A DNA stretch of 64,000 bases from Flavobacterium sp. (lineage in GTDB: Bacteria; Bacteroidota; Bacteroidia; Flavobacteriales; Flavobacteriaceae): contig JBEBUC010000009.1 in assembly GCA_040393465.1 (NCBI GenBank), forward strand, positions 10,979 to 74,978, given 5' to 3'. The notes under the pieces were generated by a model. It had not been told where the DNA came from, did not search any database, and saw only the letters and a list, made by a program, of their open reading frames with translations. Within the stretch, counting starts at the first letter, position 1, and each line of letters opens with the position of its first letter. A program made the translations under genes and the position numbers. Below, one piece after another: positions 1-64,000 of this stretch.

Positions 1-426
1 CCAACCCTATTCAGCACAGAGAAGGGTCTTTTTGTGGAGTTTGAGCTGGAAAAGGCTGTAAACAACGCTCAATTGCGCTATATCACAACCGGACACGGTG
101 GCTGGGAAGCAGGAGATGAGTTTAATCCGAAGGAAAATAAGATTATACTCGATGGTAAGCAAATACATACCGTAATTCCTTGGCGCGAAGATTGTGGGTC
201 GTATCGTTTGATGAATCCCGCATCGGGCAATTTTAAGAACGGTTTGTCGTCTTCCGATTTGAGTCGATCCAATTGGTGCCCCGGAACAGTGACGTATCCG
301 ATGACCATCGGATTGGGGAATTTAGCGGCCGGTAAACACAAAATTCAAATTCGAATCAATCAAGGCGATGCTCAAGGCAGCAGTTTTAGCTCTTGGAATG
401 TCTCTGGGATTTTAATTGGAAACTAA
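1..426 (+). CDS. Peptide-N-glycosidase F (PNGase F) family protein, C-terminal part (5'-truncated by window edge)
   Basis: Frame is open from base 1 (PTLFSTEKGLFVEFELEK...). Motifs ITTGHGGW, GDEF and SRSNWCPG are characteristic of the PNGase F C-terminal domain. Confidence 0.8.
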   Translation, partial: PTLFSTEKGLFVEFELEKAVNNAQLRYITTGHGGWEAGDEFNPKENKIILDGKQIHTVIPWREDCGSYRLMNPASGNFKNGLSSSDLSRSNWCPGTVTYPMTIGLGNLAAGKHKIQIRINQGDAQGSSFSSWNVSGILIGN

Positions 427-443
427 TTCGCATTCATTAATCA

Positions 444-487
444 ATAAAAAAAGCCCTTTAGATTTTATCTAAAGGGCTTTTTTTATT
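444..487. terminator. Bidirectional intrinsic terminator between convergent genes
   Basis: AAAAAAAGCCCTTTAGA / TCTAAAGGGCTTTTTTT inverted repeat with A and T tracts on either side. Confidence 0.85.
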
Positions 488-501
488 GAAACGCTACCGT
501 A

Positions 502-1860
502 TTATTGAATTGAACTGATAATATCGTGTTTGGTAATGATGTTGTATTTACCGTCTTTTGTTTTAAGTAAAACCGCCGCATGTTCTTGGAATAAAGGCGA
601 TACTTTTTCAACTGGTGTATCTTCATCTACTATGGGATAGGGTTTGCCCATCACTTCGCGAATTGGTTTATCGGAAATATCTTTATTGATTAAATAACTT
701 TGAAATAAATCGGTTTCGTCTAACGACCCCACAAATCCCGTAATATCGACTACCGGTATTTGAGAGATATTAAATTTATGCATTCTCAAAATGGCATGAG
801 ATACCAATTCTTCCGTACGTACGATTACCAATGGTTTGTCTTTATGCGATTCTACCAAATCTTTGGCCAATACTACTTTTTCTTCTAGGTACCCTTGTGA
901 ACGCATCCAATCGTCGTTGAACATTTTACCTACGTATCGACTACCGCTATCGTGAAATAAAACAACGACTACGTCATCGGGACCAAAATGTTCCTTCAAT
1001 TGCAACATGCCTTTAATAGCAGCTCCGGCAGAATTACCAACAAAAATACCTTCTTCCAAAGCTATTTTACGCGTATATACCGCAGCATCTTTATCGGTAA
1101 CTTTAGTAAACCCATCGATGAGCGAAAAGTCAACGTTTTTAGGCAATATGTCTTCACCGATTCCCTCCGTCACATACGAGTATACTTCGTTTTCGTCGAA
1201 GATTCCCGTTTCATGGTATTTTTTAAATACGGATCCATACGTGTCAATTCCCCAGATTTTGATGTTGGGGTTTTTCTCTTTGAGGTATTTTGCCGTTCCA
1301 GAAATCGTACCACCGGTACCTACACCTGAGATGAAATGGGTAATTTTCCCGTCGGTTTGTTCCCAAATCTCAGGCCCAGTTTGCTCGTAATGTGCCAAGG
1401 CATTTGACGGATTGTCGTATTGATTTACATACCAAGCATGGGGCGTTTCTTCTGCCAATCTTTTGGATACGGAATAATACGAACGCGGGTCTGATGGTTC
1501 TACATCGGTTGGACAAACGACTACTTCGGCACCCACTGCACGAAGGATATCCATCTTTTCTTTGGATTGTTTGTCCGAAATGACACAAATTAATTTATAT
1601 CCTTTTACGATAGCGGCCAAGGCCAATCCCATACCCGTATTTCCCGAAGTACCTTCTATGATAGTTCCACCCGGTTTTAATCGGCCATCAGCCTCTGCAT
1701 CGGCAATCATTTTCACCGCCATCCGGTCCTTAATTGAATTACCGGGATTAAAGGTTTCTACCTTTGCCAAAACCAGAGCAGTAATGTCTTCTGTAACTTT
1801 ATTCAATTGAACCAAAGGTGTATTCCCAATGGTTTCTAATATGTTTTTTGCGTATTTCAT
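502..1860 (-). CDS. Cystathionine beta-synthase family PLP enzyme with C-terminal CBS pair
   Basis: NPGNSIKDR PLP lysine, GTSGNTG and GVGTGGT motifs; C-terminal CBS domains (ISQIPVVD, IITKHDII). Confidence 0.9.
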   Translation of the reverse strand: MKYAKNILETIGNTPLVQLNKVTEDITALVLAKVETFNPGNSIKDRMAVKMIADAEADGRLKPGGTIIEGTSGNTGMGLALAAIVKGYKLICVISDKQSKEKMDILRAVGAEVVVCPTDVEPSDPRSYYSVSKRLAEETPHAWYVNQYDNPSNALAHYEQTGPEIWEQTDGKITHFISGVGTGGTISGTAKYLKEKNPNIKIWGIDTYGSVFKKYHETGIFDENEVYSYVTEGIGEDILPKNVDFSLIDGFTKVTDKDAAVYTRKIALEEGIFVGNSAGAAIKGMLQLKEHFGPDDVVVVLFHDSGSRYVGKMFNDDWMRSQGYLEEKVVLAKDLVESHKDKPLVIVRTEELVSHAILRMHKFNISQIPVVDITGFVGSLDETDLFQSYLINKDISDKPIREVMGKPYPIVDEDTPVEKVSPLFQEHAAVLLKTKDGKYNIITKHDIISSIQ

Positions 1861-1892
1861 CGTGCGTAATTTTATACTATACTAAAGTGGAA

Positions 1893-1900
1893 CAAAGATA
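1893..1900 (-). promoter_or_regulatory. Bacteroidetes -7 promoter element (TATCTTTG) for the CBS gene
   Basis: Exact TAnnTTTG consensus 33 nt upstream of the start codon. Confidence 0.6.
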
Positions 1901-1948
1901 TTGATTGCCCTGCTTTTTATACCTATCTATTATTTTAAATTTAGTGCG

Positions 1949-2038
1949 ATTTGCGTGAAGGATGGTAGCGACATCCTTTTGATTTTATTCTAAAAATCAA
2001 AAGATAAAGCGAACAGCCTGGTCCGGAGGGCACGCCCC
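1949..2038 (+). ncRNA. Flavo-1-like structured RNA / repeated element
   Basis: GC-rich island TTTGCGTGAAGGATGGTAGCGACATCCTTTT...AAAAGATAAAGCGAACAGCCTGGTCCGGAGGGCACGCCC. GCGTG/CACGC can close it and there is an internal CTTTTGATTTT/AAAATCAAAAG stem. Resembles the Flavo-1 motif of Flavobacteria as I recall it; not verified by covariance model. Confidence 0.6.
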
Positions 2039-2045
2039 CTATATC

Positions 2046-4067
2046 TTATGTAAAGAAATTCCACACCAATCCAAAACGAATTGCAAAATCGCGGTAAGGA
2101 TAATTGGGTGCTGAATAAAAGTTATAACCCGTCATTGACGAATTAAAATGTTCGGCCTTTAGATAAATTCTAGCCGTACGAACTTTTAAATTGATAAAAA
2201 AGTCCAACACGGGGAAATCGCCTATTTTGCGTTGATCTTGTACATAGAAGTCGCCAATTAACGGATTGTAGTCGTTGGCATAATAACTACTAAAGTAACT
2301 CAAGGTCACGCCGGTTTGGAATTTTAAAGCCTTGTCAAAAAAGGCATCGGTAAAATACAAGGTGCTTCTCAAGACAACTTCGGGCACATTTAGAACAGCT
2401 TGGGATTGATCAACTTTTTGATACAATACCGTATTGTCTAACCCCCATTTGCCCACGCGTAAATCCTTATTGGCTTGTAGCGATAAATAGTTTATGGTTC
2501 CGTCGTATTGAGTTGGCTTTACCAACAGCTGCACCGGCATTCCTTCGTCGTTAACCGCTGTAGCCGTATTGGCAAAATATATTTTATCGTTGATGACTTC
2601 GTATTTAGCCGAGATATTCAACCAAGGGGTAGTAGCCGCAGCGGTGAACTGCGTGATTTTTTCATTGTTAAACTGGTTATACCAATTGTAATTCACATAA
2701 TCACTTTGGTATAATTGGTAATTTAAGTCTGGGGTTTTATTTCGTTTTTGGAATCCAAAATCAATTTGAATTTCTGAATTAAGATGGTATCTTAAATCCG
2801 CTTCAATATTACTGGTATCATCATCGCCCAAAGAGTTTGAAATCAATAAACTTCCCTTCCATTTATTTTTGTGATAAATATATTTTCCTCCAACTAAAGT
2901 AATGTTTTTGTTAATTCCACTCGGAATAACTTGGTCCGAAATAACCGCTATACTTTTATAACGGTAATCGTATTGTAGGAATTCGGTAAAAAATTCAAAC
3001 CGACCAAATAAGCTCGATTGGTAGGCAGCACCGACTTTGTTATGCAGTTGATAGTAACGGGTTTTGTTGCTGATTTCGGACTGGAAGAAATTTCCAAACC
3101 TCAATGGATCCCCTACAATGCCACCGGCTGCTGCATTGGGTTGAGAATAATTAAAAAATTTGTCTTCATAGGTAAACTCGTGTGTCAATAAAATACCGTT
3201 TTCCAAAGAGCTATTCAATTGATATTGATGGTTGACATACAAGCGCTTTCCCTTTAAAATGGTTTCCACATCACGGAAATAGACATTGAGCTGATCTCGC
3301 TTATCATAAGGCACCTCACTGCTCTCAAAGTTAGCCAAATCGGTGATTCCGCCATTCTCCTGATTCATGATGTCCTGAGCTGTTATGTGCGTACGTAAAA
3401 AATATCGTTTGTTGTCAGATATGTAACTGGCTCCCAATTTAAAATTACCTGTAGATGCCAATTGGTTAATGTATTTACCCAAAGAGCGCATTCCTTTATA
3501 ACCTACAAAAAAGTTTAAGTTTTTACTGGTATTTAAGGTCACAAAGGCATCTAAAATCTGCCCTTGTTTCATAACAGAGCGGTAAAATAAATCGGTATAA
3601 GGCGTGGGCGCAGAAAAATAATTGATGTCCTCTATTTGCAGGTAATTAAATTGTTTGGCATTAAAACCCATAGCGGGTAAAACGGTGTTTTTTTGTGCAC
3701 CGTAATTTAAAACAGTATAGGTTTGTCCCTCATTTGCAAAAGGCAATAATCCAAAATCATCTTTACGCAAATAATTCATGGCGTAATACTTTTTTAAACT
3801 TAAAGCAGTGTCTACAGAAATGGTATCGTTTCTTAAGGTAATAATTTTATAATCGGCTATAGGGGCAACGGAATCTTTGACGATAACGTCTTTGTCTTTG
3901 CGATTTACGTCACTGTTGTCAAGATTGTTATTATTATTGCTTTTATTTAAAGATTTTTGATCCGTTGAAAATTGTTTTCCACTGTCTACACGAACGGCTT
4001 TTTTAGTGATTTGAGCCGATACACTCAAAGAGACTAAAACCAATAAAACGGAAAGATACTTTTGCAT
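2046..4067 (-). CDS. Putative porin (Bacteroidetes outer-membrane beta-barrel)
   Basis: Signal peptide from ATG 4067 (MQKYLSVLLVLVSLSVSA), beta-strand-rich body, C-terminal FGLVWNFFT. The track's TTG at 4088 overlaps the promoter. Confidence 0.75.
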   Translation of the reverse strand: MQKYLSVLLVLVSLSVSAQITKKAVRVDSGKQFSTDQKSLNKSNNNNNLDNSDVNRKDKDVIVKDSVAPIADYKIITLRNDTISVDTALSLKKYYAMNYLRKDDFGLLPFANEGQTYTVLNYGAQKNTVLPAMGFNAKQFNYLQIEDINYFSAPTPYTDLFYRSVMKQGQILDAFVTLNTSKNLNFFVGYKGMRSLGKYINQLASTGNFKLGASYISDNKRYFLRTHITAQDIMNQENGGITDLANFESSEVPYDKRDQLNVYFRDVETILKGKRLYVNHQYQLNSSLENGILLTHEFTYEDKFFNYSQPNAAAGGIVGDPLRFGNFFQSEISNKTRYYQLHNKVGAAYQSSLFGRFEFFTEFLQYDYRYKSIAVISDQVIPSGINKNITLVGGKYIYHKNKWKGSLLISNSLGDDDTSNIEADLRYHLNSEIQIDFGFQKRNKTPDLNYQLYQSDYVNYNWYNQFNNEKITQFTAAATTPWLNISAKYEVINDKIYFANTATAVNDEGMPVQLLVKPTQYDGTINYLSLQANKDLRVGKWGLDNTVLYQKVDQSQAVLNVPEVVLRSTLYFTDAFFDKALKFQTGVTLSYFSSYYANDYNPLIGDFYVQDQRKIGDFPVLDFFINLKVRTARIYLKAEHFNSSMTGYNFYSAPNYPYRDFAIRFGLVWNFFT

Positions 4068-4085
4068 AAAAAAGATTAGTTTGGA

Positions 4086-4093
4086 CAAAGGTA
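4086..4093 (-). promoter_or_regulatory. -7 promoter element (TACCTTTG) for the porin gene
   Basis: Exact TAnnTTTG consensus 19 nt upstream of ATG 4067. Confidence 0.6.
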
Positions 4094-4113
4094 ATTTTAT
4101 TTTTGAATAAAAT

Positions 4114-4141
4114 AAAAAAAGCCATCCGAAGATGGCTTTTT
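4114..4141 (-). terminator. Intrinsic terminator after susD
   Basis: AAAAAAAGCCATC-CGAA-GATGGCTTTTT hairpin. Confidence 0.85.
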
Positions 4142-4178
4142 AGTTATAAAGTTTAGATAAACTATAGAAATCAAAATT

Positions 4179-5564
4179 CTAGTAACCTTTATTTTGTTTG
4201 ATTTTAGTAACGTTAATTTCATTCTGCGGAATTGGAAAAGCCAATTTGGTATCTCCGTAAGGAACCACTTTAGTCGTTACTGGACTTTTTGGTATCTCCA
4301 TTTTATAACGCATCATATCGTCAAAACGGAATCCTTCAAAAATCAACTCTTTTCTACGCTCAGTACGAATGTCATCAAGTGTTAAAACGGTATATGCCTC
4401 CTCTCCTCTTTGAGCCACCAATTGGTTTATTAAATCCAACGCCTGAGCATCTCCATTATTTAAAATAAAAGCTGCTTCAGCATAGTTCAATAAAAGTTCT
4501 TCAAAACGCATTACTTTAAGATTGGAACTCATCTTTGGATATTTCCCGATGTTTCTAAGGTCTCCGTCAACGTCTTCTGCTATCATTTTTTCACCACCTC
4601 TAACATCGTCAGGGTTAGTGAATAAATCCAACACATCCGGATGCACTAAAACATCTCCATACCCATCATAGCTAAACACATAAAACATCGAGTTTGTTCC
4701 TTGATTGAAAACACCCGATTGTGCCAATTCAAAAATGGAATTTGCCTGTTTGCTTTCTGCTCCAAATGAAGCATCAAATGCTGATTTAGATATTATGCTT
4801 CCACCCATCTCCATAGCCTTTCCAGCTGCATCTTTAGCTACAGCATAGTCTTCTGGAAAAAAAGCAGCGAAATACAAAGCCATTCTAGACTTTAGACCTA
4901 AGGCCGATTGTTTGTTTATTCTAGTAAATTCACTAGTATCGTCTGTCATCAAAGAAATAGCTTTGTCGATATCGGCATAGATTAACGCTCTATTTTCTTT
5001 AACAGTCAGACGAACATAACTCTTTGTATCTAATTCGGAAAATTTAGTGATGTATGGCACTCCTAAAGCATCTGCATTTTGATCGACATGCTGTTGTCCA
5101 TACAATTTCACCAAATCAAAATGTGCTAAGGCACGAATCGCATAAGCTTGTCCTTTATAATGACCTATAGCTTCTTTATCACCTTTAGTAACATCAGCAC
5201 CAATAGCCAAATTGGATGAGTTAATTACTTTGTAAATTTGTTTCCAAGTATCCGCTGGATACACATGGTTAGCGGTAACTGCAAATTGGCTTACGTTAAT
5301 AAAACGGTTTGAATACCCAACCGAATAAGCATTATCCGTACGTACTTCGTCAAACATCAAGATTTCTCTACCGTAATAAGTAAAGTGAGTCATCGTTTCG
5401 TAAGCACCAGTAAGCACCGCTCTCAAGTCCGACTCGGTCTCGATTGGTTTTACATTTAAATCTCTATCTACAGATAGCGACGGGTCTAAAGCATCTTTCG
5501 AACAAGACACCAAACCACCACCTAATACTAATAGTGAGAAAACAGTATAAAATATTTTTTTCAT
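4179..5564 (-). CDS. RagB/SusD family nutrient-binding outer-membrane lipoprotein
   Basis: Lipobox LVSC, AIRALAHFDLVKLYG, ERRKELIFEGFRFDDMMR, FPIPQNE and terminal NKGY; directly follows susC. Confidence 0.92.
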   Translation of the reverse strand: MKKIFYTVFSLLVLGGGLVSCSKDALDPSLSVDRDLNVKPIETESDLRAVLTGAYETMTHFTYYGREILMFDEVRTDNAYSVGYSNRFINVSQFAVTANHVYPADTWKQIYKVINSSNLAIGADVTKGDKEAIGHYKGQAYAIRALAHFDLVKLYGQQHVDQNADALGVPYITKFSELDTKSYVRLTVKENRALIYADIDKAISLMTDDTSEFTRINKQSALGLKSRMALYFAAFFPEDYAVAKDAAGKAMEMGGSIISKSAFDASFGAESKQANSIFELAQSGVFNQGTNSMFYVFSYDGYGDVLVHPDVLDLFTNPDDVRGGEKMIAEDVDGDLRNIGKYPKMSSNLKVMRFEELLLNYAEAAFILNNGDAQALDLINQLVAQRGEEAYTVLTLDDIRTERRKELIFEGFRFDDMMRYKMEIPKSPVTTKVVPYGDTKLAFPIPQNEINVTKIKQNKGY

Positions 5565-5570
5565 GGTTTC

Positions 5571-8500
5571 TTAGAATTTAACATTAATCGAAAATACTAC
5601 CGATTTAATAGGAGGAGCTGTTAAGCTCGTAAATCCACTAGCATCAATTTCTGGATCGTATTTCAATCTACTATCTTTAACCCAAGTAGCTAGGTTTGTT
5701 CCAACTACAGACAAGGTGATTCCATCTAATTTGATAAATCTCAATGCTTCAGAACTGAAATTATAACCAAAGGCTACATTTCTTAGACGGATATAATCTC
5801 CATCATATAAAAATCTTGAAGAAGGTGATGTTGACGCAGCGTTAGGAGCACTTAAAACATCCACTCGCGGTACATCAGTGATGTCACCCGGATTTTGCCA
5901 TCTGTCCATCAAATTATCCACCCCATTGTATGTCACTAAAGAACTTGTACTTACACTATGTGTTTGAGCAGCCCAATCTTCATATACTTTATGTCCACCA
6001 GCAAAGGAGAACAAAGCATCAACGAAAAATCCTTTATAATCTAAATGTGTAAAAACACCCCCAGAATAAGTCGGTAATGGACTTCCTCCTTGATATACTG
6101 CCTCTGCCTCGCCATAAGTCGACGTTTTAGTTCCATCAGCTTTATACCATTGTGCCAAACCGTCTTCTGGATTTACTCCTGCATAGGTTGGCATGTGCCA
6201 TGCGTAAATAGGTTGACCTACAGCATCTCTTTTATAAGAATTCTTAAGAACTGTATATTCTCCATTTTCAATAGGCATCTTCGTCATTTCACTTTTTACA
6301 GTTCCCAAGTTACCACCAATAGACCAGTTGAAGTCTTGTGAACGGATAACATCTACATTCAATTCAAATTCAAAACCTTTGTTTTCAACTGCCCCAATAT
6401 TTTGAATTTGAGAATCATATCCACTCATTTTAGAAAGTGGATTAGCCATCAACATGTCTGATGATTTGGTTTTAAAATAAGCTGCAGATGCTGTAATTCT
6501 ATTGTCAAAAAGACCAAATTGAATACCAACGTCAAGTTTATCTTGTTTTTCCCACCCAATCGGTCCACCTAATTGCAAAGGTGCGATTCCACCTTCTCCA
6601 TCATAAGAAACCGTATTAGCTAATGCTTGAAATTGATTTACGTCAAAATCAGCATTACCATTGCTACCAATCGAACCTCTTAATCTTAAAGTACTAAATG
6701 CCGATCCTTTTAAAAACTCCTCTTCATGCGCATTCCAAGCTGCACCTACAGACCAGAAATTACCCCAACGAATGTCATCACTAAAACGAGTGTTAGCCTC
6801 TCTTCTTGCGGTCACATCAATTAAGTATTTATTTAAATAGCTATAATTTAAGATTCCTACATAACCTTGATTAGCTGCATCATAGTCTTTACCAGTTGCA
6901 CTAAAGTTAGTTGCTGCAGTACCCAAATGAGTAAAACCAAGTGGAATAACTTCTCCATATCCTTGTAACAATTTGCTTTTAAACTTTTGGTATTCATAAA
7001 CAAACTTCACATCAAATCTATGATCGTCAGCAATATAAAAACGATAATCTAAACCATTTTGCACCAAATAAGAAAAAGTTCTAGTTATATAATTGGAAGA
7101 ACTTCCTCCTACACCTGTACCATCTCCATGAATAGGGTTTTGGTAACCAAGATAGTCAGTCAAACCATAATCCAACGACAGATTGGTAGTGAATTTTAAG
7201 TTGTCCGTAATTTTATAAGACAAACTGTTGGTATTCATCACTTTGGTATAATCATTGATATCATAATTATTTTCCTTGATGTAAAGTACGTTTGCCAAAC
7301 CACCACTTGGCAAGTTATAAGAACCATCCTTGTTATATGCCGGCGTATATGGACTCATAAACAATTTGGTCAAGTTGGGATTTGAGAAATAAGCCCCATT
7401 TTCCAATAACGCATTTTGCTTAACATTGGAAACATTGATACTTGTATTGAATTCTACTCTGTCTGACAATTTTCTCATCATGGTTAAGGAAGCAGAGATT
7501 CTTCTGAAATCTGCACCAATAACCGTACCTTCAGATTTATCATGCCCTAAGGAAGCATAAAAATTAGATTTTTCATCACCTCCAGAAGCCGATACATTTA
7601 CACTTGAAACGGGAGCATCTTTTCTACGAACAAGTTCTCCCCAATCAGTAGATACCTCTCCATCATTTACCCATTTCAATAGTTGTGCTCCGCCGCTTAC
7701 TCTATTATCAGGATTTGTTGCATAAGCATAAGCCTGGTCTCTACCAAATTCTTTTCCTTTGATGTTTCCATACGTATTGTAAACCGCCTCAAGATAAAGT
7801 TCTTTTCTCTGAGCACCGTTTAACATCTGCGGTCCTTTTACCGCATTGTTTTGAAACCCTAAAGTCGTGTTAACTGCAAACTTGGTAGCTCCGCTTTTTC
7901 CTCTTTTAGTGGTAATCAAAATTACTCCATTGGCACCTCTAGCACCATACACTGCCGTAGATCCTGCATCTTTCAGTACAGTCATCGACTCAATATCTGC
8001 ACTGTTAATACCTGCTAAAGCAGAAAGTGAAGTAATTTCTTTTCTACCAGATTGGTTTCCAGACGCATCACTAATATTGTCTCCAATTTTAGGCGCCGTC
8101 ATCATAGGAACCCCATCGATAACGATTAATGGTTCAGTACCCGCCGAAAACGAGTTACGCCCACGAATACGAATGTTTTGTTGTGCTCCAGGAGCCCCTG
8201 AAGTAGTTGACATTTGTAAACCCGCTACCCTTCCTTGAAGTGCTTGATCTGCAGAAACTAAAGGGACTTTAGAAATCACATCTCCTTTTAAGGAAACTAC
8301 GTTACCCGTAATCTCATTTTTCTTTTTTACTTGTCCGTAAGCCAATACGACTACTTCTTCCAACATGGCGTCATTCGGCACCATATTAACGTTAAGTACA
8401 TTTGAAGCCCCAACTGTCTGGGTTACATCTTTTTGTCCGATAAAAGAAAACACCAAAACAGCCCCTTGTTTTACCTTTAAGGAATACTTTCCATCAAGGT

Positions 8501-8666
8501 CGGTTTGGGTACCTGTTGTTGTTCCTTTGATCACTACTGAAACCCCGGGTAAAGGAAACCCAGACTCAGAAACAACTCCCGAAAGAGTTTTTTCCTGCGC
8601 AATCGACAATTGCACAGAAAACGCCAATACTAGTAGCGTTAAAATCCATTTAAACTTCGATTTCAT
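5571..8666 (-). CDS. SusC/RagA family TonB-dependent transporter
   Basis: N-terminal carboxypeptidase-regulatory-like domain; plug motif LKDAGSTAVYGARGANGVILITTKRG; C-terminal F. Confidence 0.95.
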   Translation of the reverse strand: MKSKFKWILTLLVLAFSVQLSIAQEKTLSGVVSESGFPLPGVSVVIKGTTTGTQTDLDGKYSLKVKQGAVLVFSFIGQKDVTQTVGASNVLNVNMVPNDAMLEEVVVLAYGQVKKKNEITGNVVSLKGDVISKVPLVSADQALQGRVAGLQMSTTSGAPGAQQNIRIRGRNSFSAGTEPLIVIDGVPMMTAPKIGDNISDASGNQSGRKEITSLSALAGINSADIESMTVLKDAGSTAVYGARGANGVILITTKRGKSGATKFAVNTTLGFQNNAVKGPQMLNGAQRKELYLEAVYNTYGNIKGKEFGRDQAYAYATNPDNRVSGGAQLLKWVNDGEVSTDWGELVRRKDAPVSSVNVSASGGDEKSNFYASLGHDKSEGTVIGADFRRISASLTMMRKLSDRVEFNTSINVSNVKQNALLENGAYFSNPNLTKLFMSPYTPAYNKDGSYNLPSGGLANVLYIKENNYDINDYTKVMNTNSLSYKITDNLKFTTNLSLDYGLTDYLGYQNPIHGDGTGVGGSSSNYITRTFSYLVQNGLDYRFYIADDHRFDVKFVYEYQKFKSKLLQGYGEVIPLGFTHLGTAATNFSATGKDYDAANQGYVGILNYSYLNKYLIDVTARREANTRFSDDIRWGNFWSVGAAWNAHEEEFLKGSAFSTLRLRGSIGSNGNADFDVNQFQALANTVSYDGEGGIAPLQLGGPIGWEKQDKLDVGIQFGLFDNRITASAAYFKTKSSDMLMANPLSKMSGYDSQIQNIGAVENKGFEFELNVDVIRSQDFNWSIGGNLGTVKSEMTKMPIENGEYTVLKNSYKRDAVGQPIYAWHMPTYAGVNPEDGLAQWYKADGTKTSTYGEAEAVYQGGSPLPTYSGGVFTHLDYKGFFVDALFSFAGGHKVYEDWAAQTHSVSTSSLVTYNGVDNLMDRWQNPGDITDVPRVDVLSAPNAASTSPSSRFLYDGDYIRLRNVAFGYNFSSEALRFIKLDGITLSVVGTNLATWVKDSRLKYDPEIDASGFTSLTAPPIKSVVFSINVKF

Positions 8667-8691
8667 TATTGAATTGAATTAGTTAGTCTAA

Positions 8692-8699
8692 CAAACTTA
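8692..8699 (-). promoter_or_regulatory. -7 promoter element (TAAGTTTG) for susCD
   Basis: TAnnTTTG consensus 26 nt upstream of the susC ATG. Confidence 0.55.
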
Positions 8700-8791
8700 C
8701 TAAAATTTTGTTAGATAATATATTTTTAACATTCTAATTCCCTCAATATCCAAGCATTTACGCTATATATAGTGTATAAAAATTCGGTTTT

Positions 8792-10684
8792 TTATAATTT
8801 AATCACAGTAAAAACTTCCTTAACTCCATTTTTTTTAAATATTATGAAATAGACTCCCGATTTTAACATAGATATATCAATTTTACACATATCCTTTCGA
8901 TTTGTCTCGACAGCATCCATTTGGAGTACATTTTTTCCATTTGTGTCGTAAATTTCGACACTTCCACCATTCATATCCACCCCCCCCATAGTCATACTTA
9001 TATAGTCCGAAGCAGGATTGGGCCAAATTTTAGCCCCCGTGTCAAATTTCATCTCATTTTTGCCGATTTTATCTATTCCAGAAATCAAAATGGAATAATC
9101 TTGTTCTCCTAAAAATAATTTCTTGGAATGCGACACCTTTATAGTATATTCTCCTAACTCTGGGTTAACAATTTCAATCTTTTCAATATTATCTACGTCG
9201 TTAATTCCCTTTTCAGCAATCGGATTTGCGCTATCTTTTTTTAATCGCCATGGATAATATAATATACTGCCCTTTTGTACCAAAACGTTTAAATCCACAA
9301 CCAAATCTGGTGTAGCATCATCGGTTTTACCGAGTTTATCTACACCTTCTTTATCGGTCCAAGAAAGGGTGATTTGTAATTTTTCTGTAGGTTTATTAAC
9401 TTGAATTTTATACGTATTCTCTTCGCCCTGTCCCAAAGCGGTTTCCTCAAAAAAAGCGTCTTGCTGCTCCGTCGCTGCTTTTAAAAAATCAATCCCTTTA
9501 CTCGCATTGATCAACCCCCAACCGAATTGGTTATCCGGCCCATCAGTCAATCCTGCTTCCCTAGCCGTATGTGCCATTAGTCCACGAATACTAGCCGAAG
9601 TCAACGCTTTAGTATGCTCATTTAATATTCCATAATATTGTTGCCAAAGCGCAAAGACCGAAGACACAACTGGAGTAGCCATCGAAGTGCCCGATAACAA
9701 ACCGTAACCGTCTTCTCCTTCATCTATAGTTGACAGCAGACTGACCCCCTGAGCTGCAATGTCCGGTTTAATCCTAAAATCATCCGTTGGACCCCAATTG
9801 CTAAAATCCGTCATGCGAACATCGCGGGGAATTCGATAGCTAGTCACTGGATGAACAGCCGCGACTACTACTGCGTTTTTAGATACCGCCATCGCAGTCA
9901 ATAAATCACTTCCATTCTTTGATGGATTTAACTTATCAGACTCTCTTCTATCATTACCAGCAGCTACCACGGGTTGATAGTATTTCATACTATAAGTCAT
10001 CGCATCTAGTGCCTTTGCTGTTTTTGTATAGGCTCCATAATAATAAACTGGTAACTTCTCCGGATCTAATCCGTAGGAATGATTAGACACCAATAAACCT
10101 TGCGCACTCAACCGGATCATTTCTTCCAAATCGTCGGTCCAATTATTTACCCACAACTTAGCATGAGGAGCTAATCCACGACCTCTACTTAAAGGAGATT
10201 TCTGACCTTCCGAGACCATAGTTCCACTTACGTGTGTTGCATGCTTTGTGATATCACTGTCAGTACTACCGTCTTTAATAATTATTTTCCCCAGAAGGTC
10301 CGAATGATTATACTTTGGAATCCCAGAATCCCAAGCGCCTATAATCATTCCCTCTCCATTTAAGTCCAATCCTTTTATTCCTCCGGAATTAATTTCATCA
10401 ACACCAGCGGTAACAGCAGCAATCTGATTGTATGATTTATAATATAAGTTATTCCCTAAAGCATCAATATCTATCCATTGTCGATTGTCTCGTCCAGAAA
10501 CTGTATCTCTGGACTTTAGGCTTATTGGGGCTCTTTTATACTCCTTAATTAACGCTTCAATCTTATCGGGTTTATAGCCTTCGCTTATTTTTTTCCGCAA
10601 TGAATTGTTTTGTCCAAGAGCAATATTGCCTACAAAAAGGAGTACACCCAAAGTGACTATTTTAAAAAACGACCGTTGGTTCAT
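8792..10684 (-). CDS. S8 (subtilisin-like) serine peptidase with T9SS type A C-terminal sorting domain
   Basis: Catalytic triad motifs GAWDSG, HATHVSGT and GTSMATP; C-terminal KIWPNPASD...ISMLKSGVYFI. Confidence 0.9.
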   Translation of the reverse strand: MNQRSFFKIVTLGVLLFVGNIALGQNNSLRKKISEGYKPDKIEALIKEYKRAPISLKSRDTVSGRDNRQWIDIDALGNNLYYKSYNQIAAVTAGVDEINSGGIKGLDLNGEGMIIGAWDSGIPKYNHSDLLGKIIIKDGSTDSDITKHATHVSGTMVSEGQKSPLSRGRGLAPHAKLWVNNWTDDLEEMIRLSAQGLLVSNHSYGLDPEKLPVYYYGAYTKTAKALDAMTYSMKYYQPVVAAGNDRRESDKLNPSKNGSDLLTAMAVSKNAVVVAAVHPVTSYRIPRDVRMTDFSNWGPTDDFRIKPDIAAQGVSLLSTIDEGEDGYGLLSGTSMATPVVSSVFALWQQYYGILNEHTKALTSASIRGLMAHTAREAGLTDGPDNQFGWGLINASKGIDFLKAATEQQDAFFEETALGQGEENTYKIQVNKPTEKLQITLSWTDKEGVDKLGKTDDATPDLVVDLNVLVQKGSILYYPWRLKKDSANPIAEKGINDVDNIEKIEIVNPELGEYTIKVSHSKKLFLGEQDYSILISGIDKIGKNEMKFDTGAKIWPNPASDYISMTMGGVDMNGGSVEIYDTNGKNVLQMDAVETNRKDMCKIDISMLKSGVYFIIFKKNGVKEVFTVIKL

Positions 10685-10752
10685 TGCTTATATGTATATT
10701 AGTTTTGTTATTTTTACCCCCTAAATGTAATCAAGTCTAAATTAGATTCAAA

Positions 10753-11352
10753 ATGTTACTATCAAACTTTTCTGGAAAACTGATCGAAGCGGGTACCGAC
10801 GAAGCGGGCCGAGGCTGCATTGCGGGGCCTGTCACTGCAGCAGCCGTTATTTTACCCTTTGAATTTCAACATGAAATACTTAACGACTCTAAGAAAATTA
10901 CTGAAAAAACACGTTATTCCCTACGCGAACTGATTGAGCAAGAAGCACTGTCCTTTAAAGTCACTCATTTAAACGAAGCCGTTATTGACGAAATCAACAT
11001 TTTAAATGCCTCCATACAGGCTATGCAAATGTCCTTACAAGAATTAAACCCAACACCAGAATATATTATAGTCGATGGCAATCGGTTTTATCCCGCCAAC
11101 GAAATTCCCTTTCAGTGTATCGTAAAAGGCGATATGAAATATTTAAGCATTGCAGCAGCTTCTATTTTAGCCAAAACCTATAGGGACGATTATATGAATC
11201 AGCTACACGAAGAGTTTCCGATGTATAATTGGAAAAAAAACAAAGGTTATCCCACCAAAGAACACCGCGATGCCATCAGGACTTTCGGTCCTTGTAAATA
11301 CCATCGAACTACTTTTCGATTATTGCCCGAACAGCTTCGTCTCAAAATCTAA
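10753..11352 (+). CDS. rnhB: Ribonuclease HII
   Basis: [34 protein letters not shown] motifs. Confidence 0.95.
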
Positions 11353-11420
11353 TCCTTTCTTACGGCTTACTAAATCCTCGTGGAATAAATCGGTCTCCGC
11401 ATTTGAAACAAGCTGAAAAC

Positions 11421-11465
11421 AAAAAGATTCGCAATCATACCAACGGTACCCTTGCGAATCTTTTT
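11421..11465. terminator. Bidirectional terminator between rnhB and lipB
   Basis: AAAAAGATTCGCAA / TTGCGAATCTTTTT 14-bp stem. Confidence 0.75.
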
Positions 11466-11489
11466 ATCAAAAGAAATCATTCTAAATCT

Positions 11490-12191
11490 TTACGAAACCA
11501 TCTCGGCTTCGAACAACTGAGCAAAATAATAAATAATCTTTTGTTTCACTTCAGTTTCATCTACCTTGTCTACACCCAATTCTACATTTAAAGAAGTGAC
11601 TCCCTTCCCACGTATTCCACAGGGAATAATATTATCGAAGTAGCCCAAGTCTGAGTTAACGTTCAAAGCAAAACCGTGCATGGTTACCCATCGCGATGCA
11701 CGAACACCAAGAGCACAAATTTTCCTCGCAAAAGGAGTACCTACATCGAGCCAAACTCCCGTTTCCCCTTCACTTCTACCCGATTCAATACCATAATCCT
11801 TTAAGGTCAAAATCATTGCCTCCTCCAAAAGCCTAAGATATTTATGTATATCACTAAAGAAGTTTTCCAAATCCAAAATGGGATAACCTACAATTTGACC
11901 CGGTCCGTGATAGGTAATATCACCTCCTCTGTTTATTTTATAAAAAGTAGCCCCTTTTTCTGCCAATTGCTGTTCACTGAGAAGCAAATTTTCGAAATCA
12001 CCACTTTTCCCCAAAGTATACACATGCGGATGTTCTACCATCAAAAAGTAATTTTTGGTCTCGTCTTGTTTTTCCTCTCTTCTATTCGAAATCTTGGTAT
12101 CTATAACACTTTGAAACAATTCTTCTTGGTAAGCCCAAGTATCTTTATAATCTTTATTTCCCAGATCGATTAACTGAACTTTTTTATTCAT
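11490..12191 (-). CDS. lipB: Lipoyl(octanoyl) transferase LipB
   Basis: EHPHVYTLGK, RGGDITYHGPGQ, RKICALG, HGFALNVN, IIPCG motifs. Confidence 0.95.
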   Translation of the reverse strand: MNKKVQLIDLGNKDYKDTWAYQEELFQSVIDTKISNRREEKQDETKNYFLMVEHPHVYTLGKSGDFENLLLSEQQLAEKGATFYKINRGGDITYHGPGQIVGYPILDLENFFSDIHKYLRLLEEAMILTLKDYGIESGRSEGETGVWLDVGTPFARKICALGVRASRWVTMHGFALNVNSDLGYFDNIIPCGIRGKGVTSLNVELGVDKVDETEVKQKIIYYFAQLFEAEMVS

Positions 12192-12200
12192 TTTGTAGCC

Positions 12201-12359
12201 TTATCTATTTGGATTATTTAAAATAATTAATGCAGCAATCACTCCGGGAACCCAACCAAACAAAGTCAAAATTCCTACGATAATCACAGAACCACATCCC
12301 TTATCCAAGACGGCTAAGGGTGGCAAAAAAATTGCTAATATCACGCGCCAAAATCCCAT
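12201..12359 (-). CDS. YqaE/Pmp3 family small membrane protein (52 aa, absent from the ORF track)
   Basis: Manual translation MGFWRVILAIFLPPLAVLDKGCGSVIIVGILTLFGWVPGVIAALIILNNPNR*; matches the family pattern LAIFLPPLAV...GWVPG. Confidence 0.9.
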   Translation of the reverse strand: MGFWRVILAIFLPPLAVLDKGCGSVIIVGILTLFGWVPGVIAALIILNNPNR

Positions 12360-12616
12360 AAAAACCTCCTTTTCAAAAATTAATTCTATTCTAAAACAAC
12401 TCCATTTATACTTTTACAAAGTACGGTATTTTTTCAGAGGAATTCCGACCACTAACCCAAAATATTTTCCCTTCAATCTCACATTAATACCATAAAGGCC
12501 ATTTAAAATGAAACCCCTTAGAAAAATCTTTCTAAAACGAGGTTATAATAAGCGTATTTTTTACCGATAATCGGTTCATTTATAGATTTACAATTGCCTC
12601 CAACTCAAATTATAAC

Positions 12617-12624
12617 TATATTTG
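12617..12624 (+). promoter_or_regulatory. -7 promoter element (TATATTTG) for lysS
   Basis: TAnnTTTG consensus 24 nt upstream of the ATG. Confidence 0.6.
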
Positions 12625-12648
12625 TCGCCTTTATATAAATAGACTATT

Positions 12649-14349
12649 ATGCAACTTTCAGAACAAGAAATCATTCGAAGAGACAAGCTGAGCAAATTAA
12701 AAGAGCTCGGTATCAATCCTTATCCCGCTAACCAATTTGCCGTAGACCATACATCGAAGCAGATAAAGGCTGATTTCGTAGAAGGAAAGAAGGTTGTTGT
12801 AGCCGGTCGATTAATGTCTTCACGCATTCAAGGAAAAGCTTCTTTTGCCGAGATTCAAGATAGTGAAGGACGTATTCAAGTTTACATCAATAGAGATGAA
12901 ATTTGTCCAGGAGAAGACAAAACCCTATATAATGAGGTGTTCAAAAAACTGATAGACTTAGGAGATATAGTGGGTATTGAAGGGGAATTATTTGTTACCC
13001 AAGTTGGTGAAAAAACCCTACGTGCAAAAAGCTTAACTTTATTGAGTAAATCGCTTCGTCCGCTACCGTTGCCAAAGACAGATGCGGACGGTCAAATATT
13101 TGATGCTTTTACCGATCCTGAATTGCGCTATAGAATGCGTTACGTGGATTTAGTGGTCAATCCTATAATTAAGGAAACCTTTATTAAAAGAACGAAATTG
13201 TTCAACGCCATGCGCGAATATTTCAATGAAGCAGGTTATATGGAGGTCGAAACACCTGTTTTACAACCGATTCCTGGAGGTGCAGCTGCACGTCCATTTA
13301 TCACGCATCACAATTCTTTGGATATGCCTTTATATATGAGAATCGCCAATGAACTGTATTTAAAACGTTTGATAGTAGGTGGTTTTGACGGTGTTTATGA
13401 GTTTTCTAAAAACTTCAGAAATGAAGGAATGGACAGAACCCATAACCCAGAGTTTACGGTAATGGAAATCTATGTAGCCTATAAAGACTACAACTGGATG
13501 ATGGACTTTACCGAAAATCTATTAGAACACTGCGCCAAAGCGGTCAATGGAAATACAGAAGCCGTTTTTGGCGAGCATGCGATTAACTTTAAGGCGCCAT
13601 TCAAACGCGTTACTATGGCGGCATCGATTCTGGAGTTTACAGGATTTGATATCAATGGAAAATCAGAAGACGAAATCAGAACCGCGGCTTTAGGTATGGG
13701 AATTCCCGTAAACGAGACCATGGGTAAAGGAAAATTAATCGATGAGATTTTTGGTGAAAAATGTGAAGGTAATTATATACAACCTACGTTTATCACAGAC
13801 TACCCAATTGAAATGTCGCCCTTGACAAAAGTGCATCGCGACAATCCAGAATTAACCGAACGTTTTGAGTTAATGGTTTGCGGAAAAGAAGTAGCCAATG
13901 CCTATTCAGAGCTAAATGACCCTATTGATCAAAGAGAGCGATTTGAGTCTCAAATGGCCTTATCTGAGCGTGGGGACGACGAAGCCATGTTTATTGACCA
14001 AGACTTCCTCAGAGCGTTGGAATACGGTATGCCACCAACTTCTGGTTTGGGAATTGGGATGGACCGTTTGATTATGTTTTTAACCAATAACCCATCCATA
14101 CAAGAAGTTCTTTTCTTCCCACAAATGCGTTTGGAAAAAACAACTCCCACTATTGAATTAAGTGACGAGGAAAAGGAAATTGTCGCTATACTTACAAAAA
14201 ATGAAAACAAGTTGGCCTTAAACGATTTAAAAGACCAATCCGGCTTAAGCGGTAAAAAATGGGATAAAGCCATGAAATCCTTAGCCCAACATCATTTGAC
14301 TACGGTTATTACAGAAGATGACGTAAAAAAGGTTGTTTATCAAGCCTAA
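12649..14349 (+). CDS. lysS: Lysine--tRNA ligase (class II)
   Basis: OB-fold N-terminus, [42 protein letters not shown]; about 65 aa C-terminal extension. Confidence 0.97.
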
Positions 14350-14358
14350 ACCCTATAG

Positions 14359-14400
14359 AAACAGCCTGTTTTGAAAAACCAAAACAGGCTGTTTGTTTTT
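14359..14400 (+). terminator. Intrinsic terminator after lysS
   Basis: AAACAGCCTGTTTTG / CAAAACAGGCTGTTT stem followed by GTTTTT. Confidence 0.85.
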
Positions 14401-14502
14401 AATAAAACCCCAACCAACATGGTTTATAAACTGATAAATCCTACCGTTGGTTAAGTTATTTTGAGCCAAAGAAATCCTTCTCGCACTTATTAAACCATTG
14501 AT

Positions 14503-14510
14503 TATATTTG
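14503..14510 (+). promoter_or_regulatory. -7 promoter element (TATATTTG) for the Sco gene
   Basis: Exact consensus, ending 6 nt before ATG 14517. Confidence 0.6.
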
Positions 14511-14516
14511 CACTCG

Positions 14517-15143
14517 ATGAAAGCTATAGTATTATTTTCTTTTTTAGTTGTTTTTATTTCCTGTTCTACTAATTCGGAAAAGCTTCCGTATTTGGGTAAC
14601 CACAAGGAGGTGATCTCCAGCAGCCAAACGAAAACATTACAGTACTTTAAAGTACCCGATTTCACTTTAACCAATCAGGACCGCATAACCATTACTAATG
14701 AGTCTTTTAAAAACAAAATCTACATTGCAGATTTTATTTTTTTAAAATGCCCAACCATCTGTCCAATCATGAACCAACAACTCAAAAGGGTTTATGATGT
14801 TTTTAAAAACAACGAGGATGTGTTATTTGTTTCCCACACCATCGATCCGCAAAACGATTCGATTCCCGTACTCAAAGCGTACTCCGAACAATTAGGTATA
14901 GATTCCAAAAAATGGCATTTTTTACATGGAGAAAAAAAGGATATTTATAAACTGGCAGAAAAAGGATATTTTTCACAAGCTTATGAAGATTCACAAGCTC
15001 CCGGTGGATATGCTCATAGTGGTGGTTTTATTCTAGTCGACAAAAACCGTCATCTTAGAGGAGTCTATGATGGAACTAATTCCGCAGATGTTGATCGATT
15101 AATAAAAGAAATTGTAATTTTGCTTAATGAAAAATCCAAGTAA
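14517..15143 (+). CDS. SCO family copper chaperone (lipoprotein)
   Basis: CPTIC (CxxxC) motif, FVSHTIDP, conserved His in YAHSG, lipobox FISC. ATG 14517 preferred over TTG 14508, which lies inside the promoter. Confidence 0.9.
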   Translation: MKAIVLFSFLVVFISCSTNSEKLPYLGNHKEVISSSQTKTLQYFKVPDFTLTNQDRITITNESFKNKIYIADFIFLKCPTICPIMNQQLKRVYDVFKNNEDVLFVSHTIDPQNDSIPVLKAYSEQLGIDSKKWHFLHGEKKDIYKLAEKGYFSQAYEDSQAPGGYAHSGGFILVDKNRHLRGVYDGTNSADVDRLIKEIVILLNEKSK

Positions 15144-15518
15144 GTGAAGAAAAGTATTTTAATACTATTACTACTCTCTTTTATTTACCAAAACACTTCG
15201 AGTTTTTGGATCATTTCTGCATTCTATATCAATCGTGACTACATTGCTCAAAATGTATGCATCAACAGGTTTGATTCCATTCCGGTGTGCAACGGAAATT
15301 GTTACCTTCAAAAAGAGCTGTCTGCCGATTCCGACAAAAAACCCGATCTTCCCATCATAAAAATAAAAGAGGTACAGCCCTTTTTTCATGAAACTATCCA
15401 GTACAAAACGGCTTTTACCACAGCTTTTGTTACACCAGTAGTTTATCCCAAATATTATTCGAAATTCATTATTTCTACCTTAGTTTTTTCTTTATTTCAG
15501 CCTCCTGAACTCGCTTAA
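15144..15518 (+). CDS. Cys-motif hypothetical protein 1 (candidate metal-sensing leader / arrest peptide)
   Basis: Hydrophobic N-terminus, DYIAQNVCINRFDSIPVCNGNCYLQKEL, C-terminal LFQPPELA*; paralog of 16721-17089. Confidence 0.8.
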   Translation: MKKSILILLLLSFIYQNTSSFWIISAFYINRDYIAQNVCINRFDSIPVCNGNCYLQKELSADSDKKPDLPIIKIKEVQPFFHETIQYKTAFTTAFVTPVVYPKYYSKFIISTLVFSLFQPPELA

Positions 15519-15561
15519 TTATTTTTAGAATTAGTCGAGTATAAATTAAAAACTAAATATT

Positions 15562-16428
15562 ATGCATTCAAACCGCTTGCCGGTATGCCATATTGGTTTA
15601 TTTGATGATGCGCGTAATTTCTTTATTAGCTCCATTACGGGATTATTAGAAAGATATCCCACTTTGGAATTGCCTCATGAAAGCACCTTTTACACCCTCT
15701 TGATTATTGAGAAAGGAAAAGGCGATGTGGTTATTGATAATAACAGAAAAGACATTGATGATGCGCAAGTAATCATAATAAAACCCCATTGTATTACCGA
15801 ACTAAATATAGATCGCAAAGCTGAAGGGAAAATCATTTGTTTTACAGAAAATTTTTTTTCTTTGAGATATAACAATAATATCCTCAATCAGTTCTCTTTT
15901 TTTAATGGAGAAGCGCATACAACAATCAAAGTACTAGCAGATAATTTGAGCTATATAAACGCGCTATTATCTTTTATGTGTACCGAATATAATAATACAC
16001 GAAAAGTTTCTACTAATGCCCTTCGGTCCTATTTAAATATTCTTTTGATTGAACTAGAACGCATTCACGTACCCTTAAAAACGGTTCATACCAGTAATCC
16101 AGCCCGCGAAAAAGTACAGCATTTTCAAAAATTGATTGCCAAAAACTTTAAGACCAACAAAATGCCCTCGGAATATGCCGAAATGCTTAATCTGAGCACC
16201 AATTACTTAAATAAAATATGCAAAAAAACCTTGGGACAAACCTCCGGTGACCTGATTCGAAAACAACTGGTACTGGAAGCACAGCGATTACTGCACTATA
16301 CCAACTTATCCATTAGTGAAATTGCTTACGAATTGGGATTCGAGCACGCTTCCTACTTTATCACTTTTTTTAAAAAAGGAACCAACCAAACTCCTGAAAA
16401 ATATCGGAAAACCAGAAATGACGAATAA
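15562..16428 (+). CDS. AraC family transcriptional regulator
   Basis: C-terminal double HTH (YAEMLNLSTNYLNKICK; ISEIAYELGFEHASYFITFFKK); N-terminal cupin-like region. Confidence 0.92.
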   Translation: MHSNRLPVCHIGLFDDARNFFISSITGLLERYPTLELPHESTFYTLLIIEKGKGDVVIDNNRKDIDDAQVIIIKPHCITELNIDRKAEGKIICFTENFFSLRYNNNILNQFSFFNGEAHTTIKVLADNLSYINALLSFMCTEYNNTRKVSTNALRSYLNILLIELERIHVPLKTVHTSNPAREKVQHFQKLIAKNFKTNKMPSEYAEMLNLSTNYLNKICKKTLGQTSGDLIRKQLVLEAQRLLHYTNLSISEIAYELGFEHASYFITFFKKGTNQTPEKYRKTRNDE

Positions 16429-16480
16429 GTGCGTTTTCCGAAAATGTAAGTATATGGCTAATAAACCATAGTCTTTTCCA

Positions 16481-16525
16481 GTAAAAAAGCAGTAGGCAGA
16501 CCTATTATACTACTGCTTTTTTTAC
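16481..16525 (+). terminator. Intrinsic terminator after the AraC gene
   Basis: GTAAAAAAGCAGTAG / CTACTGCTTTTTTTAC inverted repeat. Confidence 0.75.
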
Positions 16526-16720
16526 TTAATTGAATACCTAATGTCAAGCTCATTATACAGCAAGACACTAAAAATCATCAACAACAAATTCAAAATTACA
16601 AACCGTAAATACACCTCGGTTTTGTATTTTAAAAAGATGGAGACTTATTTAATCAATCCATTATTTAATACAAACAATCTTAAACTTGGTGATTGATTCA
16701 AAACGATTGACCTTTGCATT

Positions 16721-17089
16721 GTGAAAACAGCTACCCTCATATTATCTCTATTTATCTTGTTCAGACCGGTACTACCGGCTCTGGAATATGTGGTATTTTA
16801 TGATTATATCAAAAATGAACTCTGTGTCAATAAAGACAAGCCAAAAATGGAGTGCAACGGTAAATGTCACCTAAAGAAAGAACTAGCAAAAACCGCTGAA
16901 TCCGATAATAATAAAGCTAAGCAGCATACTTTTTCACTAGAAAAAAACCTGACCTACTACGCCGAAATTTTATGGGAGTTACCTCGAGATTTTGAGGTAA
17001 AAAGCATCTTTAGACCGCTGTTTTCACGCAACAGCCTGTATCATTTCTCTTATGCTACCTTTGTTTTCAGACCCCCATTACACGGCTAA
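16721..17089 (+). CDS. Cys-motif hypothetical protein 2 (candidate metal-sensing leader / arrest peptide)
   Basis: Hydrophobic N-terminus, DYIKNELCVNKDKPKMECNGKCHLKKEL, C-terminal VFRPPLHG*. Confidence 0.8.
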   Translation: MKTATLILSLFILFRPVLPALEYVVFYDYIKNELCVNKDKPKMECNGKCHLKKELAKTAESDNNKAKQHTFSLEKNLTYYAEILWELPRDFEVKSIFRPLFSRNSLYHFSYATFVFRPPLHG

Positions 17090-17412
17090 TTTACAGGGTT
17101 AGTTCGTTATATTATTTATATAGGCATCGGCTAAAGCATTTTCTTTGCTATTTAGTTGTATTGAGCTACCCAAGTATTTTCGATTTTGTCCAATTGGACA
17201 CTACAGAAATTCGCAGCCCCTTAATTCGGCACCAGCCACAGACTGTATTACTATTGTAAAAGAGTCCATGCGGTATCATTGCCCTTGCGATTGTACATAA
17301 AGTGTACTATCCCATTTGTTGTAGGCGTATTTCTCAAAGTTCCGAATTGGCAAAACGATCAAAAATCATTTAGTACGCTGTACTCCACGTCCATTTAAAC
17401 ACACTGCAAGAC

Positions 17413-18333
17413 ATGAAATACTCTATTTATTTTGCAATCGCCCTGTTAGTTGCCCTTACCTCCTGCACCGTAGATAAAACGGATTACGAAGATGAAATAA
17501 ACACTATAGTTCCCGAATATTATGATTTTAAAGAGGTGGTTTCTACCACTATAGGTATTTATAAAATCGATATTCAGGCCTTAAACGGAACTTTGTATAA
17601 AGGTTACAATGAAATTAGGATAAAGATTCTCAATACAGAAAAAAACGAAGTATTGAGCAATGCTGCAGTCGCTTTTTTAGCTGTTTTGAACAAAACAAAT
17701 GGCGACAAAGTTTCGTGTCCTCACAGTTACCATTGGGTGTATAATGCTACCGAAAAATATTATTCCGGATATACAGTATTTCCAAGCGAGAGTGCGGATG
17801 ACAACTGGAAAATACATATTCATTTTGCCGATGCTGATCAAACCGTTTCGGTTATTCAAACTGTTACTGTGAACAAACAAACGAACAAAAACCTGAATAT
17901 GACCGCTTTTACGGGCAAGGATGGCAGGCAATATATCATTGCCTTAAAAGCCCCTCAAAAGCCAACAGTATCCGAAAATCACCTCATCGCAGGAATCTAT
18001 CGGTCCGATTCTCTAAACCATAATGATGGTGCTTTTCCAGATTCTATTTTGGGTTCCTATTCAGAAGTTCAAAATCACAGCTTGCTGTTGGACCCCAGAA
18101 TGCCAGAACCGTCGATGGGCAATCATACTTCGCCTAACAATCAAGATTTGAAACAAGCTGCCGATGGCTTCTACTACGGAGTTGTCAATTATACGATGAC
18201 CGGTAACTGGACCTTGAATTTCATCCTACGCGATCAAAACGGTAAAATCATCAAGGGTACGCCTGTTTCGACAGATTTCACCCCGGGTGTTGAAGGGGCG
18301 AAGAGTGAACTTCATATTGATATTTTATTTTAG
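17413..18333 (+). CDS. YtkA/FixH-like lipoprotein, probable copper-binding accessory protein
   Basis: Lipobox LTSC; Met/His motif PRMPEPSMGNH; YYGVVNYTMTGNWTLNF resembles YtkA-like domains. Confidence 0.6.
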   Translation: MKYSIYFAIALLVALTSCTVDKTDYEDEINTIVPEYYDFKEVVSTTIGIYKIDIQALNGTLYKGYNEIRIKILNTEKNEVLSNAAVAFLAVLNKTNGDKVSCPHSYHWVYNATEKYYSGYTVFPSESADDNWKIHIHFADADQTVSVIQTVTVNKQTNKNLNMTAFTGKDGRQYIIALKAPQKPTVSENHLIAGIYRSDSLNHNDGAFPDSILGSYSEVQNHSLLLDPRMPEPSMGNHTSPNNQDLKQAADGFYYGVVNYTMTGNWTLNFILRDQNGKIIKGTPVSTDFTPGVEGAKSELHIDILF

Positions 18334-18338
18334 TAACT

Positions 18339-20321
18339 ATGAGACAAGTAACCATAGCCTTACTTTTTTGGGGAATAACAGCGCATGCACAAAGCAACCC
18401 CATTTCAAACGACACCGTAACTGCTTTAGAAAGCATTGATTTGGTTGTTATGGCAAAAAAGAAAATCGAAACCGAAATAAAAATGGCGGTATCGGTAGAT
18501 GAATTTTTGGCATCTTCTGATCAAATAAGTTTTATAAAAAGAGGTGCTTTTGCCTGGGAGCCTTTGCTTAACAATATGGGCACAGAGCGATCGACAATTA
18601 CAATTGATGGGATGCATATTTTTGGAGCGTGTACCGATAAAATGGACCCGATTACTTCCTATGTCGAGCGCAATAATTTGTCTGGAATTGACATCAAATC
18701 CGGACAAGAAGGAAGCTTACAAGGCGCAACCATTGCCGGAAGCATTGACCTCAAAAGAAACAGCACCCCTTTTGGTCGCGAGACGAAATGGAACGGAGCC
18801 TATGAAACGGGTTTCGAATTCAACAACAAACAGTTTTTAAACTTGGCAAATCTGTCGTACTCCAGTGAGAAATTTGTTGCAGATGGAAGCATTTCCTATC
18901 GGAAGGCCGATAACTACAAAGACGGAAATAACAATGAGGTACCACATTCTCAATATAAAAAGTTGAATACTTCGTTGGGCTTGGCATATAAAACCAATTC
19001 GTTATCGTCTGTGAGAATCGACGCTATATTCGATGTTGCTAAAGATGTTGGTTATCCTGCTTTACCGATGGATTTATGGCTTTCTCGCGCCATTATTACT
19101 TCTGCTTCTTACAAGCAGTTATTTGAGGACGGAGCCGTAAAAGCATGGGATACCAAAATCTATTTCAATGCAATCGAACATTATATGGATGATACCACTC
19201 GCCCAGAGAATTTGGTGCACATGGATATGCCGGGTTGGAATACCACTTACGGTTTGGTGTCCAGATTGGATTTAAAAAGCAATCGCTATCGTTCGGAAGT
19301 ACAACTCAATGCTTATCACAATTTATCCATAGCCGAAATGCGAATGTACCCGCAAGACCGCAGCAAGCGAACCATGTTTGCCTATAGTTGGCCGTGGGTT
19401 ACCACAGCTCATGCCAGTCTTTCAACAACCAATACTTGGGAAATATCAGACGAAAGCGAACTAAACTTCGGCGGTTCCTTAGGAATTAATTACAACCATT
19501 CCAAATACGTTGAATTTAACTGGATTTTTTATCCAGGAGCACCTCAAGAAAAGACGCGCTTTTTGCCTAGTCTGTATGCCAGTTACAAATTTAACCTCAG
19601 CCAATTTCGTTTTTCGTTCGGAACCGGTTATGGACACAGAGCGCCCTCGGTGTCTGAAGCTTATGGTTATTACATCTACAACAGTTTTGACCGCTACGAT
19701 TATATTGGGAATCCCAATTTAAAAAATGAAATCTCTTACGAGACCAATGCAAGTGCCGGTTTTAACAGTGGAAAATGGAATATTCAGGCCAAAGTAAACT
19801 ATTTCTATATCCAAAATTACGTTATCGGCAGGGTGCTGAGTTTGGGTAGTCCGATGAATTATCAATCCGTTGGTGTAAAGGGATACACCTCCTTAGATTA
19901 TGCGAAATTATTTAATTTCTCGCTAAACTCTAGTTACCACATTCTTGACGATTTACACTGGAACGGAACGTTAACGTATGCTCGAGGTCAAGACGACAAA
20001 AAAGGTAATTTACCGTTTATCCGCCCATTAAGCTATCAGACTTCCCTCCATTTTGGATATCGGAATTTCGGGTTTCAAACATCGGTACACGGCGATTTTG
20101 AACAGCTTAACTACAGTCCTGAATACGGAGAAGACCAAACACCGTCTTATGCCATCTGGAATTTTTCTACCGACTACCACTTTAAAGCCCAAAACAAGGG
20201 TATAACGGTTCAAATCGGCATTGAAAATATCTTTAACAAATACTATAGTACCTATGCAGACTGGGGAAATATTCCGAGAGTCGGACGCAACATTTTTACC
20301 TCATTAAAATTTAATTTCTAA
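18339..20321 (+). CDS. TonB-dependent receptor, OprC/NosA-like copper transporter
   Basis: Plug motif GACTDKMDP (CxxxM), barrel motif EHYMD (HxM), extra HMDM, IENIFNKYY...GRNIF and terminal F. Confidence 0.8.
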   Translation: MRQVTIALLFWGITAHAQSNPISNDTVTALESIDLVVMAKKKIETEIKMAVSVDEFLASSDQISFIKRGAFAWEPLLNNMGTERSTITIDGMHIFGACTDKMDPITSYVERNNLSGIDIKSGQEGSLQGATIAGSIDLKRNSTPFGRETKWNGAYETGFEFNNKQFLNLANLSYSSEKFVADGSISYRKADNYKDGNNNEVPHSQYKKLNTSLGLAYKTNSLSSVRIDAIFDVAKDVGYPALPMDLWLSRAIITSASYKQLFEDGAVKAWDTKIYFNAIEHYMDDTTRPENLVHMDMPGWNTTYGLVSRLDLKSNRYRSEVQLNAYHNLSIAEMRMYPQDRSKRTMFAYSWPWVTTAHASLSTTNTWEISDESELNFGGSLGINYNHSKYVEFNWIFYPGAPQEKTRFLPSLYASYKFNLSQFRFSFGTGYGHRAPSVSEAYGYYIYNSFDRYDYIGNPNLKNEISYETNASAGFNSGKWNIQAKVNYFYIQNYVIGRVLSLGSPMNYQSVGVKGYTSLDYAKLFNFSLNSSYHILDDLHWNGTLTYARGQDDKKGNLPFIRPLSYQTSLHFGYRNFGFQTSVHGDFEQLNYSPEYGEDQTPSYAIWNFSTDYHFKAQNKGITVQIGIENIFNKYYSTYADWGNIPRVGRNIFTSLKFNF

Positions 20322-20342
20322 ACTTTTAAAAATCTAAACAGC

Positions 20343-21209
20343 ATGAAAAATCTACAAACATATTTTTTATTGACGGCAATTTCATTACTATTTGCCTCTT
20401 GTCAAAGCGATGACAGCACCCCTGCAGCCAACAACCTAACCTTGACGTTCTCCAATACCTTTAAAGACACCCGTATTGTACTCGGTGACGCGACTTCTAC
20501 ACAGGCTACTACAAATACTTCCGCAGCGGGACAAGTACACCAATTCTCAGAACTAAAGTATGTCATCAGTCATATTCGTCTGATTAAGGCAGACGGAACG
20601 GAAATCCCCTACAACATTAATGATTTGGACCAGGGAGCAACAGTTATCGATCAGTCTAAACCGGAAACGCTCAACTACACTTTAAGTAACATCCCCACTG
20701 GCGATTATAAGCAACTAAAATTTGGACTAGGAGTAAAACGGGATTTAAATGTTTTAAATCAGGTAAAATTCCCTTTTTTCTATGCTACAGCAGGGGCAAA
20801 CGATACCAAAATGATGTGGGAATGGGGAACAGGGTACCGCTTTACCAAAATCGAGGGTTTTTATGACACCGATAAAAAAACGCTATCGATACATACCGGA
20901 AGCACCATAGAAGGAAAAGAAGGCAGTTATACTCAAGGAGTCGACTCGTATAGAGACGTCGTTCTAAATCTTCCGATACAAGCAGTAGTTGGTCATAAGG
21001 CCCCTACCATACTAATCAAAGCGGACTTTGACAAATTATTGACTGGAAAAACCCATACGATTACTTTAAGTACTGGGACTGGGATGGATGATAACGCCAC
21101 CCCAAACATTCATACCGCCAATCAAATGGTTCCGTTTGTGGATAATTTAGGAGGAAACGGTTCAAATGATGTAACGGGTATGTTTTCGATACTGAAGGTA
21201 GAAAATTAA
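20343..21209 (+). CDS. MbnP family copper-binding lipoprotein
   Basis: Lipobox FASC followed by QSDD; MMWEWGTGYRFTKIEG (WxW motif) and downstream IHTG; adjacent to an MbnH-like gene. Confidence 0.8.
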   Translation: MKNLQTYFLLTAISLLFASCQSDDSTPAANNLTLTFSNTFKDTRIVLGDATSTQATTNTSAAGQVHQFSELKYVISHIRLIKADGTEIPYNINDLDQGATVIDQSKPETLNYTLSNIPTGDYKQLKFGLGVKRDLNVLNQVKFPFFYATAGANDTKMMWEWGTGYRFTKIEGFYDTDKKTLSIHTGSTIEGKEGSYTQGVDSYRDVVLNLPIQAVVGHKAPTILIKADFDKLLTGKTHTITLSTGTGMDDNATPNIHTANQMVPFVDNLGGNGSNDVTGMFSILKVEN

Positions 21210-21285
21210 AAACACAATAGCGTCGCCTGATTTTTAGCTTTTAGGCGGCGCACTATTAAAATCTAGTTGAAAGAACTTATCTGGA

Positions 21286-22311
21286 ATGAAAAAAAAATTA
21301 GGTCTATTCTTGACGGCACTGTTATTAGCTTCGTGTGCGCACGATGACTATGAGACCGTTTTATTTGACAACCCCGAACTTACTTTACAAATTCCCGTGG
21401 ATTTTCCCGTACTAAACAACGCGGTACTGGAAAATAGACCTACCCAATACGGTGTTGAATTGGGTCAAAAACTCTTTGCAGAAAAAAGATTTAGTTCCGA
21501 CAACAGTATTTCCTGCGCCAGTTGCCACCTTAAAACAAATGCCTTTGCCGATAATCAAGCACAGGCTGTTGGAATCTTTGGACGAATTGGCCTCCGGAAT
21601 GTTCCTCCATTACAAAATCTAGCCTTTCTCCATTTTTACAACTGGGACGGTAGCAAACTGCAGTTGGAAAATCAAGTTTTAGTACCCATTATAACCCATG
21701 AAGAGATGAATTCTTCCATAGTGGAAGTAATTGATAAACTCCAAGGAGATTCAGACTATAACGAATTGTTTTATAAAGCATTCGGGGATAAAAACATTAG
21801 TGCAGAAAGAATCTATCGCAGTATCGCACAATATCAATACACTCTAATATCTGCCAACAGCAAATACGACCGGGTTAAAAACAATCTAGGAGATCGCTTT
21901 ACAGAAACGGAAAACAGGGGTTTTCAGACCTTTCAACAAAAGTGCGCCAGCTGCCATAGTACAGCGCTCTTTACCGACCAGAGTTTTAGGAACATCGGGT
22001 TCCCCGTCAACACAGATACCAATGAAGCAGGACGTGCCAGAGTTACAGGCATTGCAACCGATTATATGAGCTTTCGAGTACCTTCTTTGCGCAATGTAGC
22101 CTATACGGCACCTTACGGAAGTTTCGGGCAGTTCGCTACCTTAAAAGCGGTTTTAGATTATTTTGACAAGGGTGTGTTGTATGCCGACAATCTCGATCCG
22201 GTTTTCAAGAACAACGGCAATAGGATACCACTGACAGAACAAGAGAAGGCCGATTTAATCGCTTTTATGATAACGTTAAGCGATGAAGAATTTACCGGAA
22301 GGTTGCCCTAA
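21286..22311 (+). CDS. Di-heme cytochrome c peroxidase superfamily protein (MbnH/MauG-like)
   Basis: Two CASCH heme motifs, NWDG inter-heme Trp, GRARVT, FRVPSLRNV; lipobox LASC. Confidence 0.88.
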   Translation: MKKKLGLFLTALLLASCAHDDYETVLFDNPELTLQIPVDFPVLNNAVLENRPTQYGVELGQKLFAEKRFSSDNSISCASCHLKTNAFADNQAQAVGIFGRIGLRNVPPLQNLAFLHFYNWDGSKLQLENQVLVPIITHEEMNSSIVEVIDKLQGDSDYNELFYKAFGDKNISAERIYRSIAQYQYTLISANSKYDRVKNNLGDRFTETENRGFQTFQQKCASCHSTALFTDQSFRNIGFPVNTDTNEAGRARVTGIATDYMSFRVPSLRNVAYTAPYGSFGQFATLKAVLDYFDKGVLYADNLDPVFKNNGNRIPLTEQEKADLIAFMITLSDEEFTGRLP

Positions 22312-22356
22312 TTAAAAAAGCTACTAGAAGGCATTACTTCTAGTAGCTTTTTTAAT
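22311..22356. terminator. Bidirectional terminator between the copper locus and hemL
   Basis: 20-bp perfect inverted repeat ATTAAAAAAGCTACTAGAAG / CTTCTAGTAGCTTTTTTAAT. Confidence 0.9.
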
Positions 22357-22374
22357 CATTTTATTTTTTTTAGA

Positions 22375-23664
22375 CTAACCAACATTTTGAAAAACCGTAT
22401 TCACTGCATCTATTGTAAAGTCCAAATCTTCATAAGTCAAAGCGTCGGTTATAAACCAAGTTTCGTATGCTGAAGGAGCAATATATACGCCTTGTTTCAA
22501 TAAGCCGTGAAAAAATTCCTTAAACGTATCGTTATCGCCATAACCTGCAGTTGTAAAATCAAAAACGGGTTTGCTATCAAAAAACACTGAAATCATGGAT
22601 CCTACTCTATTGATCGTATAGTCGATATTATTTTGAGTTAACACCTGACGCAGCCCCTTTTCCAAATAGGCTGTTTTTTCTTCTAAACGGGTATATAAAT
22701 GCAAATCTTTTTCTATCTCTTGAAGCATGGTTAAACCTGCTGCCATAGCCAAAGGATTTCCAGACAGGGTTCCAGCCTGATAAACCGGCCCAACGGGCGC
22801 TAAATAATCCATAATTTCGGTACGAGCGGCAAAAGCGCCAACCGGTAGTCCACCACCAATTACTTTTCCAAAAGTTACGATATCTGCTGCTATCCCAAAC
22901 AATTCTTGTGCCCCTCCACGAGCCAAGCGAAATCCAGTCATTACTTCATCAAAAATCAATAGAGCACCGTGTTGAGTACATAAGCTCCTCAAACCTTCAA
23001 GAAAACCTTTATTGGGAGGAATACACCCCATATTTCCAGCAACTGGTTCTATAATTAAAGCGGCTATTTCGCTTGGATTGGCTTCAAAAAGCATTTTTAC
23101 ACTTTCTAGATCGTTATAATTTGCCAATAAGGTATCTTTTGCAGTTCCTTGAGTAACTCCTGGACTATTGGGCGACCCAAAAGTGACAGCTCCACTACCT
23201 GCTTGGATTAAGAAAGAATCCGAGTGTCCGTGGTAACAACCTTTAAACTTGATGATCTTTTCTCTATTTGTAAATCCCCTTGCCAAACGAACAGCGCTCA
23301 TACAAGCTTCTGTTCCCGAATTGACAAAGCGAATTTTATCTATATTAGGTACCATAGATACAGCCAATGCAGCAATTTGAGTTTCTATCTCTGTTGGCAT
23401 TCCAAAGGAAGTACCCAACTTTGCTTTTTCAATAATAGCCTGAACAACGGGTTCATAGGCATGACCCAAAATCATCGGTCCCCAAGAATTGATATAATCA
23501 ATTAACTTATTTCCGTCCTCATCATATAAATATGCGCCTAAAGCTTTTTTTACAAAAATGGGGGTTCCCCCAACGGATTTAAATGCTCTTACAGGTGAAT
23601 TAACACCACCCGGAATTACTTTTTCTGCCGCTGCAAAAAGCTGGCTGCTTCTTTGATATAACAT
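22375..23664 (-). CDS. hemL: Glutamate-1-semialdehyde 2,1-aminomutase
   Basis: [50 protein letters not shown]. Confidence 0.96.
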
Positions 23665-24533
23665 TATTTTATTTTTAAGATTTGTCCGATTGAAATGGTA
23701 TTATCGGGTAAATTATTTAATTTTTGCAATTCGGCTACGGTGAGGTTGTATCGCTTCGATATGGAAAACAACGTATCTCCTCCCGACACTTTATAGCTAC
23801 TGTAATTTGTTGTTAGCGTTGCAGCAGCAGTAGATACGGAAACCGTCTTGACAACTGCTACATACTTATTCCCCAACACTTCAGCATCAAAATTGAACAG
23901 TTGATAACGTTCAATTAAACTGATTAGTTTTTCGGGATATTTAGGGTCCGTAGCGTAACCGGCGGCACGTAAACCTCGCGCCCATCCGACATAATCGCCC
24001 TTATCCAATTCAAACAATTTAGAATACCTTCCCCTTTTGGTTAAAAACATCGAATGATCTCTATAGGATTCCTCTGCGGTTTCGTACTTTCTAAAACATT
24101 CGTCTGGAGCATCATCGTCATGACGAACGGAGTCCCCGTCCCAACCTTGATGGCATTTAATTCCAAAATGATTATTGGCTTTTTGACTCAGCGTTCCTTG
24201 CCCAGAACCGGATTCTAAAACCCCTTGAGCTAGAGTGATACTCGCCGGAACGCCATGGTCGGACATGTTGTTTTTTGCAATGTCTTTATACCGCATAATA
24301 TATTCTCGAATCATATCATTGGTTACACTCAATTTGGAAGTCGCCTCTAAAGTTTCTATAGTACCCCTATCCTTCGACTTAATCGGTTTCTTATTTAGCT
24401 GAGCCCTGTACGAGGCCTTATTGATTAATTCCGTCCTTTTCTTCTTTTTCTTTGTAAGGCTACTCTTGCTATTAGTTGAGCCACAACTCACTAAAAAGGC
24501 AAGAAACACAAATAAAAATACTTTCTTTAGCAT
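23664..24533 (-). CDS. GH73 glucosaminidase-domain lipoprotein with C-terminal LysM
   Basis: [30 protein letters not shown]; Lys[17 protein letters not shown]; lipobox LVSC. Confidence 0.9.
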
Positions 24534-24536
24534 AAT

Positions 24537-25433
24537 CTATCTTTTAACTAATTCTAAATCAAATTTTGAATTCCATCCTTGTAAGCCACCGGTATGAATG
24601 GCTAATATTTTAGTTCCTTGAGGAAAATAGTCTTTTTCGATTAAATCGATAATACCAAACATCATCTTCCCAGTATACACAGGATCTAATAAGATGCCCG
24701 TTTTTTGACGAAAATAGTTCAAAAAGTGCATCAGTTCCGAAGTTGTTTTTGCATAACCTCCAAAATGATAGTCGTGAATCAATTTCCAATTTCTACGAAC
24801 TACCAAATTATCAATTTCTGCGGTCAAAAAACTTCCCTTAAGTGCAGGAAAACCTAATACACTTTGGCTGCTTTGGACCGAATTGATCAATCCCGCTATA
24901 GTACCTCCCGTTCCAACGGCACTACAAATATAATCAAACTCTAGATCTTGTTCTTTTAAAATTTCCTCACATCCTTTCACCGCTAGCGCATTAGTACCTC
25001 CTTCTGGTATCAAGTAAAACTCCGCAAACTCCTTTTTTAAATCTGCTATAAAATAGGGTTCTGTTTTTTCCCTATACGCTTCACGTGTAATAAACTTTAG
25101 AAGCATACCGTTCTCTTGTGCTTTTTTTAAGGTAGGATTATCTAAATACTTATATTTTAATTCATCCCCTCTAATTACGCCTATGGTTTGAAAACCAAAT
25201 TCTTTACCCGCTGCCGCTGTGGCTGCGATATGATTTGAAAACGCCCCCCCAAATGTCAACATGGTTTTTACACCCAGTTCCTTCGCTTTTAAAAAATTAT
25301 ATTTTAATTTCCGAAATTTATTTCCGGAAATTTCCGGATGCAATAAATCTTCTCTTTTAAGATAAAGTACTATATCATTTTTAAATAAAAGGTCCACCTT
25401 TTGATTTTCAATCCGTTGTTCTTCAAACATCAT
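24537..25433 (-). CDS. ACC deaminase / D-cysteine desulfhydrase family PLP enzyme
   Basis: SGNKFRK PLP lysine, GGAFSNH, PEGG, GTGGT, LDPVYTGK, HTGG. Confidence 0.88.
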   Translation of the reverse strand: MMFEEQRIENQKVDLLFKNDIVLYLKREDLLHPEISGNKFRKLKYNFLKAKELGVKTMLTFGGAFSNHIAATAAAGKEFGFQTIGVIRGDELKYKYLDNPTLKKAQENGMLLKFITREAYREKTEPYFIADLKKEFAEFYLIPEGGTNALAVKGCEEILKEQDLEFDYICSAVGTGGTIAGLINSVQSSQSVLGFPALKGSFLTAEIDNLVVRRNWKLIHDYHFGGYAKTTSELMHFLNYFRQKTGILLDPVYTGKMMFGIIDLIEKDYFPQGTKILAIHTGGLQGWNSKFDLELVKR

Positions 25434-25771
25434 ATATATTTTAAAAAAGCAGCAAACTTCCTTTTCTGCAAATAATTTAATTCCGTTTCATGCCCGTATG
25501 CCTCGCGTTCAAATGAAATTGCTTTATATGCCTTTTTTTTATCTTTCAATTGTACTAATTTTATTAAAAATTCCAAGATATACCAGATATAAAAAAACAC
25601 CACCAACAATTCTAATTGTTGTTTGATGTGGATTTTTTCATGGGCAATCAGAATCTCATCTTTAAGGCTATCCCTTTTTTTAAAGATAATAAAAGGGTAT
25701 ATTGTGACTCCGACAAAGCCTTTTGGAACCCAGTTTTGGTTTATTAATATCTTGTAATACATTTTATACAA
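25430..25771 (-). CDS. Small membrane-associated hypothetical protein with HExxH motif
   Basis: AHEKIHIKQQ, a hydrophobic segment, then SFEREAY; overlaps the next gene by 4 nt. Confidence 0.7.
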   Translation of the reverse strand: MYKMYYKILINQNWVPKGFVGVTIYPFIIFKKRDSLKDEILIAHEKIHIKQQLELLVVFFYIWYILEFLIKLVQLKDKKKAYKAISFEREAYGHETELNYLQKRKFAAFLKYI

Positions 25772-25991
25772 ATTGACAGCATTTTTCTGTAAAATTCAAT
25801 AATTTTAAACTTTTATTATCATATTAATTAAGCGTTGTTTGTATGCTTTCATAGATCTTGTTTTTGTATTTTTACCCAAACAGCTATATTCATCATAACC
25901 AACAACTTATACTCTAATAAAAATAAGCAAAAAAAATCTTGTAAACCATTTATAAGATCTATAAATATCCATTTATCCTAAATTTTTAGAC

Positions 25992-27980
25992 ATGAATTTT
26001 AAAGAACAGGTTCAAATAGGCATTCCAACCGTACTGCCGAGTCCTAAATCTTATGATTATTCAATTAATCACGCTCCTAAAAGAAAAGAAATACTCAGTG
26101 CAGACGAACAGAAACTCGCCTTAAAAAACGCATTGCGCTACTTTAAACCGGAACAACATGCCGAGCTTTTAGAAGAGTTTAAAACGGAACTCGAAAAATA
26201 CGGTCGTATCTATATGTATCGTTTCCGTCCGGACTATAAAATGTACGCCCGACCCATAGACGAATATCCGGGAAAATCGTTGCAAGCACGCTCCATTATG
26301 TTGATGATTCAAAATAACTTGGATTATGCCGTAGCACAACATCCACATGAATTGATTACTTATGGTGGAAATGGCGCTGTTTTTCAAAACTGGGCACAAT
26401 ATCTGTTGACCATGAAATATTTGTCTGAAATGACCGACGAGCAAACGCTTGCCATGTATTCTGGACACCCTATGGGACTTTTTCCTTCTCATAAAAATGC
26501 CCCGCGTGTGGTGGTCACCAACGGTATGATGATACCCAATTATTCTAAACCGGACGATTGGGAGAAATTCAATGCATTAGGTGTATCTCAATACGGACAA
26601 ATGACAGCGGGAAGCTATATGTATATCGGTCCACAAGGCATTGTACACGGCACAACCATCACTGTTTTAAACGGCGGTCGTAAAATTTCTAAAGAGGGTG
26701 AAGGCCTAGCAGGCAAACTCTTTGTAACTTCTGGACTTGGGGGAATGAGCGGTGCTCAACCCAAAGCGGGAAATATAGCGGGTTGTATTACCGTATGTGC
26801 TGAAGTCAATGAAAAAGCAGTAGCCGTTCGTCATTCACAGGCGTGGGTAGACGAAGTTGCTAGTGACCTAGACGCTTTGGTGGCACGGGTTAAGAAAGCG
26901 AAGGAAAACAAAGAGGTAGTATCCATTGCCTATCACGGTAATATAGTCGATGTATGGGAGAAATTTGATACAGAAAATGTCTATATCGATTTGGGGTCTG
27001 ACCAAACATCCTTACACAATCCATGGGCTGGCGGATATTATCCTGTAGGACTGAGTTTTGAACAAGCCAATATTATGATGGCCAATGAACCCGAAGCTTT
27101 TAAAGAAAAGGTTCATGAATCACTTCGACGTCAAGCTAATGCTATCAATAAACACACCGCTAAAGGCACTTATTTCTTTGATTACGGCAACGCTTTTTTA
27201 TTAGAAGCATCTAGAGCTGGAGCAGCCGTCATGGCAGCTAACGGCATTGATTTTAAATACCCAAGTTATGTACAAGACATTATGGGCCCGATGTGTTTTG
27301 ATTATGGTTTTGGACCTTTCCGCTGGGTTTGTGCTTCGGGAAAACCAGAAGATTTATTAAAAACAGACCAAATAGCCTGTGCTGTATTGGAAGAAATGAA
27401 AAAAAGTTCACCAAAAGAAATTCAACAACAAATGGATGACAACATCCGTTGGATTAAGGGAGCACAAGCCAATAATTTAGTCGTTGGTTCTCAAGCGCGT
27501 ATTTTATATGCCGATGCAGAGGGACGCATCAACATAGCTGAAGCATTTAATCGAGCCATTGCCGCTGGCCAAATTGGCCCTGTAGTGTTGGGGCGCGACC
27601 ATCACGATGTTTCCGGTACAGACTCTCCTTATAGAGAAACTTCCAACATCTATGACGGTTCTAAATTCACTGCCGATATGGCGATTCAAAACGTTATAGG
27701 TGATAGCTTTAGAGGCGCAACTTGGGTTTCGATACACAATGGCGGTGGTGTTGGATGGGGCGAAGTAATCAATGGAGGTTTTGGTATGCTTCTTGATGGT
27801 ACTAAAGAAGCTTCTGACCGCTTAAAATCGATGTTATTCTGGGATGTTAATAACGGAATAGCTAGAAGGAGTTGGGCCAGAAATGAAGAAGCTATTTTTG
27901 CTATTCAAAGAGCTATGGAAGCGGAACCCCTATTAAGGGTTACACTACCTAATTTGGTAGACGAAAATTTATTGAAATAA
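25992..27980 (+). CDS. hutU: Urocanate hydratase
   Basis: ELITYGGNG, GQMTAGSYMYIGPQGIVHGT, GLGGMSGAQ, GRDHHDVSGTDSP, HNGGGVGWG. Confidence 0.97.
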   Translation: MNFKEQVQIGIPTVLPSPKSYDYSINHAPKRKEILSADEQKLALKNALRYFKPEQHAELLEEFKTELEKYGRIYMYRFRPDYKMYARPIDEYPGKSLQARSIMLMIQNNLDYAVAQHPHELITYGGNGAVFQNWAQYLLTMKYLSEMTDEQTLAMYSGHPMGLFPSHKNAPRVVVTNGMMIPNYSKPDDWEKFNALGVSQYGQMTAGSYMYIGPQGIVHGTTITVLNGGRKISKEGEGLAGKLFVTSGLGGMSGAQPKAGNIAGCITVCAEVNEKAVAVRHSQAWVDEVASDLDALVARVKKAKENKEVVSIAYHGNIVDVWEKFDTENVYIDLGSDQTSLHNPWAGGYYPVGLSFEQANIMMANEPEAFKEKVHESLRRQANAINKHTAKGTYFFDYGNAFLLEASRAGAAVMAANGIDFKYPSYVQDIMGPMCFDYGFGPFRWVCASGKPEDLLKTDQIACAVLEEMKKSSPKEIQQQMDDNIRWIKGAQANNLVVGSQARILYADAEGRINIAEAFNRAIAAGQIGPVVLGRDHHDVSGTDSPYRETSNIYDGSKFTADMAIQNVIGDSFRGATWVSIHNGGGVGWGEVINGGFGMLLDGTKEASDRLKSMLFWDVNNGIARRSWARNEEAIFAIQRAMEAEPLLRVTLPNLVDENLLK

Positions 27981-28000
27981 ACTCACTATTAACCAAATTC

Positions 28001-28540
28001 TTGTCAATCATGAAACTTTTAAAATTTATTCCATTAGTTGCGTTAGCCTTTATCACCGGATGTAGTTCCGTTCAAGTAGCTACAGACTATGATAACAAAA
28101 CGGATTTTAACAATTACAAAACCTATGCTTTTTTCAAAGAAGGTATAGACAAAACAGAGATTTCCGATTTGGATAAAAAGCGTATACTTACCGCAATCGA
28201 TACGGAATTAGCAAAAAAAGGAATGACAAAGAGTGCCAATCCGGACTTTTTAATCAACATTTTCACCAAGGCGCAACAACGTGTCGATATAAGTCAAAAT
28301 GCTTATTATTCCCCATGGGGATACGGCTGGGGCTGGAATCCATATTGGGGATCTAGTTATAATACAGTTTCTACTTCTGTAGAAGGAAATCTATATATTG
28401 ACGTATTAGATGCCAAACGAAAAGAATTGGTTTGGCAAGGTGTTGGAACAGGGTATTTGACCAAAAACAGAGAAAAGAAAGAAGCACGTATTACGGAATT
28501 TGTTGCCAAAATTTTAAAGGACTTTCCTCCTACAAAATAA
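28001..28540 (+). CDS. DUF4136-type lipoprotein
   Basis: Lipobox ITGC, DYD...F..YKTYAF, aromatic/Gly-rich segment, EGNLYIDVLD...LVWQG. Confidence 0.75.
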   Translation: MSIMKLLKFIPLVALAFITGCSSVQVATDYDNKTDFNNYKTYAFFKEGIDKTEISDLDKKRILTAIDTELAKKGMTKSANPDFLINIFTKAQQRVDISQNAYYSPWGYGWGWNPYWGSSYNTVSTSVEGNLYIDVLDAKRKELVWQGVGTGYLTKNREKKEARITEFVAKILKDFPPTK

Positions 28541-28575
28541 CAAATATATATTCCTTTTATAAAACTAAATTACAC

Positions 28576-28616
28576 AAAAGAGGCTACCCCATAACAAAAT
28601 TGGGATAGCCTCTTTT
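28576..28616. terminator. Bidirectional terminator
   Basis: AAAAGAGGCTA / TAGCCTCTTTT stem. Confidence 0.75.
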
Positions 28617-28650
28617 ACGTTTCAAAAGATTATTTCGCTGATTTAGATGG

Positions 28651-28860
28651 TTATCTACGCGAAACCCTATATGCTTTTGCATTATTTTCAAGCGCTTTCC
28701 TAGAATTAATAGTTACAGCAGGAGTTGCTGTTGCAGCACTTTGATTGTAATATCCTTCGAATTTCCCTTTGTAATCCACTTCAATACTTAATGAATAATT
28801 AAGAGTAGCCCCATTAATAAGTTTATCACCACCGTCAATTGAACTACAAGTAATACACCC
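28651..28860 (-). pseudogene. Start-less 69-codon open frame, possible C-terminal remnant of a surface lipoprotein gene
   Basis: Manual translation GCITCSSIDGGDKLINGATLNYSLSIEVDYKGKFEGYYNQSAATATPAVTINSRKALENNAKAYRVSRR*; no ATG, in-frame TAG just upstream; composition resembles the C-terminus of the 29268-30647 protein. Confidence 0.35.
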
Positions 28861-29191
28861 CTAAACCTACAACGGAAGATTAATTAATACAGATCACAAA
28901 GACAAGGCACAAAAGGTCCTTGAGACACTTCTGAAGTGACACCAGAAGCGTATATAAACAAAAAACAAGCTAAAAACAACGCAAACAATGCGTAATAAGA
29001 TTTTATGCCATAGAGTAACATGTGCCAGTCTATCAAATATCTAGTAAAACTCACGAAGGAAACGAGATAAAAGGAAACAAACTACCTCTAGCTTTATTAA
29101 TAACAGAATTACCATATTTCACACTGTCTAAAAAACCAAATTATTCTTTTTACCGAAACAACATCACTATACCCTTACACAGTTCTAAAAC

Positions 29192-29222
29192 AAAAAAGGA
29201 GCTGTCTATACAGACAGCTCCT
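29192..29222 (-). terminator. Intrinsic terminator after the Ig-repeat lipoprotein
   Basis: AAAAAAGGAGCTGTCT-ATAC-AGACAGCTCCT hairpin. Confidence 0.85.
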
Positions 29223-29267
29223 AACAATTTATATCTATTCCTAATTAAGAGAAAGTATTCTCACTAA

Positions 29268-30647
29268 TTATTTTTTTGCGAAAGCAGTTTTAACTTTAAC
29301 GATTCCTTTTTGAACTTTCATAGCTTTGTTAGCAGACGTTTTAACACCTCTACCAGCTGTTCTTCCTTGTTCCCACTGAGCTTCAGTGATATCTCCTGTG
29401 AAGTTCACACGAATAGTTTTAGCACTTGGTAAAGTAGCAGAACTAGCAACTACTCCATCAAAATATCTTCCGTGCATACCTCTAATATTGTAGTTAATTA
29501 ACAAATTAGCAGATGGAAGTGGTTCTCCAGTAGTTGGATCATTAGCTGTACTTTCAATTAAAGAACCTGCGTTACTATAGATAGCTATACTAAAAGGAGT
29601 AACATTTGCAGTTGTAGGTAAACCTCCTGTGATTTCACCTGCCTCATTAAAAGTTCCTGGAGTAATAAATGTTTGTTGAATGATGATATCATTTGTTACA
29701 GTTTGTGACAACCAAACAATCATACCAGCATCTGGATCAGCATCTATAACACCTAAAAATTCTTTACTTACTGTATAAGTTGTACTGTTGTAAACAACAG
29801 TTCCTGCACCAACAGCTGGTGCAACTGGTTTAACTGTAAAAGAAATTTCGTTACTAGTTAAAGTATTGAATACAGCTTTAGTTGTATACGTTCCAGCTGG
29901 AGCGTTCAATCTAAGAACACCGTCAGTGAAATCAAATTCTTGTCCACTAATTTGTAATTTTCCATTTACGAAACCACCATTTTGGTCTTTAAGATTGAAA
30001 ACAATTGCAGTTCCAGCCTCAAGATTATTTACATCACCTACAATACTTAAAACAATTGAAGTAACATTAACTGGTGCAGCTTTAACTGTATAAACCAATT
30101 CATTACTAACAGTAGCTCCTTTTTTAGAAGTGAATTTCAATGTTTTCCCAGCATCTTCTGCTTTAGCAACATAGCTGTTTCCAGTTATTGCAGTTCCATT
30201 CAACAATAGTTGAACTCCGTCTGTAGTTGCAGTACCATTAAAAGTATAAGTGAAAGATAAATTATCTCCTACTAATACCTCACCAGCAGCTTTACTACCT
30301 GTCATATTTAAAATATCAACATTCGCAGCTACAACAGTAACTGTAGCAACAGTACTATCAATAAAACCTGCTTTTTTCGCTTGAACTTTATAAGTTCCAA
30401 CTTTGTCAAATTTCTGAGTTAAACCAGAAACTTCTTTTCCATCAATAGATAGTTTTGCATCTGCTTCAGTTTTTCCATCAACTGTTACTGCAAACACAAC
30501 AGACTCACCTACTCTAACAGTTGCTGGAGTTGCGGTTAAAGTTAATTGTTTTTCTGCAACAGGAGGATTACTGTCATCGCTTGAGCTACATGACGTCCCG
30601 AAAGTAGCCAATCCTGCTACTGCCAAAAACATAAATAATTTTTTCAT
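29268..30647 (-). CDS. Surface lipoprotein with three tandem Ig-like repeats
   Basis: Start MKKLFMFLAVAGLATFGTSC (ATG 30647), SSSDDS after the lipidated Cys, three ~80-aa beta-rich repeats, basic C-terminal tail. Confidence 0.75.
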   Translation of the reverse strand: MKKLFMFLAVAGLATFGTSCSSSDDSNPPVAEKQLTLTATPATVRVGESVVFAVTVDGKTEADAKLSIDGKEVSGLTQKFDKVGTYKVQAKKAGFIDSTVATVTVVAANVDILNMTGSKAAGEVLVGDNLSFTYTFNGTATTDGVQLLLNGTAITGNSYVAKAEDAGKTLKFTSKKGATVSNELVYTVKAAPVNVTSIVLSIVGDVNNLEAGTAIVFNLKDQNGGFVNGKLQISGQEFDFTDGVLRLNAPAGTYTTKAVFNTLTSNEISFTVKPVAPAVGAGTVVYNSTTYTVSKEFLGVIDADPDAGMIVWLSQTVTNDIIIQQTFITPGTFNEAGEITGGLPTTANVTPFSIAIYSNAGSLIESTANDPTTGEPLPSANLLINYNIRGMHGRYFDGVVASSATLPSAKTIRVNFTGDITEAQWEQGRTAGRGVKTSANKAMKVQKGIVKVKTAFAKK

Positions 30648-30847
30648 AATTGTTAATTTTAAAATAGTTAATCTGGCGCAAGATATAAATAAATTCAAAG
30701 TAAAAAAATATTAACGTTAATTTTTTTTCAAGATTAAGTTAATTCTCCTTTGCAAATCTGTTTAGAAAACAATAACCACACACTAAATGATGTGTAAATA
30801 AATTTTATTATATTTACCATTAATACACTTATAAACCTCAGTACAGG

Positions 30848-32596
30848 ATGAAAACGCAAGAATACGAAAGCAATCCATTAATTAACAGGCTTCCCGAACA
30901 TCTTAAACAATTCATAAAACCACAACACTACGACGACTATACTGCCATAAACCAAGCGGTATGGCGCTATGTGATGCGGAAAAATGTTAGTTATCTAAGT
31001 AAAGTTGCTCATTCTTCGTATTTGGAAGGATTAAAACAGACCGGTATTTCTATTAATGACATCCCCAATATGTACGGCATGAACCGTATATTAAAAGAAA
31101 TCGGATGGGCTGCCGTTGCAGTCGATGGATTTATTCCTCCTAATGCCTTTATGGAGTTTCAAGCATATAAAGTATTGGTTATCGCATCCGACATTCGTCA
31201 ACTTGAACATATTGAATATACTCCCGCACCAGACATCATCCATGAAGGTGCTGGACACGCCCCTATTATTGCCAATCCAGAATATGCTGAGTACCTCAGA
31301 CGCTTTGGAGAAATTGGATGTAAAGCCATCTCCTCTGCACGAGATTATGAAATGTATGAAGCTATTCGACTCCTTTCTATTTTAAAGGAGGCAGAAGATG
31401 CCGACCCTATCGCTATAGCAGCGGTAGAAAAAAGGGTTGATGATTTACAGTCCAATATGGGCAAGCTTTCCGAAATGGCTCAAATCAGAAATTTACATTG
31501 GTGGACCGTAGAATACGGATTAATAGGAACTTTAGAGAATCCGAAAATTTACGGAGCTGGACTACTGTCTTCCATTGGAGAAAGTGCCTGGTGCATGACC
31601 GATGCCGTAAAAAAATTCCCTTACAATATAGAAGCAGCCCAGCAGAACTTCGATATCACTAAACCACAACCGCAGTTATTCGTAACTCCCGATTTTGCAT
31701 ACCTTAGTATGGTATTGGAAGAGTTTGCCAATAATATGGGAATTCGAAAAGGCGGTATAGAAGGTGCCGAAAAATTAATTGAGTCCAATGCTATCGGAAC
31801 TATGGAGTTAACCACTGGAATTCAAATATCGGGAAAATTTACCAACGTAATCGCATTTGAAGGCAAACCCGTATATGTACAATCAGAAGGCCCAACCGTT
31901 CTTGCTTACAGAGAAAAAGAATTAGTAGGACACGGAAAAGATTATCATGCTGCTGGATATGGAACCGCTATAGGAAACTTAAAAGGAGTGAATTTGGCCA
32001 TTGAAAACATGAGTCCCAAAGACTTAAACGCCTATTCGATTTCTGAAGGAGAAAACGTTACTTTGGAATTTGAAGGTGGCATTCGCGTTTCTGGTGAGAT
32101 CATCACCGGTATGAGAAACCTACACGGCAAAATAATTTTGATCAGTTTTAAAAATTGTACGGTTACTCATCATGACACTATCTTGTTTCAACCGGAATGG
32201 GGTATTTACGATATGGCCATAGGTACACAAATCGTTTCGGCTTATTCCGGCCCAGCCGATTATAACAGTTTTGATTTAATCACTCATGTTCCTTCGTCTA
32301 AAACCATAAAATCCGATAGGACACCTATCAAAATAGCATTGGAACAATTGTATCAACAAGTTCGCGATACTAGAGAATCTAATAAGGCAATCGATTTCCA
32401 AGCCATTCTTAACGATTTAAATCAAAACCATCCATCCGATTGGTTATTAACCTTAGAACTTTTAGAATTAAGTACACTGCAAAAGAATAGCGAAATAATT
32501 GAAAAAACAAAACAACGTTTAGCCGTTTTAGCAACACAGAGACCTGAAATAGCTCACTTGATAAGCAATGGAATCGAATTATTGAGCAGTGAATAG
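30848..32596 (+). CDS. Aromatic amino acid hydroxylase (phenylalanine 4-hydroxylase-like, long form)
   Basis: YTPAPDIIHEGAGH (two Fe His), WWTVEYG (Fe Glu), YGAGLLSSIGE; about 290 aa C-terminal extension. Confidence 0.88.
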   Translation: MKTQEYESNPLINRLPEHLKQFIKPQHYDDYTAINQAVWRYVMRKNVSYLSKVAHSSYLEGLKQTGISINDIPNMYGMNRILKEIGWAAVAVDGFIPPNAFMEFQAYKVLVIASDIRQLEHIEYTPAPDIIHEGAGHAPIIANPEYAEYLRRFGEIGCKAISSARDYEMYEAIRLLSILKEAEDADPIAIAAVEKRVDDLQSNMGKLSEMAQIRNLHWWTVEYGLIGTLENPKIYGAGLLSSIGESAWCMTDAVKKFPYNIEAAQQNFDITKPQPQLFVTPDFAYLSMVLEEFANNMGIRKGGIEGAEKLIESNAIGTMELTTGIQISGKFTNVIAFEGKPVYVQSEGPTVLAYREKELVGHGKDYHAAGYGTAIGNLKGVNLAIENMSPKDLNAYSISEGENVTLEFEGGIRVSGEIITGMRNLHGKIILISFKNCTVTHHDTILFQPEWGIYDMAIGTQIVSAYSGPADYNSFDLITHVPSSKTIKSDRTPIKIALEQLYQQVRDTRESNKAIDFQAILNDLNQNHPSDWLLTLELLELSTLQKNSEIIEKTKQRLAVLATQRPEIAHLISNGIELLSSE

Positions 32597-32601
32597 CGAA
32601 T

Positions 32602-32652
32602 ATTAAATAGCAAAGGCTGTTTCATATTATGAAACAGCCTTTGCTATTTAAT
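32602..32652. terminator. Bidirectional terminator, 25-bp perfect inverted repeat
   Basis: ATTAAATAGCAAAGGCTGTTTCATA-T-TATGAAACAGCCTTTGCTATTTAAT between convergent genes. Confidence 0.85.
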
Positions 32653-32717
32653 GCTTATTATTAATTATCACTAAGTTACGCATACCGATCGAACAGTTCC
32701 CACTAACATCTTATAAA

Positions 32718-33353
32718 CTACAACGCCAATTTAGTATTAAAATCCAATTCGGAGTCAATTATGCTATCTTGATATTCTAATTTCCATCCCAAAGACTGTG
32801 TTACGATTAAAATTTTAGACAATTCTGTTATTAGTCGATTTTGAGCATTGGTTTTTAACGTTGAGCCTGTTATTTTACGAAGTAGGTCTTCTTTTACCTT
32901 AGCATTGATTTTATTGTAGTCTGCTCCTTGAAACGGATTAAACTTACTCTGTTCTACGTCGTACAATTTTATTTCCGGATAAAGCTTTATTTCCTGTTTT
33001 GGTAATTTGGTAATCCGCACCACTTTGTTTATTTCATCGATGTCGTATTCAATCTGACTCATATCATAAGAAACCGTTGCGTCCGCATTAATAATAACTA
33101 CTGCTTTCTTTTTAAAGGACACCAAATCCATCAAGTATTTTTGCTGATCCTCATAAGTCATTACTTGAGAAAACTTAGCTTCCGTTACAATTAATTTACT
33201 TACGTTTTTAAACTGATTCTGAATCAAATCGGAGTTGTACTCCATTTTAGCTTCATCAGCTTTGTTATCGAAATAACGATAAATCATTGCACCGGTTAAC
33301 ATCATCAACAGCACAAAAAAGAAGGTTGTAATTATCCTAAAAATACTTTTCAT
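32718..33353 (-). CDS. DUF4230-type membrane-anchored protein
   Basis: N-terminal TM helix, KLIVTE, KKKAVVIINADATVSYDMS, NAQNRL. Confidence 0.7.
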   Translation of the reverse strand: MKSIFRIITTFFFVLLMMLTGAMIYRYFDNKADEAKMEYNSDLIQNQFKNVSKLIVTEAKFSQVMTYEDQQKYLMDLVSFKKKAVVIINADATVSYDMSQIEYDIDEINKVVRITKLPKQEIKLYPEIKLYDVEQSKFNPFQGADYNKINAKVKEDLLRKITGSTLKTNAQNRLITELSKILIVTQSLGWKLEYQDSIIDSELDFNTKLAL

Positions 33354-33392
33354 ATCTAGTTATTGTTTAAAATCAAGTCGTACTTCACTTTA

Positions 33393-34352
33393 CTACCTAA
33401 AATTCATAAAGGGATATTGATCTAATAAATCGTCTATCTTACTTACCAACTTGTCAAGAAATATGCCGTGTTTTTCAGAAGCGGGATTAAATGACCGATG
33501 ATTAAGCCCTTTTTGAACCTCATCCACTTTTTTCATAATCGGATAAGCTGTTTCCGCTATCATCGTTTGCATCCACTTTTCCCAAATATACTGTATTGCA
33601 ATCGAGTTTGGATGCAGCATATCGGAGGCATAAAAACGATAATCTCTCAATTCATCCATTAGAATTTCATAGGAAGGAAAATAAAAATTTTGTTTTGGAT
33701 GCTCTTCTAAAAATTGATGTAAGGCAGCAATTAAAATCGATTTACTGCGTTGATTTTCGACAAAGCCATCTTTGAGGTGTCGAACTGGTGAAAGGGTATA
33801 AATGATTTCCACTTTCGGATTTAATTCTCTCAGCAACATCGCAATTCGCTGATAACTATCCAGAACCGCTTCGTAAGTTAAAAGTTTTTTATCAAATTGC
33901 TGTTGCGGTAGTTTATGACAATTAGCCACTAAAGCTTGGGTTTGCTTCGATTGATATACCCAAGCGGTACCGAATGTCAAAATAAAATGTGAGGCTTCTC
34001 GTATATCGAACCTTAAATTTGCCAGTGCTGCATTTAAATGATCAATACAGTCGGACTGTTCCAATTGATTTAAATCGGAATGCGCGTCAAAACAGCTCCA
34101 AACACCATCCACACAAAAAACATCTTGTTCTGTAAAAACATAGTCCGACACAGCATATTCCAAAATTCGTTCAATCGCCTTTGGATGAAATAAAATACCA
34201 AAAGGATTCGTGTTAACCTGAAATTGCAACTCCTTAAATTTCTCAGCCATATTAACGGCAAAACAAGAGCCCAAAGAAACGATCTTAGAATGGTAATTGA
34301 TTTTAGCTTGATAGGTAGTTAGCGGTACTTTTGTTAGAAACTCCATATTCAT
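33393..34352 (-). CDS. GSCFA domain protein
   Basis: SLGSCFA motif, TFGTAW, LSPVRH, YFPSYEI, DMLHPN. Confidence 0.88.
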   Translation of the reverse strand: MNMEFLTKVPLTTYQAKINYHSKIVSLGSCFAVNMAEKFKELQFQVNTNPFGILFHPKAIERILEYAVSDYVFTEQDVFCVDGVWSCFDAHSDLNQLEQSDCIDHLNAALANLRFDIREASHFILTFGTAWVYQSKQTQALVANCHKLPQQQFDKKLLTYEAVLDSYQRIAMLLRELNPKVEIIYTLSPVRHLKDGFVENQRSKSILIAALHQFLEEHPKQNFYFPSYEILMDELRDYRFYASDMLHPNSIAIQYIWEKWMQTMIAETAYPIMKKVDEVQKGLNHRSFNPASEKHGIFLDKLVSKIDDLLDQYPFMNFR

Positions 34353-34387
34353 AATGGCTTTAGGTTAATCAGAACGACTTCTTTAAT

Positions 34388-34416
34388 AAAAAAAGATTCT
34401 CTTTCGAGAATCTTTT
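34388..34416 (-). terminator. Intrinsic terminator after alaS
   Basis: AAAAGATTCTC-TTTC-GAGAATCTTTT hairpin with an A-tract (U-tract on the minus strand). Confidence 0.75.
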
Positions 34417-34423
34417 CCTTTCA

Positions 34424-37051
34424 TTATTTAATATATTCCGAAGCTTTTGACAAGGCTTCTGCAATTCCATCTGGATTTTTACCTCCTGCTGTTGCGAAGA
34501 AAGCTTGTCCGCCTCCGCCTCCTTGAATGTATTTACCCAACTCCCGAACAACTTGCCCAGCATTCAGTCCTTTATCTGTAGCCAATTCTTTAGATATATA
34601 ACAGGTCAACATCGGCTTACCATCGGTAACCGTAGCTAATACCAAAAACAAATTGGTTTTGTCTGCTCCTAATTCATAAGCCAAGTCTTTAGCACCATTG
34701 GCATCTAAATCAACTTCTTTTGCCAAGAATTGCACCTCATTTATCGTTTGAATTTCCGAAAGCAATGCTCCTTTTAGTCCCTTTGCCTTTTCACGCAACA
34801 ATTGCTCCAATTGTTTTTTCAATTTGGCATTGTCGTCTTGCAAAGAAACCACCGCTTTTAAAGTGTCTTGCGGATTTTTAAGTGCGTTTTTCACTTCTTT
34901 CAAAGTATCCTCTTGTTCTTTGTAAAAGGTTCTTACCGCTTGGTTCGTAATGGCTTCAATACGACGAATACCCGCAGCTACAGCACCTTCACTTACAATT
35001 TTAAACTGCCAAATGTCTGCTGTATTTTGAACGTGAATTCCGCCACAAAGCTCCATACTCGTTCCAAAACGAATCGCTCTCACTTCATCGCCATATTTCT
35101 CACCAAACAATGCCATTGCGCCTTCTTCAATAGCTTGTGCAAAAGGAATACTTCTGCGCTCCACCAAAGGTAATTGTTCTTGAATGCGATCATTTACAAA
35201 GTCTTCTACCGCTTTTAATTCTTCTTCAGTCAATTTTGCAAAATGTGAAAAGTCAAAACGCAAATAGTTTGGCGACACCAACGAACCCTTTTGCTCTACA
35301 TGCGTTCCCAAGATGGTTCTTAATGCTTGATGCAACAAATGGGTTGCCGAGTGGTTACTCGCACTTTGTTTTCTCGTATCTTCGTTTACTTGTGCTGTAA
35401 AACTTCCCTCCAAATTCTCAGGTAGCTGTTTCGCAAAATGAAGAATTAGATTATTTTCTTTTTTAGTATCTATAATTTCAATGGTTTCATTGGCAGAAAT
35501 CAAGAATCCCTTATCTCCTACCTGTCCTCCACCTTCTGGATAGAATGGCGTTTTATCCAATACCAATTGAAATAGTTTTCCGTCTTTTTTACTATCTACT
35601 TTTCTAAAACGCGTAATTTTCACTTCGTTATTCAATAAGTCGTAACCTACAAAACTTTCAACATTACCCGGAATCAAAACCGTCCAGTCATCGGTAGTTA
35701 CTTCTGAAGCAGCCCTAGAACGACTCTTTTGTTGACTCATGGCCTGTTCAAAACCAGCTTCGTCCAATTCCAATCCGCGCTCTCTTAAAATCAACGCAGT
35801 CAAGTCTATTGGAAAACCAAACGTATCGTATAATTCAAATGCTTTAGCTCCTGAAATCACTTTAGAATCCGACTGAGCAATTACCTGATCCAACAAATGC
35901 AATCCCTGATCTAAGGTTCTTAAAAAAGAAGCTTCTTCTTCCTTAATTACATTCATCACCAAACCTTTTTGAGCCGTTATTTCTGCAAAAACGCTTCCCA
36001 TCTGTGCACTCAAAACATCTACTAATTGATAGATAAAGGGTTCCTTTTTATTTAAAAAAGTAAATGCATAACGAATAGCACGACGTAAAATTCGACGAAT
36101 TACATAACCCGCTCCATTATTAGACGGCAATTGGCCATCGGCAATAGCAAAAGCAACCGCTCGTACGTGATCAGCTATAACTCTAATGGCAATGTTTATT
36201 TTTTCTTCTTCATCGTCCTTAGCCTTAATGGTGTATTTGCCTTGAGTTAGTTGAGAAATCTTCTCAATTAGCGGACTAAACACATCGGTGTCGTAATTCG
36301 ATTGAACACCTTGCAAAACCATACACAAACGTTCGAATCCCATACCGGTATCAACATGTTGCGCCGGTAATTTTTCCAAAGACCCATCTGCTTTACGGTT
36401 AAACTCCATAAATACATTATTCCAAATTTCGACCACTTGTGGGTGATCGGCATTGACTAATTCTTTACCAGAAACAAGGGCTTTCTCTTCTTTAGAACGT
36501 ATATCAACATGTATTTCAGAACACGGTCCGCAAGGCCCTTGCTCTCCCATTTCCCAGAAATTATCCTTTTTGTTTCCCAACAAAATACGATCTTCCGCTA
36601 TAAGCGATTTCCAAATATCATAAGCTTCTTGGTCAAACGGCACATTCTCTTCTACGCTACCTTCAAATACAGTAACATATAAAATGTCTTTAGGAATCTT
36701 ATAAACCTCCGTCAATAATTCCCAAGCCCAATGAATGGCTTCTTTTTTAAAATAATCTCCAAAACTCCAGTTTCCCAGCATTTCGAACATGGTATGGTGG
36801 TAGGTATCAATACCCACTTCCTCTAAATCATTATGTTTTCCTGAAACACGAAGACATTTTTGAGTATCGGCAATTCTTTTGCTTTTTGGTACGGCATTCC
36901 CTAGAAAATATTCTTTAAACTGGGCCATACCCGAATTATTGAACATTAAGGTCGGATCATCTTTTAAGACAATCGGTGCCGATGGAACTATAAGATGCCC
37001 GCGTTCTTCAAAAAAACTTAAAAACTTTTGACGAATTTCTTGTGATTTCAT
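34424..37051 (-). CDS. alaS: Alanine--tRNA ligase
   Basis: [27 protein letters not shown], editing HSATHLL and ELCGG motifs, C-terminal GGGGG. Confidence 0.98.
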
Positions 37052-37289
37052 ATGTCGTTTTATATGGTTTGTTTAGGTTTCTCTGATATCTTATCCTGTT
37101 TGCTGCCCCAGGGACAAATAATGCTTCTGGAATGATTTCATCTTTTGAAAACCAATAATTTTTTACATTTAAATAATTTAGCCCTAATCAAATTGAGATT
37201 TATTGGCTTTTTTAAATACTTTTGACTGAATTAGATATTAAACTCGTATTAAAATGTATAAATGAAAATGGTATCAACGAAACATTTTC

Positions 37290-37351
37290 TACATTTGTTA
37301 TCTAATCGATTCGCAAGCATAAAATACAATGTATTTTAACATGCAAAAATA
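37290..37351. promoter_or_regulatory. Face-to-face -7 elements (TACATTTG + at 37290-37297; TATTTTTG - at 37344-37351) flanking the palindrome AAAATACA-A-TGTATTTT (37321-37337)
   Basis: Two consensus TAnnTTTG matches on opposite strands and a perfect 8-1-8 dyad between them. Confidence 0.45.
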
Positions 37352-37365
37352 GCATTTTTTAATAT

Positions 37366-38343
37366 ATGTCTAAGGTAAAATATTATTACGATTCCGAAAA
37401 ACTAGCCTATCAAAAAGTTCAACCCAAAAAGCGCAAGCAAATCGGGTTTATTTTGCTATTTATATTCTCTTCAGCTATGTTTGGTTTGTTGGGTATTATT
37501 ATTTTATTGAACACTTCTTTATTTGAAACACCCAAAGACAAAATGCAAGCGCGCGAGATTGAAAATTTTAAAACCAATTACGCGATTCTCAATCGAAAAA
37601 TAGAATTAATCGATCAGGTTTTGAGCGAATTGGAAGTTCGAGACAACTATATATATCGAGCGTATTTTAATACTACACCTATTCCAAGCGAACAAAGACG
37701 TTCGGGTTTTGGCGGATACAACCGTTATAAAGACTTAGAAGGATTTAATAATTCCGAATTGGTGAAAAATACCACCAAAAAAGTAGACCGGATTTTAAAA
37801 CAAACCGCCATTCAATCGCGCTCTTTGGATGATATTATTAACTTAGCCCAAGGTAAGGAAAAACTTTTAGCAGCGATTCCAGCGATTCAACCGATAAAAA
37901 ATGAGGACCTTACTCGAGTGGCTTCCGGTTTTGGATACCGGTCCGACCCCTTTACCAAGATTAAGAAATTTCACGAAGGGATGGATTTTTCCTCCAAACC
38001 GGGTACACCGGTTTACGCCACTGGAGATGGCGAAGTCATCCGAGCTAACAACCAATTATCTGGATATGGCAATCTTATCGAAATCAAACACGGTTTTGGT
38101 TACTTAACTCGATATGCCCATTTGAGTAAATACAATGTTAAGCCGGGTCAAAAGATAAAACGCGGCGATTTAATCGGGTTTGTTGGAAACACAGGCAGAA
38201 GTGAAGCGCCTCATTTACATTACGAGGTTCATTACAATAACGCAGTAATGAACCCGTTGAATTTTTATTACGGTTCTATTTCTGCTAAAGAGTTTGAATT
38301 ACTCTCTCAGGCAGCCAATCACGAAAATCAATCTTTAGACTAA
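37366..38343 (+). CDS. M23 family metallopeptidase
   Basis: HEGMDF (HxxxD), YAHL, HLHYEV; N-terminal TM. Confidence 0.92.
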   Translation: MSKVKYYYDSEKLAYQKVQPKKRKQIGFILLFIFSSAMFGLLGIIILLNTSLFETPKDKMQAREIENFKTNYAILNRKIELIDQVLSELEVRDNYIYRAYFNTTPIPSEQRRSGFGGYNRYKDLEGFNNSELVKNTTKKVDRILKQTAIQSRSLDDIINLAQGKEKLLAAIPAIQPIKNEDLTRVASGFGYRSDPFTKIKKFHEGMDFSSKPGTPVYATGDGEVIRANNQLSGYGNLIEIKHGFGYLTRYAHLSKYNVKPGQKIKRGDLIGFVGNTGRSEAPHLHYEVHYNNAVMNPLNFYYGSISAKEFELLSQAANHENQSLD

Positions 38344-38672
38344 TGCATATAGACTTACCAGAAAAAAGATATTATAGCATAGGCGAATTGGCCAAGGCTT
38401 TTGATGTAAACACCTCTCTGTTGCGATTTTGGGAAAAGGAATTTGATATTCTCAAGCCCAAAAAAAATGCTAAGGGCAATAGAATGTTTACCCCCGAGGA
38501 TGTGAAAAATTTACGTCTCCTTTTTCATTTGATTAAGGAACGTGGGTTTACGCTTGACGGTGCTAAAGACTACATTAAGGCCAAGCCCAAAGAATCTCTC
38601 GACAATTTCGAAATTATTCGTAAATTAGAAGCAATTAAATCAACTTTGATCCATATTAAAAACGAACTTTAA
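38343..38672 (+). CDS. MerR family HTH transcriptional regulator
   Basis: YSIGELAKAFDVNTSLLRFWE...GNRMF; GFTLDGAK. Confidence 0.9.
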   Translation: MHIDLPEKRYYSIGELAKAFDVNTSLLRFWEKEFDILKPKKNAKGNRMFTPEDVKNLRLLFHLIKERGFTLDGAKDYIKAKPKESLDNFEIIRKLEAIKSTLIHIKNEL

Positions 38673-38690
38673 CAAAAAAACAAACTTCCT

Positions 38691-39281
38691 ATGAAAAAGT
38701 GGCTTATCCCCGTAATTATTATTGCTGTCATCGTAATTGGACTATACAGCTGGGCTAAAAGTTTTAACAACACAGCCGTAACCCTTAATGAAAACATTCG
38801 TGAAAGTTGGGGTAATGTAGAAACTGCCTACCAACGCCGAAACGACTTAATCGGAAATTTAGTCAATACGGTAAAAGGTGCTGCTGATTTTGAAAAAAGC
38901 ACTTTAGAAAGTGTTATCCAAGCGCGTTCAGAAGCGACTAAAACGGTTATTGACCCGTCAAACATTACGCCAGAGCAATTAGCTGAATTCAACAAGGCAC
39001 AAAGCGGTGTTTCTTCTGCCTTATCCAGGTTATTGGTTAGTGTAGAAAGATATCCTGACTTAAAAGCAAATCAAAATTTCTTAAAACTACAAGACGAACT
39101 CGCTAGTACAGAAAATCAAATACTTACAGCAAGAACGCGTTTTAACGAAAACGTAAAACCGTATAACAACCACATCAAAACTTTCCCAAATAGCTTGTTT
39201 GCAGGTATCTTTGGATTTAGCGAGAAAGCTTATTTTGAAGCTGTTGCTGGTGCAGAAAAACCAGTAGAAGTAAAATTTTAA
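38691..39281 (+). CDS. lemA: LemA family protein
   Basis: YQRRNDLIGNLV, ERYPDLKANQNFLKLQDELASTENQI, FPNSLFA. Confidence 0.93.
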   Translation: MKKWLIPVIIIAVIVIGLYSWAKSFNNTAVTLNENIRESWGNVETAYQRRNDLIGNLVNTVKGAADFEKSTLESVIQARSEATKTVIDPSNITPEQLAEFNKAQSGVSSALSRLLVSVERYPDLKANQNFLKLQDELASTENQILTARTRFNENVKPYNNHIKTFPNSLFAGIFGFSEKAYFEAVAGAEKPVEVKF

Positions 39282-39294
39282 TTTTAAATTAAAC

Positions 39295-39732
39295 ATGGGA
39301 CTAGTAGAACGTTTTTTTTCCGAAGCTGAAGAAGCTGAAATTGTTAATGCGATTATTAAGGCAGAAGAAAATACATCTGGCGAAATTCGCGTGCATTTGG
39401 AGGGACATACCGATTTACCTGCTTTTGACCGAGCCAAAGAAGTATTCTTTGACTTAAATATGGACAAAACAGCAGAGCGAAACGGTGTATTATTCTACTT
39501 GGCTATTGAAGATAAATCCTTCGTCATCATCGGTGACGAGGGAATTAACCAAAAAGTGGAAGCCGACTTTTGGGATTGTATAAAAGATACCGTTATCGAG
39601 CATTTCAAACTCGCAGACTTTAAAACCGGTCTTATTAATGGCATTCTTAGATCTGGTGAAAAGCTTAAAACCTATTTCCCTTATCAAAAAGACGATACTA
39701 ATGAGCTTCCAAATGAAATATCAAAAGGATAG
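39295..39732 (+). CDS. TPM domain protein
   Basis: AEENTSGEIRVH, RNGVLFY, IIGDEGI, NELPNEIS. Confidence 0.88.
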   Translation: MGLVERFFSEAEEAEIVNAIIKAEENTSGEIRVHLEGHTDLPAFDRAKEVFFDLNMDKTAERNGVLFYLAIEDKSFVIIGDEGINQKVEADFWDCIKDTVIEHFKLADFKTGLINGILRSGEKLKTYFPYQKDDTNELPNEISKG

Positions 39733-40551
39733 ATGAAAGATTATTTTCAAAAAGCATATCAAAAAAGCTTATTTGTTGTTATTGCGCTTATCAGCACATT
39801 AGGGTATAGTCAATTTAACATACCCGAAGCGCCTAAGAACTTACAAGAGCAAACCAGCGTATATGATTATGCTAAAATTTTAAGTCCCTCAGAAAAAGAG
39901 GCTCTTGAAAAAAAGTTAATTCATTATTCCGACTCAACCACAACTCAAATGGTCGTGATTACCATTGCTTCACTAAAAGGAGAAGACATTGGTATCTTAA
40001 CGCCTAAATGGGCACATCAATGGGGTATTGGACAAGCTAAAGAAGACAATGGTATATTGATCTTATTAGCTAGAGACGAGCGCAAAATTTGGATTTCTCC
40101 CGGCTATGGCGTTGAGGACCGTTTGACCGCTGGAATAGTGGGTCAAATGATTCGAGATGTTATCATTCCCGAATTTAAAACGGGTAATTATTACCAAGGT
40201 TTAGATAAGGGCACCGATGCAATAGTCGATATATTAAAAGGGAAATATAAAGGAACTCGAAAAGCAAATCCAGAAAATGGTGGCAATGGTATTGGAACCT
40301 TAATTCTCATCTTTATCGCAGTGGTTTTTTTACTCTATATATTTAGTAGAAAAGGCGGTGGTAAAGGCGGTAGCGGAGGTCGATTTGCCGGTCCGAGTTT
40401 AGGAGAAATGATTATCCTAAGTAGCTTAGGTCGCGGTGGCGGTGGTGGATTCGGCGGTGGAAGCGGCGGTGGCGGATTTGGCGGCGGTGGATTCGGTGGT
40501 GGATTCGGCGGCGGTGGATTTTCCGGCGGTGGCTCTGGCGGAAGTTGGTAA
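39733..40551 (+). CDS. TPM (YgcG-like) domain membrane protein with Gly-rich tail
   Basis: VYDYAKILS, WGIGQAKEDNGILIL, GYGVEDRLT, TM helix, GGGGFGGG repeats ending in GSW. Confidence 0.9.
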   Translation: MKDYFQKAYQKSLFVVIALISTLGYSQFNIPEAPKNLQEQTSVYDYAKILSPSEKEALEKKLIHYSDSTTTQMVVITIASLKGEDIGILTPKWAHQWGIGQAKEDNGILILLARDERKIWISPGYGVEDRLTAGIVGQMIRDVIIPEFKTGNYYQGLDKGTDAIVDILKGKYKGTRKANPENGGNGIGTLILIFIAVVFLLYIFSRKGGGKGGSGGRFAGPSLGEMIILSSLGRGGGGGFGGGSGGGGFGGGGFGGGFGGGGFSGGGSGGSW

Positions 40552-40589
40552 AACCATTCCTTATTAAAATAATCACTCACTTAAAAAAC

Positions 40590-40629
40590 AAAAGGCGATT
40601 CCAATATGGAATCGCCTTTTTGTTTTTTT
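40590..40629. terminator. Bidirectional terminator
   Basis: AAAAGGCGATTCC / GGAATCGCCTTTT stem with flanking A/T tracts. Confidence 0.85.
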
Positions 40630-40653
40630 GAACTCACTATATCATTTAAATCT

Positions 40654-43440
40654 TTACAAGCTACGTACCCGCATTCTAGGAGCTCCCTCCCTATTTCCTC
40701 TATTAGGTCGCTCACTCTTTGTTTGCTTACCGCCAAATTGGTCGATTTTATAGGTTAAGGAAAACATCACGTAGCGCTTTAGCACCGTATTTTCCGAATC
40801 AATAATGGTTGTAGGATCGATGGTTCGCGTAGCGCTGATATTCTGATTTAACAAATCATATACCTTAACCTTTGCCATAAATTTTTTATCAAAAAAGGCA
40901 TAAGACAAACTGGTGTTCCACAAATAAAAATCTCTTTTAAATCCGGAAGCAATATTGGAGTTATACGTATATCCAAAATCATTTCCAAAAACCCAATTTT
41001 CAGGCCAATAGGTCGTGGCTTGTAGATTAATTCGATGCGTAAAATTGGTAGCGCTACTTACCGCATAATTTTTGTAGTCCGTAGTATTAGAACTATAACT
41101 ATAGGACGGCATAATAGAAATTAAGTCGCCATAATCCCAACTCAAATATACTCTTGGCGAAATGGCTGTTGCCTGAGCTTCATATAATGCTCCATCTGTA
41201 AATCCCCTACTGTTGGAGAACGTATAGCGCATATCTATTCCATAACGGATTTTGTGTTCCTCAATGGTATAGGACTTATTCCAATTCCCCCCTAACATAT
41301 AGGAATACGCACCTGATAGTTCCCGAAATGTAGTCGTTCTCTTTCTATTTTCATCATAAATCGAATAAGTAACGACTTGATTGTCGTAATAACTTCCACC
41401 GACATAAATGCTGTATCCAGAACGGCTCGCGAAGTCGTAATTACGAAAACTCAAAAAGGTTGAATGGGATTTATTAGGATCTAAATCTGGATTTCCAATC
41501 ACGGTATTTAGTGGATTGGATACATCTTCATAATCCAAAACCGATCTTGCATCTACCATTTGAGCACTATATTGATAAGACCCCCAAACTGATAGAGACT
41601 TACTAAAACGATAATTCAAATAAGCACTCATCGCCGGAAGTATATATTTTTTAGAAAAACCAATATCAGCTTCTCTATATACGGCATCAACATCGTATTG
41701 TGTAATCGCTAAACCCGGAGCCAAGCTCAAATTAAATTTCGATTTGGAAACCCGAATCGCCGTTGTGGGTCTAAGTACTTTTATTTGCGTGGTGTAATAG
41801 TTGGTTAAATCTACATTAAGCCGATCATAGGATTGCGATACATCATTAAAATCAAAAACCCGTTCTTCTTGTACACTATTGGTCCAATCGTATCCCAAAT
41901 TAAACTCTAAGGCTAAAGAGTCCACAATCGGTTGTGAATATTCGAGTTCCAAATTATAATTATCGGAATTCGAACGTGTTTTACTGTACTGTTTTCTGAA
42001 ATCATCTTGGTCGGGCTCGTTAAAAAATCGAGTAGCCGATTCGTTGCGGTTTTGCCCGTCGTTGGTTGCGTTTTGATTGCTCAATGCAATAGTAAAATAT
42101 TGTCCTTTATTCTTCAAGTTTTTCGAATACCGTATTTGATTGGAAAAATTTAAACTATTCGAACTGCTATAGGATTCTGAATCACTCTCATTTAACCTAC
42201 TTCCCAGTTCGTCAACATCATACTGATCAGATAGTGATTTTGCTGTTCGGAACGTCTTGGATATTTTAGGTGAAACAAATAAGGTGGCTGTAGAATCGAT
42301 TTTATATTCTACCGAAAAGTTACCGTTATGTGCTTCACTATTCTGATTCGTGCTTGCATTGGAGAAGGTTGTAAATTGACCCGATGGCAATAAATTTATA
42401 CGAGTTGATCGGTTTTTGTTTTCACTATCGCTTGAATTGTAAAAATAACTGCCTGTCGTATTCAAATCTTTGATAAATTCGTCGGAATAATTCAATCCGA
42501 CCATATTGGACTGCGTAATTCCGGAACCACCGGAACCCGACGAACCGAAACTACCGGATCGTCCTCTACCTCCCCCCATATTATCAAAGACTTCATCCAT
42601 TGAAAAGCCCGAAGCATTAATATTATTTGAGGAAGCCAATACACTTATTTTTTGTTTCCCCTTAAAATAATTAGCCAAGACACTCCCTTCATAACGCTTA
42701 TCAGAACCATATCCGCCCATAAACTTACCGAAAAAACCTTTATTTTTATCTTCGTCTATAGTTAAGTTAATACTGGCATTATTGGAACTGGATGCCTTTT
42801 TAGTAAATTCCTCTTTTTTGGTTTTGGTATCTGAAATCTGAATTTTATTGATTAATTCCGCAGGTAAATTTTGCAAGGCAATTTTTCCATCTTCATCAAA
42901 AAACGGTTTTCCATTGACTAAAATCTGATTGACTTCTTTACCATTAACGGTAATCTTTTTGTCTGCATCAATCTCAACACCGGGTAACTGCTTTAATAAT
43001 TCTTCAACATTGGCATCGGGTCGAACTTTAAAGGACGCAGCATTAAATTCGACCGTATCTTTTTTGATTCGGATCGGAGGAATATCAGCAACAATCACCA
43101 ACTCATCTAAATTGGTCATGATCGTTTTTATCTGAATCTCGGATAAATCGAAATTAGCGTTTATGTCGTCAAATTGTTTAACGTAGTCAGTATAGCCCAG
43201 CATAGAAACCTTTAAAAAAACGGGTTTTGCTTGTTTTTTTACTTTGAGGTTAAAATCACCTTTTAAACTGGTTATGGTATAATCTATTAAGGTGGAATCT
43301 TTTAAGACCGATAAAAAAACCGTTGCAGATTCGATGGGTTTTTTATTCTCATCTACTACATTCCCCTTTAACTCCATAACACTTTGCGCGTGAATAAACC
43401 CTGACAGCATCAAGGCAAAAAAAAGTATGTTTTTTTTCAT
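40654..43440 (-). CDS. Outer-membrane beta-barrel protein with N-terminal carboxypeptidase-regulatory-like domain (TonB-receptor-like)
   Basis: Signal peptide from ATG 43440, KKDTVEFNA, LLKQLPGV, KVYDLLNQN, RYVMFSLTY. Confidence 0.8.
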   Translation of the reverse strand: MKKNILFFALMLSGFIHAQSVMELKGNVVDENKKPIESATVFLSVLKDSTLIDYTITSLKGDFNLKVKKQAKPVFLKVSMLGYTDYVKQFDDINANFDLSEIQIKTIMTNLDELVIVADIPPIRIKKDTVEFNAASFKVRPDANVEELLKQLPGVEIDADKKITVNGKEVNQILVNGKPFFDEDGKIALQNLPAELINKIQISDTKTKKEEFTKKASSSNNASINLTIDEDKNKGFFGKFMGGYGSDKRYEGSVLANYFKGKQKISVLASSNNINASGFSMDEVFDNMGGGRGRSGSFGSSGSGGSGITQSNMVGLNYSDEFIKDLNTTGSYFYNSSDSENKNRSTRINLLPSGQFTTFSNASTNQNSEAHNGNFSVEYKIDSTATLFVSPKISKTFRTAKSLSDQYDVDELGSRLNESDSESYSSSNSLNFSNQIRYSKNLKNKGQYFTIALSNQNATNDGQNRNESATRFFNEPDQDDFRKQYSKTRSNSDNYNLELEYSQPIVDSLALEFNLGYDWTNSVQEERVFDFNDVSQSYDRLNVDLTNYYTTQIKVLRPTTAIRVSKSKFNLSLAPGLAITQYDVDAVYREADIGFSKKYILPAMSAYLNYRFSKSLSVWGSYQYSAQMVDARSVLDYEDVSNPLNTVIGNPDLDPNKSHSTFLSFRNYDFASRSGYSIYVGGSYYDNQVVTYSIYDENRKRTTTFRELSGAYSYMLGGNWNKSYTIEEHKIRYGIDMRYTFSNSRGFTDGALYEAQATAISPRVYLSWDYGDLISIMPSYSYSSNTTDYKNYAVSSATNFTHRINLQATTYWPENWVFGNDFGYTYNSNIASGFKRDFYLWNTSLSYAFFDKKFMAKVKVYDLLNQNISATRTIDPTTIIDSENTVLKRYVMFSLTYKIDQFGGKQTKSERPNRGNREGAPRMRVRSL

Positions 43441-43448
43441 ATTAGAGC

Positions 43449-43494
43449 AAAAAAAAATGCGGTTTAATTGAGTAAACAATAACCGCATTTTTTT
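43449..43494 (-). terminator. Terminator after der
   Basis: AAAAAAAATGCGGTT / AACCGCATTTTTTT inverted repeat. Confidence 0.75.
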
Positions 43495-43507
43495 ATTTAT
43501 ATAAAAA

Positions 43508-44812
43508 TTATTTTTGTCTGAAATACAAATCTATTGGCACCCCGTTGAAATCATAGATTTCACGAAGTTTATTTTCAATAAATCGTTTATATGGATCCTT
43601 AACATATTGCGGTAAGTTTGCAAAAAACACAAACTGAGGTGTTGGTGTTGGCAACTGCATACAATATTTAATTTTCACATACTTTCCTTTAAGTGCTGGC
43701 GGCGGTGTTTGCTCTATAATAGGCAACATCGTTTCGTTAAACTTAGAGGTTGCAATTCTGCGTTTACGTGTTTCAAAAACGGTTACAGCCGTTTCTAAGG
43801 CTTTTAACAACCTTTGTTTTGTAATCGTAGAGGTAAAAATAATAGGCACATCGGTAAATGGCGCTATTTTTTCACGAATATCTTTTTCAAATTGAACGGT
43901 AGTCATGGTTTCTTTTTCAACCAAATCCCACTTATTAATCAGGATTACAATTCCTTTTCTATTCTTTTCTGCCAACCAGAAAATGCTCTGATCCTGACCT
44001 TCAAAACCACGTGTGGCATCTACAATCAAAATACAAACATCGCTGTGTTCGATAGCACGAACTGAACGCATTACAGAATAAAATTCCAAATCTTCTTTAA
44101 CTTTGGCCTTACGTCGGATACCAGCAGTATCAACCAAGTTAAATTCAAATCCGAAACGATTATATCTCGTATCAATGGCATCTCTAGTTGTTCCAGCAAT
44201 ATCCGTTACGATATATCTATCTTCACCAATTAACGCATTAATAAAACTTGATTTTCCAGCATTTGGTCTTCCCACAACAGCAAATCTAGGCAACAATACT
44301 TCTTCAACAATCGGACTGTCTGGCAAAGCAATCACCAAAGCATCTAATAAATCTCCTGTACCACTTCCCGTCATTCCCGCAATGGTAAAGTACTCACCCA
44401 ATCCTAAGTTATAGAATTCATAAGCATCTTTTTCTCTTTGACCATTATCTACTTTATTTACTGCTAGAAAAATGGGTTTCGTCACCTTTCTAAGCAACTT
44501 TGCTACTTCCGCATCCATAGGAGTAATCCCCTCTTCCACATCTACCATAAAGATAATTGCATCGGCTTCATCAATCGCTAATTCTACTTGGCGTCTGATT
44601 TCTGCTTCAAAAACATCGTCCGATCCTTTTATATATCCCCCGGTATCAATAACAGAAAATTCTTTTCCGTTCCATTCACTTTTGCCGTAATTTCTATCAC
44701 GTGTAACTCCACTCACTGAATCCACAATGGCTTCTCTTCTTTGAATCAATCGATTAAAAAAGGTGGATTTTCCTACATTTGGTCTCCCAACTATGGCTAC
44801 TATATTGTTCAT
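43508..44812 (-). CDS. der: Ribosome biogenesis GTPase Der (EngA)
   Basis: Two G domains ([16 protein letters not shown] and [16 protein letters not shown]) plus KH-like tail. Confidence 0.97.
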
Positions 44813-44929
44813 AACTCCTATAAATATTTTGCAAAGGTACTATTTCGATGCGAGATTTCGATTATTTTTATTTTTCAATTGCGAATAAACCTAATAATAG
44901 ACTTCTAAATCGTAAAAAGAACCCTTATC

Positions 44930-45814
44930 CTATTTTTGATTGTATCCAAATCGACGTAATTGAAATGCACTATTTCTCCAATCTTTATTCACTTTTACGA
45001 ACAATTCGATGTGTACTTGTTTTCCAAAGAATTTCTCTAACTGTTCTCTAGCCATGATTCCTACTTTTTTAATAGCCGCTCCTTTATGTCCAATGATGAT
45101 TCCTTTCTGACTATCACGCTCTACCATGATTAAGGCACGAATACGGATAATCTCTTCGTCTTCTAGAAACTCTTCGGTTTCAATTTCTACGGAATAAGGT
45201 ATTTCCTTATCGTAACATAACAAAACCTTTTCACGGATGATTTCGTTTACAAAGAAACGCTCCGGTTTATCTGTTAAAGCATCCTTAGGATAGTATGCTG
45301 GCGATTCGGGTAGCAATTGAATAATACGCTCAAAAACTTCTGTAACATTGAATTTCTCTAAAGCGGAGATAGGAAATATTTCTGCATTAGGAACTTTCTC
45401 TTGCCAAAGTGCCACTTGAGTCACCAACTCTTCTTGATTGGATAAGTCAATCTTATTAAGTAATAGTAAAACCGGAATCGTTGAATTGGTGATTCTCTTA
45501 AAGAAAGCTTCGTCTTTAAGTTCCTTTTCTCCAATCTCCACCATATATAATAAGATGTCTGCATCTTCGAAGGCCGACTTCACAAAATCCATCATCGATT
45601 TCTGTAAGTCATAGGCGGGCTTAATGATTCCTGGAGTATCCGAAAACATGATTTGGAAATCTTCTCCATTGACAATGCCCAAAATTCTATGTCTTGTGGT
45701 TTGTGCTTTCGAAGTGATAATTGACAAACGCTCTCCTACAAAGGCATTCATTAGAGTGGATTTTCCGACATTCGGATTACCAATGATATTTACAAAGCCT
45801 GCTTTATGTGTCAT
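44930..45814 (-). CDS. era: GTPase Era
   Basis: GNPNVGKS, QTTRHRI, DTPG, NKID, EIPYSVE, GIIIGHKG. Confidence 0.97.
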   Translation of the reverse strand: MTHKAGFVNIIGNPNVGKSTLMNAFVGERLSIITSKAQTTRHRILGIVNGEDFQIMFSDTPGIIKPAYDLQKSMMDFVKSAFEDADILLYMVEIGEKELKDEAFFKRITNSTIPVLLLLNKIDLSNQEELVTQVALWQEKVPNAEIFPISALEKFNVTEVFERIIQLLPESPAYYPKDALTDKPERFFVNEIIREKVLLCYDKEIPYSVEIETEEFLEDEEIIRIRALIMVERDSQKGIIIGHKGAAIKKVGIMAREQLEKFFGKQVHIELFVKVNKDWRNSAFQLRRFGYNQK

Positions 45815-45931
45815 ATGTTATTTTTTTACGTTGACAAAGGTAGCTATATCAATCAAATAGAGAAAATAAAAAATAAAGAGCTTTAAATTCTTTTTTAATA
45901 CAAAAAACGTTGTACATTTGCACTACAAAAT

Positions 45932-46004
45932 CGCGGGATAGAGCAGTAGGCAGCTCGTCGGGCTCATAACCCGAAGGTCACAGGTTCGAGTCCTGTTCCC
46001 GCTA
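45932..46004 (+). tRNA. tRNA-fMet (CAT), copy 1
   Basis: Cloverleaf with C1:A72 mismatch, GGG/CCC anticodon stem around CAT, GGTTCGAGTCC T-arm; CCA not encoded; TACATTTG promoter at 45913-45920. Confidence 0.96.
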
Positions 46005-46117
46005 CTAAATTACTCCTCATAAAAAAGGATATTTTTTATCAAAACGCTCTTAAGAATAAAATCTGAAAATAAATTTTGATAATTCAAAAAATTGCAATAC
46101 ATTTGCATCTCAAACAT

Positions 46118-46190
46118 CGCGGGATAGAGCAGTAGGCAGCTCGTCGGGCTCATAACCCGAAGGTCACAGGTTCGAGTCCTGTTCCCGCTA
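46118..46190 (+). tRNA. tRNA-fMet (CAT), copy 2
   Basis: Identical to copy 1; own TACATTTG promoter at 46098-46105. Confidence 0.96.
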
Positions 46191-46197
46191 CTAAGCA

Positions 46198-46224
46198 ACC
46201 ACTCTTTTCAGAGTGGTTTTTTTA
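46198..46224 (+). terminator. Terminator after the tRNA pair
   Basis: AACCACTCT-TTTC-AGAGTGGTT followed by a T-tract. Confidence 0.8.
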
Positions 46225-46416
46225 TGCCTATAGATCAACAGTCGACGTTTCCCTAATTCTTTTATTCCTTCCCTAAGGATCTTAGTGACCTCGAGTCACC
46301 CAACCAGGCTAAAGTATACCACTCCAAAAGTGTTACCATTCCACCTTATCATAAACCGCAATTATAAAATCACGCGAAAAGCATCGCATAGGATACAAAA
46401 GCTACCCTATTGCTAC

Positions 46417-46444
46417 AAAAAAACCACCTTAAAGGTGGTTTTTT
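46417..46444 (-). terminator. Terminator after the ABC-F gene
   Basis: AAAAAAACCACCTT-A-AAGGTGGTTTTTT hairpin. Confidence 0.75.
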
Positions 46445-46445
46445 A

Positions 46446-48365
46446 TTATTTTAAGGTTTCGAGTTCCTCTTGAACCAATTCCCAATCTTCCATTAAGGTA
46501 TCTAAATTCTTCTTCTTCGCTTCGTAGTCTTTAAAAAAGGACTCGTTTTGCATCAACTTTTCATAATCAGCCGCTAGCTTCGCATCGTCTTTTTCAATCT
46601 TCTTTTCCAACTCTTGTACTTGGCTTTCTATTTTACTCAAACGGTTTTGAAGTGTTTTTTGTTTTTTCTGATCTTCATAAGAAATGACTTCCACCACTTT
46701 TTCCACTTTTCGAGAAGCTTTCGGTTGCGCTACTTTCTTTTCTACCTCCCGCATATTTTGCAAATTGCGTTGTTCTAAGAAGTAATTGATATCCCCCAAA
46801 TATTCCCGAATGGCTTGGTCTTTGAATTCGTATACCAAATTAGACATTCCCTGAAGAAAATCCCTGTCGTGAGAAACCAGTATCAAAGTTCCTTCAAAGT
46901 TCTTTAAAGCCGTCTTAAGAACGTTTTTAGACTTAATGTCCAAGTGATTCGTTGGCTCATCCATCAACAATACATTAATGGGCTGCAAAAGCATTTTACA
47001 CAACGCTAAGCGGTTACGCTCGCCTCCTGAAAGCACTTTGACTTTCTTCTCTACAACATCTCCTCTAAACAAGAATGACCCCAACATGTCTCTAACTTTT
47101 GCTCTATTGGAATCTGTTGCTGCCTCCAACATCGTATCTAACAAGGTCATTTCACCATCTAAATGATCCGCCTGATTTTGAGCAAAATATCCAATCTGAA
47201 CATTATGTCCCAATTTAATATTCCCATCGTATTCAAATTCGTCAACTATAGCTTTAATCAATGTAGATTTCCCTTGTCCGTTTTGACCTACAAAGGCAAT
47301 TTTCGAACCGCGCTCTACCAATAAAGAAATATCCTTGAAAACTGTTTTGTCACCAAAACGCTTGGTAACATCCTCAATCTCCAATACTACCCTACCCGGA
47401 ACAACACTCACGGGAAAAGAAATATTCATTACCGAATTATCGTCTTCATCGACTTCAATACGCTCTACTTTGTCTAATTTCTTAATCAACGACTGCGCCA
47501 TCGACGCTTTAGAAGCTTTCGCTCTAAATTTCTCTATTAACTTCTCTGTTTCCTCAATTTTCTTAGCTTGATTTTTTTGCGTTGCCAATTGTTTTTCACG
47601 CAATTCTTGACGCAATTCAAGATATTCCGAATACGGCTTATTAAAATCATATATTTTCCCTAAAGAAATTTCAATAGTACGATTCGTAACGTTATCCAAG
47701 AACATCTTATCGTGAGAAACTATAGCTACAGCTCCAGGATAGCTTCTCAAAAACTGTTCTAACCATATAATACTCTCAATATCCAAGTGATTCGTTGGCT
47801 CATCTAGTAGTAGAACATCGTTGTTCTGCAATAATAGTTTCGCCAATTCGATACGCATTCTCCATCCTCCGGAAAAGGTATCGGTTAATTTATCAAAATC
47901 TTCTCTTCTAAATCCAAGTCCCAATAAAACCTTCTCGGTTTCTCCTATATAATTGTATCCACCTATAATCTCAAAACGATGTGTTAAATCACTCAATTCC
48001 TCAATTAAGTCTGAATAGCCCTCCGATTCGTAATCGGTACGTGTAACCAATTGCTCATTCACAGACTCCAATTGATTTTCAACAATTTTAATATCTACAA
48101 AAGCTTGATACGCCTCCTCCAATACGGTTCTTCCCAACACAAAGTCAATATCTTGCTTTAAGAAACCGATGGAAAGTTCTTTCTCTGTGGCAATACTACC
48201 TGTATCAGGCTCAATTTCTCTTGATAAAATCTTAAGCATGGTTGATTTTCCCGCACCATTTTTCCCTACCAAACCCACTCTATCTCCAGCCCCCAAGCGG
48301 AAGGTAACGTTTTCAAACAAATAAGTTCCCGAAAAAGAAACCGACAGATTATGTATATTTAACAT
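46446..48365 (-). CDS. ABC-F family ATP-binding protein
   Basis: Two ABC cassettes (GKNGAGKST/FSGGW/LDEPTNHLD and GQNGQGKST/LSGGE/MDEPTNHLD), no TM segments, C-terminal coiled coil. Confidence 0.93.
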   Translation of the reverse strand: MLNIHNLSVSFSGTYLFENVTFRLGAGDRVGLVGKNGAGKSTMLKILSREIEPDTGSIATEKELSIGFLKQDIDFVLGRTVLEEAYQAFVDIKIVENQLESVNEQLVTRTDYESEGYSDLIEELSDLTHRFEIIGGYNYIGETEKVLLGLGFRREDFDKLTDTFSGGWRMRIELAKLLLQNNDVLLLDEPTNHLDIESIIWLEQFLRSYPGAVAIVSHDKMFLDNVTNRTIEISLGKIYDFNKPYSEYLELRQELREKQLATQKNQAKKIEETEKLIEKFRAKASKASMAQSLIKKLDKVERIEVDEDDNSVMNISFPVSVVPGRVVLEIEDVTKRFGDKTVFKDISLLVERGSKIAFVGQNGQGKSTLIKAIVDEFEYDGNIKLGHNVQIGYFAQNQADHLDGEMTLLDTMLEAATDSNRAKVRDMLGSFLFRGDVVEKKVKVLSGGERNRLALCKMLLQPINVLLMDEPTNHLDIKSKNVLKTALKNFEGTLILVSHDRDFLQGMSNLVYEFKDQAIREYLGDINYFLEQRNLQNMREVEKKVAQPKASRKVEKVVEVISYEDQKKQKTLQNRLSKIESQVQELEKKIEKDDAKLAADYEKLMQNESFFKDYEAKKKNLDTLMEDWELVQEELETLK

Positions 48366-48484
48366 GTATTATATTTTCAATTAGAAGCTTAGCTCGTAAG
48401 CATTTATATTATTTGACTCCTTTTTATAAAAAAATTAGGCGCTGCAAAATTAGTCTAAATTTGGGAATATCAATACATTCCTTT

Positions 48485-49534
48485 TCATCCCTTTTTTTTA
48501 TCGAATCTTGCTATGGAAATATTACTATCTAATTCCACACCATTTTCAATATTCTGAAACAAATGTTTTGCTAAAAAGGGTCCTAGAAGAACACCTCTTG
48601 TACCCAATCCGTTTAACACATGAATGCATGCACTCTCTTTAGAACGTCCCACTAAAGGACGTCTATCCTTAACAGTAGGGCGTACACCTGCGATTTGTTC
48701 TACAATTTCAAACTCCAAATTAACTACGCTTCTAAGACCTGCTAGCAACTCATCTTTAGCCGCAACAGTAATGTTATCCGATTTGTCGTTCCAATCGTAT
48801 GTAGCCCCAACTTTATATAAATCGTTTCCAATTGGAATTAAAAAAACACCCGCTTTAAGAATTTCCTTAAAATTTAAATGCGGAATTCGCACTATTAAAA
48901 GCTCCCCTTTGGTACCGTCCAACGGCAAGTCTTTAAAAAATGGATTTTCCAACATCCCATATCCCTCGGCAAAAACAATGTTTTTAGCTTGAATGTTTTT
49001 ATAAGTCACACCATTACTATCATATTGAAACTGGTCATAATCAAAGTCCGCCTGCACATACAATTCTTTTTCTCGTAAATACTTTCTGTAACTAGTAATC
49101 AACTGGGCGGTATCCACATAGCCCGTTTCAAAAACCTCTCCAAAAGAAAAGGCCGCATCAACACCTGCATTATTATTTTTGACCAATACAGACGCCAAAT
49201 AAGCACTTAGATTGGGTTTATCAGAAGCTTCAAACCAATTATTTTGCTCTTCCACAGACATCAACCGTCTGTACAAAGGCATTTTGTAATCGAGTTTCAC
49301 TTGAAGCTTATCTTCCAATGCTTTAAAAAAAGGCCGCGCAATATCTAGTTGTTCGCGTACTTTCCAAACTTCTGTAAAGCGCTTTAGCACTACGGGATTA
49401 TACATACCGCCAGCAACTTGCGAGGAAGAACGTTTTTCACCATCGACTACCAAAATTGATTTACCGGCCTGTAAAGCTGTTTCTGCAAAACAAATCCCAG
49501 CAAGTCCCGATCCAACTATAATATAATCTACCAT
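48485..49534 (-). CDS. FAD-dependent oxidoreductase (DAO family)
   Basis: IIVGSGLAG Rossmann motif, AGVRPT, NGLGTRG. Confidence 0.88.
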   Translation of the reverse strand: MVDYIIVGSGLAGICFAETALQAGKSILVVDGEKRSSSQVAGGMYNPVVLKRFTEVWKVREQLDIARPFFKALEDKLQVKLDYKMPLYRRLMSVEEQNNWFEASDKPNLSAYLASVLVKNNNAGVDAAFSFGEVFETGYVDTAQLITSYRKYLREKELYVQADFDYDQFQYDSNGVTYKNIQAKNIVFAEGYGMLENPFFKDLPLDGTKGELLIVRIPHLNFKEILKAGVFLIPIGNDLYKVGATYDWNDKSDNITVAAKDELLAGLRSVVNLEFEIVEQIAGVRPTVKDRRPLVGRSKESACIHVLNGLGTRGVLLGPFLAKHLFQNIENGVELDSNISIARFDKKKG

Positions 49535-49554
49535 AACATATTTTTTTTAACAAC

Positions 49555-49587
49555 AAAAAACTCTTACCTATAAGATAAGAGTTTTTT
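49555..49587 (-). terminator. Terminator after gldN
   Basis: AAAAAACTCTTA / TAAGAGTTTTTT inverted repeat. Confidence 0.75.
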
Positions 49588-49607
49588 TATAATTAATGTA
49601 TGTAAAA

Positions 49608-50495
49608 TTAGTAATTCCACATATCATCTTCAAGATTTCTAATCGATTCTTTGATTCTTTCTGCTTCAAGCAATTGTTTCATAGAATTGTCCTTTACATA
49701 ATCGTCTATACGACGATCCCCGAACATATTGTCGACTTTGTAAATACTAGCACTAAATCTACGAGAATTTAACATGTGGTCAAAATTAATTGAACGCATT
49801 GGATTTTTCTCATTGAAAGCATAATTTCTATGCAAAACTTCTCTAGCATCTGGGAAGAATACCCAAAATAATTCAACAAAGTTTTCGTTGTCCGATCCCA
49901 TGGTATAAATATCCGGAACTACAGGGCAAATACCTAACAAACGGTATTTCAATTCCCCTTGAGTTCTGTCAAAGTACCACATCCCAACGATGTGATATTC
50001 CTTAACGTGACGGGCTTTTAATTCTTCAGTTACGATATATTCGTCAGGAATTTTCTCTCCTGCATTATAATATTCACGACCTGCGTCCATAGTGTCTACT
50101 TTCGTAAACGACGTTTCCAAATCTTTTAAAGTACGTTTTTTCGTGAAATCACTACCATCATAAACTTCTGTAATTTCACCAGATTTGATACCGTCAATTA
50201 AAACCTCATAAAGGGCCTTACGACCAGCTATTGCAGAATCATCAACAGGATAATAGTAAGGTAGATTCATTTTCTCGTCTAAAGAGATTACTTCCCATAC
50301 CTTTTTCCCAAATAAAATATCGCGGTCAGAGACATATCCGTAAGGAATTGGGCCTTCGCTGTCCACAATAATATCAGCAAAAGATTTCAATCCAATCTCT
50401 TCAGCCGTTCTTGCATTAAGCAAGTTCGCCTGTCCGTATCCAGTTACAGAAATCACACAGAATGCGACGAATGATGATAATTTTTTCCAGTTCAT
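49608..50495 (-). CDS. gldN: Gliding motility / T9SS protein GldN
   Basis: YYYP, WYFDRTQGELKYRLLGICP, LFWVFFP, HMLNSRRF; last gene of the gldKLMN cluster. Confidence 0.92.
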   Translation of the reverse strand: MNWKKLSSFVAFCVISVTGYGQANLLNARTAEEIGLKSFADIIVDSEGPIPYGYVSDRDILFGKKVWEVISLDEKMNLPYYYPVDDSAIAGRKALYEVLIDGIKSGEITEVYDGSDFTKKRTLKDLETSFTKVDTMDAGREYYNAGEKIPDEYIVTEELKARHVKEYHIVGMWYFDRTQGELKYRLLGICPVVPDIYTMGSDNENFVELFWVFFPDAREVLHRNYAFNEKNPMRSINFDHMLNSRRFSASIYKVDNMFGDRRIDDYVKDNSMKQLLEAERIKESIRNLEDDMWNY

Positions 50496-50527
50496 ATTGT
50501 ATTTATTTTCTTTTTATATTATCGAAA

Positions 50528-52087
50528 TTAATTAATCTCGAATGTACAAGGTGCCGATTTTGGCAACATATAATCACCTGCTCCTTCTAGACGAACTTTA
50601 ATATCTGAAATTACTACTACATCACCAGTTCTTGCTTTTTGAATAGCCGATCTAGCTCTGTCGTTCATACGATTCCCTTGAACAACCACAGAAGGTTGAC
50701 CTGGAACCTGAAGAACAAATCCTGTAACAGTTAAATTTAAATCAAAATCAAAGTCTTCTAATTTAGCTCCGATACTAACAATTTCTAAGTTAGATTTTGG
50801 TCCTTTAGCAGAGTACTCTCCACGAACAGTACCTCTAGGTGCAGGGATTCCTTTAATTCTAAAAGTTTTTCTATCCGAAACTTTAGATCCATCAGGAAGT
50901 GTACCCGTAACGTTAATAACTACTTCTCTACCCGCTCCTGGGTTCATGATGTATTGATCTGCTTTGGCACCTTTTCTCAATCCCGGTGCAGAAGCACTTA
51001 CTTTATCTGAAGAGATACCAGCAAACGAAATCGTCATTGGATTGGCAACACCTCTATAAACCACATTCATTTTATCTGCAGAAATGGTAGCGGAATTCGG
51101 TTTAGGAACTACTACATAATTTCCATCAATTGGAATTGGAATTTCTTTTCCGTCTTCCATAAATGAGAATGTACCCGTGATTTTATGTTCTCCTACGTTA
51201 CCCGTTCCAAAAGACAAATTAACTTGTCCGTCTTCCAAAGCATTAGCCAGGTTCACTTGAGATCCGTTTACAACCACTTTAGTTGGTACAGTAGATTTGT
51301 CATAACGTCCTAAAACTACTTTTCCTTTAAAGCTTTCTCCTGCAAAATAAGCTGTTTTTTCTGAAATCACAATAGCTTTATAATTTTTCATAGAAGCAGC
51401 TTGTGTTAAAGTATTTCCCATGAATGCGTTGATCAAATCATGTTCTACAACTTTCACATCATTTTGCATAGCCGTCAATTTAGTCAACGAAGCAATTGCA
51501 GGAAATCCTTGAAAATGATAACTCAAATAAGGCTTAACAATTCCTTCAGAATCTTTTATATCGGCAATGTTAAATTTACGATCTAAATCTTGAAGTATCG
51601 GTAAATATTTTACGTCTTCTCCAACTGCTGCTTTCATATCAGCTTTGTACTTGTTGATTTTATTGATAATTTCCGTTCCTTTTTCAGAATACTTATCACC
51701 TTTAAACCAACCTGAATCTACAACATCACCCTTATCCATCGTTTCATACTGTAATCCTCCCGTTTCCGATCGATCTACTTTTTCAGTAATAGCGACTTTC
51801 AAAGTTTCAATATAATTATAAAAGGCTTTTGAAATCGCATCGATTTCTTTAGCTTTTTTACTCGGCTCAGAAAATCTCGTAGGATCATCTGAAGCTTTTA
51901 TATCTAAAGCTTGTAACAATAAATCATTAGTGTCACCAGCAGATTTATTTGCTAATTCAAATTTTTCGTTCATCATCCCAAAAGCAGAAAGAACCTCTTT
52001 AGACATATTTAGGGCCATCATCGCGATGAAAACCAAATACATCAAATTGATCATCTTTTGCCTAGGGGTTAGTTTACCTCCTGCCAT
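50528..52087 (-). CDS. gldM: Gliding motility / T9SS motor protein GldM
   Basis: MAGGKLTPRQKMINLMYLVFIAMMALN; SADKMNVVYRGVANP. Confidence 0.96.
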   Translation of the reverse strand: MAGGKLTPRQKMINLMYLVFIAMMALNMSKEVLSAFGMMNEKFELANKSAGDTNDLLLQALDIKASDDPTRFSEPSKKAKEIDAISKAFYNYIETLKVAITEKVDRSETGGLQYETMDKGDVVDSGWFKGDKYSEKGTEIINKINKYKADMKAAVGEDVKYLPILQDLDRKFNIADIKDSEGIVKPYLSYHFQGFPAIASLTKLTAMQNDVKVVEHDLINAFMGNTLTQAASMKNYKAIVISEKTAYFAGESFKGKVVLGRYDKSTVPTKVVVNGSQVNLANALEDGQVNLSFGTGNVGEHKITGTFSFMEDGKEIPIPIDGNYVVVPKPNSATISADKMNVVYRGVANPMTISFAGISSDKVSASAPGLRKGAKADQYIMNPGAGREVVINVTGTLPDGSKVSDRKTFRIKGIPAPRGTVRGEYSAKGPKSNLEIVSIGAKLEDFDFDLNLTVTGFVLQVPGQPSVVVQGNRMNDRARSAIQKARTGDVVVISDIKVRLEGAGDYMLPKSAPCTFEIN

Positions 52088-52122
52088 TTTTCTCTAATTA
52101 GTTTAAATTAATAATAAAAATA

Positions 52123-52800
52123 CTAATTAGCATTTCTTGATCCACCTCCCATAGCAGAAAGCATTCCACCATAAACGGTATTTAATGATGCTAAATTTGA
52201 CGTTAAAGATTGCATTTGCTCTTTTAACTTCATGTTGTTTTCAGCTACCTCGTTGTTAATTTCTGCGTTTTTAGTTGCGCTCTCTAATTGGATTTTATAC
52301 ATTCCATTTAAAGATTCTAATTGTGAAGAAGCTAAAGACATTTCTTCAGCATATTTTCTTGTAGCAGCCATCGTATCTACAGTAGGAGCGATTTCCTTAG
52401 CTGCTGATTCAAAGTTTCTGATACTTTTATTTAAACTATTCATTAACTCTCCATCAATCTTAGCATCTTTTAAAAGTTGATCCAATTTTTGAGAAAGCAT
52501 CCCTTCTTCTTGAGTAGCAACACCCCCAAAACCAGTACCGCCGAAACCAGCTACTTGTACCGCTTTAGCTTCACCACCTTTTAACTCTGGATATACTCTT
52601 GACCAATCCAACTCATCATCAACCGGTTCAAAAGCCGAGATTGCAAAAATCAATGCTTCTACAACAAGTCCAATAGTCAACATGATATTTCCATTTAAAG
52701 GGCCAAATTCCATATGAGTAATTTTGAATAAAGCTCCGAGAATTACGACCGCTGCCCCCATCCCGTAGCAGAAGTTCATCACTTTTTTAGGTATCGCCAT
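52123..52800 (-). CDS. gldL: Gliding motility / T9SS motor protein GldL
   Basis: YGMGAAVVILGALFKITH, GLVVEALIFAISAFEP, WSRVYPEL, NLASLNTVYGGMLSAM; start taken at ATG 52800. Confidence 0.95.
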   Translation of the reverse strand: MAIPKKVMNFCYGMGAAVVILGALFKITHMEFGPLNGNIMLTIGLVVEALIFAISAFEPVDDELDWSRVYPELKGGEAKAVQVAGFGGTGFGGVATQEEGMLSQKLDQLLKDAKIDGELMNSLNKSIRNFESAAKEIAPTVDTMAATRKYAEEMSLASSQLESLNGMYKIQLESATKNAEINNEVAENNMKLKEQMQSLTSNLASLNTVYGGMLSAMGGGSRNAN

Positions 52801-52855
52801 AATTTGTGTAATTAATTTAGTTAGTTTTTTATTTGGTTTTTCGTTTTTTTTAAAA

Positions 52856-54250
52856 TTATCTAGCTCCTTTAGGGGCATCTACCACATTAGGACCTGAGTA
52901 GGTTTGAACGGTACGGAAACCGATATAACTTCTAGCTGTATCCGCAAATTCAGAATCTCTTGTACTTACTTGTAAGAAATAGGCTGGATCTCTCCATGAA
53001 CCACCTCTAACCACTTTTAAAGGATTAGAAGCTCCTCTTTCTTTTGGTTTTAATGAAGCTACAAAATCATAAGATGCCGGATCATAAGAAGAACTTGTCC
53101 ATTCAGACACGTTTCCAGACATATTGTATAAATTGTAACCGTTCGGAAGATATGATCTCGCTTCTGCTGTATATAGTGCACCATCTGCCGCATAGTTTGT
53201 TCTAGTCGGTTTGAAGTTAGCCAAGAAACACGCTTTTTCATCCGTAGTGTACGGACCACCCCATGGGTACATCGCTGATTCTAAACCACCTCTTGCAGCA
53301 TATTCCCATTCTGCCTCCATTGGCAAACGGTATGCATTCACTTGAAACGATTCTCTTCTCGCTTTTAAATGAGCGTTTTTATAAAGGGTTCTCCAAGCAC
53401 AAAATGCTTTTGCTTGATGCCAGTTCACTCCAACTACAGGATATTCTCCATAAGCTTCATGCCAGAAATAATCGTTGTGCATTGGCTCGTTATAAGAAAA
53501 CTGAAACTCTTTTATCCAACGTGTTGTATCTGGATAAATCATGATCGTTTCCGATTTCATGTGTTTACTTCTCTTTTCTCTAACGTTAGCGCTTTTGTCT
53601 CTAACTGCCGCTTCAATATCCATGTAAGAATATTTAAATGAAAGTTTAGAAGCATCAAACGTTTTTAATCCGTTGAATGATTCGCTAGCAGGTAAATACA
53701 AAGAATCCATTACTTCAACGAAATACTCGTCTGGATATTTTTTTGAATTAACAGGTAATTTCGCCTTTTTATTCAATTTTCTTCCTGCATACAAGTCATT
53801 ATCCATAGCCATGCTATAGTAATTGTCGTACATATACTTTTCGTATGGAGTTTGGTTTTCTGGATCTCCCTCTTCTAAGAAAGCAAATTCTCCAATACCT
53901 CCTGATCCTTTAGCCATACCCATTTCGTCAGCAAAAATTGCCAACCTTGTTCTAACTACAGAATCTTTTACCCATTCAACAAATTTTCGATACTGATTAT
54001 TCGTGATTTCCGTCTCATCCATATAAAATGAACCAACTGTTACGGATTTCGTAGGGGCATCTTGAGTGTTTAGAAAATCTTCACTAGATTTTCCCATCGT
54101 AAAAGTACCTCCAGGAATCAAAGCCATACCGTGAGGCTTCTCTGTTTTCCATTGTCTTCCTTGTACGCCACCTAATAGCTCACCTCTATCGCCAGAACCA
54201 CAACTGAATAACATTGATACAACTGCTGTTAGTGTAATGAACTTCTTCAT
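52856..54250 (-). CDS. gldK: Gliding motility / T9SS lipoprotein GldK
   Basis: Lipobox LFSC, SUMF1/FGE-like motifs (FYMDETEITN, YRLPMEAEWEYAARGG, NMSGNVSEW, RGGSW, IGFRTV). Confidence 0.95.
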   Translation of the reverse strand: MKKFITLTAVVSMLFSCGSGDRGELLGGVQGRQWKTEKPHGMALIPGGTFTMGKSSEDFLNTQDAPTKSVTVGSFYMDETEITNNQYRKFVEWVKDSVVRTRLAIFADEMGMAKGSGGIGEFAFLEEGDPENQTPYEKYMYDNYYSMAMDNDLYAGRKLNKKAKLPVNSKKYPDEYFVEVMDSLYLPASESFNGLKTFDASKLSFKYSYMDIEAAVRDKSANVREKRSKHMKSETIMIYPDTTRWIKEFQFSYNEPMHNDYFWHEAYGEYPVVGVNWHQAKAFCAWRTLYKNAHLKARRESFQVNAYRLPMEAEWEYAARGGLESAMYPWGGPYTTDEKACFLANFKPTRTNYAADGALYTAEARSYLPNGYNLYNMSGNVSEWTSSSYDPASYDFVASLKPKERGASNPLKVVRGGSWRDPAYFLQVSTRDSEFADTARSYIGFRTVQTYSGPNVVDAPKGAR

Positions 54251-54379
54251 ATATTTTTGGGTTTATAATATTTTAATATTTCAAAGGCGTAAACCTATTT
54301 ATTTATTTTTAATTACACAACGAAAATCGGAAAAAAAATTAATTTATATTTAACATTTAATTCTTTTAGCGTTCTTTTG

Positions 54380-55531
54380 TTACAGAAAACTCTTTTTTAT
54401 CGCTTTCCACCAACGCTCAGGCACTTGCTGGGCGGTGGCTAAGAGATAATCTTCATGGCTACACGGTAAGAGCAACTTTCTTTTTATAGAATCATTAACA
54501 CTTCCTCCAAAAGAGACCTCAATCCACCATCGTTCGGTTTTATCGCTCTTAAAAAAAATCAAATCGTCTTCATCAACGATGGGAACAATGTATTTAAAGT
54601 AACTTTCTTTACTAACAAATGGATATTCATTAGCTCTAAAATTGAATCCTTCTACAAAATACCAAAGAATCTGTGCTATTAATAACGCTTCTCCGACAGA
54701 ATTATTATGATTAAAAACTCCGAATAAACTCACACGATCGCTTAGACCAGAATAACGCGATAAGGCACAAATTTCCCTACCATCAAATCCGTTGGGGTTA
54801 AAGTAATCAAAATTTCCGGAATCTGCCGACTTAACAGCCATCATATCAATACTAACAATGTCGGCATCGCGCAAAACGGGCTCTGCCAAAGTGTAATCAT
54901 TCGAGATTTCACCCACTCTATAAGCATCAAAATACATTTTATCTATCAAATCTATCTCTTCTTGCGAATTGAAATAGGTTTGATAGCCTAAATTGGCGTA
55001 ATTGAACAAATTATTGGGCGCTTCCATAATTATACGCGACAAGAAAGATTCTGCTGGAAACCCCTCTTCTTTCACTAAATCGAGCTTGTTGTCGATACAA
55101 ACCAGATTCACCATCTGCTCCAATTGATCATAAGCTCGATACATCGGATAAGTCAAATCTTGAGAACCACCGATAATTACTGGTACAATTTTATTGCGAA
55201 CCAATTCAGCTATTAAGTTTTTTAAAACAAAATAAGTGTCTTCTAGGTTTTCACCAGGAAGTACATCGCCAAAATCAATCAGTTTAGCCGTCCAATTACC
55301 GGGGAAAAGCGAATAAAATGCTTTTCTAATTTCCAAAACTTCAGACCAATCGCGACCGTCTTGCTGTCCCCGGTTATCCAACACCCCGATAATTCCAATT
55401 TGATAGTTGGAAAAAGATTCAAAAGTACCTCCAGAAAAGAAGCTTACTTTTTTTCCCAAGGCTTGTCGTGATAGTCCATCGATAAATTGCAAAAAATCAT
55501 CGTTTAAGGGTCTCAAAAACTCAAAAGTCAT
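54380..55531 (-). CDS. Arginase/formiminoglutamase-fold protein with degenerate metal ligands
   Basis: Ureohydrolase-like scaffold (DFGD, IIGGSQDLT, CIDNKLD, SIDMMAV, PNGFDG), but the GGDH, DAHxD and DxD motifs are altered. Confidence 0.75.
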   Translation of the reverse strand: MTFEFLRPLNDDFLQFIDGLSRQALGKKVSFFSGGTFESFSNYQIGIIGVLDNRGQQDGRDWSEVLEIRKAFYSLFPGNWTAKLIDFGDVLPGENLEDTYFVLKNLIAELVRNKIVPVIIGGSQDLTYPMYRAYDQLEQMVNLVCIDNKLDLVKEEGFPAESFLSRIIMEAPNNLFNYANLGYQTYFNSQEEIDLIDKMYFDAYRVGEISNDYTLAEPVLRDADIVSIDMMAVKSADSGNFDYFNPNGFDGREICALSRYSGLSDRVSLFGVFNHNNSVGEALLIAQILWYFVEGFNFRANEYPFVSKESYFKYIVPIVDEDDLIFFKSDKTERWWIEVSFGGSVNDSIKRKLLLPCSHEDYLLATAQQVPERWWKAIKKSFL

Positions 55532-55536
55532 AAGCC

Positions 55537-58065
55537 TTATTTTTTAGTTGTTGTCTTTTTAGTCGCCGTTTTCTTTACTGCAGCCTTTTTTGCAGGCGCT
55601 TTTTTCGCAGCGGTTTTCTTTGCAGGTGTTTTTTTCTCAATCATCTCTTGAACTTCTTCTAAAGTCAATGCAGCAGCATCCACTTCTTTGCTTAATTCAA
55701 TTTTTAATTTCCCTTTTAAAATCACCGAACGCCCCCATCGTGCTTTCTCTACGCGAATACCTTCTTCTTTCCAATCGTGAACTACCTTGTCGATATCCTT
55801 TTGGATTTTATCGGTAATTAACGCCTCGATATCAGACTTCGACAGGTTGTCAAAATCATATTTTTTATTTACGTTTATAAACGTACCGTTCCATTTTAAA
55901 TAGGGACCAAAACGGCCTACACCTTTTTGTACCGGTAAATCTTGAAAAGTTGCAATAGGTGCATCGGCAACTTCTTTTTCCTTGATTAATTCCAAAGCGC
56001 GTTCCAAACTTACATCCAAAGGATCTTCTCCTCTAGGCAAGGAGATAAACACCGCACCATGTCGAACGTAAGGTCCAAAACGACCGTTATTAACCTCGAC
56101 TTCTTCCCCTTTATACTCACCGAGCATTTTAGGTAATAAAAACAGGGTTAATGCTTCTTCCAAGGTGATTGTACCAATATTTTGATCGGGCTTTAAACTG
56201 GCAAACTGCTTATTTTCTTCATCGGCATCACCGATTTGAGCAATAGGACCAAATTTACCCAAACGAACCAAGACGGGCTTACCCGATTGAGGGTCTGTTC
56301 CGAGGATGCGCTCACCAGACTCTCTTTCTGCATTTTCTTCGACATCGCGTACGATGGGATGAAAATGATTGTAAAAATCTTGCATCATCTTAGCCCAATC
56401 TTCATTTCCAGCGGCAATTTCATCAAAATCCTGCTCTACTTTGGCCGTAAAGTTGTAGTCCAAAATAGTTCCAAAATTTTTAACTAAGAAATCATTCACA
56501 ATCATTCCGATATCAGTAGGCAATAATTTCCCTTTTTCAGAACCTACTTTTTCAATTAAATCAGAAGAGGTTATGGTGCCCTTTTTTAACACCAACATCT
56601 GATAGGGTCTTTCTTTTCCTTCAGAGATTCCTTTTTCAACATAAGTTCTAGCGATAATCGTAGAAATTGTCGGCGCATATGTTGACGGTCTACCGATACC
56701 CAATTCCTCTAATTTCTTAACTAAGGAAGCTTCCGTATATCGCGACGCTGGTCTCGAAAAGCGCTGTGTAGCTGTAATATAATTATTGAGTAATACTTCA
56801 TTGATTTTTAAAGCGGGCAAGATTCCTTCTACCTCTTCTTCCTCGTCGTCATGTCCCTCTAAATAAACTTTTAAGAAGCCTTCAAACAACAGTACTTCTC
56901 CCGTTGCACTAAAGAGTTCTTTATATTGATTGGCTTCAATTTTCACATTGGTTCTTTCCAAACGGGCATCACTCATCTGCGAAGCTAAAGTACGTTTCCA
57001 AATCAAGTCGTACAGACGCGCTTGATCTCGATCAATGTTTGCTTGATGCAAAGACATATCCGTCGGACGTATGGCCTCGTGAGCTTCTTGCGCACCTTTA
57101 CTTTTGGTTATGTAAGTTTGGGGTTTGCTGTATTCGGCACCATAAGATTTGGTGATTTCAGCAGCAGCTGCCTTCATGGCATCTTGAGATAAATTAACAC
57201 TATCCGTTCTCATATAAGTGATTAACCCACTCTCGTAAAGACGTTGTGCCAACATCATGGTTTGCCCAACGGTATAATGTAGTTTTCTGGAAGCTTCTTG
57301 TTGTAAAGTAGAGGTAGTAAACGGTGCTGCTGGCGACTTTTTGGCCGGTTTGGTTTCTAAATCTGCAACTTTATATGTGGCTCCTATATTTTTGTTTAAA
57401 AATTCCTGAGCCTCTTTTAAGGTCGGGAAATTCTTTGGTAATTTTGCTTTTAGGGTTTTTCCTGCTTCATTTGAAAACTCGGCCGAGATACTAAAAGACG
57501 CTTCCGAATTAAAGTTGTTTATTTCTCTTTCTCGTTCTACGATTAATCGCACTGAAACCGATTGTACCCGTCCAGCTGAAAGCCCACCTTTAACTTTTTT
57601 CCACAATACAGGCGACAATTCATATCCTACCAATCGATCCAAAACGCGTCGTGCCTGTTGGGCATTAACTAAATTATAATCGATTTTTCTTGGATTTTCA
57701 ATCGCTTTGTGGATGGCTGTTTTTGTAATTTCATGAAAAACAATTCTTTTAGTCTTGTCATCTGTCAAATTCAATTCTTCAGCTAAATGCCAAGCAATCG
57801 CCTCTCCCTCCCGGTCCTCATCGGAAGCCAACCAAACCATTTCTGCTTTTTTAGAAAGATCTTTCAGTTTCTTTACTACAGCCTTTTTATCGGGAGAAAC
57901 CTCGTATCTGGGTTTGAAGCCATTTTCGATGTCAACTCCAATTTCTTTTGACGGAAGGTCAGCAATATGTCCGTAACTGGATTCAACTTGAAAATCTTTT
58001 CCCAAAAACTTTTCGATGGTTTTTGCTTTCGCAGGGGACTCCACTATCACTAAATTCTTTGCCAT
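55537..58065 (-). CDS. topA: DNA topoisomerase I
   Basis: LVIVESPAKAKTI, DEDREGEAI, SAGRVQS, LITYMRTDS, GIGRPSTYA; Lys/Ala-rich tail. Confidence 0.98.
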   Translation of the reverse strand: MAKNLVIVESPAKAKTIEKFLGKDFQVESSYGHIADLPSKEIGVDIENGFKPRYEVSPDKKAVVKKLKDLSKKAEMVWLASDEDREGEAIAWHLAEELNLTDDKTKRIVFHEITKTAIHKAIENPRKIDYNLVNAQQARRVLDRLVGYELSPVLWKKVKGGLSAGRVQSVSVRLIVEREREINNFNSEASFSISAEFSNEAGKTLKAKLPKNFPTLKEAQEFLNKNIGATYKVADLETKPAKKSPAAPFTTSTLQQEASRKLHYTVGQTMMLAQRLYESGLITYMRTDSVNLSQDAMKAAAAEITKSYGAEYSKPQTYITKSKGAQEAHEAIRPTDMSLHQANIDRDQARLYDLIWKRTLASQMSDARLERTNVKIEANQYKELFSATGEVLLFEGFLKVYLEGHDDEEEEVEGILPALKINEVLLNNYITATQRFSRPASRYTEASLVKKLEELGIGRPSTYAPTISTIIARTYVEKGISEGKERPYQMLVLKKGTITSSDLIEKVGSEKGKLLPTDIGMIVNDFLVKNFGTILDYNFTAKVEQDFDEIAAGNEDWAKMMQDFYNHFHPIVRDVEENAERESGERILGTDPQSGKPVLVRLGKFGPIAQIGDADEENKQFASLKPDQNIGTITLEEALTLFLLPKMLGEYKGEEVEVNNGRFGPYVRHGAVFISLPRGEDPLDVSLERALELIKEKEVADAPIATFQDLPVQKGVGRFGPYLKWNGTFINVNKKYDFDNLSKSDIEALITDKIQKDIDKVVHDWKEEGIRVEKARWGRSVILKGKLKIELSKEVDAAALTLEEVQEMIEKKTPAKKTAAKKAPAKKAAVKKTATKKTTTKK

Positions 58066-58084
58066 TTTTCACTGTTTTATGGAG

Positions 58085-58092
58085 CAAAAGTA
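58085..58092 (-). promoter_or_regulatory. -7 promoter element (TACTTTTG) for topA
   Basis: TAnnTTTG consensus 20 nt upstream of the ATG. Confidence 0.6.
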
Positions 58093-58334
58093 TGCGAATT
58101 TTTTAAATATTGCGTTTTTACCTATTTTAAAAAAATTATTTCAACCGGAACAGGGGCTATCATTTTGTTTGATTCTACGTTTACATGGGTCATAAAACCC
58201 TTAAAATTAACTAAAAAAGAAAAAACAGTCGTGTTCCTTGTCAAATGTATAATTCTTTATCAAAAATAAATTCGCTATATAAAAATGAAAGCCATACCTA
58301 TAAATGATTCCAATAAAAATGTTAAATGTAAAGC

Positions 58335-58373
58335 TGTCAACTTGTCAGAATACATTATTATGTACTATCTTTG
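58335..58373 (+). promoter_or_regulatory. miaB-operon promoter: -7 element TATCTTTG (58366-58373) preceded by TGTCA repeats (58335-58339, 58343-58347)
   Basis: Consensus -7 element; TGTCAACTTGTCAG lies over the expected -33 region. Confidence 0.5.
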
Positions 58374-58405
58374 CTCCTAGATTTTGACCCCGTTTAGCAT
58401 AAGAT

Positions 58406-59854
58406 ATGGAAAAGGTAATTGAGGAAACAAAACAAGGAACTTCCCTTGTTTTAGAACATAAAGCAGGAAATACGAAGAAACTTTTTATTGAGAGTTACGG
58501 ATGTGCTATGAATTTTTCGGACAGTGAAATTGTAGCTTCAATCCTTGCCAATGAAGGCTTTAACACAACTCAAATTTTAGAAGAGGCCGATTTGGTTCTC
58601 GTGAATACTTGTTCTATACGAGACAAAGCCGAACAAACCGTTCGCAAACGTCTTGAAAAATACAATGCTGTAAAAAAGATTAATCCAGGAATGAAGGTAG
58701 GCGTTTTAGGCTGTATGGCAGAGCGTCTAAAAAACCAATTTTTGGAGGAAGAGAAAATAGTAGATATGGTTGTAGGACCAGATGCCTATAAAGATTTACC
58801 CAATTTGCTACGAGAAGTAGAAGAAGGCAGGGATGCTATTAACGTTATTTTATCCAAAGACGAAACTTATGGCGATATTTCTCCGGTTCGTTTATTGAGC
58901 AACGGAGTTACTGCTTTTGTATCGATAACTAGAGGTTGTGACAATATGTGTACTTTCTGTGTGGTTCCCTTTACTAGAGGGCGTGAACGAAGCAGAGACC
59001 CCCAAAGTATTTTGGAAGAGATTGCCGACTTATCTGCTCGAGGATTCAAGGAAGTAACGCTATTAGGTCAAAATGTGGATAGTTTTCTATGGTATGGTGG
59101 TGGTCTTAAAAAAGATTTCGTCAAAGCCAGTGAAATGCAAAAAGCTACTGCGGTTGACTTTGCACAACTTTTAGAGATGTGTGCAGTGGCTTATCCAAAG
59201 ATTCGATTCCGTTTTTCCACTTCGAATCCACAGGACATGCACGAAGAAGTTTTCCATGTGATTGCCAAATTCCACAACGTTTGTAACTACATTCACTTGC
59301 CTGTACAATCGGGTAGTACACGGATTCTAAAAGAGATGAACCGTCAACACACTCGTGAAGAATATATGTTATTGATTGATAAAATACACGAAATCATAGA
59401 GGATTGTTCTATTTCGCACGATTTAATTACGGGTTTCCCGACCGAAACAGAAGAAGATCATCAAGACACTTTAAGTCTTTTGAGATATGTCAATTATGAT
59501 TTTGGATATATGTTTGCATATTCTGAAAGACCGGGTACCCTTGCTGCTCGTAAATTGACCGATGACATACCCGAGGAAGTTAAGAAAAGACGTTTACAGG
59601 AAATTGTAGATTTACAACAGGAAATCAGTCTATCGAGAACCGCACGTTTTGTAGGTCAGACGGTTGAAATACTTATAGAAAAATCCTCTAAAAAGTCAGA
59701 TGAACAGTGGTCGGGACGCAATTCTCAAAACACTACTGTCGTTTTTCCCAAGGAACACTATAAAGTAGGCGATTTCGTTATGGTCAAAATAAACGACTGT
59801 ACATCGGCCACTCTTATTGGAGAAGCTGTTGAATACAGTTCGCTTATGCAATAA
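58406..59854 (+). CDS. miaB: tRNA-2-methylthio-N6-dimethylallyladenosine synthase
   Basis: SYGCAMN, NTCSIR, radical [20 protein letters not shown]-terminal TRAM domain. Confidence 0.96.
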
Positions 59855-59893
59855 CCGTTAAAAACCAATATTAACTCTACATTCTCTACTTTC

Positions 59894-61186
59894 ATGGAAA
59901 GCATACAAGCCATCAAACAGCGCTTCGAAATTATTGGAAACGACCCAAAATTGAATCGCGCTATAGAAAAAGCCATCCAAGTTGCCCCAACTGATATTTC
60001 GGTTTTGGTTACCGGAGAAAGTGGTGTAGGAAAAGAGAGTATTCCCAAAATTATTCATGCTTTATCGCATCGAAAACACGGAAAATACATAGCCGTAAAC
60101 TGCGGTGCGATTCCGGAAGGAACCATCGACAGCGAACTATTCGGTCATGAGAAAGGCGCATTTACTGGTGCCATTGGCACTCGAGAGGGCTATTTTGAAG
60201 TGGCCGATGGAGGAACTATTTTTTTAGATGAAGTAGGCGAACTACCACTCACGACACAAGTCCGCTTATTGCGGGTACTTGAAAACGGTGAATTCATCAA
60301 AGTGGGTTCTTCAAAAGTACAGAAAACCGACATACGTATCATCGCTGCCACCAATGTCAAGATGATTGAAGCCATTGAAAAAGGAAAATTCCGGGAAGAT
60401 TTATACTACCGTTTAAGTACAGTGGAAATCTTACTACCTCCACTTCGAGAGCGTGGCGATGATATTCATTTGTTGTTTCGGAAATTTGCTGCAGATTTTG
60501 CACACAAATACAAAATGCCTCCGATTCGCTTAGACGAACAAGCAGCACAATATTTAATTCGCTTTCGCTGGGATGGAAACATTCGTCAGTTGCGAAATGT
60601 AGCCGAGCAGATTTCGGTATTAGAAACGGAAAGAGTGATTACACTCGCTGTACTACAAGGTTATTTACCTACACACCGCAATCAATTACCCTCTGTAGTT
60701 GGAGGTAAAAAATCGGATAGCGAATTCAGCAATGAACGTGAAATTCTTTACAAGGTCCTTTTTGACATGAAAAACGATCTAAATGACCTCAAGAAACTCA
60801 CTTTGGAATTGATGAAAAACGAAAGTGTAGTTAAAGTTCAAGAAACGAATAAAAATCTAATACAACGCATATACGGGCAGCACGACGACACGAAGCCCAC
60901 TACACCCACAACTTATACCTCCGAGCAAAATGTTCAAAACGTTCCTATGTTACCGATGGAAAAACACGGTACCGATCTGGATTTTGACGAAGATGACTAC
61001 GAAAATGAGCATTATTTAATAGCCGAAACCGTAGAAGAAGAAGAAACACTTCGCTTGGATGAAAAGGAAATTCAGTTGATAAAAAAAGCATTAGAACGCA
61101 ACCACGGCAAGCGAAAAGCTGCTGCGGATGAATTGGGTATCTCCGAGCGAACCTTATATAGAAAAATAAAACAATACGATTTATAA
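59894..61186 (+). CDS. Sigma54-dependent enhancer-binding AAA+ regulator with Fis-type HTH and no N-terminal sensor domain
   Basis: GESGVGKE, GAFTGA, FLDEVGE, FREDLYYRL, WDGNIRQL, AAADELGISERTLYRK. Confidence 0.93.
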   Translation: MESIQAIKQRFEIIGNDPKLNRAIEKAIQVAPTDISVLVTGESGVGKESIPKIIHALSHRKHGKYIAVNCGAIPEGTIDSELFGHEKGAFTGAIGTREGYFEVADGGTIFLDEVGELPLTTQVRLLRVLENGEFIKVGSSKVQKTDIRIIAATNVKMIEAIEKGKFREDLYYRLSTVEILLPPLRERGDDIHLLFRKFAADFAHKYKMPPIRLDEQAAQYLIRFRWDGNIRQLRNVAEQISVLETERVITLAVLQGYLPTHRNQLPSVVGGKKSDSEFSNEREILYKVLFDMKNDLNDLKKLTLELMKNESVVKVQETNKNLIQRIYGQHDDTKPTTPTTYTSEQNVQNVPMLPMEKHGTDLDFDEDDYENEHYLIAETVEEEETLRLDEKEIQLIKKALERNHGKRKAAADELGISERTLYRKIKQYDL

Positions 61187-61199
61187 ACCTAGAGTACTT

Positions 61200-61703
61200 A
61201 TGAAAATTAAAAGCTTCCTTCTGCTGTTTATCTGTTGTTCTGTATTGAGCAGCTGTAAATATTACAATTTTACAGGTACTGGAAAAATCGATGCCAACAC
61301 CTTTCAAGTAAATTATTTTCAAAATACTGCGGCATTTGTAGAACCGGGTATCGAAAGAACTTTTACTTTAGCCTTACAAGATTTGATTCAAAATCAAACC
61401 AATTTGAGTTTGACCAATACTGGCGGAGATTTGACCTATGAAGGAGAAATTGTAGATTTTCGAATTTCGCCTATGACAGCTACAGCCGATCAAAGGGCCG
61501 CTCAAAACCGATTATACATTTCGATTAACGTTCGCTTTATCAATAAAAATACGCCTGAGGATGATTTTGAAAAGCGCTTTTCGCATTTTTATGATTTTCC
61601 GGCAAACGACCAATTGGTCGGATCAAAACTAACCACCGCTTTAGATGAAATCTACGAGCGTATTACTCAAGATATATTCAACGCATCACTGGCAAAGTGG
61701 TAA
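61200..61703 (+). CDS. lptE: LPS assembly lipoprotein LptE family
   Basis: Lipobox LSSC, YNFTG, LTYEGEIVDFRI, QDIFNASLAKW; typical Bacteroidetes context. Confidence 0.75.
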   Translation: MKIKSFLLLFICCSVLSSCKYYNFTGTGKIDANTFQVNYFQNTAAFVEPGIERTFTLALQDLIQNQTNLSLTNTGGDLTYEGEIVDFRISPMTATADQRAAQNRLYISINVRFINKNTPEDDFEKRFSHFYDFPANDQLVGSKLTTALDEIYERITQDIFNASLAKW

Positions 61704-61718
61704 CTAAAACACGGTATT

Positions 61719-62576
61719 TTGAACACGATTGACATACATAGCTTATTGCATCATCCCGAAAAGATGACACCAGAAAACACGGTACAATTGGAACAAATTG
61801 TTCGAGAATACCCCTATTTTCAATCGATTAAAGTACTGGTTCTAAAAGGTCTTTACCAACAAAAAAGTTTTCGATATAATACGGAACTTAAAAAAACAGC
61901 TGCCTATACTAGTGATAGAGATGTACTTTTCGACTTTATAGTATCCGATCATTTTGTAGGATACAAACCTTTGGATGTAGCCTTGGATCTACCGCAACCA
62001 ATTGAAGAGCCGTTAAGCTCTACAGCTGCCCAAGTCCAAAATACGCCTTTAATAGCCTCGCTTTTAAAAACCATACCAGAGCCAAAACCGGAGTTAATCG
62101 ATAGCGAAATCCCTGCTTCCACCCCTGCTCCCGAACCAAACAATTCCATACAAGAGCTAGAAGAAAAACTCGAAATCGGACAGCCCTTATCTTTTGCAAC
62201 TGAGGAAAAATATTCCTTTCAAGAGTGGTTGCAATTGGCAAAAACAGGTCCAATTGCAAGGGAAGAAGCTCCGAAATTGCAAATAAATGATGCTGATAAA
62301 CAAAAAAAACAAGAATTAATTAACAAATTCATCGAGACAAATCCGAAGATAGTAGCGACTAAAAATTCCGTTATAACTCCCGTAAATATTGAGGTTTCCG
62401 CCCAAGATAACAGTTATATTATGACCGAAACTCTAGCTAAAATTTATCTCGAACAAAAAAAATATCAAAAAGCGATACAAGCTTATGAGATTTTAATTTT
62501 GAAATATCCAGAAAAAAGTAGTTTCTTTGCAGACCAAATAATAGATATAAAGTCTTTACAACAATATAATAATTAA
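61719..62576 (+). CDS. TPR-containing hypothetical protein
   Basis: EYPYFQS at the N-terminus; C-terminal TETLAKIYLEQKKYQKAIQAYEILILKYPEKS. Confidence 0.8.
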   Translation: MNTIDIHSLLHHPEKMTPENTVQLEQIVREYPYFQSIKVLVLKGLYQQKSFRYNTELKKTAAYTSDRDVLFDFIVSDHFVGYKPLDVALDLPQPIEEPLSSTAAQVQNTPLIASLLKTIPEPKPELIDSEIPASTPAPEPNNSIQELEEKLEIGQPLSFATEEKYSFQEWLQLAKTGPIAREEAPKLQINDADKQKKQELINKFIETNPKIVATKNSVITPVNIEVSAQDNSYIMTETLAKIYLEQKKYQKAIQAYEILILKYPEKSSFFADQIIDIKSLQQYNN

Positions 62577-62582
62577 AAAACA

Positions 62583-62978
62583 ATGAACACATTTACAATA
62601 TTTTTAGTATTAATCGCAATTGTTTGTTTATTACTAATCGTAGTTATCATGGTACAAAACCCTAAAGGTGGAGGTTTGGATTCTTCTTTCGGAGGTTCAA
62701 CGATTGTTGGTGGTGTAAAGAACACGAATAACTTTTTAGACAAGAGTACTTGGACACTTGGAGGTTTATTAATCGTTTTAATATTGTTATCTGGATTAAG
62801 CTTTACAGGTGGATTTGGCGGAGAATCCAAAATATTAGATGAAAGCGCTATATCAACCATGCCAGTTACACAACCCGCAGCAACACAACCTGCAGCAACA
62901 CAACCTGCAGCTACAGCTACAGAAACTCCTGCAGCAAGTACAACAGCACCGACACAACAAGAAGCACCTCAAGAATAA
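62583..62978 (+). CDS. secG: Preprotein translocase subunit SecG
   Basis: Two TM helices, VIMVQNPKGGGL, FLDKSTW; low-complexity tail. Confidence 0.93.
   Translation: MNTFTIFLVLIAIVCLLLIVVIMVQNPKGGGLDSSFGGSTIVGGVKNTNNFLDKSTWTLGGLLIVLILLSGLSFTGGFGGESKILDESAISTMPVTQPAATQPAATQPAATATETPAASTTAPTQQEAPQE
62868..62912 (+). repeat. 15-nt tandem repeat x3 (TQPAA) in the secG tail
   Basis: ACACAACCCGCAGCA / ACACAACCTGCAGCA / ACACAACCTGCAGCT. Confidence 0.9.
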
Positions 62979-63002
62979 AAAATTCTTTTAGTACAATATA
63001 CC

Positions 63003-63031
63003 ATGCCAGCTCTGACAAGCTGGCATTTTTT
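63003..63031 (+). terminator. Terminator after secG
   Basis: ATGCCAGC-TCTGACAA-GCTGGCAT followed by TTTTT. Confidence 0.75.
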
Positions 63032-63056
63032 GTATATATAATGTCAGGTTTGGGCT

Positions 63057-63072
63057 TTGGCACAGTTTATGA
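63057..63072 (+). promoter_or_regulatory. Sigma54-like -24/-12 element upstream of groES
   Basis: TTGGCAC-AGTTT-ATGA: perfect -24 box, correct 12-nt GG-to-G spacing, GA instead of GC at -12. Confidence 0.45.
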
Positions 63073-63124
63073 AAATTCAAGACTTGGAGATATAATAATA
63101 TTAACTTCATAAAAATAAGAAATT

Positions 63125-63400
63125 ATGGCATTAAACATTAAGCCCCTTTCGGATCGTGTTCTAATCGAACCTTTACCAGCTGAAACCAAAACAGCTTCAG
63201 GAATTTTTATCCCCGATACTGCCAAAGAAAAACCTCAAAGAGGTATTGTTGTAGCAGTAGGAAATGGTAATAAAGACCACGATATGACAGTTAATGTAGG
63301 TGATACAGTTCTTTATGGAAAATACGCAGGAACCGAATTAAAATTGGAAGGTAAAGATTACCTAATCATGCGTGAAGACGACATTTTAGCGATTGTATAA
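63125..63400 (+). CDS. groES: Co-chaperonin GroES
   Basis: [41 protein letters not shown]. Confidence 0.98.

Positions 63401-64000
<600 letters not shown>

Follow-up and report, generated by a model that had tools for sequence, protein, structure and literature searches.

A probable methanobactin-free copper-acquisition locus in Flavobacterium with two leader-like open reading frames

In Bordetella pertussis, the copper-sensing stalling leader CruR (Bp2923, DUF2946/PF11162) heads bfrG, and genes found with the CruR family encode OprC-type receptors, Sco, and MbnPH. In Proteobacteria, leaders of this type are known to occur with MbnPH and OprC-type receptors (PMC9426467). Copper-sensing stalling has also been proven for CutF, the leader of the Rhodobacter capsulatus cutFOG operon (PMC9973294; bioRxiv 10.1101/2025.02.05.636593). 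In the catalogue of CutF-like leaders, 19% of entries are from Bacteroidota, and TonB-like proteins are frequent neighbors (PMC9973294). Among the proteins that handle copper itself, OprC of Pseudomonas aeruginosa (6fok and related entries) is a TonB-dependent receptor with CxxxM/HxM ligands for ionic copper. MbnP and MbnH of Methylosinus trichosporium OB3b (7L6G, 6E1C) are encoded by an adjacent gene pair, and the conversion of a Trp in the WxW motif of MbnP to kynurenine has been described mechanistically (PMC11951088). The CorA/CorB and MopE/SACCP systems of methanotrophs comprise a copper-repressible surface copper protein with a kynurenine site, co-transcribed with a di-heme peroxidase-like protein; descriptions of their operon mention neither a TonB receptor nor a leader ORF (PMC3912023). 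The fold of the CorA/MopE copper protein differs from that of MbnP (PMC11951088).

We analyzed a 64,000-nt stretch of a Flavobacterium sp. contig (JBEBUC010000009.1; here, the window), in which eight ORFs, all on the forward strand, occupy positions 14517 to 22311. The upstream edge is the intrinsic terminator of lysS (14359 to 14394, forward strand; a 15-pair hairpin with a T run 3′ of it), a gene identified from PF00152/PF01336 matches. The downstream edge is a 20-pair bidirectional terminator (22311 to 22356) shared with a convergent, hemL-like aminotransferase gene. The ORF listing and terminator scan bore out the eight co-oriented genes and both terminators of a preliminary description, and every motif that it had named was located. 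The locus is nevertheless two transcription units, not the single pathway unit then described, and the two differ in evolutionary spread. The first (TU1; 14517 to 16428) contains genes for Sco, leader ORF 1, and an AraC-type regulator; the second (TU2; 16721 to 22311) contains leader ORF 2 and genes for a YtkA-like lipoprotein, an OprC-type TonB receptor, MbnP, and an MbnH-like di-heme enzyme. MbnB/DUF692 was not found anywhere in the 95%-complete genome, which supports the earlier claim of chalkophore independence. No inner-membrane importer is encoded in the locus.

Leader ORF 1 (15144 to 15518, forward strand; 124 aa) starts at a GTG that abuts the Sco stop codon and carries C39-x9-C49-x3-C53 and the tail FQPP-ELA-stop. 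Leader ORF 2 (16721 to 17089, forward strand; 122 aa, GTG start) carries C35-x9-C45-x3-C49, a 67-residue linker, and the tail FRPP-LHG-stop. Both N termini are hydrophobic. The family to which they belong has no Pfam model, comprises 8,077 representative clusters, is found in 109/301 Bacteroidota genomes, and is under purifying selection; its common features are an export-like N terminus, an invariant C-x9-C-x3-C, and a tail of F-[RHKQ]-P-P. CxxxC and a C-terminal PP 1 to 4 residues before the stop, at a spacing of 66 to 70, are found in 117/120 homologues (66 to 67 in the Sco-leader-AraC class, which includes leader ORF 1). Three positional classes of leader have only the N terminus, Cys box, spacing, and PP in common. 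A 30-residue Cys box is retained (Y-D-Y-I-x3-L-C-x-N-x3-P-x3-C-N-G-K-C-x-L-x-K-E-L), and identity reaches 50 to 60% in this box and the tail compared to 21 to 30% in the linker, which is poorly conserved yet fixed in length at 62 to 70 residues. A leader lies directly upstream of ytkA in 74 of 80 related loci, and in all 20 of the distant Bacteroidota sampled, leaders head TBDT, MbnPH, YtkA, or Sco genes.

By analogy, these Cys-ORFs would be leader peptides of the CruR/CutF type, which sense copper and stall the ribosome. Leader-peptide control, as first suggested from the sequence, is well supported by this architecture and by the published precedents of CruR (PMC9426467) and CutF (PMC9973294). 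CruR is likewise an exported leader ORF of ~120 to 145 residues, and the operon that it heads includes a TonB receptor gene and is repressed by copper (PMC9426467). It shares an invariant Cys motif, a Cys-to-Pro-Pro spacing kept within a few residues, Pro-Pro three residues before the stop, as in both window leaders, and a long intergenic region after the leader (162 nt, compared to 323 nt after leader 2). In contrast, there is no detectable sequence homology: CruR has CXXC where the window leaders have C-x9-C-x3-C, a tail of R-A-P-P instead of F-[RHKQ]-P-P, and a Cys-to-PP spacing of 45 compared to ~67. Unlike CruR, the window leader family starts mostly at GTG or TTG, and the gap from leader 1 to araC is short (43 nt). 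An HMM search found no match between the leaders and DUF2946 at E ≤ 10, and hhalign gave a probability of 2%; with no relationship to DUF2946 detected, the mechanism rests on analogy, by which the Rho dependence and copper-relieved stalling of CruR may apply here. CutF resembles the window leaders in its CxxxC with an extra upstream Cys, its Sec-type N terminus, its Pro-rich C terminus, and a short intergenic region with a stem-loop hiding the next start, matched by a hairpin between leader 1 and araC. As in CutF-like leaders generally, both window ORFs are <150 aa, have PP in the last 15 residues, and combine a signal peptide with a co-directional downstream gene. CutF differs in that copper turns on a detoxifying oxidase, whereas the window leaders precede uptake genes. 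The layout had been called uncharacterized in Flavobacteria, which holds only in part: CutF-like leaders have already been catalogued bioinformatically in Bacteroidota (PMC9973294), and the regulatory layout is not wholly uncharted.

An alternative hypothesis, which we regard as unlikely, is that the Cys-ORFs are not cis-acting leaders but small, stable copper-binding proteins, either anchored in the membrane or periplasmic (chaperone-like or accessory subunits for uptake), with the C-terminal F-x-P-P serving as an interaction or sorting motif. The conserved N-terminal hydrophobic segment, a Cys box kept more widely than a bare CxxxC, purifying selection on a huge family, and the failure to find conserved RNA structure 3′ of the leaders would all suit such a protein. 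Yet about half of each ORF is poorly conserved linker whose length varies by no more than a few residues between classes with ~20% identity, PP always lies 1 to 6 residues from the stop, and 64/74 leaders start at GTG or TTG. Without exception, the ORF precedes copper genes on the same strand and immediately follows a promoter-like box. In the AlphaFold model of leader ORF 2 (pTM 0.26), the N-terminal helices alone are confident and residues 63 to 122 are predicted without secondary structure. CutF, which has the same build, undergoes export followed by degradation (PMC9973294). The stable-protein and leader readings are not mutually exclusive.

The −7 consensus of Bacteroidota promoters is TAnnTTTG. 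The promoter-like elements of TU2 (16686 to 16716, forward strand) consist of a −33 TTG (16686 to 16688) and a −7-like GACCTTTG (16709 to 16716), leaving 4 nt to the GTG where leader ORF 2 starts. This [AG]AC[CT]TTTG-N4-GTG arrangement was found again in many loci, and a further 35/74 loci have TAnnTTTG 19 to 25 nt upstream of the leader. A −7 box stands at a fixed distance 5′ of the leader. The 323-nt region between leader 2 and ytkA (17090 to 17412, forward strand) has no canonical −7 box. Across 74 loci, the corresponding region measures 150 to 384 nt (median, 299), and TAnnTTTG is depleted there (12/75 compared to 18.9 ± 3.7 in shuffles; zero in the window). The region in the window has no Rfam family match; in the long-intergenic class, a duplex test detected no base pairing to the start region of ytkA, and a C>G bias is weak. 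RNAalifold found no conserved structure 3′ of the leaders.

Between the end of leader 1 and araC, a hairpin masks the araC start (15480 to 15556, forward strand), in which the leader-1 codons just 5′ of Pro-Pro pair with the 16 to 21 nt that immediately precede the araC ATG. This inverted repeat has a minimum free energy of −16.9 to −22 kcal/mol (duplex z = −3.1 versus shuffles) and recurs in loci L001 to L003 with one compensatory change; no consensus structure emerged across the family. The short-intergenic class of leaders preceding mbnP has a mean duplex z of −1.5, with 41% below −1.64. Shine-Dalgarno initiation is largely absent in Bacteroidota, and the masked part would therefore be the start region itself, unlike in CutF.

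TU1 begins with a promoter-like −7 box, TATATTTG (14503 to 14510, forward strand), 6 nt before the Sco ATG, and its transcript is probably leaderless or has a very short 5′ UTR. The Sco1/SenC-family lipoprotein (14517 to 15143, forward strand; ATG at 14517, with a TTG also present upstream at 14508) matches PF02630 (E = 1e-23), and its CPTIC (aa 78 to 82) and the His of YAHSGG (aa 165 to 170) align with the CxxxC and His of the best solved structures, Bacillus Sco 4hde and 1xzo. The residues after its lipobox Cys are not acidic. The AraC/XylS-family regulator (15562 to 16428, forward strand) has a cupin-like N-terminal domain and matches PF12833 (HTH; E = 3e-21), PF00165, and, weakly, PF02311. 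Its Cys9, His39, Cys77, and Cys93 are invariant in an alignment of seven orthologues, and a search of 100 further genera in the family yielded no orthologue. TU1 ends at a terminator-like hairpin (16480 to 16526, forward strand; −17.3 kcal/mol) with a GCAGTAG/CTACTGC core, an A run, and a T run, which the terminator scan missed because its loop is 14 nt and the scan allows 3 to 8. Directly 5′ of the TU2 promoter lies a candidate AraC operator, AATCAATCCATTATTTAATACAAACAAT (16651 to 16678, forward strand). Its TCAATCC core occurs upstream of the leader in 7/7 loci with the AraC module (six fetched plus the window) compared to 1/68 without, against a background of 0.02 per 260 nt. The earlier proposal of AraC control gains support from this association, and the regulator probably acts at the TCAATCC-containing site.

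The central gene of TU2 encodes an OprC-type TonB-dependent receptor of 660 aa (18339 to 20321, forward strand) with CTDKM (aa 98 to 102) and HYMDD (aa 281 to 285). In the PDB it is closest to OprC 6fok, which aligns with residues 35 to 640 (606 residues; E = 9e-10), with the Cys, Met, His, and Met copper ligands aligned, and GACTDKM and EHYMDD, which hold all four (CxxxM + HxM), are kept in 80/80 orthologues. An OprC-type copper motif has also been pointed out in a Bizionia homologue (PMC11213822). The window receptor differs from OprC in being distant in sequence, shorter, and partnered with a YtkA-like lipoprotein and MbnPH. The best NCBIfam match is TIGR01778 TonB-copper (E = 6e-27), at 94.7 bits far below the 472-bit cut-off; hemoglobin/transferrin and heme receptor subfamilies (E = 2e-26 and 5e-20) are also far below theirs. 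The YtkA-like gene (17413 to 18333, forward strand), separated from the following receptor gene by 5 nt, encodes a Met/His-rich lipoprotein with two Ig-like β-sandwich domains, according to model and fold search, and invariant His104, Met163, Met230, Met235, His238, and Met262 (RMPEPSMGNH motif). It matches PF13115 (YtkA) weakly (E = 0.011); 18/18 aligned orthologues match, at best with 6e-9.

The MbnP-family lipoprotein (20343 to 21209, forward strand) matches PF20243 (E = 4e-35; 121.9 bits, cut-off 27) and carries WEW (aa 159 to 161) within an M[MH]WEWG motif present in all orthologues; its profile does not reach solved MbnP 7L6G by sequence. The adjacent MbnH/MauG-like di-heme lipoprotein (21286 to 22311, forward strand) has CASCH twice, the Trp of NWDG, PYGSFG, and DYFD, all kept in orthologues, and matches PF03150 CCP_MauG (E = 7e-48). 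Its top NCBIfam match is TIGR04039 "MbnH family," below cut-off; receptor, MbnP, and MbnH-like protein all fall under NCBIfam equivalog cut-offs. As in OB3b, the genes are adjacent, MbnP has WxW, and the enzyme is MauG-like with two CxxCH and an inter-heme Trp, with 6e1c as best PDB match (E = 2e-33). In contrast to OB3b, there is no methanobactin operon, and PYMHDG of OB3b MbnH is PYGSFG here; in the heme-ligand region, Phe stands where the solved homologue has Tyr, and a Tyr sits one residue earlier. Both window proteins are lipoproteins with Bacteroidota surface-export-like acidic signals after the lipobox Cys (Q-S-D-D in MbnP), which predict a surface position, whereas the copper protein of CorA/MopE is surface located. 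Because the OprC ligands are aligned and invariant, the Sco ligands are aligned, and MbnP scores above its Pfam threshold with WxW, ionic copper is the likely substrate of the locus, in support of the copper import first proposed.

Copper could instead be met here as a toxin. In this scenario, which we consider improbable, the locus would confer tolerance through envelope sequestration or redox buffering and be induced by excess copper as CutF controls the CutO oxidase. CutF is the closest leader in motif type (CxxxC and a Pro-rich tail), and copper turns its detoxification gene on (PMC9973294; bioRxiv 10.1101/2025.02.05.636593); Sco proteins have been tied to oxidative-stress defense (PMC11213822), and the di-heme protein is a member of the peroxidase superfamily. 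However, the central gene is an OprC-type importer, the locus encodes neither an efflux pump nor a P-type ATPase nor a multicopper oxidase, and copper represses OprC-type receptors headed by CruR-like leaders (PMC9426467). About as improbable is a non-copper substrate (heme, iron, or another thiophilic metal) with coincidental copper-like motifs: the nearly equal NCBIfam scores and the nickel or cobalt linkage of some CutF-like leaders (PMC9973294) would allow it, but OprC structures are the only solved ones matched, with ligands invariant in all orthologues, MbnP, an MbnH-like enzyme, and Sco accompany the receptor, the leader motifs are Cys-bearing rather than His-only, and leaders across the phylum precede OprC-like receptors, MbnPH, and Sco.

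The explanation that we favor, and hold to be reasonably probable, is a methanobactin-free copper-acquisition locus of two units, each carrying a putative copper-sensing stalling leader. The receptor would import ionic copper via its Cys/Met/His/Met site, the MbnH-like enzyme would presumably turn the MbnP WxW Trp into kynurenine, yielding a copper site, and Sco, in a genome that also encodes COX2, would deliver copper to enzymes of the CuA type. The full relay put forward in the preliminary description, from receptor to MbnP/YtkA-like protein to Sco to heme-copper oxidase, is a tentative order. The nascent leader of ~120 codons could sense copper by its three invariant cysteines and pause its own ribosome at Pro-Pro, three codons before the stop in the window. 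At leader 1, the paused ribosome may open the hairpin hiding the araC start, as in CutF; at leader 2, as in CruR, the pause may keep transcription from ending prematurely, because 323 nt without a promoter come after. The sign of the response is not deducible from CruR and CutF, whose responses to copper run in opposite directions; on physiological grounds, copper would relieve the pause and shut off uptake.

Co-conservation of the locus holds for TU2 and fails for TU1. Of the 80 related loci fetched, across four families, essentially all keep the order YtkA-receptor-MbnP-MbnH, which is far beyond chance, and identity of the TU2 core is 58 to 77% across Flavobacteriaceae, Chryseobacterium, Sphingobacteriales, and chitinophagal genera. 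Sco-leader-AraC occurs only sporadically, near this core in just 6/80 loci. TU2 is a phylum-wide core and TU1 an accessory module of a few lineages. Within that core, MbnP and the MbnH-like protein may act outside the receptor, as their surface-export-like signals suggest (PMC5080379), and the CorA/CorB and MopE/SACCP systems are a precedent for such extracellular copper capture by protein (PMC3912023).

The eight co-oriented genes of the copper locus (14517-22311, + strand) lie, by ORF listing, at the positions assigned to them in the preliminary description, and every motif named there was found in the encoded proteins. The locus is enclosed by the lysS terminator (14359-14394, terminator scan) and by a bidirectional terminator (22311-22356), a 20-pair hairpin shared with a convergent hemL-like gene. 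The absence of methanobactin genes, first claimed for the window, can be extended past it, since no MbnB/DUF692 protein is encoded anywhere in the 95%-complete genome. The idea of a complete locus conserved as a syntenic whole held only in part. With one genome searched per prokaryote species, 269 relatives of the lipoprotein were obtained, and in essentially all of the best 80 of these 269 loci, analyzed with 10-kb flanks, the order YtkA-like lipoprotein, receptor, MbnP, MbnH is kept, but the Sco-leader-AraC unit is sporadic and adjoins this core in only six of the 80 (upstream in three and downstream in three). Within the window, a terminator-like hairpin (16480-16526) separates the two units. 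What had been described as one complete locus thus divides into a conserved core and an accessory module that is specific to certain lineages. Core loci occur in Flavobacteriaceae, Chryseobacterium, Sphingobacteriales, and chitinophagal genera, with identities of 58 to 62% for the lipoprotein and 71 to 77% for the receptor. To judge from sequence, the locus is a real, conserved, predicted copper uptake system, all parts of which are of known kinds and whose proteins would bind copper.

The receptor (18339-20321) finds its only solved-structure matches in OprC, the copper TonB receptor of Pseudomonas aeruginosa, over residues 35 to 640 (6fok). In this alignment, GACTDKM is paired with GACPNRM and EHYMDD with DHIMDN, so that the Cys and Met of CxxxM and the His and Met of HxM coincide (Cys98, Met102, His281, and Met283 in the window receptor); GACTDKM and EHYMDD are retained in 80 of 80 receptor orthologues. 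No Pfam TonB-dependent receptor domain was matched at E < 0.01, and the top NCBIfam match, TIGR01778 (TonB-copper), scored 94.7 bits, under its equivalog cut-off of 472.45. The receptor has copper ligands of the OprC/NosA type and is predicted to bind and import ionic copper. A receptor motif of the CxxxM/HxM type has already been pointed out in a Bizionia homologue (PMC11213822). Receptor identity is flat at 71 to 77% from Flavobacterium to Chitinophagaceae-like genomes, regardless of taxonomic distance, which is unusual for a TonB-dependent receptor; strong constraint, or transfer between members of the phylum, could account for it. At the other end of the proposed pathway, Sco matches PF02630 with 84.1 bits (cut-off, 22.8), and in alignments with the Bacillus Sco structures 4hde and 1xzo its CPTIC motif and the His in YAHSGG fall on their counterparts, so that both CxxxC and the distal His are conserved. 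A COX2 gene is found elsewhere in the genome. We infer that copper would find a route to Sco, as supposed in the relay first proposed from receptor to MbnP and the YtkA-like lipoprotein, Sco, and a heme-copper oxidase.

The assignment of the lipoprotein to the YtkA-like proteins stood at the level of the family, where 18 of 18 aligned orthologues match PF13115 (best E value, 6e-9), but not for the window protein itself, which reaches 16.9 bits (E = 0.011) against a gathering threshold of 25.9; it is therefore best regarded as putatively YtkA-like at family level only. Its structure model comprises two Ig-like sandwiches, and the only matches to this model in a fold search were antibody-like double Ig sandwiches with low TM-scores, which gave no functional lead. 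Invariant His and Met residues in the orthologues, including R-M-P-E-P-S-M-G-N-H, are a plausible candidate Cu(I) site.

MbnP is recognized by PF20243 with 121.9 bits (gathering threshold, 27); its best NCBIfam model is MbnP-like-WxW (TIGR04052), at 58.2 bits under the equivalog cut-off of 140. The WEW motif lies at residues 159 to 161, and M-[MH]-W-E-W-G is present in all 79 sequences. By analogy, a copper site made by conversion of Trp to kynurenine is predicted in MbnP; neither a sequence nor a profile comparison connected the protein with 7L6G, which left its His and Met ligands unplaced. The partner enzyme, whose gene adjoins mbnP in 77 loci, has two CxxCH motifs (CASCH in both cases) and an inter-heme Trp in NWDG. 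It matches PF03150 (CCP_MauG; E = 7e-48) and, as best PDB match, 6e1c (E = 2e-33), which we take to be MbnH of Methylosinus trichosporium; the best NCBIfam model is TIGR04039 ("MbnH family"), at 200.4 bits against a cut-off of 362.85. Two features depart from the reference (22111-22167). PYGSFG replaces PYMHDG, with TAPYGSFG in 73 of 77 orthologues, and a Phe is aligned with the Tyr of 6e1c, a conserved Tyr lying one residue earlier (VLDYFD). Since both PYGSFG and VLDYFD are conserved among orthologues, they appear to be a trait of the subfamily and not decay.

The residues that follow the lipobox Cys suggest where these two proteins act. In Bacteroidota, the minimal lipoprotein export signal at this position consists of two acidic residues preceded by a polar or positive one (PMC5080379). 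Orthologues of MbnP (C-S-S-D-D-D) and MbnH (C-S-N-D-D-x-E) match this signal, unlike Sco and the YtkA-like protein. Action at the cell surface, upstream of the receptor, is therefore possible for MbnP and MbnH and would reverse part of the relay in the preliminary description. Surface copper proteins have a precedent in CorA/MopE of methanotrophs and their di-heme partners (PMC3912023).

On another contig of the same genome (C11:86281-93192), the gene for a 599-aa protein with an MbnH-like C-terminal half precedes a Cys-rich ORF of 121 aa that ends in WLPPKLA-stop, and then genes for two HMA-domain proteins, a TlpA-like thioredoxin, and outer-membrane-like and DsbD-like proteins. This Cys-rich ORF may encode a further metal leader with a Pro-Pro tail, belonging to another family.

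The two Cys-bearing ORFs of the locus, leader 1 (15144-15518, 124 aa) and leader 2 (16721-17089, 122 aa), are paralogues and belong to a large family. Among the best 120 homologues of leader 2, 117 combine C-x9-C-x3-C with a C-terminal F-[RHKQ]-P-P that is followed by 1 to 4 residues and the stop; CNGKC occurs in 109, and 66 to 70 residues lie between the Cys motif and Pro-Pro. The family occupies three positions in the 80 loci. Directly upstream of ytkA (74 loci), leaders mostly end in F-[RHK]-P-P, with a spacing of 65 to 70 residues and a gap to the next gene of 150 to 384 nt (median, 299). Between receptor and mbnP (31 of 80 loci, among them L004, L009, and L012), the tail is V-P-P-P plus 1 to 5 residues before the stop, the spacing is 62 to 64, and the gap is mostly 43 to 67 nt, in some cases 176 to 254; the window has no such leader, and its receptor-to-mbnP gap is 21 nt. 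Between sco and araC (6 loci), leaders carry F-[QH]-P-P, with a spacing of 66 to 67 and a gap of 28 to 46 nt. All three classes have only a hydrophobic N-terminus, the Cys box, the spacing, and F-x-P-P in common: identity is 21 to 30% in the linker and 50 to 60% in the Cys box and tail, and AlphaFold gives confident helices at the N-terminus only.

A profile of the leaders matches 8,077 representative clusters in 1.84 billion proteins and is found in 109 of 301 sampled Bacteroidota genomes; no Pfam family matches the 28 members searched. Pro-Pro or Pro-Pro-Pro stands near the stop in 20 of 20 distant members, at least 16 of which precede OprC-like receptors, MbnP-MbnH, YtkA-receptor pairs, or a gene followed by Sco. 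No in-frame ATG precedes the hydrophobic segment in 64 of the 74 operon-leading copies, so translation must start at GTG or TTG, and gene callers consequently truncate or miss the leaders; the database entry for leader 2 of the window is an 80-residue truncation from Met42. A third leader ORF (LFRPPVCL-stop) was observed on contig C33 of this genome (5553-8910), at the head of a paralogous YtkA-like lipoprotein that exceeds the PF13115 threshold (33.1 bits) and an OprC-like receptor that is 43% identical to that of the window and retains CTDKM and HRMDD. Because a leader and a YtkA-like/OprC-like pair are found here and MbnP/MbnH are absent, we regard it as a predicted second copper-receptor operon.

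Two published copper-responsive leader peptides offer a comparison. CruR, a DUF2946 protein of about 145 residues, has an export signal, CXXC, a conserved 45-residue spacing, and RAPP three residues before its end; it stands at the head of a TonB-receptor operon repressed by copper, with a spacer of 162 nt after it, and relatives of CruR are found ahead of OprC-type receptors, Sco, PCuAC, and MbnPH (PMC9426467). In CutF, a Sec signal and CxxxC are combined with a Pro-rich tail, and a stem-loop in the short spacer hides the next start; the catalogue of "CutF-like" proteins holds 5,334 entries, 19% of them from Bacteroidota (PMC9973294; bioRxiv 10.1101/2025.02.05.636593). The operational definition of that group is a protein of <150 aa with PP in its last 15 residues, an N-terminal signal peptide, a Cys motif, and a co-directional downstream gene within 1000 nt (PMC9973294). 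Both window leaders fall within it: they are 122 and 124 aa long, with PP three residues from the end, gaps of 43 and 323 nt to the next gene, a CNGxC motif, and a hydrophobic N-terminus, the signal peptide being judged by hydropathy (median 15-aa hydropathy, 1.9 to 2.6). With CruR the leaders share an export-like signal, a fixed Cys-to-PP spacing (62 to 70 within classes), PP followed by 1 to 4 residues (in the window, exactly three residues before the stop, as in CruR), a place at the head of a putative copper operon, an upstream promoter-like box, and, in the ytkA class, a long intergenic region (median, 299 nt). Leader 1, unlike CruR, has a 43-nt gap instead of a long intergenic region, and in place of CXXC and RAPP the leaders carry C-x9-C-x3-C and F-[RHKQ]-P-P (VPPP before mbnP). 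Membership in DUF2946 was rejected: no HMM match was obtained, and hhalign against six Bacteroidota DUF2946-like ORFs gave a probability of 2%. A six-frame search of the genome with PF11162 also found no match at E <= 10. Given this shared architecture and the lack of detectable DUF2946 homology, we file the leaders as CruR/CutF-like and not as DUF2946 members; by analogy, they would work like CruR and CutF, and the family can be described as a Bacteroidota version of the CruR/CutF principle that is distinct in sequence. Loci L081 to L086, from other Bacteroidota lineages, do contain canonical DUF2946-like ORFs, which have CxxC and an R-A/G-P-P tail with 2 to 4 residues before the stop, so both leader types occur in the phylum.

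The Sco ATG is preceded, at a distance of 6 nt, by a perfect TAnnTTTG box, and the GTG of leader 2, at 4 nt, by a GACCTTTG box; the latter arrangement, or TAnnTTTG at 19 to 25 nt, recurs across loci. The promoter-like box is depleted in the leader-ytkA spacer, which points to the leader as the gene that opens the transcript. A T-T/A-A-A-A-C motif 10 to 15 nt before the ytkA ATG (17395-17402) recurs in divergent loci. Leader 1 begins at the base directly after the Sco stop, and its codons just 5' of Pro-Pro pair with the 16 to 21 nt before the araC ATG in a hairpin at 15480-15556 (z = -3.1). Such complementarity between leader end and downstream start is enriched in the short-spacer mbnP class (mean z = -1.5); in the long-spacer class, a leader 3' end that hides the ytkA start was not supported (mean z = -0.28). 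RNAalifold found no consensus structure downstream of the leaders in 19 sequences of the mbnP class or in 7 of the araC class, and no credible match to known RNA families was found between 14300 and 22500. The intergenic region that follows leader 2 can be aligned only between the nearest relatives and folds only modestly better than shuffles (z = -2.0), and the C>G "rut" bias of the spacers is only weak (median C/G ratio, 1.16).

The regulator of the accessory module has the C-terminal double HTH of AraC proteins (PF12833, 76.1 bits; PF00165, 47.4 bits; both above cut-offs) and reaches no NCBIfam equivalog (best, HpaA, 116 against 275). No orthologue was found at E <= 1e-40 in 100 other genera of the family, so AraC control is lineage specific. 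An element containing TCAATCC (16651-16678 in the window), located just upstream of the promoter of the leader 2-ytkA unit in seven of seven loci with the AraC module and in one of 68 without it, is a candidate target of the regulator. Cys9, His39, Cys77, and Cys93 are invariant in the sensor domain of seven orthologues with 49 to 86% identity (15562-16428 in the window), a hint that AraC itself may sense a thiophilic metal or redox state.

The leaders probably stall ribosomes, and copper would relieve the stall, as in CruR; this sign is favored because the targets are uptake genes. It is possible, though in our judgment rather unlikely, that two ideas hold jointly: that the leaders are independently evolved, non-DUF2946, copper-sensing ribosome-arrest peptides acting at up to three levels of one pathway, ahead of the regulator gene, the receptor gene, and, in many genomes, mbnPH; and that MbnP and MbnH are surface-exposed lipoproteins that provide protein-based extracellular copper capture feeding the OprC-type receptor. 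If so, the MbnP/MbnH-receptor system would take the functional place of a chalkophore and would resemble the lipoprotein-receptor pairs of Sus or Hmu systems.

To our knowledge, copper acquisition in non-methanotroph bacteria is poorly understood, as is the role of MbnP/MbnH where methanobactin is lacking, and the predicted uptake locus keeps an unusually high identity through much of the Bacteroidota. A homologue named Flavobacterium johnsoniae is present among the search matches, and since this species, which carries the core operon, is genetically tractable, the roles of MbnPH, the YtkA-like partner, and the OprC-type receptor are directly testable there. The leader family would extend metal-sensing translational arrest, as in CruR and CutF, to a second major phylum, one that initiates translation without Shine-Dalgarno pairing, and naming this family, with its 8,077 clusters and no Pfam model, would better annotate thousands of genomes.

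Follow-up and report, generated by a model that had tools for sequence, protein, structure and literature searches.

Metal-sensing arrest peptides have so far been established only for CruR and CutF, two DUF2946 proteins of Proteobacteria. CruR (Bp2923) of Bordetella pertussis carries a CXXC motif and RAPP three residues before its end, with a fixed CXXC-RAPP spacing of 45 +/- 2 residues and a long spacer to the next gene, and its gene comes first in operons that also encode OprC-type receptors, MbnPH and Sco (PMC9426467). Its arrest was demonstrated in vitro (PMC12992588). CutF of Rhodobacter capsulatus (cutFOG) combines a CxxxC motif with a proline motif and a stem-loop (PMC9973294, PMC8456105, bioRxiv 10.1101/2025.02.05.636593); in cells, the CutF protein either escapes detection or is degraded rapidly. 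A jackhmmer survey reached 5,334 "CutF-like" proteins, 19% of them from Bacteroidota, using a filter of fewer than 150 aa, PP in the last 15 residues, a same-strand gene at most 1000 nt downstream, a predicted N-terminal signal peptide and a jackhmmer link to CutF clusters (Ozturk et al. 2023, PMC9973294). The RAPP-like "RQH" arrest peptides ApdA, ApdP and SecM share a C-terminal [R/Q/H]-[A/G]-P-P (Fujiwara et al. 2024, PMC10987492). RAPP/RGPP upstream ORFs of metal genes have also been surveyed, and those of copper-related genes were lacking in Bacteroidota (PMC12992588). Herein, we describe a Bacteroidota family that is built like CruR and CutF, is unrelated to both in sequence and, judging from its genes and their surroundings, most likely switches the adjoining copper-uptake genes during its own translation.

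The window analyzed is a 64,000-nt stretch of a Flavobacterium sp. genome, and all features below lie on its forward strand. A probable -7 promoter box, TATATTTG (14503..14510), would serve a Sco1-ORF1-AraC unit. The Sco1/SenC-type copper chaperone gene is called at 14508..15143 (Pfam SCO1-SenC, E = 1.1e-23), and its true start is probably ATG 14517, which lies 6 nt after this box and opens a lipoprotein-type signal, MKAIVLFSFLVVFISC; the Sco1 mRNA would thus be almost without a leader. The Sco1 stop TAA directly adjoins the GTG start of ORF1 (15144..15518, 124 aa, stop at 15516-15518). After a 43-nt spacer follows a gene for an AraC-family transcription regulator (15562..16428; Pfam HTH_18, E = 2.7e-21, plus HTH_AraC). 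An intrinsic terminator at 16480..16526, with the stem GCAGTAG/CTACTGC, an A/U-pair extension and then a T-run, has a folding energy of -17.3 kcal/mol (z = -4.7; 0/200 shuffles fold as well) and divides the AraC unit from the ORF2 unit, giving two transcription units.

The promoter of the second unit pairs a -33 element, TTG (16686-16688), with the -7 promoter box GACCTTTG (16709..16716). Counted from the G of GTG 16721, this box occupies -12..-5. Given the distance between such a box and the transcription start described in PMC6847099 and PMC9723704, the ORF2 mRNA is predicted to be leaderless. Promoter comparison revealed a conserved box, TCAATCCATTATTT (16653..16666), 67 nt upstream of the ORF2 start. 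ORF2 itself (16721..17089, 122 aa, GTG start, stop at 17087-17089) is separated by a 323-nt spacer (17090..17412) from the presumed regulated genes, which encode a lipoprotein whose family was not recognized (17413-18333), a TonB-dependent receptor (TBDT) with TonB-copper as its best NCBIfam match (18339-20321), MbnP (20343-21209) and the di-haem enzyme MbnH (21286-22311).

ORF1 and ORF2 both have a hydrophobic N-terminus (residues 3-21 in ORF2) followed by a DYI..C-x9-C-x3-C block. The block comprises C39, C49 and C53 in ORF1 (15237-15320) and C35, C45 and C49 in ORF2 (16802-16885), after which the linker is variable. The PP codons are located at 15501-15506 in ORF1, within the ending F-Q-P-P-E-L-A, and at 17072-17077 in ORF2, within F-R-P-P-L-H-G. 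BLASTP aligned the two ORFs with E = 4e-9 across DYI..C..CNGxC..KEL, and a third paralog elsewhere in the same genome heads another lipoprotein-TBDT pair. The first-pass annotation of this DNA had reported two paralogous GTG-started ORFs at these positions. It had placed ORF1 ahead of the AraC gene and ORF2 ahead of copper-import genes. The sequence, the BLASTP alignment and profile matches agreed with it on these points, locating ORF1 between Sco1/SenC and AraC and ORF2 at the head of the copper-receptor operon.

Both ORFs belong, on sequence grounds, to a large unnamed Bacteroidota family of proteins of about 120 residues. The family comprises 1909 clusters at 50% identity (E <= 1e-3) and occurs in 87 of the 301 Bacteroidota genomes that were sampled (~29%); 212 homologs were obtained with ORF2 in a homolog search. 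Sequence searches of Pfam, NCBIfam and PDB found no relatives. Residues 1-60 are very strongly conserved, and C35, C45 and C49 (ORF2 numbering) are invariant in 78 aligned sequences, with the x9 spacing kept in 255/258. Lys residues are abundant downstream of the hydrophobic segment, so that a cytoplasmic location of the Cys block is possible. The linker that follows is the least conserved part of the protein, yet its length is fixed: the last Cys stands 65-70 residues from PP in 249/258 sequences. A conserved tail of about 20 residues then ends in PP, with the consensus [I/V]-F-[H/R/Q/K]-P-P. An AlphaFold2 model built from the 78 sequences had a mean pLDDT of 57, with the N-terminal helix as its only folded element, and the C-terminal 60 residues had no predicted structure (pLDDT mostly near or below 50).

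The annotation had also expected that homologs would retain the terminal xPP and sit directly upstream of metal genes, and both expectations held. PP falls within the last 10 residues in 261 of 270 homologs, as F-[H/R/Q/K]-P-P, a recurrence too regular to be due to chance. The residue before PP is H (139), R (69), Q (22) or K (19) and is preceded by Phe; Arg does not occupy -3, and a third Pro is absent. The stricter observation that exactly three residues follow PP was correct for the two window ORFs but does not extend to the family, in which PP lies 1-4 residues ahead of the stop and tails of 2-3 are commonest. All 16 synonymous codon pairs are used for PP, which indicates selection on the peptide rather than on an RNA motif. 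With regard to placement, 99 of 103 copies are followed immediately, in the same orientation, by a copper-related gene or another copy: the next gene encodes MbnP in 43, a lipoprotein with TBDT in 41, AraC in 10, Sco1 in 2 and another copy in 3. Synteny with lipoprotein/TBDT/MbnP/MbnH-type genes was observed in 79 loci. Some copies lie inside operons, between a receptor gene and mbnP, and copies are also present in loci with no adjacent AraC gene.

Alignment of family ORFs on their starts showed A at -11 in 76 of 84 and T/T/T/G at -8..-5 in 64-76 of 84, with the exact TAnnTTTG at a 4-nt gap from the start in 42 copies. In most operon-first copies, the Bacteroidota -7 box occupies -12..-5 ahead of the start codon, usually GTG, and the mRNA is accordingly predicted to be leaderless. 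A predicted leaderless GTG start would also account for the truncation or omission of these genes by gene callers. Published Flavobacterium psychrophilum transcription start tables (PMC9723704 supplements) contained no match to either of two versions of the promoter/start sequence of the family or to "copper". Nine family promoters from several genera have CAATCC at -67 or -66, and seven of these loci also contain a family-ORF-AraC pair. We infer from this distribution that TCAATCCATTATTT is a candidate operator for the AraC regulator. The suggested double use of the leader, at the regulator and then at the transporter, finds support in the pairing in 10 loci and in a -67 box found mostly in those loci.

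Compared with CruR, the family shows the same overall design. In each case a small ORF encodes a hydrophobic N-terminus, a conserved Cys motif and, at a fixed spacing from it, Pro-Pro about three residues before the stop. Each opens copper-uptake operons that include an OprC-type TonB receptor, MbnP/MbnH and Sco, and each is followed by a long spacer (162 nt in Bordetella, 323 nt after ORF2). However, no sequence or profile similarity is detectable, the Cys motif is C-x9-C-x3-C instead of CXXC, the ending is F-[H/R/Q/K]-P-P instead of R-A-P-P, and the spacing between the two is 65-70 residues instead of 45. The family also differs in its predicted leaderless GTG start, in a phylum without Shine-Dalgarno sequences, and in having no Rho loading site signal in its spacers (p = 0.24). 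With CutF it shares CxxxC, an export-type segment at the N-terminus and a proline motif at the C-terminus. ORF1 and all 10 AraC-preceding copies further share a stem-loop right after the ORF that a stalled ribosome could melt; in CutF such melting would expose the initiation region of the next gene, and the ORF1 type has the same design. In contrast, the CutF motif is PPP and EF-P-dependent, its stem-loop shields a Shine-Dalgarno sequence, of which there is none to shield in this family, and its target is a copper-detoxifying oxidase, whereas that of ORF1 is a regulator gene.

A hairpin over each stop codon had been part of the proposal, which on this point finds support for ORF1 but not for ORF2. 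The ORF1 hairpin (15509..15540) starts 3 nt after the PP codons, holds the stop in its 5' arm and has -8.2 kcal/mol (z = -2.8; 2/200 shuffles fold as well). All 10 AraC-preceding homologs, drawn from at least six lineages, have such a hairpin, again with the stop codon on the 5' side. In 7 of them, the AraC ATG is overlapped by the 3' arm or lies no more than 6 nt from its end; in the window that distance is 21 nt. For spacers shorter than 70 nt, the first 16 nt after PP are paired in 71%, against 23% of controls. The hairpin over the ORF2 stop (17082..17107) is weak (-5.7 kcal/mol, local z = -2.5), is not outstanding in its 73-nt context (z = +0.85) and changes register in the closest relatives, L001 and L002; it is probably not a conserved functional element. 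The long-spacer class showed no enrichment of a hairpin over the stop, and a family-wide stop-codon hairpin was rejected (overall enrichment p = 0.098; enriched only in the class with spacers below 70 nt). The 3' arms of the two window hairpins resemble each other because they complement the shared GCTAA / GGCTAA around the stop. From sequence, a hairpin-over-stop mechanism is supported for the AraC-preceding (ORF1) type and not for ORF2.

The long spacers were also screened for other elements. The ORF2 spacer contains no -7 box, no terminator-like site in a terminator scan and no Rfam match, and the Rfam search of the spacers was likewise empty. An alignment of 25 long ORF2-type spacers revealed no block conserved across genera, and a C-rich, G-poor Rho-loading signature was no stronger than in control spacers (p = 0.24). 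A promoter for the downstream genes within the spacers was also rejected, as -7 boxes occurred in 6/93 against 10.9 +/- 2.8 expected, none of them well placed.

Taken together, these results lead us to favor, at a probability of roughly 0.6, a reading of ORF1 and ORF2 as cis-acting leader genes whose nascent peptides would sense copper, pause their own ribosome at the C-terminal [I/V]-F-[H/R/Q/K]-P-P and control the next gene. With ORF2 mRNA starting at the GTG, the operon transcript would be translated from ORF2 first. By the time PP is reached, residues 1 to ~85, and with them the hydrophobic segment and the Cys block, would have emerged from the exit tunnel of the ribosome. Copper binding, or copper-dependent membrane insertion or folding, could then alter the force on the chain and change the length of the pause. 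At the ORF1 type, the paused ribosome would cover the 5' arm of the hairpin that holds the stop, freeing the 3' arm and the AraC initiation region in a CutF-like manner. At the long-spacer ORF2 type, it would most likely shield the 323-nt spacer from premature termination or decay, as in CruR. AraC would then act on the -67 box of the ORF2 promoter, adding a second tier of control. By analogy with CruR and from the uptake function of the genes, we expect low copper to switch them on.

The evidence counted for an arrest leader is the invariant PP and F across the family, the use of every synonymous codon pair for PP, the 1-4-residue tail, the fixed Cys-PP spacing, the AraC-type hairpins, the 99/103 upstream placement and the lack of predicted structure at the C-terminal end of the AlphaFold2 model, together with a -7 box at the start codon and none in the spacer, Rho and EF-P both encoded in this genome, and the CruR and CutF precedents. 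Counted against it are the terminal motif and the residues that follow it, taken up below, the possible cytoplasmic location of the Cys block, the long spacers, which have no conserved block, no Rho signature (p = 0.24) and no enrichment of stop structures (p = 0.098), and the strong conservation of residues 1-60, which also fits a stable protein with its own function. The original interpretation as cis-acting copper-sensing leaders keeps its comparative predictions and finds no support for a hairpin mechanism at ORF2.

That stable protein is the strongest alternative, although we consider it unlikely. The family would consist of small membrane-anchored or exported copper-binding proteins acting in trans, as a chaperone or as a sensor partner of MbnP, the receptor or AraC, with F-x-P-P as a contact or stability motif. 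Such a role would fit the conserved residues 1-60, an invariant three-Cys block typical of Cu(I) ligands, co-encoding with copper-handling proteins and the copies within operons between the receptor gene and mbnP. However, copper genes of three unrelated types follow family members immediately, which a cis element fits better, and the C-terminal half has no predicted fold. A protein acting in trans also leaves unexplained why PP is fixed near the stop and at a set distance from the Cys block over a variable linker; in addition, a ribosome at PP would open the hairpin present in each of the 10 AraC-preceding copies.

A second alternative, to which we give only a slim chance, is a plain leader or attenuator that couples transcription and translation with no metal sensing of its own. 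AraC or some other factor would convey the copper signal, and the conserved parts of the peptide would help to bring the mRNA-ribosome complex to the membrane. The conserved -67 box, which suggests transcriptional control by AraC, is in line with this, as is co-transcription, taken from the predicted leaderless layout and the lack of a promoter box in the spacer. But a plain leader does not account for the invariance of the Cys block and of F-x-P-P or for the constant distance that separates the two, and copies occur in loci where no AraC gene is adjacent. The remaining alternative, a very distant and unrecognizable DUF2946 branch that would make the family a member of the CruR/CutF group and not an independent invention, has in its favor the size, architecture, CxxxC (as in CutF), PP near the end, operon contents and Bacteroidota share of the CutF-like survey, but is just as improbable because PF11162 (DUF2946) matched neither 31 family members nor anything in the whole genome at E <= 10, hhalign of the family profile against 12 Bacteroidota DUF2946-like proteins gave a probability of 0.7%, recognizable DUF2946-like leaders (CxxC plus R-A/G-P-P) coexist with the family in the same genomes and genus, and F-[HR]-P-P lies 65-70 residues from the last Cys while RAPP lies 45 from CXXC. 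All three DUF2946 searches thus sided with the annotation, which had supposed a sequence-distinct counterpart.

Within the preferred cis-acting copper-sensing reading, the motif itself can be compared with the RQH peptides. Shared features are a C-terminal x-x-P-P near the stop, an N-terminal localization segment, an unconserved middle and the R/H/Q residue set beside the prolines. The family does not conform to [R/Q/H]-[A/G]-P-P, since its motif is F-[H/R/Q/K]-P-P: R/H/Q/K adjoins PP after an invariant Phe, whereas in the RQH peptides R/Q/H stands at -3 and is followed by Ala or Gly. F-[HR]-P-P does not have the Arg that RAPP carries at -3 and is not among the demonstrated arrest motifs. The residues after PP here (L/I/V) are a weak context for polyproline pausing in EF-P studies. 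We advance only tentatively, at somewhat under even odds, the broader proposal that [I/V]-F-[H/R/Q/K]-P-P is a new class of arrest motif, independent of R-A/G-P-P and evolved in Bacteroidota on leaderless, mostly GUG-initiated copper-sensor peptides for uptake genes. It would be used three times in this genome, once for AraC through a stop-codon hairpin and twice for receptor operons, forming a two-tier nascent-peptide cascade. The family may fill in Bacteroidota the role of the RAPP/RGPP upstream ORFs of copper genes. If so, a phylum that initiates translation without Shine-Dalgarno sequences would have arrived at this regulatory logic by way of another peptide motif. This would provide a new arrest sequence for ribosome-tunnel studies and explain the control of MbnP/MbnH and OprC-type copper-uptake genes in flavobacteria.

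DUF6769 (PF20558) resembles the family in its Bacteroidota distribution, similar size and N-terminal hydrophobic segment, but it is a different family of small His/Cys-rich proteins with a canonical RAPP motif. The two members examined end in G-L-R-A-P-P plus two residues, and DUF6769 was found in 2/201 genomes. It was rejected as the Pfam name of the present family, since 2 of 31 members reached only E = 0.015 and the genome contained no match at E <= 10. By length (124 and 122 aa), PP position (3 from the end) and distance to the downstream gene (43 and 323 nt), ORF1 and ORF2 fall within the range of the CutF-like survey, and the family may already be silently included among its Bacteroidota proteins (PMC9973294).

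The reading best supported by our analysis, at a probability of about 0.6, is that of the first-pass annotation: ORF1 and ORF2 are candidate copper-sensing ribosome-arrest leaders. This reading is drawn entirely from comparative anatomy. The observations behind it were confirmed overall, except for a hairpin over the ORF2 stop codon and the description of the C-terminal tail as exactly three residues. The region is organized in two transcription units. Unit 1 begins with a Sco1/SenC gene (14508/14517-15143), continues with ORF1 (15144-15518), which starts with a GTG immediately after the Sco1 stop, and, after a 43-nt spacer, with an AraC-family regulator gene (15562-16428). A strong intrinsic terminator (16480-16526, -17.3 kcal/mol, z = -4.7) closes it. 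Unit 2 is opened by ORF2 (16721-17089), followed by a 323-nt spacer and then by genes for a lipoprotein of unknown family, a TonB-dependent receptor whose top NCBIfam match was the TonB-copper model, MbnP, and the di-haem enzyme MbnH. A third paralog on another contig (L083, G000:C33:5553-5927) encodes 124 aa with an ATG start and the C-terminal end LFRPPVCL, and lacks a hairpin over its stop. It heads a second lipoprotein-receptor pair, formed by a paralogous lipoprotein (298 aa) and a TonB-dependent receptor (666 aa).

Two neighboring genes gave further observations. The Sco1 start is probably ATG 14517 rather than TTG 14508; a lipoprotein signal, MKAIVLFSFLVVFISC, lies at ATG 14517, and a TATATTTG box lies 6 nt 5' of this ATG (box and start within 14503-14519), for a predicted leader of ~2 nt. 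The unit 2 lipoprotein (17413-18333, 306 aa), which always lies 5' of a copper-type receptor, has no Pfam, NCBIfam or PDB relative; it is a conserved and as yet uncharacterised partner of such receptors.

The proposed paralogy of ORF1 and ORF2 was borne out by BLASTP across the Cys block (E = 4e-9). A word-index search with ORF2 returned 212 homologs, all annotated "hypothetical protein" and mostly from Flavobacteriales, and an exhaustive ORF1 search gave 1909 clusters (50% identity, E <= 1e-3), nearly all of 120-125 residues. By profile search, 87 of the 301 Bacteroidota genomes sampled, from 55 of 143 genera, contained the family, with 1-3 copies each. No Pfam model, NCBIfam model or PDB relative was found for it. 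In alignments of 31 and 78 members, D28, Y29, I30, C35, N37, C45, G47, C49, L51, P118 and P119 were invariant and F116 nearly so. Residues 1-60 were highly conserved and residues 61-100 the least so, with conservation rising again over the last 20. Hydrophobicity of membrane or signal grade was confined to residues 3-21. An AlphaFold2 model built from 78 sequences contained a kinked N-terminal helix and a helix at 50-63, with no structure predicted for the last 60 residues (pLDDT mostly near or below 50).

The C-terminal F-x-P-P motif was upheld across the family: 261 of 270 homologs have PP among their last 10 residues. The tail consensus was Y-x-F-x-[F/Y]-x-x-S-[I/V]-F-[H/R/Q/K]-P-P, with 1-4 further residues before the stop codon. 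All 16 synonymous codon pairs for PP occur, which argues for a constraint at the level of the peptide rather than the RNA. PP is 65-70 residues from the last Cys in 249 of 258 sequences, even though the stretch between them is the least conserved part of the protein. Judged by sequence, this combination of sensor block, constant-length linker and conserved tail with a proline motif beside the stop codon is the anatomy of an arrest peptide. It matches that of CruR, in which a CXXC is followed by 45 +/- 2 residues and a RAPP three residues from the end (Roy et al., PMC9426467).

Genomic position agreed with the expectation that the family lies consistently upstream of metal genes. We surveyed the neighbors of 103 copies, taken from 79 named-genome loci and the source genome, and 99 lay directly upstream, on the same strand, of MbnP (43), a lipoprotein-receptor pair (41), an AraC regulator (10), Sco1 (2) or another copy (3). 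A dedicated protein partner explains the placement of one family immediately 5' of three unrelated gene types less well than a cis-acting leader does. In six loci (L008, L012, L013, L015, L018 and L019; ~10590-10900) from Winogradskyella and some Flavobacterium, tblastn detected an extra family-like frame between the receptor gene and mbnP. By motif scan this frame was a full copy in all but L019, with a spacer of 38-68 nt and in some cases a longer tail after PP, indicating that the leader could gate an internal operon junction.

Most operon-first copies appear to carry their own promoter. When 84 copies were aligned on their start codons, A was found at -11 in 76, and T, T, T and G at -8 to -5 in 71, 76, 66 and 64, respectively; 42 had an exact TAnnTTTG with a 4-nt gap to the start. 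In published transcription-start maps for F. johnsoniae and F. psychrophilum, the sigma-A "-7" box sits at -12 to -5 of the start site (PMC6847099, PMC9723704), and the family's TAnnTTTG is, on sequence grounds, this Bacteroidota box. Because it lies exactly at -12 to -5 from the start codon, the predicted 5' end of the transcript is that codon's first base. The start was GTG in 69 of 103 copies under the start-picking rule used here, and the coding periodicity of codons 2-11 (entropy 0.70 at position 2 vs 1.49 at position 3) argues that translation begins there. Operon-first family ORFs would thus mostly give GUG-initiated mRNAs without a leader, of a kind rare in flavobacteria; leaderless mRNAs make up ~5.5% of those of F. 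psychrophilum (PMC9723704). For ORF2, the "-7" box GACCTTTG lies at 16709-16716, with a TTG at 16686-16688. Copies that follow a Sco1 or receptor gene are without the box, and ATG or TTG starts are commoner among them. In the spacers downstream of family ORFs the box occurred in only 6 of 93 (10.9 +/- 2.8 expected) and was in no case usefully spaced for the next gene, so that the downstream genes appear to depend on the leader's promoter.

Existing gene calls often truncate these proteins. The ORF2 call on record (P0002) begins at Met43 and spans 80 aa, missing the hydrophobic segment and the first Cys, and many family entries begin at an internal Met (109-112 aa). Gene callers seem to have been misled by the leaderless GTG start.

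RNA structure at the stop codon divided the two ORFs. The hairpin claimed for ORF1 (15509-15540) stood above chance (z = -2.8), with its 3' arm ending 21 nt 5' of the AraC ATG. Each of the 10 copies preceding AraC genes has a hairpin whose 5' arm includes the stop codon and which begins 1-7 nt beyond the PP codons; these copies come from six or more lineages, and their nucleotide sequences are unrelated. The 3' arm of 7 of the hairpins ends <=6 nt from the AraC ATG or overlaps it. With spacers <70 nt, the first 16 nt after PP were paired with downstream sequence in 71%, vs 23% of control stops. By occupying the 5' arm, a ribosome paused at PP would leave the AraC initiation region unpaired, in the manner proposed for the stalled ribosome and stem-loop of CutF (PMC9973294). 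The ORF2 hairpin was weak (-5.7 kcal/mol), unremarkable in its sequence context, and in a different register in its two closest relatives, and nothing like it was enriched among long spacers. Long spacers also had no conserved block, Rfam match or C-over-G bias, and the ORF2 spacer contained no terminator-like site. For ORF2, therefore, a CruR-like mechanism, with ribosome pausing that blocks Rho-dependent termination, is no more than an analogy. The source genome has genes for both Rho and EF-P. In one Flavobacterium subgroup (L023, L027, L031 and L056), spacers of 82-84 nt contain a conserved inverted repeat, TTCGATA-N5/7-TATCGAA, ~30 nt after the family ORF stop and followed by TTTATTATCAAA. 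Its sequence changes preserve pairing, and it may act as a hairpin in the RNA or as an operator in the DNA.

The family ORF-AraC pairing was found in 10 loci. Nine family promoters, drawn from several genera, share a TCAATCCAwTnATT box at -67 (once -66) relative to the start codon, and 7 of these 9 loci also contain the pairing; the box of ORF2 lies at 16653-16666. It makes a good candidate operator for AraC, and AraC binding there would tie ORF1 and its regulator to the ORF2 promoter.

The claim that the family is distinct in sequence from DUF2946, which includes CruR and CutF, held: PF11162 matched none of 31 members and nothing in the source genome. The CruR homologs listed by Roy et al. 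(PMC9426467) include no flavobacteria, and a 2025 EMBO J survey reported Bacteroidota to lack RAPP/RGPP uORFs of Cu-related genes (PMC12992588). Bacteroidota do hold recognisable DUF2946-like leaders, with CxxC and R-A/G-P-P plus 2-4 residues, 5' of lipoprotein or receptor genes. Weak matches to them came from 22 of 301 genomes, among them one of the same genus; the family is also present in several of the 22. A profile of 12 such leaders showed no similarity to the family in hhalign (probability 0.7%), making the family an analogue of DUF2946 and not a detectable member. Ozturk et al. (2023, PMC9973294) assigned 19% of 5,334 jackhmmer-derived "CutF-like" proteins to Bacteroidota without describing them further, and the family may already be counted there. 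Our full-text literature search found no paper describing it.

Other candidate leaders were also observed. A genome of the same genus (G203) encodes at L092 (reverse strand, 1435-1842) a DUF2946-like leader, CSIC ... F-A-H-R-G-P-P-A-V-L, 5' of a TonB-dependent receptor, which would place two unrelated leader families with the same job inside one genus. Two Bacteroidota members of DUF6769 (L104, 1462-1917; L105, 1453-1911) are small, His/Cys-rich and end in G-L-R-A-P-P plus two residues; DUF6769 looks like a further family of metal-sensing RAPP arrest leaders, so far undescribed as such.
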